A DNA stretch of 63,201 nt, filler included, from Octopus bimaculoides (Eukaryota), in NCBI RefSeq assembly GCF_001194135.2. It is 9 parts of 8 records of this genome, joined end to end, with 100 filler letters (N's around TTAATTAATTAA, not from the genome) between each part and the next. Parts side by side here need not be neighbours in the genome. Positions count along the whole stretch, not along the records: positions 44,677 to 51,071 come from NC_068990.1; 8 more parts are not named here. One strand, 5' to 3'. Numbering within the stretch: position 1 is the stretch's first letter; the number at the start of each line of letters is the position of its first letter. The translations under genes were made by a program, and so were the position numbers. Below, in pieces: positions 1-63,201 of the stretch. Under the pieces are notes generated by a model. That model ran no database searches and was not told the origin of the DNA. It saw only the letters and a program-made list of their open reading frames with translations.

Positions 1-4
1 ATAT

Positions 5-57
<53 letters not shown>

Positions 58-78
58 CAGATAGATAGATAGATAGAT
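5..78. repeat. (GATA)n microsatellite; one of dozens of (TA)n, (CA)n, (GA)n, (GATA)n, (TATG)n, (TAA)n, (CTT)n arrays in the window
   Basis: Direct reading of the sequence. Confidence 0.95.
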
Positions 79-699
79 ATAAACATCTCACCACAAGGAG
101 TAGAAATCAGATGTTCAGATAAGCAACCTTGTTTTCCAACCTAGCACACATCTAAAACCTCTTTTTTAGCACAAATTATAATTACGTTTTTATTTCATTT
201 CATTATCTATCTATGTAAACACAGTTCTGTCTTCCATGCTGAATGTTTAAAGAAAAAACCTAAGATCCCTTTGCTCAATCCCACTCTTCCTCTTCTCCCT
301 TCTCCCTCTCTTTCACACTCATTTATCATTGTTATTTATTCATCCATTTATCTAATTTTGTCACAGTTTGGCTGACCAAAAACTGTTGACTACCCAATTC
401 TATATCATTATTATCATTAATATTTTTTCACACCAGCAGCCTGAGTTCTTGTTGTTTCGTTGTGCACCCACCCTTCCCACCCCCACCACCTGTACTAGAA
501 GTCTTTATCCTCTGACCTCTACCAGATGTCTCTCCCATGAACACCTTCAAAGGCTTAATGTTCCCCCAGCCCTACTTAGGGTTTATCTCCTATATAATGT
601 AGTGATTATGTTGCACATAAAATGATGGTGTAGTGTATGCAGGTTGAAGGCTATTGTATGTTTATGAGTTCTGCCAAATGCGAGCTTTCTTTTCAGGTA

Positions 700-2268
700 C
701 ATGACACTGCTGTCCCCCATCCCAGGGTCTTGCAGGCCCACACCTCCCACACCCTCAGAGTTGGCACGCTTTATGTTGGCACACTGAAAGATAGGTCTGG
801 TGAGATTGTTGAGGTGCTTGAATGGAGACATGTAAATTTGTGCTGCATGCAAGAAGTAAGGTTCCTCACAGGCAAAGAAAATAGGTATAAGATTTTCTGG
901 GCAGGGAACACTGACAGGGTCGGGGCGTGGGTATACTTTTTGTGGAGAAATGGGTTGATAAGGTAATCGAGGTAGTCAGAGTCTGTGATAGAATACTTGA
1001 GATTAGATTAGTGATGCAACATGGATTAGCAACCATTATCTAGGCTTATGCACCTCAGCCAGGGCTACTTGATGGACAGAAAGACTGATTTTATGACACC
1101 CTCTTGCAGACTACCTCGCTGACGAATGACAGGGACCTTCTCTTTGTGGCTGGTGACTTCAATAGGCATGTTGGACAACATGCAGGGGGCTTCCAGAGGT
1201 TATGGTTTTAGTTCCTGCAATGAGGAGGGAACCAAGCTGTTGGAGTTCTGCGATGCAAATGGTCTCATGGTTTGTAATACTAACTTCAGGAAACCTGCCA
1301 GTCACCTATTCACCTACCAATCTGGTGGACACACTAGTCAAATTGACTACATCCTCACCAGGAAACAAGAAAGATGGTTACTTATAAATGCTAAAACCTT
1401 CCTGGGTGAAGAATGCACCCCACAACATAGATTAGAAGTTAGAGACTTCGAGGTCAGGACTAAATGGATGCCCAGAAATTGAGCAGCATGGAGAAAAAGG
1501 GTCTGGAAGTTTAGGGATCCTGCGAATGGACAGAGATTTAGAGACGTATTACTCGAAGCTTTTGATGAAATAGAGAAGGATATAATACCACATGATGTGA
1601 AAGACAAATGGAGGTTCCTACGGGACAACTTGTTGAGAGCTACTGACCAGATCTGTGGATGGTGCAAAGTCCCCTCACGACCCAAGGTAACATGGTGGAG
1701 GAACAATGTAGTTGACAGGGCCATTAGGGAAAAGAAACAGACCTGGAAGGACTGGAAGAACGGTGGTAGCAGGGAACTGTATCAGATTGCCAGAAGGGAA
1801 GCTAGGAGACAGGTCTACTTAGCTAGAGGGGAAGCAGATGAGAAAAATTTGCAAATGTTCTGCATCATGAGGACCAAAGACTTGAAGTGTTACATGTTGC
1901 ACGACAGTGTAAGAGAGAGAATTGTGATGTCATAGGAGAGAAATGTGTCTGCATGAATGATGGCTCACTTGCATTTAATGAGGCTGCAAAGAGAGAGACT
2001 TGATCCTTTGTCTGGTGGTCAATAAGGAAACTAGGGATAGATGAGTGGTTAGTAAGAGCTGTGAAGTGGTTGGCATTAGGAAAGGCATCCAGCCATATAA
2101 ACCATGCCACAACAGACAACTGGAGTATGGACAGCCCTCTCGTTGGTCATCTCCTGTGAAACCATCCAACTCATACCAGCATGGAAAGCAGATGTTAGAT
2201 AATGATGCTGATGACAATGATGATCGTGATGATGATGAATGATGATGATGATGAAGATGATGATGATT
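700..2268 (+). mobile_element. RTE-clade LINE remnant (APE endonuclease, partial RT, 3' UTR, (GAT)n tail), frameshifted and internally deleted
   Basis: ORF pieces LRVGTLYVGTL...CCMQEVR, NTNFRK...TYQSGGHTSQIDYIL...PQHRL, TWWRNNVVDRAIREKK; jumps at ~2065 into the GGAAAGGCATCCAGC 3' UTR ending in (GAT)n. Confidence 0.85.
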
Positions 2269-2607
2269 TTAATTCTTGGTCTGAAGTCTGAAGACTTTCT
2301 AATAGATGACTTACTTATTTTTCTGCATAAATAATTATATAACTATTATTAGTAATGAAACATATGAAGTGGGAAGTAAATATCAAAAATTTTTCTAGTT
2401 TTCTCTTTTGATATACAAATATACATACATATATACATATACATATAGATACATATATATAACTGTATATATGCATACATATATATATAAATATATATAT
2501 ATTCATATACATATAGACCTATATATACGTATACATACATATATAAACATATGTTTATGCATGTATGTATACATACCTATATGTGTATGTATATATATAT
2601 ATATATA

Positions 2608-2750
2608 CCGGAGTAAGCACATGCAATGTGCAACAAGGTGGAAAAAAGAGTACTCAAATACCAGAGGAAGAGTAATATGCTTTATTTAAAAGCAGCAGAA
2701 ATATAACAAAAAAACCGTTACTCTGAGTTTCACGTTCCCGTTCATCGGAC
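2608..2750 (-). mobile_element. 143-bp mini-element in (TA)n carrying a minimal type I hammerhead-ribozyme-like motif
   Basis: Minus strand: GU-CCGAUGA-ACG GGAA CGU-GAAA-CUC A GAG-UA-ACGG (2750-2715), then AATAAA; (TA)n on both sides. Confidence 0.6.
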
Positions 2751-2971
2751 ATATATATACATTCTATTATTCCTTTACTTGTTTCAGTCATTTGACTGAG
2801 TACCACCTTTAGTCAAACAAATTGACCCCAGGACTTAGTCTTTGTAAGCCTGGTACTTAGTCTACCAATTTCTTCTGCTGAACCGCTACGAGGATGTAAA
2901 CACACCAATACCGGTTGTCAAGCAATGGTGGAGGCACAAACACAGACACACAAATCATACATATATATATA

Positions 2972-3071
2972 NNNNNNNNNNNNNNNNNNNNNNNNNNNNN
3001 NNNNNNNNNNNNNNNTTAATTAATTAANNNNNNNNNNNNNNNNNNNNNNNNNNNNNNNNNNNNNNNNNNNN
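2972..3071. other. Artificial assembly spacer 44N-TTAATTAATTAA-44N; also at 15313-15412, 17695-17794, 39000-39099, 44577-44676, 51072-51171, 53363-53462, 60460-60559
   Basis: Identical 100-bp structure eight times; the 12-mer has stop codons in all six frames. Confidence 0.95.
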
Positions 3072-3220
3072 TGGCGTTAGGAAGGGCATCCAGCTGTAGA
3101 AACTCTGCCAAATCAGACTGGAGCCTGGTGTTGCCATCCGGTTTCACCAGTCCTCAGTCAAATCGTCCAACCCATGCTAGCATGGAAAGCGGACGTTAAA
3201 CGATGATGATGATGATGATG
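3072..3220 (+). mobile_element. 5'-truncated RTE LINE 3' end
   Basis: Matches the 3' UTR following the RT ORF at 11430-11585 (GGCGTTAGGAAGGGCATCCAGCTGTAGAA...CCATGCTAGCATGG...(GAT)n). Confidence 0.85.
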
Positions 3221-3223
3221 ATA

Positions 3224-3259
<36 letters not shown>

Positions 3260-3499
3260 TGTATGTATGTGTGTGTGTATTTGTTTCTGTGTCTGTGTTT
3301 GTCCCTCCCCCCACCATTGCTTGGCAACCGAGGGTAGTGTGTTTACACCGCCGTAACTTAGCAGTTCGGCAAAAGAGTTGATAGAATAAGTACTAGGCTT
3401 ACAAAGAATATGTCTTGGGGTCAACTTGCTCGAATAAAGGTGTAGCTGCAGCATGGCCACAGTCAATTGACTGAAACAAGCAAGAGAATAAATATTTTT

Positions 3500-4085
3500 C
3501 TTTTTTCCTGGTGAAGGACGGTTTATGGGGTTACCTTGGGTTTGCCGTCCACATTGAGTATAACTTTATGGCGTATCGTCAGACTCCAAGTTCTGTTTAA
3601 AATATGGAAGGGAAAAGTCTCAGTAGGAAGGAGAATGTAAACAAGGGGATTCTCCCCCTGTGCCAATGGCTATCGATTTCTAGGTGTACCGCCATCATTC
3701 AGCTATGAGGGTAAACGATAGGGAATTATCTCTCCAACCCATTAGCTATCAACTTCCAGCAGTTCCCAATATGCCAGCAGAAATCTCCTAAAGTACAAAC
3801 ATGGCCCAAAAATCTCTGTTCTGGAGTTAAGTATAGTTCCTGGTTTGAGTGAGTCTTTTAGAATTCTCATGTATTTGACTATGTAGAGGCCTGTGTTTGC
3901 AAGGATTTTCCATGAGGTCGAGTGTGGAACTCTGTTGTCTTTTAGCTGCCAAACGTGGCTGGCCAGCAATGTTATGTATCTCCTTTCCTGGACTCTGAAG
4001 GAGGATCTATGGTTAGAAAAGCATTTCTTGAATGAATTTCCAGTACAACCAATGTAAAGTAAAGAAGGATCAATCGTATTTCAGT
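3500..4085 (-). mobile_element. Penelope-like element remnant (GIY-YIG endonuclease C-terminus plus terminal region)
   Basis: Minus strand LYIGCTGNSFKKCFSNHRSSFR...LASHVWQLKDN...WKIL...ILNSRTEIFGPC, typical of PLE GIY-YIG domains. Confidence 0.8.
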
Positions 4086-4159
4086 CTAATTGTCATTTTA
4101 AATGACTGATGCTTTTCTATCTCTGTCTCTATCGCTTCACTCTTTTTCTCTATGGTTAA

Positions 4160-4490
4160 GAGTGCATGGCTCACTGATTAGGGATATTCAGCCCACAATC
4201 GAAAAGTCATGAGTATGATTCCTGGTGGTACGCTGTGTTCTTGAGCAAGGTACTCTACTTCACCTTGTTGCAGTCCACTCAGCTGGCAAAAATGAGTTGT
4301 AGCTGTAATTCAGAGGAGCCAGCCTTGTCACATTCTGTGTAAGGTTGAATCTCCCTGAGAACTATGTTATGATGTGCATGTCTGTAGAGTACTCATCCTC
4401 TTGCTCATTAAATTTACGAGCAGACTGTTCTGTTGATCAGATAAACAGGAACCTCATCGTCGTAACTGATGGAGTGCCATCTTTCAAAAA
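4160..4490 (+). mobile_element. tRNA-derived SINE family C, CpG-decayed copy
   Basis: Homologous to 50273-50622, with CpG to TpG/CpA changes. Confidence 0.7.
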
Positions 4491-5399
4491 GAGTGAAAGA
4501 AAAGGAAATGTTCCATATCGTAAGGCAAAAATATCATGTGTTTAGTATAAGCAGTGAAAGCTAAGACGAAATAGTTGCTATTCTGTTGTGTAGTGATTTT
4601 GCCCTTGACAACAGCCTGTGCATCAGTGTTTATCTGGGGCCTTGGCCTCCAGATCTGAGACCCACAAATGCCACTGTTAGGACTGGATTAACACCCATAG
4701 TGACCCTAACGACTAAAAAGATTTTCCTGCACCTATATAGGATCTTTTGGGGTTTTCTTCCAACCACTTGAAGGTTTATCTTGTTCCAGTCCAATCAGCT
4801 GGCAAAAATGAGTTGTAGCTATAATTGAAAAGGACCAGCTTTTATCATATTCTGTGTGAGGCTGAATCTCCCTGACAACTACATTAATGGTATGCATGTC
4901 TGTGGCGTACTCAGCCACTTGCGAGTTAATTTTATCCTTGTGTAGTAATGAAAAGTGAAAGTGACATTCAATATTTGCTGTAGTTATTTGTCTTTGATTT
5001 AACAATGTGTCTATGTATCTATGTATCAACTTTTCTGTTGATCTGTGTATCTACTTTTCTTTCAATCTATGTATCTACTTTTCTTGCGATGTATGTATCA
5101 GTCTACTCTGAAAATACTGATGATAAATATAAAATAACAATATGATATAATCTAATACCATAACCAAATCAGTAGAACATCAGACTAAATGTATTCCAGT
5201 TTTCACTCTTGCCACTCTTAATTCTGATTTCAAATCTTGTCAAGATTGAACTTGCCTTACATACCTTTTAACCTTCTTGAGTTGTCAAAATAAGAACCAA
5301 TGATAATATACTGATTTCATGCAATCACTTATAATCCCTTACTCCTCTTTTAATAATTTATTTATTGGCTAATATCATCATCTTCATCATCATCATCAT

Positions 5400-6667
5400 G
5401 AAGAACAAAGTAAGCTGACAAGATCATTAGAGCATTGGACAAAATGTTTTGCAGTATCTCTTCTGAAATTTTACATTTTGAGTTCAAATCCACCTAAAGT
5501 CAACTTTGCCTTTTATCCTTTTAGATTTGATAAAATAAAGTACCAATCAAGGACTGGGGTTGATGGTATTGACTTAATTTCCTCTCCTCAAAATTAATGG
5601 TTTGGTGCCTAAATTAGAAACCATTGATATTATTGTCATTGTCATAAGCAACAAGGTGGCGAGCTGGCAGAATTGTTAGTGTGTTGGAATAAAATGCTTT
5701 TTGGTATTCATTCAGGCTCTTTATGTTCCGAGTTCAAATCCCACCAAAGTCAACCTTGCTTTTCATCCCTTCAGGCTTGATAAAATAAACTATTAATCAA
5801 GTATTGGGGTCAAATGGTGTTGATTACTTCCTCCCTCCCACTCAAAATTTCTGACTTTGTACCTAAATTAAAATCATCATCATTATTATTATTTTTTATC
5901 AATGAGAAGCACAATGACTTCAAGTTTCAGGAATAGTGACCACATGGTTTTGAACCAAAGTCTACATTTGTTTGTTGTTCTGATTGAACAGATCTCTGAC
6001 CAAAGGTATTCTTGCCTTAACTATTCTTTTAAGGCTTATTTTGGACACCATTATCTTATATGTTTTATTTTCTTTTTAATAGCAAAGAGTAATTTGAGAT
6101 AATATATCTGCTATTTCCAGCAGGTTGAGCAACCACATAGGCGCTTTATTGACACAGGTTATATACTGCAGTGATTTCAATTTTATTAATCCCGTCTTTT
6201 ACAAATTTGTGGTCTTTAGCCATTGTAAGAAATTATTGGACTGGTAGAAATGACAGTGACAGATGAAAGGGTTTTGCAATATTTTGGGTGGCGTTTCTTT
6301 ATGTTTTGAATTCAAAACCTCTTAACCCTTTCGTTACCAACCTGCTGAAACTGGCTCAAAGTACAAATGTCTTGTTTTCAAAAGTTCTAAATTAAAATCT
6401 TCGACCAAACCTTTGTCACAATTCATGTTCCTAACACTAGCTTAATGATAACTAAGTAATTTTACTAAATTCTTTGTTATATTTAAAGTAATTGAAAGAA
6501 ACACAGAACATCTCAAAATAAATATAGTAATGAAAGGGTTATGGTCAAGATTTTTTTCCATTCTTCCAAATTTGATACATAAATTGCTAGTTAAGTACTG
6601 GGTTTGTTTTCTACTGTACCTCACTGTCCATAAAATTTTGTGGCATCCTGCCTGTATTAGAAACCTC

Positions 6668-6713
<46 letters not shown>

Positions 6714-7385
6714 TGATCAACAGGATCAATAAAGTGGCAGATAAAGGCTTAATATTATTTTGTTGCATCTCTTTTATGTTCTGAATTCAAATCTCTCTGG
6801 AGTAGACTTTATTTTTCACCCTTCTGTTATTGATTAATTAGGTACTGGTCAAGTGCTTGGTTGATTTAATACATTGTACCCCTTTCTCTAAATTTGTCAC
6901 CTTCTGTCTGTGTTAGAGTTCATCATCATCATCATCTTCCATCATCATTTCCCTTATTATTATTACGACTGCAAACTGGTAGATCATTTGTGGGTTGGAC
7001 AAAATGCTTAGTGGCATTTCTGACTCTTTAAGTTCTTTGTTCAATTCATACTTTGGTCAATTTTATCATTCACCCTTTTGAGGTTGTTCAAATTAAGTAC
7101 CAATCAAGTACTGGGCTTACTGTAGTTGACTAACCCCATCCCTTAAAATTGCTGGTTTTGTGCAAAAATTAGAAAGAGGCTAGCTGGCAGAATCATTAGT
7201 GTGTTGAACAAAAGGCTTAGCAGCATTTCTTCCAGCTTTATGTTCTGAGTTCAAATACTACCAAGGTCAACTTTACCTTTCAGCCTCTTAGGATCAATAA
7301 AATAAAGTACCAGTCAAGTATTGTGGTTGATGAAATTGACTAAACCCACTTCTCTTAAAATTACTGGCCTTGTGTCAAAATTTAA
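5400..7385 (+). mobile_element. Head-to-tail cluster of about six tRNA-derived SINE family A copies separated by (ATT)n/(ATC)n
   Basis: Repeated A-box-like TGGCGAGCTGG, B-box GTTCAAATCC and a shared ctttcatcc...gataaaat(t)aagtacc core at ~5400, 5650, 6225, 6720, 6960, 7176. Confidence 0.75.
6326..6538. mobile_element. piggyBac-type MITE
   Basis: TTAA|CCCTTTCGTTAC ... GTAATGAAAGGG|TTAT; related copies near 11590-11737, 13860-14055 and 62700-62730. Confidence 0.75.
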
Positions 7386-7449
7386 AAACAACAGCAACTA
7401 CTACTACTATTACTACTGAAAAGTTTTTATTTTTTTCCCTCTATTGTAG

Positions 7450-7585
7450 TAGCCATGTAACATTCGGCCTGATGAGTAAAAACCAGATGCAACAAGCCTC
7501 TCACATTCACGTTGTTAGCAAAGATTTGTATATCCAAGGAGCCATTCGTAAACCTGTTGTTCATGGTGTCTTGGATCACAGAATG
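7450..7585 (+). CDS. POLR3A: RNA polymerase III largest subunit (RPC1), internal exon (probably exon 2)
   Basis: tag|T AGC CAT...AGA ATG|gtaaat; SHVTFGLMSKNQMQQASHIHVVSKDLYIQGAIRKPVVHGVLDHRM matches the RPC1 N-terminus (VVSKxLY...GVLDHRM). Confidence 0.93.
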
Positions 7586-7834
7586 GTAAATGGAAACTTA
7601 ATTTTTCTTTTCCCACTTAAGCAATTGAATAATGAAATATTTAAATTTGGTCAGCCAAAAAATAAACGTTATAAAATAAACACTGTATCTATACATCATT
7701 TTGTGTAATTCCACTATTATATATTGGTACTTTTACACGTTTCTAAATGTTGATTACTGCAACGGTAGGGGATCTCTATCAACTTGATTTTGTTCTTTTT
7801 AAATTTGAGTGTGTGTTTGTGTATGTATCTTTTA

Positions 7835-8232
7835 TCTTTTACTTGTTTCAGCCACTAGACTGTGGCCATACTGGGGCGCCACCTTGAGGAATTTTAGTTG
7901 AATGAATCAACCCAGTACTTATTTTTAAAGTACTGGTACTTATTCTATCAGTCACTTTTGCTGAACTACTAAGTTATGGGGATGTAAACACACCAACACT
8001 GGTTGTTAAGTGGTGGGTGGGGAGACAAACACACACATGCTTGCGTATATGATGGGCTTCTTTCAGTTTCTGTCTACTAAATCCACTACTGTAGCCTCTA
8101 CTATAGCCTTGGGCTTATTTTGGCCCAAAGCTATAGCAGGAGATACATGTCCAAGGTACCATGCAATAGGATTGAACCCAGAGCCATGTGATTGGAAAGC
8201 AAACTTCTTGCCACACAACCATGTCTGCACCT
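7835..8232 (-). mobile_element. tRNA-derived SINE family B, CpG-decayed copy
   Basis: Homologous to 45399-45794. Confidence 0.8.
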
Positions 8233-9084
8233 AAATAAGACTGTTTTGATATATGTATTTGTGTATGAGCTTGTGTGTGTGTGTATGTATGTATTTGTAT
8301 GTGTATGTGTGTGTGTGTGTGCGCGCACGCGCGTAATCTCCACTTTGATGCGTGTTTCATGAGTTTGCAATAGAATGGATATTCTACACCAGCTCATCAT
8401 ATACAGTACAAAAGCATAACAGCCGAATAGATACAATAATTATGAACTCAAATCAAGTGAAGACATCACACTGTATTTTCTGGCAGGATACTTTTGTACA
8501 TTAAATAAGTTTACCTACTTGTTAGACATAAGTAACAAATTTTCTGGGTGTATTAACAATAAAAAGGCATTTTTCCTTGGATGAAATTCATCTCCCATCT
8601 GCTTCACAACATGAAACCGCAGCCAAGCCCTATCACTGCAAATCTCATCTGGGTATACTTTACATTACCTATTGTGATGCGTATGGATGAGGACAACTGC
8701 ATAAAGAAGTGCTGATCTCCAACTGTGGAGGGAACCTGTTGAAGAGGTAGACCTAGGAAGACATGGGATGAGGTGGTGAAACATGATCTTTGGATGTTGA
8801 TTATCGTGGTGGCAATGGCAAGTGATTGAGGCCTTTGGCAATTTGCTGTGTCTCATAGAACTGGTCCCATATGGCTAAAGACTGGTCTTAGATCTGCTTC
8901 ACTCTGTGGACAACCTTTTAGACTGTGGTTTCTCCATTTTATTAAGTTTCCACCTTTTCTTCAGAATCAATATTGAAATGGTATTGAAGTGATTGAGAAT
9001 TACTTGTGACTATTCTTTGAGTTGTGATTGTTGTAAAGTTGGTGTTTTAAAGAAAAAATAACAAATAATTTATATTAATCTTAG

Positions 9085-9234
9085 GGTACCAGTGAGCGAG
9101 ACAGCAACTGCGAGACATGTGGAAAATGTTTGGCTGATTGCACAGGTCACTTTGGTTACATTGATTTGGAACTCCCTGTCTTTCATATTGGATACTTTAG
9201 ATCCATCATCACTATTTTACAGATGATTTGTAAA
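9085..9234 (+). CDS. POLR3A: RPC1 exon with clamp zinc-binding motif
   Basis: ttag|GGT...AAA|gtaagt, 150 nt; [50 protein letters not shown] (CxxC...CxGHFG). Confidence 0.95.
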
Positions 9235-9510
9235 GTAAGTATATTTTATTTTCCTTTATTAGTCTCCACTGATTGATTGTAAATTTTAAAGGTTTATATT
9301 TTAACAAAAGAATTTTTTTGATATCGAAAAAGCCGAAATGGAAATATATGTTCAAATTATATTTTTATTTTATTTTTTTGAAAGTTCAAATTTATAACTA
9401 CATATTTTAAACATCACATTGCTGGTGGAGAGAGTCTGAAATTGATATTCAAATATGAATTAAAATTTGATNNNNNNNNNNNNNNNNNNNNNNNNNNCAA
9501 GAGAGAAAGT

Positions 9511-9554
<44 letters not shown>

Positions 9555-9809
9555 TATATTGCAGTGAATAAAAATGAGCTTTGTGATTAATATGCGTGCT
9601 TGAATCTTTGATATTAAAAGCATCATCAACACCTCATTTTGATTAAAAAATATATATCAAAAATTGGAATTTATAAAAATTTTCTAGGCATTTTAGGCGT
9701 TAATAATTATTTTCTATCAATGGAAGTTACATACTCCAAACTAATCAATAACCAGCTTTCTTTATTATAGTATAGATACTTGTTTAAGTTGAGCAAACTT
9801 AAAACTTAT

Positions 9810-11585
9810 TTCAGGTAATGAAAGTCATGGAAAGCGTCATAGCCCAACTAATTAGGGAGAGAATCAGTCTAGACAAGATGCAGTTTGGGTTTGTGTCAGG
9901 AAAAGCACCACTGATGCTATATTTCTGGCAAGACAGCTGCAGGAGAAATACCTAGCCAAAGATAGACCTCTGTACCTGGCTTTCGTTGACATAGANNNNN
10001 NNNNNAGCTGCAGGAGAAATACCTAGCCAAAGATAAACCTCTGTACCTGGCTTTCGTTGACATAGAGAAAGCCTTTGACAGGGTCCCCCGATCCCTTATC
10101 TAGTGGTCAGTGCAGAAATTAGGGATAGATGAGGAAAAGTTTCAGGTGTGGAAGCAAGCATTAGAATCGAAGGGCCCTAGAGTCAATCTAACTAAACCAA
10201 AGTCTTAATAAGTAGGAAAGCAGACAGACCACAAATCCCTTCAAGTAGATGGCCCTGCTCGATCTGTAGAAAAGGCATAGGTAGAAACTCCATAAAATGT
10301 ACCTAGTGTAAGCTATGGACACATAAGAGGTGCAGCAATATCAAAGGAAGACTAACTGGGAAGATAGTTTTTGTGTGTGGCAAATGCTCATGGGCAGTAA
10401 ACACTGAAAATGAGCAGAAAACAGCTTCCATCACATTTTAGGGGGAAAAACTACAAATAGTTGATAGCTTCCGTTACCTAGGTGAACAAGTCAGTAGCAA
10501 GGATGGTTGCTCTGAGAGTGTAGCTGCTAGAATAAGAATAGCCTGGGAAAAGTTCAGAGAGCTCCTACCTCTGCTGGTGACAAAGGGCCTCTCGCTCAGA
10601 GTAAAAGGTAGACTGTATGACGCATGTGTGCAAACAGCCATGCTACACGGCAGTGAAATATGGGCCGTGACTGCTGTGGACATGCGTAAGCTTGCAAGGA
10701 ATGAATCCAGTATGCTCCGCTGGATGTGTAATGTCAGTATGCATATTGGACAGAGTGTAAGTGCCCTGAGAGAAAAGTTGGACTTAAAAAGCATCAGATG
10801 TGGTGTGCAAGTGAGGAGACTGTGCTGGTATGGTCATGTGTTGTATATGGAAGAGGACAGCTTTGTGAAAAAGTGTCACACCCTAGCAGTTGAGGGAACG
10901 TATGGAAGAGGTAGACCCAGGAAAACCTGGGATGAGGTGTTGAAGCACGACCTTCGAACATTGGGCCTCACCGAGGCGATGACAAGTGATCGAGACCTTT
11001 GGAGATATGCTGTGCTTGAGAAGACCTGGCAAACCATGTGAGACCATAACCATGGCCTATATCAGTGCAGCATAACCAGCCCATTTAAGAGTACCCTTCA
11101 AACATTGGGCAATAAACTGCACTTGCAAAGACCTGTTGAGGCAAGTGAAGTTCTCGGTGGCCAATAATAGTACTGCTTGATTGGCACCCGTGGCAGTGGC
11201 ATGTAAAAAGTACCATGCGAGCGTGGTTGATGCCAGTGCTGCCTGACTGGCTCCCGTACTGGTGACACGTAAAAAGCACCATTCAAGCATAGTTGTTGCC
11301 AGTGCCACCTGACTGGCTCATGCGCTGGTGACACGTAAAAAGCACTATTCAAGCGTTGCCAATGCCAGTACCGCCTGACTGGCCCTCGTGCCGGTGGCAC
11401 GTAAAAAGCACCCACTACACTCTCAGAGTGGTTGGCGTTAGGAAGGGCATCCAGCTGTAGAAGCATTGCCAGATTGTATTGGAGCTTGGTGTAGCTTCCT
11501 GGCTCACCAGCCCTCAATCAAACTGTTGAACCCATGCCAGCATGGAAAGCGGATGTTAAACAACAATGATGATGATAATGATGAT
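9810..11585 (+). mobile_element. RTE-clade LINE, RT to 3' end, degenerate
   Basis: DKMQFGFV, LYLAFVDIEKAFDRVP, VDSFRYLG, KGRLYDACVQTAMLHGSEIWAV...RGRPRKTWDEV, then a 3' UTR with tandem modules and a (GAT)n tail. Confidence 0.9.
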
Positions 11586-14138
11586 GAAATTAAACCATTC
11601 CTTCAAAATTTCTTGTTAATTTATGTTCCAAACATCACCTTAATAATAAAATTATTTTACTAAATTCCTCATTATTTTCAAAGTTAATTGAAACAAAGGT
11701 GGAGTATTTCAACTGAAATATTATAACAAAAGTGTTAATTATTGACAATATTTCTGAGCATCAAACTATGTCAATAGAGTGCCAGTCTAATAGGGAAAAG
11801 TTTGATTATTCATGTTCAGTCACTTGTTTGGTCCTTCCAAAATATGGTTCTTAACATGAAATGACTTTGTCTTTCTAACTATAAAAACATACTGTGAAGT
11901 AGTGAATCTTTACACTGTAACCAATAGAAGTCCAGCATTATTCACGTATGTGGTGTTAACTCAGAGTTCATCTCTTTCTCTGAGTTTAAACTGGAAGTTA
12001 ATTTACCCTGAGTACATTACATAAAAATAAATATTTTGACTTGTGTCCCAACAGCTCAGGATTGTACTGGAAGACCATTTGAGAAATTGATTTAGCTGTG
12101 TAGGTTATATCACTAGTTACAGCTAATAGACTTAAAAGTGTAGTTAAGAAATTGCGTTTCGCAGTCACATAGTTTCAGGTTTATTCCCACTGCATGACAT
12201 CATGGGTAAGTGGTTAGTGTCCTCTGCTATAACCTCATGCTGACCAATGTCTTGTGAGTGAAATTAGTAGATGGAAACCATGTAAAAACTCATCATGTAT
12301 TATCATTATCATCATTATTAAATGATGATGATGATGATTTTAAGGTCCACTTTACCATGCTTATATGGATCAGATGAAATTCATTGGGGTAGATTTTCTA
12401 CAGCTGGTAGCCCTTCTTGCTGCTAATCTTCACCTGTTTCCAAATAAAGTGATGTTTCTCCTAGTCCTTTGAACATGGAACTGCACAGTGGCCAGATGTA
12501 TTTTCATGGAGTATTGCAGATGAATAACACCATTTGTATGGTGGTGACATTCATTTACAACTGACATGTCATGTCAAGACAAGGGACATAAACACAAGCG
12601 CACACACATATGAGATGTTTCAGTTTTCATCTACCACATCTACTCAGAAGGCTTTGATCAGCTTGTGGCTAAAGTAGAAGACACTTACCCATGGTGCTGC
12701 ACTGAAATTGAATGCAAAACCATGTGGTTACACAGCAAACTTCTTCACAACACAACCATACTTATGTCTGCTTTTGTCCCCCATCCCTTCTCTGTATCTC
12801 CTCCCCTATCCATTCTACTGGGTCCCTTCCCTGAGCCACTTCCTGTTCACATCCCTATATATTTATCATCATTTTTACCATCATCCATCCCAACCTCTAT
12901 TTTATCCATCTCTCAATGACTATCTCATATTCTCCTTCTTATGCAAGGAGTTCTTGTGAGTTACAAGGCAACTTCTAGTGATGATGTCACAAAAAAAAGA
13001 AGAATCATCCAGTACACTCTGTAAAGTGGTTGGTGTTACAACACTATATTACATATGCTCATGGCAACATATGAAGGTGGTAGTGGTGGGGTTACTAAAA
13101 AAACAAAAGATCTATGAACCTTTTAGAGACTAAGCCTATTGTAGCTTTCATATTAAGAAAATATATGGTGGACCTATTTATAGAAGATACAAAAAAGAAT
13201 AAAGATTAATTATCTAAAATTCTGAAAAATGTCCTAAAATGATAAATCAGTATGATGATCCAATCCTCTTACTGATCTCTTTCTAGCTCCACCCTGCCAG
13301 GTCTTCTAAAATGGGAGTAGCCATGTAGTTCCTCTACAGTGAGAAACCTATTCTACTCTGGCCCCTTCTCTCATACTTAAACCCCTCATCTCCTAAATAC
13401 TGCCTCTCTTTGGATTCATAGTCTTGCATGCTGCAAGGTACCTTGAAAAAAGCATCCGTTACATGCTGTAAAAGGTTAACATTAGGAAGGGTATCCAGCT
13501 GTAAAAGCCCTGCCAAAGCTGATGTTGGAGCATGATGCAATCCTTGGACCCATCAGATCCTGTCAAACCATCCATACTATGCCAATATGGAACATGTATG
13601 TTAAATGATGATGATGATGAAGTTATTGTGTGACTGACAGATATTGCTTTTTAAACTTTTTTGTGTAGGTATAACATCAATATTTGAAAAGGAGAGGTCT
13701 TCGTCGACTGAATCAACCCTGTTATGTTACTGGCACTTTTATTATTGCACCAGAGTTAGGAAAATCAAAACTGACTCAGTGTGATAGGGTAACTCAAAAT
13801 CAAGAGACGAAAAGTATCTAAATAATACTGCAAGGCAGTTAATCTCTTTGATACCAACTGACCTGAGATTGTCCCTGATTCTATGATGTGCTCTTAGTGT
13901 TTTAAAGTGATTTTAATTAAAACCTTTCTCAAACTAACTTATTTATTGCTTGAAATACTATCTTAACAATGGCAAAAGTTATTTTACTAAATTTTTCGTA
14001 ATTTTCAATATTAATTCAAACAGAGGCAGTGTATTTCAACAGAACTATGATAATGCTACCTTTCCTGCCGACTGATTACATCACTTAAATTATTTTAATA
14101 GTTTGTCTATGACAACAAATATTTGTCTCTTATTTCAG

Positions 14139-14298
14139 ACTTGCAGTCGTGTACTGTTGCCTGTGCATGAGCGGTCAGCATTTATTGATGCTGGTCGAAA
14201 TCCACACATGACCTACTTGCAGCGTAAAAATCTGAAGAAAAAGATATTGATTCGATGCAAAAAAATTAACAAGTGTGTTTATTGTTTCTCATTTAATG
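14139..14298 (+). CDS. POLR3A: RPC1 exon with second zinc motif; last POLR3A exon visible
   Basis: ttcag|ACT...AAT G|gtaatt, 160 nt; TCSRVLL...TYLQRKNLKKKILIRCKKINKCVYCFSFNG, in frame with the previous exon. Confidence 0.93.
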
Positions 14299-14959
14299 GT
14301 AATTATTAACTGCTTTTATTATTGTTTTATTTTTGTATACATTTTTATTTGTTTGTCTCAAAATCTGAAAATAAGAGAGAGAAAGAAGAGACAGAAGTCA
14401 TAGAAAGAAAGTTAGAAAAAGACAAAACAAAAAAGACAGGAAGGTGTCATAGGGGTGGAGGTGGATAGGGAGAAAGATGGAATGTTGAAGATGTAGAAGA
14501 ATTGCAGGGAGTGGGTCAGTGATAGAAAGACGACAGGAGAGTGTCATAAAGATGGGACAGCAAAAATGTCATAAGCACCATCACTATCCTCATGGCATTC
14601 TCTTTAACCATGCTTGATGGGAGTGTGGGTCTTCTCCAGTACTACATGTTGCCAATCATTGTGGTTCCTTGGTGTTCATTTTGTGAGGCTCAGCATTTTG
14701 AGATGAGTCTCACCTCTTCATCCCATGTTTTTCTAAGTCTTCCTCTTCTACTGGTTCCATTCACTTCGAGCAGTCGGCTCATTTTTATACAGCTGTTGTC
14801 TATGTTTTGTAAGTGCATGTGTGTGTATGGGTGTGTAGACAAGCATAGACACACATAGAGAGATACGCATGTGCAAATGTAGACACATACAATAGGAATA
14901 CAAAATACAAAATGGCTGATCGTTAGCAAAGAGGGACACACAAATAAGAAAGAAGAAAG

Positions 14960-15019
14960 CAAACGAACATTGGGCAAACGAACATTGGGCAAACGAACAT
15001 TGGGCAAACGAACATTGGA
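14960..15019 (+). repeat. 15-bp minisatellite (CAAACGAACATTGGG)x4
   Basis: Three perfect units and one with a single change. Confidence 0.9.
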
Positions 15020-15412
15020 GGGAACTTAAGGAAGGGAAGAACTCATCAGTTCTGTACCAGCACGCTGAGCAAGAACATAGAGGCTCAATCAACAACATAG
15101 AAATTAAAATCTTATCTACACATAGCAGTGATGCAGCACTTAGACAAATTACTGAAGCTACACACATAATAGAAGGGAAACCTAGCCTGAATAGGAAACT
15201 AGAATGGAACACTAACATACGCCACTAACAAACCACAGCATGTGACAACATGTTACCCATAAACCAATAATAGGAACAAAGTATAATACAATACATAGAT
15301 AAACAAATGGAANNNNNNNNNNNNNNNNNNNNNNNNNNNNNNNNNNNNNNNNNNNNTTAATTAATTAANNNNNNNNNNNNNNNNNNNNNNNNNNNNNNNN
15401 NNNNNNNNNNNN

Positions 15413-15905
15413 TTTCATGGCTTCTGATCTTAACTGATTGGAAATGTTATGTGCATTGTTTTGTCTTGATATAAAAGATGGGCTACAACAAATATTCTCA
15501 ATACCACAGATTTGCTTTTCAGTTGTTGGACCTTAACCGGTTGAGCATGTCTCGTCCCGAGCAGAAAGAGTGAGGAAACAGCATAGTCGTGTGTTGAGAG
15601 CAATTCTTTGAGGTTTGAATAATTCGCCTGTGGAAAAATGGGTATTTTGTTCAATATCCTTAAGCAAACCTTATTCAGGGACCTTTTGAGTGGGATGGGC
15701 TACTCGACCTGAAGAAAATTCTAACTGGGCCCCACCTGCGAGGTCATGCGCTGTTTATCTTGATATGAGATCACCATGTCGCGCACATATGGCTGTGATG
15801 CATGTGCCTGGTGTACCCTTAATCAGGCGGGTAGTCATGATGGGTATATTGGGCTTTGTATATGTTACTCCAGTATCACTTTGGTGACATGAATTGCTCT
15901 CTCAC
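15413..15905 (-). mobile_element. SINE-like interspersed repeat family D; second copy 21605-22035 (+)
   Basis: The two regions are reverse-complement homologues (ggtacaccaggcacatgcatcaca...gtcttgatataaaagatgggctac); both abut (ATT)n. Confidence 0.7.
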
Positions 15906-15949
15906 TGAATAATAATATTAATAACTATAATAATAATAATAATAATAAC

Positions 15950-16324
15950 AAAATACAAAGACCTGGAAATAGAGATAACTCGAATGTGGAATCTAAAAAC
16001 AGAAACAATTCCTATCATAGTAGATGCCTTAGGTATAATAAAAAAAATATTCAGACAAATACATAACAAAAACACCAGGACTTACAAATATATATAACAT
16101 ACAGAAAATTGCACTACTGGGTACTGCACACATTCTACGCAAATCACTTTCAATACAGTAACCATAAGAGCATCACAGCAAACCACAGCACATACCCAAG
16201 GCACGCAGAACTGCGCTCGGTAGTGAAGTGAAANNNNNNNNNNNNNNNNNNNNNNNNNNNNNNNNNNNNNNNNNNNNNNNNNNNNNNNNNGTGAAAGCAC
16301 GTTATAAAAATAAAACTACCGAAC

Positions 16325-16325
<1 letters not shown>
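15950..16325 (+). mobile_element. R4/Dong-type (REL) retrotransposon 3' fragment between (TAA)n arrays
   Basis: YKDLEIEITRMWNLKTETIPIIVDALG...IQKIALLGTAHILRKSLSIQ*, then 3' UTR and (TAA)n. Confidence 0.8.
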
Positions 16326-16386
<61 letters not shown>

Positions 16387-16779
16387 TAATAATAATAATA
16401 TTTTTAAAAGGATTGACGTAACTCTTCACAAAGGTAAACAGTGAAGACGAAAAGCACGATTCGATTGTAAGATCTTTTATTAGTTGAACGATATTTCAAC
16501 AGCACGTCTGTCTTTGTCAATTTCAAAATAAGAAGTGATAAAAATTCAAAATTACAGAAATTTAAACGTAAAGTATGAACGAGAGTAACCAGCCTCCACA
16601 CGATGATGGAATGACATCATCAGTTTTTAAGTTACAATTTTAAGACAGGCGGAAAGAAAAAGACAGAAAAAAAAAACAGACAAAAGAAGACGACAGAAAA
16701 AAAAAGGAAAGAAAGAGAAAGAAGAATATTTAATCAAACAGTTTTGAATAAATTTGATGATATCCTTCTGTCATTTTAT

Positions 16780-17215
16780 TCATTTCTCCAGGGCGTGATG
16801 ATAATAACCCGCAAACATATTTCTCCTCATACATTATGAGTAGCGAAAGTGAAGTAGATTCTGAATATTTTCAGAGAATATGCACTTTCAAGTCTTCTTC
16901 AAAATAGCAGTCACTTGAAACGAAATGTTCAGCAAGTTCTGTCGAACTACTGTTATTGTGCCTGACGTCGAATCTGTTGCCATTAAACCTTTTGTTTAAT
17001 TGTTCTGTTGTACAACCAACATAAATTGAGTTGTGTTTCGTGCATTCTGCAGCGTAACCAAATGGGAATCTTTACTTGTTCCACCTTCTGTATAAATCAT
17101 AAGATTTCTGTTATCATTTCTGATGGAATTCACTTCATTCATGTTGTTGCACAATGAACAGGGCTTACCTCTCTTGTGGCTGTTCTTTAAAGTACAGCGT
17201 GCAGATCCTCCAATG
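16780..17215 (-). mobile_element. Penelope-like GIY-YIG endonuclease remnant (not in the ORF track)
   Basis: Minus strand with frameshift/stop: V(Y)AAECTKHNSIYVGCTTEQLNKRFNGNRFDVRH...TELAEHF...DLKVHIL...EEKYVCGLLSSRPGEMN. Confidence 0.75.
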
Positions 17216-17254
17216 TTCGATTTCTTGGAGTTATTGAGTAGTTATATCTTTATA

Positions 17255-17620
17255 GCGTGCATTCTCTTCACTACCGAGTGCGCAGCTTTGTGTGCCTTGG
17301 GCATGTGCTGTGGTTTGCTCTGATGCTCTTATGGTTACCTCATTGAAAGTGTTTTGCGTAGGATGTGTGCAGTGCCTACTAGTGCAATTTTCTCAATGTT
17401 ATATATACTTGTAAGTCCTGGTGTTTTTGTCATGTATTTGTCTGAATATTTTTTTATCATACCTAAGGCGCCCACTATGATAGGAATTGTTTCTGTTTTT
17501 AGATTCTACATTCGAGTTACCTCTATTTCCAGGTCTTTGTATTATGAAAGTTTCTCCATTCCTTTTAGAGAAACGTTGTCCTCTGCTGGTATTAATACAT
17601 CAATTAGAAAGCATTTCATT
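17255..17620 (-). mobile_element. R4/Dong-type 3' fragment, same family as 15950-16325
   Basis: Reverse-complement homologue; its 5' end abuts a long (TAA)n. Confidence 0.8.
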
Positions 17621-17622
17621 AC

Positions 17623-17694
<72 letters not shown>

Positions 17695-17794
17695 NNNNNN
17701 NNNNNNNNNNNNNNNNNNNNNNNNNNNNNNNNNNNNNNTTAATTAATTAANNNNNNNNNNNNNNNNNNNNNNNNNNNNNNNNNNNNNNNNNNNN

Positions 17795-17852
<58 letters not shown>

Positions 17853-18189
17853 CATTATTATTATTATTATTATTATTATTGTTGTTGTTGTTATTATTAA
17901 GGCAGCGAGTTGGCGGAATTGTTACCAATAGTTACCATGCCGGATAAAATGCCCAGTTGTATATCGTCCGTCTTTAAGCTCTGAGTTCAAATTCTGAGCT
18001 CGACTTGATCTGGAAGAATCGTTAGCAGGCAAAGCAAAATGCTTACAGCATTTCGTTCGTCTTTACGTTCTGAGATCAAATGTCGACGAAATCGGCTTTG
18101 ATCTTTATCTTTTCGGCCTTGGTAAAGTAAGTAGAAGATGATCAAATAAATATTTGGTGTGCCAAAATTTAAAATCATTATTATTATTA

Positions 18190-21100
18190 TTATTATTATT
18201 AATATGTTGTTGTTGTTGTTGTTGTTTTTTCTTCCTTCTTCAAATTTTCTTTCATTTCTCGCCGAGTGTTTTCCGTACACCTAGGGCAGAGAAGCTCATT
18301 GTATGCATTCCCAGTCTACACACGCAAATTCACAGGTAAAATATGTATTTAAAAAATAATAATAAATAAATAAATTCATGAATGGGTGTTGTTTTCACAG
18401 CGATAATGCACTTCTCAGTACATGAGTCGTTCCAGTTAACACGACTTTTTGCACTTCCTGTAGGGATGGTAAGCCTGGTATCATTTTCAGATAGATTTCA
18501 GTACATTTTTTTATCATTCCTAGAGATCCTACAATCCCTGCTACAGTAATCGCCTTGAGGTGCCACATTTTTTTCAATTTCTGTTAGCAAGTCTTTATAT
18601 TTACTGATCTTGTCAAATTCTTTCGCCGTTATATTATGATCGCAAGGAATACTCATGTCAATTAATAAACACATCTTCTTTGTCTGATCTTTTATAATAA
18701 TATCCGGTTAATTAGCTTTTATAGTTTTGTCGGTATGTACAGGGAAGTCCCAGAGAATAGACACATTTTCTCCCTCAGTCACAGCTTCAGGATGGTGTTT
18801 ATACCATTTGTCAGCGATTTTTTATTTCATGATGCCGACATATTGTCCAGTGTAAATACTGACCGACTCTGTCATGTCTTGCTTTATATTCTACAGGTGC
18901 TAAGACCATACACCACCTTGAGATTAGGTGGTCTGTAGTTTCAATCTCATCGTTACAGAATCGGCATTTTCGGTCAGCTCCATTTTTTATCACATTGGCT
19001 TGGTAGTTCCGGGTTTATAAGCTTTGGTCTTGAGCAGCTAATATGAAGCCTTCATTCTCTGCTTTTAGCCCTGAGCTTCGTAACCATTCATGCGTGTGTT
19101 TACTAGCTCGGTCTGTTATGCTCTAGCACCCCATCTGTTTGGATTGAGAAATCCCAGACGATTTTGCTAGTCTTTGGCTCTGCCACTCTCTGCGGTTTGT
19201 GCTCATACTACGTCTTGCCTCTCTCTCTAGTCCCCACTTTTCGCACAGTTTCTAATGTCGCACTTTCGCTACCTGGTCGTGGTTTTCGGTAAGACTAAGG
19301 CATTCGTTGGTGATATGGACAATGGTTTTATCCACTCTATTGCAGAAGCGGCTCAGCGGTGACACTTGCTCATGCCTAAGGTTAACTCTCCAGTTCGTGG
19401 CCAAAGCTTGGTCTTGCGCTGCCAGTATAGTGCTCGGGGGTCTCTTTTTTTACGGCTCCTTTCATCAACCAATCCCACCTATTTTTTCCCGCAACTTCTA
19501 TTGTAGCTGCATGGAATTGATTGCGTAGTCCTTTCTTGCGTAATTCTTCTGCATGTCCTTTTTGCACTTCTTCCTCTGTTTTCTCATTTTTCTCTGCTCT
19601 CAATACTCCCTCGTTCCTGTCACTTGCAAGTTTTCCTTATTTTGGGTTAAGTAACTCATTAAGCTTCGTGTTCGATACGCACGCAGTCTTCCATACATAT
19701 CAGTCCCCTTCCTCCATTTTCTTTCTTCATGTATAGGTGATGAGTGTCTGCACATGGATGACAGTCTCCCTGCATCTTCAGGAGCTTTCTTGACTTCCTT
19801 CCATCTCCTTAAGCTCCTCCTCTGTCCACTTCAGAATTCCAGTGCCATACCGAACTACTGCGCCCGAGTTTATTGCCGAGATCATGCTTCTGGTATTGAG
19901 CTTTGAAGTCAATATTTTTCTCACTCCCCGCAGGTACTCTTTTTTGTCTTTTCTTTCATGTCGTGGTGTTTGATTCTATCTGCCTCAAGTATGTCCAGGT
20001 ATTTATAGCTGGATTGAAGTTGAATTGCCTTCATCATTTTACCATTTGGCAACTATATGCCTTCTGTCCTGGCAAGCCCATTTTTTCTTAGTAACTGTAC
20101 AGTTCACCGGCCAAAGCGCCTGACATTAGTTTCCATATAAGTGGAGGGCATGTTATTGGTCTAAAGTTAGATGCAACATTTCCCTTTTCAGGATCGTTGG
20201 CACAAAACAATGCCTTTCACTTTGTAATCCAGTAGGTACTGCGCCTTCCTGCAGGCACTCATCTAGACCCCTTTCAGCTTCTTCATTCAGTAACCTTGGC
20301 TCTTCCAATTTGTGAATTTTCTTAATTGCATTTTTATCATTTCTGTGATTATCTTTATGTCTTCTTGGACTTCTATATTTCTTGACCTATCTTGGATATC
20401 ATGCAGCCACTCCGCTTCATCATTATACTCTACAGGCTGGTCTCAGATCTCTCTCCAGAATGACTTGTTTTCTTCTGCATCTGGTATCATTGTAACGTGT
20501 ATTTGCCCATCTAGTTCCTAAAACAGTTTCTTCTGATTTGCTTCAAATAATCTGTTTTGCCTGAATTGTTTTGTTCTATTTGATTTGATTGCTACTTCTC
20601 TTTGATTCAATTCTTCCAATATCACATCATAACCCTTATTCTAGATTTCCTTCCAGCAGTATTCTTATGATTTCGTTCTGCAATTTCCTCTTCTCAATCT
20701 ATCAACTTGTCCTAAATACCTTTTTAACTTTGTTTCTCACAAATTCGTCTTTGCCAGTGCGGTTCTTTACGGTCTGTTTGTTCTTTTGGTTTCTACCGAA
20801 CTCTATCTGAAGCAACCATATCTGCAACGCAAATAATCTTGTTAGTTTCAGTTATATTTCTCGTCTGGAATACCCCTAGAACCGAATCTTCTTTTTGGTT
20901 TCAACTTTGAGCTTGCGTCGTTCAGTGTACCTCAGATTCGAGGGTACTTGATCCTGGTCTTCTCTAATATATTGGCACAGCGTCCTCACTATGTCTCGTT
21001 GGTCGTCATCGTATTCTTGTGACGTGGCTCTTCCCATTACTTCTGCTTCATTTGCTGAGAATGTATTTACATTTACACTTGGCTCTATATCTTCACTGCC

Positions 21101-21540
21101 GCTAGTCATTTCTCTGTTTTCACTGGGTAATGTATCTGTTTGTGAAGTATTATTTCTACTTTCTACTTTCCTTTTTATCTCTTCTATTTCTATGTCTGTT
21201 AACCACCCTTTTCCTGTAATTGCTCTTGCCTGATCGGCTAAACGTTGTTCATTTATTTCGAAGAGTCCTTTCTCATTCCATTTTGGTTTCATTCGTTGTC
21301 GGAATCCCCTTCTGCTGGCTTCAATCTTAGCCCAGCGTTTATTACCGTTCGGTTTGCCTCCTTACGCCACCATCTTCTCTGCTTCTGGCTTTGTGTACAA
21401 GCAGTCTTTGGATGACGACTGGGCCTGCGCTGCTCAAACACAGGGCACCTGCCAGGCGAAAGGCTTTCACCTTTGATTTCACCCTCATTCACACAATTAT
21501 TTGATACATTTGTATTACACATTTTTAGTCAACAATGAGG
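18190..21540 (-). mobile_element. Near-full-length degenerate R4/Dong-clade non-LTR retrotransposon with the RT core deleted
   Basis: N-terminal [31 protein letters not shown]; RT start NFRPITCPPLIWKL; CRFCNDEIETTDHLISRW...EYKARHDRVGQYLHW; REL KPDIIIKDQTKKMCLLIDMSIP...KYKDL; (TAA)n tail. Confidence 0.85.
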
Positions 21541-22065
21541 TATGTGTTTTAAGGTTAGCCACCAACAGGTATTTTATCGAGACATCATCTCATTATTATT
21601 ATCATTGAGGGAGAGAGCAGTGCATACCATCAAAGTGACACTGGTGAAAAATATACGAAGCCCAGTATATCCATCATGACTACCCGTCTGATAAGGGTAC
21701 ACCAGGCACATGCATCACAACCATATGTGCGCGACATGGTGATCTCATATCAAGATTAACAGCACGTGATTACGATGCTCCCCCACTATTTCTGCTCGTG
21801 ATGAGAGATCCACATATCGTCAGCCACTAAGGGTTAACTGGTTAAGGTCAAACACCTGACAAACTCAACTGGTTACGGTCAAACACCTGACAAACAAATC
21901 TGTGATATTGAGCATAATATTTGCTGTAGCCCATCTTTTATACCAAGACAAAACAATGTACATGATAACACTTCCATTCAATTAAGATCAGAAGCCATGA
22001 GAGCTACTGCCTGGAACTGAATCAGAGCATTTATTATGATTATTATTATGATTATTATTATTATT

Positions 22066-23520
22066 GTTCAGTAGTTATATTTTTATAACGTGCTTTCACT
22101 TCACTACCGAGCGCAGCTCTGTGCGCCTTGGGTATGTGCTGTGGTTTGCTGTGGTGCTCTTATGTTTACTGTATTGAAAGTGTTTTGTGTAGCTTCCAGT
22201 GTATATAGGTCCCGGCTCTGTCGTGTCTGTGAATATATTCCTTCTTAGCCAGGCCTGGGCAGCCAGAGATAATATGATTTATTGTTTCTTGTCCATCTCC
22301 ACATATTCTACAGTTACTTGTTATATTTCTTTTCATTATGTGTTTTTGGTCATTTCTGGTGGGGAGGTTTTGGTCTTGTGCAGCAATTAAAAATCCTTCA
22401 GTCTCTNNNNNNNNNNNNNNNNNNNNNNNNNNNNNNNNNNNNNNNNNNNNNNNNNNNNNNNNNNNNNNNNNNNNNNNNNNNNNNNNNNNNNNNNNNNNNN
22501 NNNNNNNNNNNNNNNNNNNNNNNNNNNNNNNNNNNNNNNNNNNNNNNNNNNNNNNNNNNNNNNNNNNNNNNNNNNNNNNNNNNNNNNNNNNNNNNNNNNN
22601 NNNNNNNNNNNNNNNNNNNNNNNNNNNNNNNNNNNNNNNNNNNNNNNNNNNNNNNNNNNNNNNNNNNNNNNNNNNNNNNNNNNNNNNNNNNNNNNNNNNN
22701 NNNNNNNNNNNNNNNNNNNNNNNNNNNNNNNNNNNNNNNNNNNNNNNNNNNNNNNNNNNNNNNNNNNNNNNNNNNNNNNNNNNNNNNNNNNNNNNNNNNN
22801 NNNNNNNNNNNNNNNNNNNNNNNNNNNNNNNNNNNNNNNNNNNNNNNNNNNNNNNNNNNNNNNNNNNNNNNNNNNNNNNNNNNNNNNNNNNNNNNNNNNN
22901 NNNNNNNNNNNNNNNNNNNNNNNNNNNNNNNNNNNNNNNNNNNNNNNNNNNNNNNNNNNNNNNNNNNNNNNNNNNNNNNNNNNNNNNNNNNNNNNNNNNN
23001 NNNNNNNNNNNNNNNNNNNNNNNNNNNNNNNNNNNNNNNNNNNNNNNNNNNNNNNNNNNNNNNNNNNNNNNNNNNNNNNNNNNNNNNNNNNNNNNNNNNN
23101 NNNNNNNNNNNNNNNNNNNNNNNNNNNNNNNNNNNNNNNNNNNNNNNNNNNNNNNNNNNNNNNNNNNNNNNNNNNNNNNNNNNNNNNNNNNNNNNNNNNN
23201 NNNNNNNNNNNNNNNNNNNNNNNNNNNNNNNNNNNNNNNNNNNNNNNNNNNNNNNNNNNNNNNNNNNNNNNNNNNNNNNNNNNNNNNNNNNNNNNNNNNN
23301 NNNNNNNNNNNNNNNNNNNNNNNNNNNNNNNNNNNNNNNNNNNNNNNNNNNNNNNNNNNNNNNNNNNNNNNNNNNATATTGCTGCTTTTAACTAATTTTC
23401 CTCTTTTCAGGGTTGCTTTGGGACATTTTTCTAATCCGAATTTCATATCTATTTCCTTGGTAAAGCCGTGTACTGTCTGTAGTAGTGTTTCTAGCTCTTT
23501 GTCGTTTTTAGCATATAATC
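22066..23520 (-). mobile_element. R4/Dong-type element, RT C-terminal half to 3' end, spanning a ~970-N gap
   Basis: LYAKNDKELETLLQTVHGFTKEIDMKFGLEKC...; ETEGFLIAAQDQ...CRICGDGQETINHIISGCPGLAKKEYIHRHD; 3' UTR identical in type to 15950-16325. Confidence 0.85.
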
Positions 23521-23599
<79 letters not shown>

Positions 23600-23749
23600 T
23601 ATACACTCAACAGATTATACTGCTGGAAAAGAAAAGAATCCTAACATCGAGCTACAAAAAGTAACCTTAGATGCCAAGAAATCTCCTACTGGGTTACAGC
23701 AAGTAACCTTAGAAGCCAAGAACTCTCCTAAGTATCCCACCTGTCCCTG

Positions 23750-24403
23750 ATAATACTGTTTTCTACAGCTGTACTAAACTGGATTTCATGCCTATTTCCT
23801 CTATCCATCTGTTCAGATCCAAAGGGATATTTCCCAATGCACTTATAGCTACTGGGATACATTTTGCCCGCACTTTCCATAGTCTCTGTATTTCAATAGC
23901 TAAGTACTGGTTCTTTTCTATTTTTTCTATACTTCTCATGTTAAGTTTTTCATCATATGAAAAATTCAATTATCTGGCACTTTCTATTGTCTTTATCTAC
24001 TACTACCAAATCAGGCTTTCTAGCTTCTTTTACTCTGTCAGTCTGAATGCTAAAGTCCTACAAGGTCTTGTATTTCTGACTTTACTAGGTTCATGTTCCT
24101 ACCATTTATCGGTATGTTCAAATCCTAGCTTTCTACAAAGTTCCCTGTGGATTGGTCTCCCTTGATTGTCATGTTTTTTCTTGTATTCCTTCTGGAACAG
24201 CATGATGCGTTCACTTACTATATGAAGAACTCTTTCCTCATTTGATTTGTACGATCTACGCTGGGAATCTACTTGGCTTTTGTCTCTTTCGACTTATATC
24301 CAATTAGTCCTTGATGCTGGATCGTGTGCAGCAACTAACAAACTTTCTGTCTTCCTCTTTAGCTTTCCCTTCTGCGGCCGTAGCCATGTCTGACTATTAT
24401 TAC

Positions 24404-24459
<56 letters not shown>

Positions 24460-24722
24460 TGTGATGAAAAACTCACAGCTTATTTTGCTGGGTATGATGG
24501 AATGCGTCAGTTGTCTGCAGATAGCAGACTAAGGTGACACTTGTCTACTGGTCATGCTTCCGGAACCCTGCGACGAATTCTTGCAGTTTCACGCAATACT
24601 GATTTTTGTAGATGTTCACACTTGTATCAATCTTTTTCAGCTATATTGGTAGATGAGTACTGATACTTCCAAGTGCGCCAATCACTATTAGTATCACGTC
24701 TATTCTCCGCATTGAGGACAAC
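23750..24722 (-). mobile_element. Further R4/Dong-type REL fragments (third family)
   Basis: KLKRKTESLLVAAHDPASRTNWI; KIEKNQYLAIEIQRLWKVRAKCIPVAISALG; VIVIGALGSIS; flanked by (TAG)n/(TAA)n. Confidence 0.7.
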
Positions 24723-24784
<62 letters not shown>

Positions 24785-24797
24785 ATTATTATTATTA

Positions 24798-24847
<50 letters not shown>

Positions 24848-26899
24848 GTTATTATTAATAATAATAATGATAATAATAATATTGTTATTGTTTTTGTTGT
24901 TGTTGCTGCTACTACTGCTGCTGTTGTTGTTGTTCTTGTTCGTGTTGTGAACTCTGCTACTGCTACTGCTGCTATTGACGACAAGGTGGTGAGCTGGCAG
25001 AATCGTTATCGCTTGGGACAAAATGCTTAGTGGCATTTCTTCCGACTTCTTACGTTCCCACAGTGGAACGACTTTGCTGCTCATATTTTCCGAAGTTTCT
25101 AAAACAACATATCAGTGATGTACTGGTGTAGGGCCTTGTGCCTAAATGAGAAAGAATCACTATAGTTTTTACTGATGCTGTTTTTGTTGTTTAAGGTTTC
25201 AGAAACATATTAATATTTTAGGAGCATCAGAATTAGTAGCATCTTTGAAAAAGTTTCATAATTGCTTTAAATGAAGGAAAAAATGTCCATGTTTGACAAT
25301 AATGTTTACAAATTCTGAAGGTAAATGCTTGTAAAATACTTCCTGATCTAAGCATTTCTTATTTCTGAAAACTGCTAGTATCTACTTTTATTAGCCACTT
25401 TTATTGCGCGTTATTGCAATGTTAGTTATAAATGGAATGAAGGATATATTTTTGATTGCCATAATATTTTTAATTAAACAGAAACGAGGGAATAATCGCG
25501 ATGCCTATCAGCTTGTTTCTGTGCAACATTGTTATCATTTGGTATTGCTGAGTTGCAATTGTGTTCGTTGTCAATTTTCTCAGAAAGAATTACGTCGTAG
25601 TCATTAAGTTTTATCTGGTAGGCTATTTGTACGCTGTAGTTCCGCAGTATTTTCATACTGTCAGTCATTTTCTAACAGAAGAATCGGTATCAGAGCTACA
25701 GAGATTTTTCTTGAAATTGCTGAAATTTAATAGTTAGGTGTATGTGCAACAGTTTTGCTACATTATTATTTCAATATGTATCGGCGTTTGTGTTGGACAG
25801 AGTGTTGTCAAAGAGTGGGCCCTGAATTTAACAAAAGTGACATATGGTCGAGTTGCACCTGCTTGAATATGCATGTGTTGATCATATTTAAACAACACGG
25901 CAAAGCAAAACGTCGCACACCGGGATAAGATATAGTTCACTTGTTTTGTCTATGGATGCATTTATCCACATTATTTCTGTGCAGCCAGAGATACTCTTGT
26001 TAATTGTTTCTCATCCATTTCTACATTTTCTGCAGCTATTTACCGTATTCAGCTTCATTACATGCTTTTCATGGTTCCTGATTAAGCCCTATGCCGCAAT
26101 CAAGATGCATTCTGTCCTTGCTTTGAGTTCAGCGCTTCTAAGCTGGTGTTGTTGATTTGTTTCACTTGACTATGTAGAGGCTTTTCTTAACAGCATTTTA
26201 AAATGGCATTCTGTAGACCCATTTTCTGTTCAGTTTTTAGCGCTTTCCTGATTTCTACGGGGGAGGGGGTCTGTATTTTCTCCATAACCATTTGTTATTG
26301 CAGTTTGTTTTGAAAGTGTTGGCTTCCTTGAAGACAAAAAATAGTTTTTGCTCTTTTCATGCTTCTTAGCTGCTTATATTAATTTTCCATGATTTTGTAA
26401 TAGATATTTTTGTAATAGTTTTCTCGTTATATAATACCTCAATCATCTGGTGAGAAAAATAGGAGAAATCTTACTTAATGTCGCGGAGAACTTTAAAAAA
26501 TATTTTAGACAAAATCATTTTCTAGAGCCTTAACAAAGATCCTGAAAAAAGAAAACCCGGTTAAATAAACATCTTCTCAGTTACATTTTGGTTTTCTCCT
26601 CCTACGAACAAGGTCACTGAATGCGTCCAATGAGGTGTGGAAATATTTCAGAGGCTAAATTAGTGAATTTGTTGATAGAAATTAATAGGATCCATTTGCA
26701 GGACAGGTTAACCAGAATACGTAGAATAGCATCAGCTACATTTAGTAAAGAGATAGTTACAAAGAATTGCAAGATAAAGGAGAAATTAGCCATTTAGAAG
26801 GAACTCATAGAATGAACCTCGCAAACGGTGTCCATGCATCGAGAGGGGCCTTCATCTAGTTCTAACCTAAACATAATTTATGCATTGACACATGCGGTG

Positions 26900-27560
26900 A
26901 AACACGAAGACACGAAAGCGATTTAATAGTCGAGGAACAGTGTAATAACAAAGGTAGTATTCGTTCTATGCGTACCGCAGCGGGGGGCTTCTATTTGAAA
27001 CAGGTGATCACGGTCTTCCAACAACACTTCTCCAAATCATTCTCCATGAGTGTCGTCGTGGACCCGGTAGGCTTCGATGTTTGCCGCGAGTCTCAAGCAT
27101 CAGGGCAGAATTTTGCTAAAACTGATTTCTGTTGTCGAAATACTAGGCATGCTGCGCCTCTGTGAAGCTCAGATTATCGAGATTAGATGGCCTTCATACC
27201 AAACTTATTCTTTCCTACTTTGTCAGCTGTCTACTACTGCTGATAATAGACAGAGGGCATTCCCATTTGTGTTAGAGGTGAGAGATGATGCTTCTGAGAC
27301 AGAAACTTATTAAAGTGATAATAAATTTAGGCCAATAACTCTACTTAACAAAGTATTAAAGAGCCTGGAAAAGGGGCTCGCCAAGGGACTGGCGCTTGAC
27401 GTCAGTAGTACAGTCGGAGATGCATCATCCACGGCAGATCTATGGACAGCAGCCTCCGTCTCATGCAATGCTTCGTATGATGAATTAAGAATAGATTTGG
27501 TTTTGATTAAGCGCTGATCAATTTAATTGTCAAAAGCTTTTGAAAGAGTTACCATCGTTA
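26900..27560 (+). mobile_element. Highly decayed LINE RT remnant (L1/Tx1-like)
   Basis: NKFRPITLLNKVLKSLEKGLAK and a degenerate D-Q/x-SKAF motif near 27520. Confidence 0.45.
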
Positions 27561-27600
27561 CATAGAGTATGTATATACATACATACATGCATATATATCC

Positions 27601-27631
<31 letters not shown>

Positions 27632-27879
27632 TACATATACATACATACATAAACATATATATATATATATATCACACAAACGCACGCACACACACACACA
27701 CACCCACACACACACACACACACATACATATATGTAGGGTAAGCAGAGTTAGAGGTTAGAATAACTGTCTAAAGGATAAGAATATCCATTCTTTCTTCCG
27801 GTATCAGTAAAGCAGTCCTGGATAAGTGTATGCCTACCCTGAGTAAAAAGATTAAACTCGAGTTATGGACTAACACCGA

Positions 27880-29400
27880 AAACACAAGAGGCTGGTTCTC
27901 TAACACAAAACATGGATGAGCATAGTTTTTTGCAAATTGACATTCGAAATTATTACTCCCCCAATGTTAAAACTCCTTGGCAACTAATTTTACTTATCTG
28001 TACCTTTTATACCATGGGTGAGCTTGTTTGCACTTGTTGCAATCTGGACTTAATTTTTCAACCAGCATACTGGTCTACCTCCACTTACAGTGGACCTATT
28101 AGTCCTACCCATGTAGGAACAACACAATCTCCCCTGTAGAACATAACTTAAATTTAAGAAATTAATATTGACTGATCTCCTGTCTAGATTGTATAGGTCA
28201 GTATTTGGGCACTGCAGTAGATGACTTCCCATGAGATATTATTACACTTAGGCTTATTGTGTATGAATGGAAATGTAATCTTGTGGTAGACCCAGTATAG
28301 CTACACCGACGTAAGCGTTGATGTAACAATAAGTTTAGTAATATGAACAATCTAATTTTAATTATAATATAATATGTATTAAGTAAGATTTAGTAGACTG
28401 TGGTAGGACCCGGAGTTTGTAACCATGTTAGTAATTAGCAATTGATTTAACTTGTAATCGTTTCACTGTTTTTTTTTTTAATTTTTTTTTTTTTACTTTT
28501 GCCCTCTCGTATGTCTAAGAGGCAGAATACACTCAGGAACGTGTAGACATTTACTTGTTCGTCTTGTATAACCGCCACTTGGAATTTTTCTGGCTATTTA
28601 GGATGTTAGATTTAGCATCATATTTCAAAGGCAATTTCCCCTATCAGTAGTCTCCCCTTAACTGTAAAAGAGTTACAGTCGTATCTTATTTTTATTTTTA
28701 TTTTATGTTATGTTGAGATGTTGTAGAAGGGCATGAGCGGCCTCGTGTCACTCGTGACATAGTCTTCTCCCCAACAACTTTTATTATTGGTTCATTGTCT
28801 TCTATGACGGTCTTAACTTGCCCTTGGTTTAAATATAACTGAATAATTGTAGAGATGGATGAACTTTGGTTAATTGTTAATTACATTACAGACAACAGGT
28901 GGTTGGTCTCTAGAATATTTCAGCAAGTACACCATCATAAAAACTCTACGGGTTTGGTTTTGGATAAACATTAATTAGTCCAATTTACGAAATCATAAGT
29001 ACTATTCTCTTTCTAGATATATTGGTAATTCCTGTTTTACTTTAGCACTAGCTTTATTTTACTACTATTTATACACCCTGTTACCCCTATATAAAAAGAT
29101 AACCCATAAATTATTTACCTAGTTCATTTGCTACTTCACTCTTTTGCCTATTTACTGCAAGCTTCACACTGCAAAATGGTATGATTCTAATATATTGAGC
29201 CTTCTCGCCTCATCTCGAGGCCCTGTTCTTTCCTCTTCCCTCTTCCTTTCGTTCATTTTATTTTATGTATTTGTATTCAGTCTGATGAAGCTCCATGTAC
29301 TAGGTTGAATGTGCGAAAATGGCGAATATTATTTTCGGAATTTCTTTTGTAAGCACCGACTAACATTGACCACAGAAACGGCCGTAACAAAAGTTATGTT
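27880..29400. mobile_element. Decayed Penelope-like sequences, apparently in both orientations, with a hammerhead-like motif
   Basis: LQIDIRNYYSP (PLE RT FDIxxFYPS-like) on +; ILNSQ-like GIY tail on -; CTGATGA (29282) ... GAAACGGCCGTA (29375-29386). Confidence 0.45.
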
Positions 29401-30397
29401 TTGTATTTTAAAAATATTAGGTCTGAGTAACATGCACACACAACAATATTAAGTGAATATCAAACTTAGTACACAAGTTCGGGCCACATGCTATTCTTAC
29501 AGTCTATGCTGATAATTAGACCAAGCTGAGTGTAGAAAACTGCTCTTAGCTATTCAGACGTGTACTTTATATTGAAAATACTATCTATAATATTTATGAA
29601 GCGCAGACTCCAGAAGAAGTGAATAAAATATAAGTGAGTAACAAAAAGGTTTTTAGGTTTCTCATTATTTTCTGTTGACTGTAGTGTTGAATTTTTTTCA
29701 TAGTATGTTGTGTCTTCTAATATGGATAGTACTAGAGTTATATAGTGTACTGTGTCCATTAAGACACCTGCACTCCCTTTATGAGCCTCTTTGATTGTTA
29801 TTGTGTTATCATCTTTTAATTTGTTCAGCTCAGCCCATTCTTTTTTGCTGAAGTTTGGTTTGTGTTTTTGTTTGTGTATATGTTGAAATGGGTAATTCGT
29901 GATGTATTCGAGGATTCCACCAATATCCTACCTCTGCCATACCACTCCCGTATTTTTCCTATTCTTTCTCTTCTTTTCCTACTCCCTCTTCTTCTTCTTC
30001 TTCTTCTTCTTCTTCTTCTTCTTCTTCTTCTTCTTCTTCTTCTTCTTCTTCTTCTTCTTCTTCTTCTCTGCTTCCTTTCTCGGCTACTACCGCTGTTTAA
30101 ACAATCAAAACCAAGAAATCATATCAAATATTCTTTTAGGACAGCTACTACCTACGACCTGTTACCAAGCCTTCACAAGAGTAAAAAAGAGAGACAGACA
30201 GACAGAAAAAAGGAAAATGTCCCTTGTATTTCAAAACTATGGAAATATTTAAGAAGACTTTTCATTTAATTTTTCCACAATCTAATTATTTTTCATGCTT
30301 TACTCTAAGTTGAAAAAGTCGCAAAGACTGAAACCGATACTAAAATGTTCTTCATGATAAAATTATTTTACTATTTTCTACCTTGTCTTATTTTCCT

Positions 30398-30476
<79 letters not shown>

Positions 30477-30595
30477 GTGTGTTTGCGCGCGTGTGTGTAT
30501 GCGTGTATGTATATATGTATGTATATATGTTTAATAGTATATGCATTTGTGTGTATATATAAATATATATATACATATATATATAAAGAGATAAA

Positions 30596-30632
<37 letters not shown>

Positions 30633-32018
30633 GGAGAGAGGGAGAGAGGGAGAGAGAGAGAGAGAGAGAGAGATACAGAGTGAGTGAGAAGCCGGTTCCA
30701 GATGATTGTAAAAAGATTTTTTTCCGCCTTTCAGTCACTCTTGCACCTAGTAATAGACTTAAGATCAAAAACTTTCCAGGGGAGATAAGCACTTTTGTGT
30801 TTCATGCATTGTGTCTATCCCGATTATGTTGCCCAGTTGAGGATGTAATTTCGAGGAGATATGGATTCTGTTTGTAAGAGTCCGATAAACCTCGTAGATG
30901 ATGCAACATTGGTTTGTTAAGTGAGATATTAATAAAGGTCTTCTATATAGATATTACACATCAAATTTGTAATGCAATATATGCACGAAATGTATTTTGT
31001 ATATAAGTTTGCAAGAAACCTGAATGAGGTTCGAAGGAAGTATGCAATTAAACATAATAAGTTTAATGAATGTGAACGATATCAGTTGTTCCCACTACCC
31101 ACTTTCAAATGTCTACTGTAAGCTGTTGTTGATATTGAGATTAAAATATAGTACTATCAACAACAGATAGGATATCTGCATAACAAGTTCTTCTCGGAAT
31201 CGAAACGATGTGTTTTTGTTAAGTATATTAAAACTTGAACAACAAATAATGGTATTTTTATAGATTTATTGTTGCTACTACCGGAAAATATATATATAAA
31301 GAACAAACTGAAATTTTTTATTTCGTTGCGACTTAATTTACCTAGCTATAGGAACTTGTATCAGGTGCCCTAAGAATACGATTTACAGTAGATTAGATTC
31401 TTATTCATATGAAGATTATCGTTATTGAATCTGAAACTGCTCGTTGGAGAGTACTCGCCAGAGAGTACTCGTGGTTGTCAAATATTAGATGTGAATTTAA
31501 ACGATAGATTTATTTCTATTACTGTAGGAATTTGCTCTTCGATACATAGCAATGTATTTAATGTCAAACGTTATATCCTAGATTTAGTTCGCACTTCTCC
31601 GTTGAATCAGCAGTTAAACTACAAATTATTACTGGGTGAATATTTGGATATGTACATATGTTTTCATACCTTTTAATATTACTGAATGTACTGAAAAGAA
31701 GTTACCTGATCATCCAGCACACAACTGTGTTCTATCAAACATCCCTTTTAAAAATATTAATATGCAAAATTTTTAGAATTTCTTCACATTGGAGAAACAT
31801 ACACGTTTAAGTATTTCGACTCTAGATTATACATCATAGCGCAAACGCTTTACGTGACGATCTTCTCGTGTTATTGACTGATAATGCAAAAATAATATTG
31901 CAATCCCTTTGCTCGTAAGAATTTACAAAAATAGTCTTAAAATGACTGTTTACATTACTTCATTAAGCCTAACAAAGTTTTGAAAATTGTAAAGGACTGC
32001 GTTATTGACTTACTGAAC

Positions 32019-32094
<76 letters not shown>

Positions 32095-33156
32095 CATATC
32101 AAAGATGCTTCTTTTCACAAGACAAACTACCATCAGACTAATATTCTACATAAATTGTAGCCAAAATGTCTCACGCAGTCTATGCAAAATATACTTTCAT
32201 TAGATTTCTATCATTATTATCGGTAGAAAGACACCATTAATGACTAGCGTTTTCTCGGTAGTCGTTATCCCGATTGCCTTGTTAAATATTTATACTTACA
32301 ATCAAATTAGTTAGGTATCATACTTCAGTTCACTTGGATTTATTTAATTACAGTCACTATCACAATTCCTTGCGTGATAAGAATATATTAGTTTAACCCT
32401 ATAATGAATTTGCTTTCGACATTTTCGCTCATTTTCATTCATTTTTTTTTTTTCTAGAAATATTTTCAGCTACTACTTTATCTCTAGTTTAATAATTAAG
32501 ACGAATTGCTATACAATTTTTAATTCGTACTGAATAATAGTTGCTTTAAAATAAGTTAAATAGTATTTATAACCCTTTTCCACCGATTGAAAATGAAAAA
32601 CATATCTATTAGATAAGATACTTTTAGAGACAATACAATGTAAACTGAACGATAAGCAGACAGAAAGGGAGAGTAAGACGATGAGGAAAAATATACATAC
32701 TTCAAGCAATATCACAACGACAGTCAACAAACGAAGCCGTAAAAAGAGGAATAATGAAGTAATTACATCAGTTTTAACTACTGCCGCCACATCACGAATT
32801 TAACTGTCGATTTAAGGATGCTGAACTGAATCGATCATAATTTCGGTGGAAATAGAATTTCCAATCAAATTCTTATTTCAGTTCTCGATATGCAGTCATT
32901 GTGATTGAAATAATATATGAAGTTCATAACAACTCATCGCAAAGAACATCACAAATTTATATCTTTGCTAATAAAATTGTCCACATAACACCACTTGTTC
33001 ATGTATTAAGGAAAGACTACATGTGTGCATGCATACATATATCCACATGCAACGTATACGAGTAATGCAAAGTTATGTATAGAGAACATAACTGTGTACT
33101 TATGATATTTGTATGTATGTATGTATGTATGTATGTATGTATGTATGTATGTATGT

Positions 33157-33207
<51 letters not shown>

Positions 33208-33283
33208 NNNNNNNNNNAAGCCCATCGGTATGAAAGCACCATTATTGGTGGAGAACTTATTTAAAAGCTCATATATATTTATA

Positions 33284-33552
33284 AATATAATTAAGGGATC
33301 AGCAAATATTTGCTTCACCATATACCGAAGTTCAGAAATAGCAGCTAAAAAAGCTGAGAATCCCACAGATAGCATCACTTGTAACTCACTTGTTTTTTCT
33401 TCTTGTCTTTTTTTCTTCATTGTTTTTTCTTCTTGTTTTTGCCTCTGTGAGTTACAAGTGATGCTATCTGTGGGATTCTCAGTTTTTTTAGCTACTATTT
33501 CTGAACTTCGGTATATGGTGAAGCAAATATTTGCTGATCCCTTAATTATATT
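33284..33552. mobile_element. Foldback/MITE-like element with 106-bp inverted repeats
   Basis: Arms 33284-33389 and 33447-33552 match at 104/106 around a 57-bp pyrimidine-rich spacer; ends TTAA|GGGATC...GATCCC|TTAA. Confidence 0.85.
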
Positions 33553-33617
<65 letters not shown>

Positions 33618-34104
33618 GTACGGAGAGAGGGAAATAGGTAGGTAGGTAGGTAGGCAGGCAGGTAGGTAGGTAGGATAATTAAGTAAAGCTTTAGCGGTAT
33701 TTCGTCCGTCTTTATGCTGTCGACTTTGCTTTTCATTCTTTCGGTGTCGATAAAGTAAGTACCAGTTGAACACTAGGGTCGATGTAATTGATTTAACCCC
33801 TTCCCCGAAAATGTTGGTCTTTTGCCAAAATTTGAAACCAATATTTCTTTGTGATGTCTACTTTCGGAGTGAGTTTGATTTACGACTCGTAGAACAATTT
33901 TTTTTACGAAATATGACATCCAACAATTATAGGTGGACAGTGTCATCAAACTTCATCCTTTTACGTTAAAACAAACAAGGATATAATACAAAAAACACAC
34001 ATACATATAACTGCTTCATACTCATAGACAATCATTTCACATACTTGAATATATACACTCACTCACTGTTATAATAATTATGTAAATTTATAGCTAAATA
34101 AACT

Positions 34105-34485
34105 GTTGGCACTCCGTTGCTTACGACGTCGAGAGTTCCAGTTGATTCCGATTAACGGAACAACCTGCTCGTGTAATTAACGTGCAAGTGGCTGAGCACT
34201 CCACAGACACGTGTACCCTTAACGTAGTTCTCGGAGATATTCAGCGTGACACGGTGTGACAAGGCCGACCCTTTGAATTACAGGCACGACAGAAACAGGA
34301 AGTAAGAGTGAGAGAAAGTTGTGGTGAAAGAGTACAGCAGGGTTCGCCACCATCCCCTGCCGGAGCCTCGTGGAGCTTTTAGGTGTTTTTGCTCAATAAA
34401 CACTCACAACGCCCGGTTTGGAAATCGAAACCGCGATCCTATGACCGCGAATCCGCTGCCCTAACCACTGGGCCATTGCTCCTCC
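34105..34485 (-). mobile_element. tRNA-derived SINE family C, intact, with 11-bp target-site duplication
   Basis: Head GGAGGAGCAATGGCCCAGTGG (A box) ...GGTTTCGATT (B box); AGCTAAATAAA at 34092-34102 and 34488-34498. Confidence 0.9.
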
Positions 34486-37134
34486 GCAGCTAAATAAATA
34501 AATAACTGAATTAATGAAATGTAGTAAATTGATATCAAATAGCTTAAAATAAATTTCAACTGTTGATGCTTACATGAAATTTATGAGAACTACATTAGTG
34601 TACCTATCCTTAAACGTATGCAAACACTCAGATAGTAACATGTATGTGTACATTATGACATAAAACTGTAACATACATACCTCGAGGCATTTACATAATA
34701 AAGACACAAATACTTACAAGTATATTTATAAACATATATGCGCACAAGTTCATACAAAAGTACACACGCCAAGATATGCATATGAACAATATAAATATGC
34801 ATAAACTATATATATATGTGTGTGTGTGTGTGTATGTGTGTTTATGTACATATATATGTATAGATATAGAGATATAGATATATATAAACTCATATACGCA
34901 TTCAAATACCTACATAAATACATACACATCAGTATACGCACATATATGCGCATGTGTATTCATGCATATATAAAATGCCATACACACCAATAATTCACTC
35001 GATCGTTTACACACCTAGACAGTAATGTGCACGCGTCCGCATACATATACATATATATTCACAATCTTTCTCTATCAAAACATGTTGCTTACGCCCAGAG
35101 AAACTTACATTTCCACATTTAAACATACATGTGTACTTTAATCTATCAACATTTACATACATATACGCTTTTGTGTAAGCATTAAGTCATATGCTTACGC
35201 ATTAACATTTATTCTTTTATATACCTGAAAAATCTGCTCGTTAGTTGATAATCTAAATAATATCTAAATGAATTTTTTTTTTCTTTTCAAATTTTTATGA
35301 TGCTGAGATGATTCAAAATGTGTTCATATAATTTATGGTCTAAGTTGATTTTTCTATATGAGTAAAATAATCCATTGCCAAAATGCAAGGTGACATCCTA
35401 AATATTTATTATAGATAGATTTGTTTAAATGTAACACAGTTTATAATAAATTTGTAGACTCCAATCAGGGTTTGTTAAGTCTATCTATGGCTCTGAATCT
35501 ACAACTGGTCATCTGCAATGGACCATCACCCTGCACAAACTTCTTCCTATATTAGGGGATTCGCCTCTAAGTTAAAACAGAATAAATAGGTTAATCAAAT
35601 TAATTGTCTCAACTGAATCACATGCACCATATTTAGACCAACAGAGGTCATTCTGAACATTTATTACTCGAAAAGAATTAACATAATTTTCAGAGTATGC
35701 ATAACCACACCGACCTCGAAATCTCTACTGGAAATACGATGGTGATATAATAATTGATATCATAAATCTTGTGCATACATCATTATATCCTCGAACCAGT
35801 TTACCACCTAAAAGTAATTACTTCATGACGCTAAAGATGCTAACTCTCCGATCTCTTATACGCTGGCTAAGTGTACTAATGTCTTCATTTAATCAGATTA
35901 ATCAGCTCAACTGATTATTATTGAATCTATTTAATCCTACAGTGTTAGTTGAGGAGATACATGAGGAAATATGCTGTTTAGAAGAAATCCTAAATACCTA
36001 ATTGTAGATATCAGTTATTATATCCTGCATTGTCTTACGGAATGATTTTTACGTATGTTCATATGTTTTGAGTGATGATATTTCTAGTCAAACTATTCAG
36101 ATGTTGGTTTTACATCATGTTTCCGAAAAGAGTGAGCGCTGCGGAATGAGCCAAAGATAGGAAAATTCTTCAGTCATGTATAAAGATAAAGAAGAGGTCT
36201 TTCACACGAAGACTGCTTGTGGAACGTTACTGATTTTCTTACATTCACGTTACCTACCAAATCGGTAAAACGAGGGATGAAAGAATAAGTTCCGTAGTTA
36301 AAAAAATATGTACTGGTATTGAGTTAATCGATTAAACACTTCAAGATTATACTCCAGAGGAACCACCGCCCCAAAGCTGAAGAAAGTAAGAGAATGTATG
36401 CGTTTGTGTATGTGTGTATATGTATGCATATGTGTACGTCATGTGTGTGTATTTGTGTGACAAATGTTAAATATATTGAGTGTAGACATATAAGCGTAAT
36501 TATATATAATACATATTTATATATATGTAGGTATGCAGGTACACATATATAGGTAATTAAAAAAGTAAAATAATATATCTTAAATATTTTTATGTTTGTA
36601 TATATGTAATATACAGTATTTGAATTCGAGCAACTATTAGTTTCAAGCTATGAAAACACGATAAGCAGACAAGCTTATATATGAAACCTTCTGTTTCCAA
36701 GCAATCTTTCAGAGTCACACATACAATATGGCTGGTCATTTTGAAAACACAAGAAGGAGAGGAGGATAAAAATTGGAATGAGAAAAAGAAGTAAAAAGTG
36801 GAATAGGGAAAAAGAAAAAAAGAAGAATTAAATCAAGTGTAGCGTCCTTTAGTCTGTTCGAATGAGAATTAATATGGTTGGTGTAGATTAATTCAACGGA
36901 AAGGAAGATAAAGTGTGTGAGACTTCATATTTGATGCGGAAGTCGGTTTCCTGCAGTTCAACAAAATTAATTGTTCATATGTTTACATTTAATAAAAATT
37001 ACGGGTCCAGAATTTAGTAGGCGCGTGGAGTTCTTAGATCTAAAGGGAATATAATATCGTTCGGTTACACATAACCAGCATGTGTGTGTATGTGTGTGTG
37101 TGTGTGTGTGTTTATAAACGTATATATGTAGTCG

Positions 37135-37181
<47 letters not shown>

Positions 37182-37881
37182 CACACATGTATTAGTTTGC
37201 AAAAGTGCCACCGATCCGATTACCTGTGTTTCAAGGAAAATAACCAACACCATAGATCATCCTTAATTGCTTCCCTTTTCCCGTATGTTAACCCTTTTAT
37301 TTTTGCGCCAGCTACAATCATATAAAACCTCGTTTGATATCTCGTTTAGCATCGTGTCTCGTTTAACATCGCGAGCAGCAAGGAAGATGCAATCTATGGT
37401 TGAAAAATTGCAACGTCATTCCCCGCAAGAAAACATTGCAATCGTAATTAACAGCACTCCAGTTATAAGACAAGATATCCATTCACCAATGCGATGTTGA
37501 ACATTCACTTCCCAATTCGTTACCTTTGTATGTACATATACATACATACATACATACATACATTCATATATACATACATACATACGTACATACATACATA
37601 CATACATACATACATACATACATACATACATACATAGAAAGGGTATGCGTTTGCAATCCAGGAACAGGAAATATCAACCAAGAACCTGATGCACAAAAGG
37701 GATAGAGATGCATAAAAAGTCATTAGACACCATATTCTCAATATAAAATAGTGTACATTTAAACATAAGAGAAAAACTATCTTTTACGTATATGACTTTA
37801 GCAATTTTTAACAGATTGGTTCAGCAGTTATTCATTTACTGCCGACTGATACTGCACTTGAGCGGTGAATTTTGAAAAGTT

Positions 37882-38990
37882 ATCTATATATATATAAAAT
37901 TGAGAATGTGTGTGTGTGTGTGAATCCCTAAAACTCCAGAACTACACAACCAATTTCATTCAAATTTTACACATGCCTTACCTTGGAGTCCCGGTTGCGT
38001 TTTAGGTTTTAGTCAAAAAATATTTTTAACTTCTTGCATAGTTCAAGCCCACAGCAACATAATATCTCCACTATTTAAGAATTACGTGTCAAAAATGAAA
38101 CAAAAACTCTCATGTCAAATACTTTCACTTTAAAAATGAAACTTTTCCACTATTTCAGTATCAAAACTGAAACAATCACACTTCGATACTGTAATGACAG
38201 ATACATTCACTTTAATGGTTTTGGTTTCATTTTCATACAGAACCTACTATAGTGAAACTATACTCTCACATATATACAGGCATACATACATATATACATA
38301 CATACATCTCACATATATACAGGCATACATACATATATACATACATACATGCATATATATATATCTGCACAAATGTATCCATATATATAAAGATGAGAAT
38401 GTGTGTCTGTGTGAATCCCTAAAACTCGAGAACTACACAACCAATTTCATTCCAAATTAACACATGCCTTACTTAGGCCAAAACAATTTTTAACTTCTTG
38501 CATACTTCGAGCCCACAGCTATATCATATCTCCTCCATTATTTCAGTATTGCGTGTTAAAAATGAAACAATAATATCACTCTACTCTAATGTCTGATACT
38601 TTCACTTTAACACTGAAACTATTCTACTATTTCAGTATTACATGTCAAAAGTGAAACAATAACATGTCGCCACTATAATTTCAAATATTTTCACTTTAAT
38701 ATTTTCAATTTCATACTGAAACTATTAAAGTGAGACTATACTCTCACATATATACAGGCATACTATAAGACCCAAGTAAAAACATTCCCAACAATTCAAC
38801 TTCTCTAGTTGACATTAACACACCCACCCTCAATAGGGGCCTTCATTCCCACATTTTAGAGCTCCATGAGCTCCATTTTGCAGGAGCAAAATCTTTTTTA
38901 CAGGTTCCAGAAGACTGAAATTTTGGAATATGCGCATAAAGATCAATAGTATGGGATACATGTCTCATGATTAGAATTTCTTTAGGGGTG
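37882..38990 (+). mobile_element. Non-autonomous repeat with internal duplication, possibly Helitron-derived
   Basis: Starts TCTATATATATATAAAATTGAGAATG; the unit gagaatgtgtg...tgaatccctaaaactc...ccaatttcattc recurs at ~37900 and ~38395. Confidence 0.45.
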
Positions 38991-39410
38991 TAAAGAGGGN
39001 NNNNNNNNNNNNNNNNNNNNNNNNNNNNNNNNNNNNNNNNNNNTTAATTAATTAANNNNNNNNNNNNNNNNNNNNNNNNNNNNNNNNNNNNNNNNNNNNG
39101 AGAGACAGAGAGAGAGAGAGGGATGAGATAGATAGATAGATAGATAGATAGAAAGGGGGAGAAAGAAAAAAAGAAGAAATAAAAGCACGGCTTGCTTTAG
39201 ATCACTAGTCTTCAATTCCATTGTAGAAGCGTATTATCATGTGGACATTCTTACGAAGCAGTACTGAGCCTCTAGCTTCCGACAATTGTTCACGAAGAGA
39301 CATCGTCTATGCGTATCTAGCAGGAGAGTTAAACATTTATTAGAAATGAATAACTAGAAGCCAAATACATCAGCTCTACTCCTCCTCCTCTCTCTCTCGC
39401 TCTCCTCATG

Positions 39411-39485
<75 letters not shown>

Positions 39486-40384
39486 CATATATAAACATAC
39501 ACTGTCACACACATATATGTGTGTGTGTGTGTGTGTGCATGTGTATAATCTGATGCATTTCAGCTTCATCGTCGTTGCTCTCTCCCCCCTCGTCGTCCTC
39601 TTTCTACTTCTCCTTCCTCTCCCCCTCCTGTTCATCATTATCATCATCATCATCATCATAATCATCATCATCTTCAGCACTCCAACACAACCACCAGCAC
39701 TAGCACCACCAGCACCAGCACCATCACCACCACCACCATCACCTTTTTGATAATCATTATTATTATGACGAGGATCATTATCAATGCTCAACATCGCCAA
39801 TATCACGATCATAATCCTTGCTCCACATTCCTTGTCACTGTTCTCATCCCCCTCCACCCCACTTACTTCCCTTCCTCCTCCTCCACCTTCCCTCCCCCCT
39901 AATCCATCTTTTCTATTGCGATTGTTATTGTTAATATTAATAACAATATCACATTAGCCATCGCCATCGTCAGTGCCGTCGTCATCTTCGTCATCGTTAT
40001 CATTGTCTACTTTACCATCTTTTTCTTCTTCCTATTGTTTTGCGATCATTATTGGCAAATTGTTAGAACGTCGGAATAAAAATTCCTTAAAGCGTTTGTT
40101 GCGGCATCTTAGGTTCTGAGTTCAAATCACACCGAGGTCAAATTTACCTTTCCCCCTTTTAGAGTCGATAAATTAAAGGACTATTCAATTCAAGCAGTTA
40201 TCGACGCTATCGACTGACCCCTTCCCTTAAAACTAAGCCCACCATTCGCCCCTGCATTGAATACTGTTGTCACATTTGCGCAGGTGATCCTGCGGATTGC
40301 TTAACCCTGTTAGATCAAATTCAACGCCATATTTGTAATGCTAGTGGTCCTGATCTCTCTTTTAAATTAGATTCACTCTCTCAT

Positions 40385-40745
40385 CGTCGTCGTGTGCTTT
40401 CCTTGTCTCCTTCCGATAAGTATTTTTATGGTCATTGTTCAGCTGCGCTCTCTTCTCTGGTTCCTCCTTTAAGAACTTATCAGCGATCAACTAGGCTTGC
40501 ATCCAGTTCTCATCAGTATACTGTGCAACCTCCTAAGTGCCGTAAAGCACTTTACAGTCCCAGTTTCTTCCCTCGCCCCTCTGAACTTTGGAATTCCCTT
40601 CCACAGCCTTCTTTCCCTCTTCAATATGACCTCTAATCTTGTAAGTCTAATTACATCATCACATATTGACTTCTGTCTAGCGTCCATTTTATTCTAGTAG
40701 CTCTTACGTTTTCAGTGGTCTAAGGACCTTGTAACGAGAGAATGC
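40385..40745 (+). mobile_element. LINE (CR1/L2/Jockey-group) RT C-terminal fragment
   Basis: KYFYGHCSAALSSLVP...STR...HQYTV...YSPSFFPRPSELWNSLP..FPLQYDL. Confidence 0.7.
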
Positions 40746-41094
40746 TTAAAGAAAAAAAAAAAAATGGGAGAGACACGTCTTTTTGTAGCTTGTCTCCTCG
40801 ACCGAGCTGAAACCATGTATCAAGCGTAGATCAAAATTGGGAGTTTGGGGAAATATATGAATGTTCACTGGGTTTGTAAAAGAGAGAAAAGCTAGAGGAA
40901 ACCAAAAGACGAATGATCACAATAAGCAGTCAGCTACCCTACCCTTGTCGTTACCACTCTCCAATGTAGGATTCCTCACCATACAGGTGACCAGCACAGC
41001 CGTAAGATGCATTATGGATCTATAGCAATTGGAAGGGTGTAACCCAACTCAAATAAACATTAACATCTGTGTGACGTGAGGGCTAAGATGTGTT

Positions 41095-41708
41095 AACCTC
41101 GTTAAGAAGCTCGATATTTGGGTTCCACATAAATTGAAAGAGTTTCACTTAACACAACGAATCAATATTTGCGATATAAACCTCAAACGTAATGAAATCG
41201 ACCTTTTTATGAAACGAATCATCACCGGTGATGAAAAATGGATTGTCTACAGTAACATCAATCGAAATCGATCATGGTTCAAGCGTAATTAACCAGCACA
41301 AATCACATCGAAAGCTGAATTGCCTGAAAAAAAGGTCATGCTATCAATTTCGTGGGATTACAAAGGTGTGTACTTTGAGCTGCTTCCAAGAAACCAAACG
41401 GTCAATTCAGATGTTTACTGTCAACAACTAATGAAACTGGAGGAAGCAATCAAAGAAAAACGGCCAGAATTGGCACCTCGTAAAGGAATCGTGTTCCACA
41501 TGACAATGATAGGCCACACACGTCTTTGCTAACTTGTAAAAAATTATTGGAGCTTGGTTGGGAAGTGATGCCACACCATATAGCCCTGACCTTGCACCAT
41601 CAGATTACCATTTATTTTGAAGTTTGCGAAATTTTTTGAATGGTAAAACTTTCAATAATGATGGTGACCTGAAATCGCACTTGCTTCAGTTTTTGGCTGA
41701 TAAGGACC
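41095..41708 (+). mobile_element. Mariner transposase pseudogene
   Basis: WVPHKL, ITGDEKW, KVMLSISWD, FELLPRNQTVNSDVYCQQL, YSPDLAPSDYHLF; stops and frameshifts. Confidence 0.9.
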
Positions 41709-41963
41709 NNNNNNNNNNNNNNNNNNNNNNNNNNNNNNNNNNNNNNNNNNNNNNNNNNNNNNNNNNNNNNNNNNNNNNNNNNNNNNNNNNNNNNNNNNNN
41801 NNNNNNNNNNNNNNNNNNNNNNNNNNNNNNNNNNNNNNNNNNNNNNNNNNNNNNNNNNNNNNNNNNNNNNNNNNNNNNNNNNNNNNNNNNNNNNNNNNNN
41901 NNNNNNNNNNNNNNNNNNNNNNNNNNNNNNNNNNNNNNNNNNCATCTCTGTATTTTAAATGAA

Positions 41964-42025
<62 letters not shown>

Positions 42026-42195
42026 ATATATATATACACGTATGAATACATATATGTACATACAAGCGCACGGCCATACTGATGTATAGCTGAGGTTCTG
42101 AATCTATGCAAATATATATTGATGTAACTATTTCTATTTTTGTATCCTTATCTCTGTACACACACACACACACAAAGCATATACGTGTCCACAAT

Positions 42196-42260
<65 letters not shown>

Positions 42261-42842
42261 GATCTATCTATCTATCTATCTATGTGTGTCATTTGTGTGA
42301 TCGTGTGTGCATAACATTTAGCTACCTCTAATGGAAGGCATGACATTTCTGTATTAACATGCATGAGTAAAGCATATTAATTAAAAATACATAGGCACAA
42401 TATAAACTTCGAGGCTGACACGCCTTACGCATTTGCACCTCTGATTAGCACGAGCACGGTAATATGCGCTTGTCTATCATCTAGATTTCTCCGCCAACGG
42501 TAAGTGTAGGAAAACAACGTTGGCAGGTGAAAATTAACGTATTTCAATAAGCCATTAAAACGATAAATAATAATAATAACAACAGTAATAATAACAATAA
42601 TAATAAAGAATTGAAAAATAGACAAAAATTTAAAAATTATATAAAAAAACACCCTGCTCTTTTGCTCATCTGATCATTACATACATACATACAAACATAC
42701 ATACAAACGTACATATATATATGCACACTTACACATGCAAATATGCACACCTACGCATACATATAAGTGTATATACTTATACATATATATATGCATTTAT
42801 GTGTGTATATATACATACATATATATATATGCATGTGTGTGT

Positions 42843-42900
<58 letters not shown>

Positions 42901-43282
42901 CCACATATATGTGTGTGTAGTGTGTGTGCATGTATGTATATGTATATATGTAATTATGCATGCATATGTATGTATGTATATATATATATATGTATGTATG
43001 TTTGTGTAATTTTCATTACACAAAATGGCCGTGAAGAAACCTAAATGTAGTTATTATGTGGGCTGACTTCCTGAAACTTGTGTGAACAATTGTATGAGAG
43101 GAAATAAAGAATGCCAAGATTTAAACATCAAAGTAGCCGCTACTGGTATCATTTCTCAGACAACAAGAGACACGGAGAAACGAGAACAAACAAATAAATA
43201 TTTAAATAAATAAATAATAATGTTAATGATAATGATAATGACAATAATGATGATTTTTAGTAACAACGACAAGAGCAACAGC

Positions 43283-43329
<47 letters not shown>

Positions 43330-44099
43330 TAATAATAATAATAATACAATCAGACACAAACATAGAGAATAAATGAATGCCCGTTATATTCGGAAGATTT
43401 TACAGACAGGCGTAGAAAATAGACCTTTCGTATATTCATTGTTCGTGAGGTAGGCGGTAGTAAAATGAAAAAAAGAAAAAAGGAGAAAAAATACTCCGAA
43501 AATAATATTGAAAGGCACAGAAACGGAGATGAGAGAAGAGAAAGGAGTGAGGGTGAAGGAGAGCGGGTGAAGGTTATAGGCGGAAAGCTATTTGTGTGTC
43601 TATTGATTGTTCTTTAGGGGGTTGTGTGCACGAAATTAGACTCTTTTGTGTGAGTGAGGTAAGCTTCGGTTTTAAGTATTGCATTGGGTAGCATTAACAC
43701 CTTGCTTTAGCGCAGTGGATCCTAACAGGATAAGCAGAGGAGCGGAGAGGGTAAGGGTACACACAAATACACACGTGCACTGGCACTCGCTTACATATAC
43801 AGGCACGTATTAAAAAGACGACATAATCACACGTACGCGCGCGCGGCGACATACACATAAACACACACACTCACACACACAAGCATACAGGCACGACGCA
43901 CACGTACGCACATACAACTTAGCACCTTTGCAAAGCAAAAATAGATACGAACATGTATACACGAGTGGGTCTGCATGTATGTATGTATGTATGTATGTAT
44001 GTATGTATGTATGTATGTATGTGTTTGTGTGTGTATGTGTGTGTATGTGTGTGCCTATATATCTGCTTTGAATCGGTGATACATATGCATAGGCATACA

Positions 44100-44156
<57 letters not shown>

Positions 44157-44176
44157 GTCTGTCTGTCTGTCCACGC

Positions 44177-44223
<47 letters not shown>

Positions 44224-44483
44224 CATGTTAATAGAAATAAATGTCCTTCAAATATAGCGGGTACAAAAAAGTTTCGTGCAAGCAAAGTTTTGTTGAGTGC
44301 TCAATATGCTTATTTGTCATCATCATCGTCGTCGCCGTCATCATCATCATCATCATCATCATCATCACTAGTACCCCCATCAAAACCACCATTGTACCCC
44401 TTCTTCCACCTCCTCCTCCTCCTCCTCCTCCTTCTCCTCTTCCTCTCCTCATATGTATGTAGTTATATATGTGTTTGTATGTG

Positions 44484-44552
<69 letters not shown>

Positions 44553-44843
44553 GTATATAATCTACATTTCTTTATANNNNNNNNNNNNNNNNNNNNNNNN
44601 NNNNNNNNNNNNNNNNNNNNTTAATTAATTAANNNNNNNNNNNNNNNNNNNNNNNNNNNNNNNNNNNNNNNNNNNNAACAAATAGTAAATGAGTATATGC
44701 ATATATACGTACAGGTATGTGCATACCGACATCCACCTGTATGTATAGGTGCATATCTGGGTACAGGACATTGCAAACAAAACGTAGACGAGAAAACACA
44801 AGCCACATAGAGAACATTCTTCTTCATCAGCTACCCCCGTATA

Positions 44844-44898
<55 letters not shown>

Positions 44899-45025
44899 AC
44901 ATATATGTATTATATATATGTATGTATGCCTGTATATATGTGAGATAATTTTCAGTATTAAAGTGAAAGTAATGCAGTGAAAATATGACATTACAACATA
45001 CAGTGTGTACTTATGTACACATACT

Positions 45026-45059
<34 letters not shown>

Positions 45060-45398
45060 CATATGTGTGTGTACATACGTATGCGTGTGTGTATGTATGT
45101 TAATATGTACACATATATGTATATATATTTGTGGGTACATACGTATGCGTGTGTGTGTGTGTGCATGTATATTTGTTTATATGTATTTATATGTACACAT
45201 ATTTATGTATATATATATAAGTGCGTGTGTCTGTGTACATTGTATGCGCGCGCGCTTGCGTCAGTGCGTGTGTGTGTGTGTGTGTGTACAAACATACATT
45301 ATGTGGGTGATATTTTCAACCGAGACGTTACAATCTAATCTGTTCCTTCAGGTGCCTGAATTCTGAGTATTTTTATTTTTTTTTTTTTTTTTTTTTTT

Positions 45399-45794
45399 TA
45401 CTTGTTTCAGTCTTTTGACTGCGGCCATGCTGGAGCACCGCCTTTAGTCGAAGAAATCGACCCCAGGACTTATTCTTTGGAAGCCTAGTACTTATTCTAT
45501 CGGTCCCTTTTGCCGAACCACGAAGTTACGGGGACATAAACACACCAGCATCGGTTGTCAAGCGATGTTGGGGGGACAAACACAGACACACAAACACACA
45601 CACACACATATATATATATATACATATATACGACGGGCTTCATTCAGTTTCCGTCTACCAAATCCACTCACAAGGCTTTGATCGGCCCGAGGCTATAGTC
45701 GAAGACACTTGCTCAAGGTGCCACGCAGTGGGACTGAACCCGGAACCATGTGGTTGGTAAGCAAGCTACTTACCACACAGCCACTCCTGCGCCT
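45399..45794 (-). mobile_element. tRNA-derived SINE family B with central microsatellite; other copies 45965-46126 (-), 54056-54460 (+), 56560-56780 (+)
   Basis: Head AGGCGCAGGAGTGGCTGTGTGG...GGTTCAGTCCC; tail ...TGAAACAAGTAA. Confidence 0.88.
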
Positions 45795-45907
45795 ATGAAT
45801 ACGAAAAAAGAAAGACTCTTTTTTTCAGTAATTAATAATAAATACAAAAATGATAGATCTTAGCCTTCCAAATAAAACCTGTCCCGCTTCTATACTTTTA
45901 CTTACGT

Positions 45908-45964
45908 CCACATGGTGCCTCCTCCACATGGTGCCTCCTCCACATGGTGCCTCCTCCACATGGT
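45908..45964 (+). repeat. 16-bp tandem repeat (CCACATGGTGCCTCCT)x3.5
   Basis: Perfect units, at the edge of a truncated SINE. Confidence 0.9.
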
Positions 45965-46355
45965 CTCTTTTACCGAACCACTAAGTTACGGGGACGTAAA
46001 CACACCAGCATCGGTTGTCTACCAAATCCACTCAGAAGGCTTTGGTCGGCCCGAAGCTATAGTAGAAGGCACTTGCCCAAGATGCCACGCAGTGGGACTG
46101 AACCCGGGACCATGTGGTTGGTAAGTATGAACATATATTTACTAGATTACTGATATCTATCAATGGTTTTCCCCATTGTGTTGACGTGCCAGTTTCTGTC
46201 ATTAACAAAAATGTCACTACGTTTGCCGACACGCGTATGCTAGTTTTAATACAATACACCATTTCCTCAAAAGAAAGAAAGAAAAAGGAAAAAAGTAGAA
46301 ATCTCATAGGGTTCATTTAATCATTGGTTAGCAGTATCAGACCCTACCCCACTTG

Positions 46356-46425
46356 GGTACTATTAAAGCAGCACGGACCCGAACGCGCAGTCGCGCGTCC
46401 GGGACCGTGCTGCTTTAGTAGTACC
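46356..46425. other. 70-nt GC-rich hairpin (33-bp arms, 4-nt loop)
   Basis: GGTACTATTAAAGCAGCACGGACCCGAACGCGC-AGTC-GCGCGTCCGGGACCGTGCTGCTTTAGTAGTACC; 30/33 Watson-Crick pairs plus one G.U. Confidence 0.85.
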
Positions 46426-47638
46426 AGTAATGATTTGGCTGTTATTTCTAGCATATCGAGTAATTGTGTTATTTAACCTCTAGGCAATATTAATCCAGCT
46501 TCTCACTATCATAAAGCGCATTGCAATAACCCTAACCCTGGTGATGGTCACAACCGGAGCGCTTAAAAAAAGACTAGCTACAGCTTTAAGGCTTTAGGAA
46601 AAGAGTGGATGGTCACAGTTGGAACGCTTTTAAAAATCAAGATAGTCATGGTTTGAGCCCTCTAGATAAAAGCTTGCTTTTGTGCATCGGCGCGCGCATG
46701 TGTAAAAAAATCGGGCTCGTTCTTTTCGATTTTGTAAATATTTTATTCTGGTTTCCCGACGTCCTAAATTGCAGGTGAAACTCGACCCAGATTTAGACAT
46801 AAAATTTATGAGTTGTTTTGCATATTTATGTCTAAATCTGTGATCAAAGAGTCCAGCCGTGTCCATTCCATCGGGAACATTGTCCAATATCATTTTTCTC
46901 TCTCTTTTGCATTAATAAAAATTTAAAAAATGTCAATTGAGGTAAAACCTTACTGCTATTTCTAACAAAATAAAATACGTAAAGCTCCCACGTTATTATT
47001 CATTCGATATAACAAAAAGAAACTAGTTTTGTAATCTCTACGTGGTTGCTTCACTTGCTAGAAATAGCAGCACTATCTCATTTAATGCACACTCGGTTGT
47101 TTTATATTATGCACATAATTGTTTGCGTTTTTTTCTTCTCACGAACCGAGATGGAAGCCTCTACGTGGGTGCCTACGAAAAATTAAATGAGCTGTTATAA
47201 AGGACTTTCTTCTATAATATAACATAATATAATATAATACAATATAATATTTAAATTAACGAAATTAAGTATCTAGGTCATTATAAATTCAGTGCGCAAA
47301 CTTTGAACGGTTTTTTTCTCTATATCCAACAAAATATTTTATAATCAGTAACGATATTATATTTCGTGATCAGTAAAATACCTCTAAATAAGAATTTCTT
47401 CTTAACACGTGTTAAGAGGAAAACTAACATACTTTCTTCGAATTCAGCTATTTATAGAATATCAAAAATTCTCGGGGAAATATAGTTTTTCCCGTTATCT
47501 TCGAGGCTAACGTTATAAATATTGTCATCTCGTTCGCCTTAGCTCATAATTGTTTTGAAAGCTGGAGAGAAGAGTCATCGCGTAATACTTCCCAGGATTT
47601 GTAACTAATTATAAAGGTGCAGAAAAGAAACAGATCCA

Positions 47639-48670
47639 ATGGACCACATCCCGCAGTCCTTCGAAGTCACCGAGGAATTCGGTATTAAATGGACGCATCC
47701 AAACTGTTACAGTTGTCTGGAATATATAGGAGGAGGCAGTTTCAGCAATGTGTCTATGGCTCATAACAAACTTAGTAACTCCACAGTGGCCATCAAAAAA
47801 CTGTCACGGCCGTTTGCCACGTTAATGGACACTAAACGTACATACCGCGAAGTATGTTTGCTAAAGCACATGAAACACAAAAATGTCATCGATCTGGTCG
47901 ATATATTTACAACAGCAATATGTAAAAACGATCTGGATAATCTCTACCTTGTTTCCACATTCTATCCGAGAGATTTGAAAATGATGTTGGAAAGCGAGGA
48001 GATGGGGTTACCCCTCATCAGGTCCTTGGTCTACCAAATATTCTGCGGACTTTATTATATTCATTCAGCTGGGGTCATCCACCGTGACTTAAAACCCAGC
48101 AACATCGGTGTTACTGCTGATAATTGCATCAAAATTATGGATTTTGGCCTGGCCCNNNNNNNNNNAACCCGATGGTACCGAGCACCAGAAATAATCCTGA
48201 ACTGGGAAAAATACAATCAAACAGCAGATGTGTGGTCTGTGGGTTGTATCCTGGGTGAAATGTTAACAAAACGAGCTGTGATACGAGGGCATAATTTCTC
48301 TGACCAAATGAAGCAGATATTATGTCTAGTCGGAACACCGGATTATGAAATGCTAAAGAAATTTACTTGTGAAGAAGCTGTTGCTATGATAAAACAATAT
48401 GGTACTTTTGTAAAACAGGATTTTTCAACTTTTTTTAATACCACAGATGAAGAGACACTTAATCTTTTGGATCAGATATTTAATTTAGATGTAGATAACC
48501 GAATCTCTGTGGATGAGGCAATGAAACATTGTTTCTTTGAGGACCATTTCCAACAGACTGATTTTATGCGTGCACAACATTTTTGTGACAGATATTCCGA
48601 TATGGAATTAAACAAAATAGAATGGTTAGGTCTTATTTACGAGGAAATCAAAAACGTCAATCCTGACTAA
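47639..48670 (+). CDS. Intronless divergent p38-family MAP kinase (MAPK14-like); retrogene candidate
   Basis: Single ORF with p38 hallmarks VAIKKLSRPF, KRTYRE..LLKHMKH.NVI, YIHSAGVIHRDLKPSN, DFGLA, TRWYRAPEI.LNW..YNQT.DVWSVGCI; 10-N gap at 48156-48165 covers the activation loop. Confidence 0.9.
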   Translation: MDHIPQSFEVTEEFGIKWTHPNCYSCLEYIGGGSFSNVSMAHNKLSNSTVAIKKLSRPFATLMDTKRTYREVCLLKHMKHKNVIDLVDIFTTAICKNDLDNLYLVSTFYPRDLKMMLESEEMGLPLIRSLVYQIFCGLYYIHSAGVIHRDLKPSNIGVTADNCIKIMDFGLAXXXXTRWYRAPEIILNWEKYNQTADVWSVGCILGEMLTKRAVIRGHNFSDQMKQILCLVGTPDYEMLKKFTCEEAVAMIKQYGTFVKQDFSTFFNTTDEETLNLLDQIFNLDVDNRISVDEAMKHCFFEDHFQQTDFMRAQHFCDRYSDMELNKIEWLGLIYEEIKNVNPD

Positions 48671-50084
48671 TACACAAATACACACATAAAAGTTTATACC
48701 CGCGCTATTTAAAGTATGTTTTCAGGTCATGAGTTGGTGTTAGCATTTCTCAAGTATTTACACTTCTTTATTATTGTTTCTCAATCTGATCTCTGTTCAA
48801 TATAAAAAATTTAAAGACATATAAATTAAAAACATTGTCGATATTCAGATATCACTGCCTTGATAAACACTGCAAAATTTTTTAATTGAGCAAAAACAAT
48901 AAATGAAGAAGAGAAATATATTTTAAAACAATATCGTGTTTTGTTATCTTTTAGGAATGTATCGTTGATTGTTAATTATTCTCTTAATTTAACAACTTCT
49001 ATTTTCTTAAACTCCCACCACCAGGTTATTTTATAATGCGCGCACTTGTTATATGTCATGCTACAAATAATTACAGGAACTGAGGACCTTTTAATCATTG
49101 TCAATTTCGCATTTACTAATTGGATGTTTATTTCATTGTTGATCGGTGTATCTTGGCTTTTCCTTGTTTATATGCTTGCATTTATTTTGAAATTTTTGTT
49201 TATTTCTACACATCTCTTTGAGTGCTTCCAAACGCGACGATATATATATATATATATATTCGAAACGTCAGGTTAGAATAGAGACAGCTAATGAAGGAAT
49301 ATTCCAAGTGGCTTTCCGTTTTCCTATGTGTTCGTTCCGTTGTCTGTAGTTCATTGTTCTAACGTCCTGTACCCTGATATGCATATATATACACATGTAG
49401 ATGTACATATGTGTATATACATGTATATATATTCTTTGTATTATTATATATATATATATATATAGTGCTTTAATTTTATGTATTTTTAAGAATTTAAATA
49501 TAACGGATCGGTTGTACATTTAAGAGAAATGCGAATCTCCACTTTGTAAGCAAGGCATGTATTTAAGGAAGATTGTCCGTATTTAGTTTCAATGCTATGT
49601 AAATTTGAATTTTTAAAGTTCATGTTTATTTACAAATAGTGAGTAATCCCCCACTTTATAATCGGTACTGTATTGGCGTGAGAGAGAGAGAGAGAGAGAG
49701 GTGGAAAAAATAGTAATCATATATAAATACATATTTTAAGCCAAAAGTCACACAACTAACTTTTGTTTGGTAAATCATTAATGAAAAACTGTCCTAACAG
49801 GTAATTTTTCAATAAGAAAATAGTCCTGGCATTTAGTTTTACATTTAATTATCGTGTTATGAAATAGACGATGAAAGCATTTAGTAATTAAACTACAATA
49901 ACTAGCCTACTACTACTATGTAACTAGTACTTTCAGTTTGTACCACGGTGCATTTTAAGCTTTACAACATCTGCGTACATGCTAATTTATCTCACATGAG
50001 CGAAACAGTTGAAGCTGAGGAAGGTACCATCTGAAGTTGGTGGTATCGTGGTAATGGGTTCTTGGATACATTGTGTCTTTATTT

Positions 50085-50220
50085 CATTCCGTTTGGATTT
50101 GAAAGCAGCACATAAGAACGTGCAACGTAGTCTGATTCGAGAACTTATGCTTTACTCGTTCGATCTGGGCCATAAACGCCGTGGAAGCAACGAAAAACAT
50201 TTGTTGTGCGAAAGGTGATG
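50085..50220 (+). mobile_element. Mariner transposase N-terminal fragment
   Basis: IRELMLYSFDLGH...AVEATKNICCAKG (frameshifted). Confidence 0.6.
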
Positions 50221-50272
50221 GCTCAAGTGAGATCTTATGGTATTAGTTACGAGAGTGTTACTTATAGACTGT

Positions 50273-50622
50273 GGAGGCGCAATGGCCCAGTGGTTAGGGC
50301 AGCGGACTCGCGGTTTCGATTCCCAGACCGGGCATTGTGAGTGTTTATTGAGCGAAAACACCTAAAGCTCCACGAGGCTCCGGCAGGGGATGGTGGCGAA
50401 CCTTGCTGTACTCTTCCACCACAACTTTCTCTCACTCTTTCTTCCTGTTTCTGTTGTACCTGTAATTCAAAGGGTCAGCCTTGTCACGCTGAATATCCCC
50501 GAGAACTACATTAAGGGTACACGTGTCTGTGGAGTGCTCAGCCACTTGCACGTTAATTTCACGAGCAGGCTGTTCCGTTGATCGGATCAACTGGAACCCT
50601 CGTCGTCGTAAGCCAACAACAA
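50273..50622 (+). mobile_element. tRNA-derived SINE family C; another copy 51585-51953 (-) with TSD TAACCACGT
   Basis: GGAGGCGCAATGGCCCAGTGG...GGTTTCGATTCC; homologous to 34105-34485. Confidence 0.88.
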
Positions 50623-51022
50623 CTTATAAATCACGTGGGTTTATTTACATTTCTGAAGACGATCGTCGGTTTCTGTAAAAAATTTTAGATTTTTTTTTTT
50701 TTACATATGGAGTTGTGGGGAAAAGGGGATCTCTTGAAGTCGGCGTAAAAGCGAAAGAGACAGAGAAAGCGCGACTGGATCAGGGAAGTTCTTTTGAAGT
50801 TGGCGTGACGTGTGTGTGCGTGTGCGAGACAAAGTGTGGTGTGTATGTGAAGTTGTTTTGTTAGTATGTGTGAAGAGACAGAGCAATGGTGCTGGTGTGT
50901 GTATATGTGTGAGAAAGAGAGATAGGGTAGGTATGAATGGCTTCAGTAACACAACACACGCGCACACACACATATATAAATACAAGATCTACATATACAT
51001 ATATATGTATAGACATACATAG

Positions 51023-51071
<49 letters not shown>

Positions 51072-52527
51072 NNNNNNNNNNNNNNNNNNNNNNNNNNNNN
51101 NNNNNNNNNNNNNNNTTAATTAATTAANNNNNNNNNNNNNNNNNNNNNNNNNNNNNNNNNNNNNNNNNNNNGGCGAGGGGGCGTAACGGTCAGTCTTAGT
51201 GGTTCTACATGTTAGTGTTGCTTGTGGTGGTTGTGGTGGTGGTGGTGGTAGTGGGGGGGGACTGTTGGAAATACATGTGCGAGAGTGTGTGTGTGTGTGT
51301 GTGTTTGTACGTGTGTATGCATGCGTATGACTGCGAGTGTGAAATACGTATTTGTGTATGTGTGAGTATGCGGATGTTCCAGTATGTGTATGTCTGCATA
51401 CGTATGCATGCGTGTATGTGTACGTGTGTCTATGCATGTGTATGTATGCGTGTACGCATACATGCACGTGTTTGTACGATTGTCTGCATGCGTCTATCTA
51501 CACCTGGCCAAAACGCCACGCAATGGGATCGAACTCAGAAACAAGTGGCATATGTGAAACGTATTTTCTTAACCACGTCGCTGTTGTTGTTGGCACTCCG
51601 TCGCTTACGAGTGACGAGGGTTCCAGTTGATCCGACGATCAACGGAACAGCCTGCCGCTCGTGAAATTAACGTGCAAGTGGCTGAGCACTCCACAGACAC
51701 GTGTACGCTTAACGTAGTTCTCGGGGGGGGGGGGATATTCAGCGTGACACAGAGTGTGACAAGGCTGGCCCCTTTGAATTACAGGCACAAAAGAAACAGG
51801 AAGTAAGAGTGAAAATTGTACAGCAGGGTTCGCCACTATCATCCCCTGCCGAAGCCTCGTGGAGCTTTTAGGTGTTTTCGCTCAATAAACACTCACAACG
51901 CGATCCTATGACCGCGAGTCCGCTGCCCTAACCACTGGGCCATTGAGCCTCCACTAACCACGTTAGCCATGCGACAATAATATATTTATATATTTCTTCG
52001 TTTTCCTTTCACTTATTATGGCTACATTTACTTCATTTCTCTTACTTTTTTCTCACCAATCAATTCATGTTACTGTTGTTTTAGCTATAATTTCGTTTTC
52101 ATTTACTTCGTTTTCTTCTTCCCTTTCTTCAGTCAATACTTATACACACGATCGTGTTCTTGTTGTTGTTGCGATTATATGTATAGTTAGCATTTTCTTT
52201 TCCTTCTTTAGCTTTCTTTTTTTTTCAGTCAATAATTTAAGCAGACGACAGTGCCGTCCATGTTGTTTTATGGGTTTTTGTTGCTGTAGTTGCTTTTTGT
52301 TTGCCTTCGTTTCGTTTTTTTCCTTTGCTGAGCTATTTATGGCAAGAGAGAGAGAGAGAGAGAGGAGAGAGGGAGAGATAGGGAGAGAGAGAGTGTGTGT
52401 GTGCGTGTGTATGTGNNNNNNNNNNNNNNNNNNNNNNNNNNNNNNNNNNNNNNNNNNNNNNNNNNNNNNNNNNNNNNNNNNNNNNNNNNNNNNNNNNNNN
52501 NNNNNNNNAGACAATGTCAGACATGTG

Positions 52528-52570
<43 letters not shown>

Positions 52571-52584
52571 GGGTAGATAGATAG

Positions 52585-63201: not shown

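What the first reader, a model, noticed from the sequence alone, without database searches (positions are those of the whole stretch)
47639..48670. Intronless, fast-evolving p38 MAPK paralogue with its activation loop hidden in a gap
Seen: one open reading frame with VAIK, the alphaC Glu, HRDLKPSN, DFG and APE intact, despite replacement of much of the surface; no stops or frameshifts in the visible sequence, in a region where other insertions are decayed. Only 4 codons separate DFGLA from TRWY in the assembly versus 12 in canonical p38 (RHTDDEMTGYVA), but 10 of those 12 bases are placeholder Ns. Established: animal p38 genes are multi-exon, and TGY dual phosphorylation is the activation switch. 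Inference: a retroposed p38 kept by selection and neofunctionalised, possibly tissue-restricted. A candidate 5' UTR acceptor (cttcccAG 47594-5) and AATAAA (48898) flank it.
Basis: partly seen in the sequence, partly recalled or inferred. Interest (0 to 1): 0.75.

Follow-up and report, generated by a model that had tools for sequence, protein, structure and literature searches.

The report
Intact intronless octopus p38-like kinase gene
This is an intact, selectively maintained, intron-free p38-type stress kinase gene of Octopus bimaculoides whose "missing" activation loop is only an assembly gap, and it belongs to an undescribed family of such genes shared by octopuses, argonauts and cuttlefish.

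Summary
The ORF at 47639-48670 (+) is real. The window piece is Octopus bimaculoides chromosome CM046610.1. The 10-N gap sits exactly where the activation loop should be. An unplaced 718-nt contig of the same assembly carries this copy's diagnostic bases on both sides and bridges the gap with 34 nt, in frame, encoding RQVSLKMTGYVQ. So TGY is intact, with no stop, frameshift or intron.

The gap is an assembly artefact. This gene and an inverted paralogue 14.3 kb away are 100% identical for about 290 nt around the loop through gene conversion, and both copies carry a gap there.

The gene is under purifying selection against its O. vulgaris orthologue: dN/dS 0.17, and 0 indels in 1004 coding nt against 35 in 1736 flank nt.

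It belongs to a discrete coleoid-cephalopod family (Octopus, Argonauta, Sepia). Every genomic copy checked has an intronless CDS. Members are 41-49% identical to canonical p38. All catalytic and phospho-acceptor residues are kept, but the hinge and docking groove are remodelled.

However, this copy arose by local DNA duplication of an already intronless gene, and the proposed acceptor and AATAAA are not conserved. I could not determine whether octopus still has a canonical multi-exon p38.

The parts
47639..48155 (+). N-terminal part of the CDS (Met1 to Ala172 plus the first base of the Arg173 codon). It holds the Gly-rich loop GGGSFS, VAIK Lys53, alphaC Glu71, Ser106 gatekeeper, hinge STFYPRD, HRDLKPSN and DFG.
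   Evidence: ORF list and sequence. The part up to 48154 is annotated in GenBank as a 172-aa half-protein, P0192.
48156..48165 (.). Assembly gap of 10 N. The true content is 34 nt, which completes the codons for RQVSLKMTGYVQ (activation loop with the TGY dual-phosphorylation motif).
   Evidence: Bridged by the same-assembly unplaced contig L008. The O. vulgaris orthologue is identical over this stretch.
48166..48670 (+). C-terminal part of the CDS (last base of the Gln184 codon, TRWYRAPE, the MAPK insert, the L16 region, and stop TAA at 48668-48670). The tail is 7 codons shorter than in O. vulgaris because of a 2-nt deletion just before the stop.
   Evidence: Positions 48167-48667 are annotated as a 167-aa half-protein, P0191.
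48027..48291 (+). Tract 100% identical to the inverted paralogue B2 (L005), interpreted as a gene-conversion tract. It spans the catalytic loop, DFG, the activation loop and the P+1 region, and it contains the gap.
   Evidence: Identity runs of 122 nt and 116 nt on either side of the gap. Orthologues differ by 5-7% over the same stretch. The O. vulgaris paralogues are identical for 172 nt at the same place. The paralogue has a 104-N gap at the same spot.
48292..48310 (+). Eight sites where bridging contig L008 carries the paralogue's (B2) bases (GQNFNDQV instead of GHNFSDQM). This is either an allelic conversion tract or an assembly chimera.
47594..47595 (+). It is not conserved in the O. vulgaris orthologue (TCG), although both B2-type paralogues have TAG here. 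Its status is open.
48825..48830 (+). ATTAAA, a candidate polyadenylation signal conserved between O. bimaculoides and O. vulgaris.
   Evidence: Inference only, with no transcript evidence.
46425..47638 (+). 5' flank collinear with the O. vulgaris orthologous locus (92% identity, many indels). It includes blocks about 150 nt and about 30 nt upstream of the ATG that are also shared with the paralogues.

Best explanation
The window carries a functional single-exon gene of Octopus bimaculoides for a divergent p38-type MAP kinase.

Shown:
- The reading frame is complete once the assembly gap is filled. The hidden 34 nt encode a normal-length activation loop with Thr-Gly-Tyr.
- Every catalytic residue is present (Lys53, Glu71, HRD, Lys152, Asn155, DFG), as is every arginine that coordinates phospho-Thr and phospho-Tyr.
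- The gene is under purifying selection.
- It lies head-to-head with a paralogue 14.3 kb away. The two exchange sequence by gene conversion across the catalytic-loop to P+1 region.
- That roughly 290-nt exact inverted repeat is why the short-read assembly left a gap at the same place in both copies.
- The gene belongs to a discrete family found in Octopus, Argonauta and Sepia. All six genomic CDS examined are intronless.

Inferred:
- The family descends from one ancient retroposition (or cDNA-mediated intron loss) of a p38 gene before the octopod-decapod split, and then expanded by local DNA duplication.
- The protein is switched on by an MKK3/6-type kinase through TGY phosphorylation and phosphorylates Ser/Thr-Pro sites.
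- Its remodelled D-motif docking surface and hinge give it a partner set and inhibitor profile different from canonical p38. The docking changes are CD Asp313 to Gln, CD Asp315 to Thr, ED Glu160 to Ala, Phe129 to Ser, His126 to Leu and Gln120 to Glu. The hinge change is Met109-Gly110 to Tyr-Pro.
For: - ORF and motifs. Pkinase 6e-52. PDB best hits are all p38.
- The window is 100% identical to CM046610.1.
- Gap bridged in frame by L008.
- The O. vulgaris, O. sinensis and Argonauta orthologues and paralogues all read DFGLARQV(S/N)LKMTGYVQ(T/S)RWYRAPE.
- Selection against the O. vulgaris orthologue: dN 0.032, dS 0.193, omega 0.17, Fisher p=7e-11. Non-synonymous divergence is 0.42 of flank divergence, p=6e-6. 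There are 0 indels in 1004 coding nt against 35 events in 1736 flank nt, P about 2e-9.
- Omega is 0.06-0.12 against Argonauta.
- Flanks are collinear with the O. vulgaris chromosome.
- Gene conversion: 122 + 116 nt of paralogue identity around the gap, 172 nt in O. vulgaris. Within-species paralogue dS is 0.26-0.28, against 0.35-0.37 across species.
- The paralogue has a gap at the same place.
- Intronless CDS: gene span equals CDS length.
- Family is monophyletic at 100% bootstrap.
- In the family-profile search the members score 656-681 bits and the best single-domain canonical p38 467 bits. Two double-kinase entries scored 573-576.
- The full-length members share a single 50%-identity representative among 1.84 billion. 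The only other family entry listed is a truncated half-model.
- Sepia esculenta RNA-seq contigs carry a B-group member.
- Residue table.
- AlphaFold model of the orthologue: pLDDT 89.5. Best structural match is dual-phosphorylated p38alpha, TM 0.91, rmsd 1.6 A.
Against: - The bridging contig is unplaced and carries an 8-site patch of paralogue type. It may be a haplotig or a chimera. The loop sequence of this particular copy is therefore very probable but not read directly in place.
- No transcript of this copy or its orthologues was seen. The 90% clusters of the O. vulgaris orthologue and of the paralogue hold no RNA-seq-derived members.
- No retroposition hallmarks (poly(A) remnant, target-site duplications) survive, and no intron-bearing parent was found.
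- NJ support for placing the family with p38 rather than JNK or ERK is only 56%.
- NG86 dS (0.19) is about twice the flank divergence (0.08), so omega may be somewhat underestimated.
Confidence: 0.85

Rival explanations
1. Retrogene replacement. The intronless family is not an extra set of paralogues but the only p38 that coleoid cephalopods have, the canonical multi-exon gene having been lost.
For: - Three top-120 lists contain many molluscan, annelid, arthropod and vertebrate canonical p38s. None comes from Octopus, Argonauta or Sepia, although annotated proteomes of those genomes are in the database.
- A cephalopod parent should share stem-lineage substitutions with the family profile and so rank near the top. 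It does not.
- The slow C-type member (98.1% identical between O. bimaculoides and O. vulgaris) could serve as the general p38.
- Squid axoplasm shows pharmacology sensitive to p38 inhibitors, but which gene product is responsible is unknown (PMC3680447).
Against: - Only the best 120 of 3000-6000 hits are visible per search, so absence from the lists is weak evidence.
- No genome-wide tblastn was possible.
- Unnamed mollusc-like canonical p38 transcripts of unknown species do exist: P0202 from a marine metatranscriptome and P0208.
Confidence: 0.3
2. The gap hides a lesion (stop, frameshift, intron or lost TGY) in this particular copy, making it a pseudogene or an unregulated kinase.
For: The gap content is not read in place. 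The bridging contig is unplaced and partly paralogue-like.
Against: - L008 carries all 13 left-hand bases diagnostic for this copy, and the copy-specific bases beyond the patch, and it reads through in frame.
- The gap lies inside a tract where the two paralogues are otherwise identical. In O. vulgaris both copies are intact there.
- Both halves of the ORF show omega 0.17 and no indels.
Confidence: 0.04
3. A decaying retrocopy or unconstrained duplicate that merely has not yet acquired stops.
For: The CDS is intronless. Overall nucleotide identity to O. vulgaris in the CDS (94%) is only slightly above that of the flanks (92%).
Against: - Substitutions are concentrated at synonymous sites: omega 0.17, p=7e-11.
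- There are zero indels where about 20 are expected.
- Orthologues are intact in O. vulgaris, O. sinensis and Argonauta. Related genes are intact in Sepia after a split old enough to saturate dS.
Confidence: 0.02
4. The family is not p38-derived but an independent MAPK lineage (for example JNK-like) that converged on TGY.
For: - NJ bootstrap for {ERK2, JNK1} against the rest is only 56%.
- A few JNK-like residues occur (LCG..HSAG, SVGCI.GEM), seen by eye.
- Only one of the three CD acidic residues remains.
Against: - phmmer scores are 298-358 bits to p38, against 198-243 to JNK1 and ERK2.
- Identity is 42-47% to p38, against 35-40% to JNK1 and ERK2.
- The 120 best database hits and the 50 best structural matches are all p38.
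- The alignment with human p38alpha has no indel from residue 20 to the C-terminal tail, including the activation-loop length.
Confidence: 0.05

Closest known systems
Canonical animal p38 MAPK (human MAPK14/p38alpha, MAPK11/p38beta; molluscan p38)
   Same: - Same fold: TM 0.91 to phospho-p38alpha.
- Same length, with no indels across the kinase core.
- TGY activation loop of p38 length.
- All catalytic and phospho-residue-binding positions identical.
- Best sequence matches.
   Different: - 41-49% identity, whereas canonical p38s from cnidarians to vertebrates share 65-80%.
- Intronless CDS.
- Gly36 to Ser.
- Gatekeeper Thr106 to Ser.
- Hinge His-Leu-Met-Gly-Ala changed to Thr-Phe-Tyr-Pro-Arg.
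- Docking groove: Phe129 to Ser, His126 to Leu, Gln120 to Glu.
- CD Asp313 and Asp315 lost. ED Glu160 lost.
Lineage-specific diverged p38 paralogues of other invertebrates (Drosophila p38c, C. elegans pmk-3, Helobdella and sponge paralogues; table in PMC9846432)
   Same: An independent, lineage-restricted duplication of p38 with a long branch relative to the conserved copy.
   Different: - Here the whole family is intronless and forms a local cluster with ongoing gene conversion.
- TGY is retained. Drosophila p38c has lost it (own knowledge).
- The conserved 'sister' copy has not been found in cephalopods.
- No cephalopod is treated in that paper.
Functional retrogenes and retrogene replacement (for example amphioxus SYCP1, PMC5803294; teleost intronless opsins, PMC10339062)
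   Same: Single-exon coding sequence derived from a normally multi-exon gene family, maintained by selection and then duplicated further.
   Different: - No parent gene, poly(A) remnant or target-site duplication was identified.
- The event predates the octopod-decapod split.
- The copy in this window arose by DNA-level duplication of an already intronless gene.
Public gene models for this locus and its relatives (XP_014789821.2 'MAPK11, partial'; CAI9729300.1 'MAPK14' O. vulgaris; XP_029640821.1 'HOG1' O. sinensis)
   Same: Same gene or its orthologues. The sequences are already deposited.
   Different: - The names are automatic and inconsistent (MAPK11, 12, 14, HOG1, p38b-like, 'uncharacterized').
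- In the O. bimaculoides chromosome assembly the gene is split into two half-models by the gap.
- No paper describing the family was found.

Membership tests
p38 subfamily of MAP kinases | Protein kinase domain with the complete catalytic apparatus (VAIK Lys, alphaC Glu, HRD, DFG, APE) | tested here: met
   Pfam Pkinase 6e-52. Residue table. Coordinates.
p38 subfamily of MAP kinases | Thr-Gly-Tyr dual-phosphorylation motif in an activation loop of p38 length | tested here: met
   Hidden by the gap in the window. Read in the same-genome bridging contig L008 (RQVSLKMTGYVQ, 12 residues as in canonical p38) and in all ten family members.
p38 subfamily of MAP kinases | Closer to p38 than to JNK or ERK in sequence and fold | tested here: met
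   298-316 bits to p38 against 198-208 to JNK1 and ERK2. All top database and Foldseek hits are p38.
p38 subfamily of MAP kinases | Phylogenetic placement inside the p38 clade | tested here: inconclusive
   The NJ tree places the family with p38, but the split from JNK1 and ERK2 has only 56% bootstrap. The family sits on a long branch.
p38 subfamily of MAP kinases | Acidic common-docking (CD) patch Asp313/Asp315/Asp316 and ED site Glu160/Asp161 | tested here: not met
   Only Asp316 and Asp161 are retained in this gene. Asp313 is Gln, Asp315 is Thr, Glu160 is Ala. This feature is characteristic rather than strictly defining.
p38 subfamily of MAP kinases | Activation by MKK3/6 and inhibition by pyridinyl-imidazoles (small gatekeeper) | not testable with these tools
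   The gatekeeper is Ser (small), but the hinge is changed. Biochemistry is needed.
Retrogene (retroposed gene copy) | Lacks the introns of the parental gene family | tested here: met
   Single ORF in the window. Gene span equals CDS length in the six related genomic loci. That canonical p38 genes are multi-exon with conserved intron positions is established knowledge (Muller et al. 2002, cited in PMC9846432).
Retrogene (retroposed gene copy) | Poly(A) remnant and target-site duplications at the insertion | tested here: not met
   There is no conserved A-tract at the end of paralogue or orthologue homology. The A-run in O. vulgaris at about +230 is not shared. This is expected for an event older than the octopod-decapod split, so it is uninformative.
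Retrogene (retroposed gene copy) | Identifiable intron-containing parent elsewhere in the genome | tested here: inconclusive
   No cephalopod canonical p38 appears among the visible hits of three searches. The whole genome could not be searched.

The most novel reading that the evidence does not exclude
Coleoid cephalopods may have lost the ancestral multi-exon p38 and run their whole p38 stress pathway on this intronless family. On this reading there is a slow 'housekeeping' C-type gene and fast-evolving A/B-type genes with rewired docking grooves. The family would then be an ancient retrogene replacement of a core signalling kinase, kept partly homogeneous by gene conversion.
Probability: 0.25. 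Interest if true: 0.65.

Novelty: new variant of a known kind. Interest (0 to 1): 0.42.

Why it matters
For annotation: the gene is split into two partial models in the O. bimaculoides chromosome assembly, and so is its paralogue. Both can be repaired with an existing unplaced contig.

For biology: p38 is among the most conserved animal kinases, 65-80% identical from jellyfish to humans. Here a whole lineage carries a cluster of intronless, 41-49%-identical versions. They keep the on-switch and catalytic machinery but have altered the surfaces that choose activators, phosphatases, substrates and drugs. That is a natural experiment in rewiring MAPK docking specificity.

It also affects how anti-phospho-p38 blots and p38-inhibitor experiments in squid and octopus should be read.

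If the canonical gene is truly absent, this would be a rare retrogene replacement of a core signalling component.

Tried and rejected
1. Canonical octopus p38 (the intron-bearing parent). I searched with the window protein, with an annelid-like canonical p38 (P0014), and with a profile of the family. No cephalopod entry appeared among the 120 shown each time. I screened unnamed canonical-like proteins by nearest named neighbour and looked up two candidates. P0202 comes from a marine metatranscriptome (ERR1719239). P0208 comes from SRR17272718, which no paper in the library names. Unresolved.

2. Literature on a cephalopod intronless or retrogene p38, an octopus MAPK family survey, or 'HOG1' in octopus: nothing relevant.

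3. Retroposition hallmarks. Flank alignments show no shared poly(A) remnant.

4. 5'UTR intron. I compared Sepia esculenta transcript contigs with the related genomic contig L007. Similarity stops about 25-30 nt upstream of the ATG, as between the Octopus paralogues by BLAST. This cannot separate an exon boundary from plain UTR divergence.

5. Rfam and tRNA scans of the piece gave only sub-threshold miRNA-like hits in microsatellite sequence and no tRNA.

6. Pseudogene, contaminant and non-p38 readings were considered and rejected (see the rival explanations).

7. The exhaustive representative search found no additional, more distant family cluster, for example from Nautilus or other molluscs.
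Full report
WHAT IS THERE

The piece 44677-51071 contains one long ORF on the + strand, 47639-48670, of 343 codons as assembled. It has the full set of kinase motifs:
- GGGSFS: 47729-47746
- VAIK: 47786-47797
- alphaC Glu (YREV): 47843-47854
- HRDLKPSN: 48080-48103
- DFG: 48140-48148
- TRWYRAPE: 48167-48190

Pfam gives Pkinase at E=6e-52. The 60 best solved-structure matches are all MAPK11 or MAPK14, E about 1e-82.

THE GAP (tested first)

The 10 N at 48156-48165 lie between GCC-C and A-ACC. Both sides are therefore in one frame for any true length of 1 mod 3.

The window piece is 100% identical (6395/6395) to Octopus bimaculoides GCA_001194135.2 chromosome CM046610.1, about 23,577,667-23,584,061. 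There the gene is annotated as two half-proteins of 172 and 167 aa.

The same assembly holds an unplaced 718-nt contig, LGKD02124281.1 (L008; XP_014789821.2, 'MAPK11, partial').
- Its left 317 nt are identical to the window and carry all 13 bases that distinguish this copy from its paralogue.
- It then reads 34 nt, GACAGGTCAGTCTTAAAATGACGGGTTATGTGCA.
- It then matches the window for 363 nt, except at 8 clustered sites.

The 34 nt complete the codons for RQVSLKMTGYVQ. That is 12 residues, the same number as canonical RHTDDEMTGYVA, with TGY intact and no stop, frameshift or intron. The O. vulgaris orthologue has exactly the same 34 nt. The '4 codons instead of 12' is a placeholder artefact.

WHY THERE IS A GAP

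A paralogue (B2, partial model P0013) lies head-to-head on the opposite strand, with the two ATGs 14.3 kb apart. It has a 104-N gap at exactly the same place, from DFG to WYRAPE.

The two O. bimaculoides copies are 100% identical for 122 nt before and 116 nt after the gap (window 48027-48291). Overall they are 90% identical, so the chance of such a run is about 1.7e-11.

In O. vulgaris the two copies are identical for 172 nt over the same spot, yet orthologues differ by 5-7% there. Within-species paralogue dS (0.26-0.28) is lower than cross-species paralogue dS (0.35-0.37).

This is concerted evolution by gene conversion between inverted repeats. An exact repeat of about 290 nt is what a short-read assembler fails to place, so both copies have gaps and the bridging piece was left unplaced.

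The 8-site patch of paralogue type in L008 (48292-48310) is either an allelic conversion tract or a graph chimera.

ORTHOLOGY AND SELECTION

The flanks are collinear with O. vulgaris chromosome OX597823.1 around CAI9729300.1 (P0001), so the contig is not a contaminant.

Against that orthologue:
- Coding identity is 94.1% at the nucleotide level and 93.5% at the protein level.
- dN is 0.032 and dS 0.193, giving omega 0.17 (Fisher p=7e-11).
- NG86 dS is about twice the flank substitution divergence (7.7%). Using the flanks as the neutral yardstick, the ratio is 0.42 (p=6e-6).
- There are no indels in 1004 aligned coding nt, against 35 indel events in 1736 flank nt. About 20 would be expected, P about 2e-9.
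- The only coding indel is a 2-nt deletion in the non-conserved tail, which ends the O. bimaculoides protein 7 residues early.

Omega against Argonauta is 0.06-0.12, with dS saturated. The gene is maintained by selection.

THE FAMILY

Database searches find only ten full-length relatives above canonical p38.
- Group A: Octopus and Argonauta, 72-94% identical to the window protein.
- Group B: P0005-7, 55-57% identical.
- Group C: P0008-10, 51-54% identical, including O. bimaculoides LOC106880370. That gene lies 34 kb downstream of the window gene, in convergent orientation.

The three O. bimaculoides genes occupy about 51 kb.

In every genomic locus examined the gene span equals the CDS length:
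- O. vulgaris A1 and A2
- O. sinensis A2
- Argonauta A
- O. bimaculoides C
- the B and C genes of an ENA cephalopod-like assembly

The intronless CDS is therefore ancestral to the family.

Group B member P0178 is assembled as contigs of about 2.4 kb in 125 sequencing runs. Two of these are named as Sepia esculenta larval RNA-seq in PMC10466719 and PMC10442824. The family therefore predates the octopod-decapod split and is transcribed in a cuttlefish.

Further points on the family:
- It is monophyletic at 100% NJ bootstrap.
- With the family profile its members score 656-681 bits. The best single-domain canonical p38 scores 467 bits, and two double-kinase entries score 573-576.
- In the exhaustive search its full-length members share one 50%-identity representative among 1.84 billion. 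No intermediate cluster was found.
- It is 41-49% identical to canonical p38s, which are 65-80% identical to one another from cnidarians to vertebrates.
- Within the family the window's lineage is the fastest. Between the same two species, A-type is 93.5% identical and C-type 98.1%.

IS IT p38, AND HOW DOES IT LIKELY WORK?

Evidence that it is p38:
- phmmer gives 298-316 bits to p38, against 198-208 to human JNK1 and ERK2. The typed human sequences were verified against the PDB.
- The alignment with human p38alpha needs no indel from about residue 20 to the C-terminal tail, so the numbering coincides.
- An AlphaFold model of the O. vulgaris orthologue has mean pLDDT 89.5 and pTM 0.90. It superposes best on dual-phosphorylated p38alpha (9cj2_A, TM 0.91, rmsd 1.6 A). 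All 50 top structural matches are p38.
- NJ support for the split from JNK and ERK is only 56%. The tree alone is inconclusive, but everything else points to p38.

Conserved in all members: Lys53, Arg67 (Lys in one B-group member), Arg70, Glu71, His148-Arg-Asp150, Lys152, Asn155, Asp168-Phe-Gly, Arg173, Thr180-Gly-Tyr182, Arg186, Arg189 and Glu192.

Changed family-wide:
- Gly36 to Ser
- gatekeeper Thr106 to Ser
- hinge His-Leu-Met-Gly-Ala to Thr-(Phe/Tyr)-Tyr-(Pro/Ser/Thr)-(Lys/Arg/Thr/Gln)
- Phe129 to Ser in nine of the ten members (Tyr in one)
- His126 to Leu/Arg/Gln
- Gln120 to Glu/Asn/Gly

Also changed in this gene: CD Asp313 to Gln, CD Asp315 to Thr and ED Glu160 to Ala.

Inference: this is a catalytically competent MAPK switched on through TGY. 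Its altered D-motif docking groove and ATP-site hinge imply different activators, phosphatases and substrates, and a different inhibitor profile. It is plausible but untested.

ORIGIN

Canonical p38 genes are multi-exon with intron positions conserved from sponges to humans. This is established knowledge (Muller et al. 2002, cited in PMC9846432).

A single intronless ancestor followed by local DNA duplication is the simplest history. In favour of DNA-level duplication for the window's pair:
- The two copies are inverted neighbours.
- A multiple alignment shows shared blocks up to about 170 nt upstream of the ATG, although BLAST similarity ends about 36 nt upstream and about 55 nt downstream of the CDS.

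No poly(A) remnant or target-site duplication survives, as expected for such an old event.

- The AG at 47594-5 is TCG in the O. vulgaris orthologue, though both B2-type copies have TAG there.
- The AATAAA at 48898 is an A-run in O. vulgaris.
- An ATTAAA at 48825-48830 is conserved.
- No transcript evidence for this copy was obtainable. The 90% clusters of the O. vulgaris orthologue and of the paralogue hold no RNA-seq-derived members.

UNRESOLVED

I could not find a canonical, presumably multi-exon p38 from any cephalopod in the visible part of three searches. Each list contains many other molluscs. Two follow-ups led nowhere. This may simply reflect the 120-hit display limit, or it may mean retrogene replacement. 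I put the latter at about 0.25-0.3.

p38-inhibitor-sensitive activity exists in squid axoplasm (PMC3680447), but the gene responsible is not known.

KNOWN OR NEW

The sequences are public under inconsistent automatic names: MAPK11, 12, 14, HOG1, p38b-like and 'uncharacterized'. No paper in the library describes an intronless or cephalopod-specific p38 family. A survey of p38 evolution lists lineage-specific diverged paralogues in flies, nematodes, leeches and sponges, but no cephalopods (PMC9846432).

VERDICT

- The gap hides nothing unusual.
- This copy is a DNA-level duplicate within an old intronless family.
- The flank signals are not conserved.

This is a divergent variant of a known kinase kind, of moderate interest. 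The interest would be higher if the canonical gene proves to be absent.

Noticed in passing
window 46356-46425: A near-perfect 70-nt palindrome or hairpin about 1.2 kb upstream of the kinase ATG. DNA fold -36 kcal/mol, z = -8.3. It gives sub-threshold mir-15 hits on both strands (37 and 34 bits against a gathering score of 57). It was not found in the orthologous O. vulgaris locus or in any other fetched locus.
   Followed up: partly
window 45368-45799, 45962-46128 and 50259-50613: Interspersed repeats with many copies (73-92% identity, both orientations) in the other O. bimaculoides and O. vulgaris loci fetched. They look like SINE-like or other high-copy elements and were not classified.
   Followed up: no
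L005 10745-10848 (O. bimaculoides CM046610.1, paralogue B2): The sister gene is broken by a 104-N gap at the identical DFG..WYRAPE position. It is annotated as two partial proteins (P0013, P0198). The first carries a probably spurious 78-residue N-terminal extension upstream of the conserved Met.
   Followed up: partly
L008 (LGKD02124281.1), equivalent to window 48292-48310: The unplaced bridging contig carries 8 paralogue-type bases in 19 nt (GQNFNDQV instead of GHNFSDQM) inside otherwise window-type sequence. This is an allelic gene-conversion tract or an assembly chimera.
   Followed up: partly
window 48655-48670: A 2-nt deletion relative to O. vulgaris and O. sinensis brings TAA into frame 7 codons early. 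The O. bimaculoides protein lacks the CNTLTHT tail.
   Followed up: yes
window 45907-45964: A perfect 16-nt tandem repeat (TCCACATGGTGCCTCC, 3.6 copies) next to one of the interspersed repeats. TA, CA and AT microsatellites lie at 44840-44927, 45049-45194, 49383-49464 and 50993-51071.
   Followed up: no
L006 1-7574 (Argonauta hians BAAFZT010000011.1): Upstream of the Argonauta A-type gene lies a called gene with THAP, BrkDBD and HTH_Tnp_Tc5 domains. It is transposase-derived, and its relation to the kinase is unknown.
   Followed up: no
database hits P0011 (572 aa) and P0012 (519 aa): Two entries carry parts of two p38 kinase domains in one protein: an unnamed metaclust entry and a Triplophysa 'MAPK11'. 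They are probably fused tandem gene models and are unrelated to the finding.
   Followed up: no
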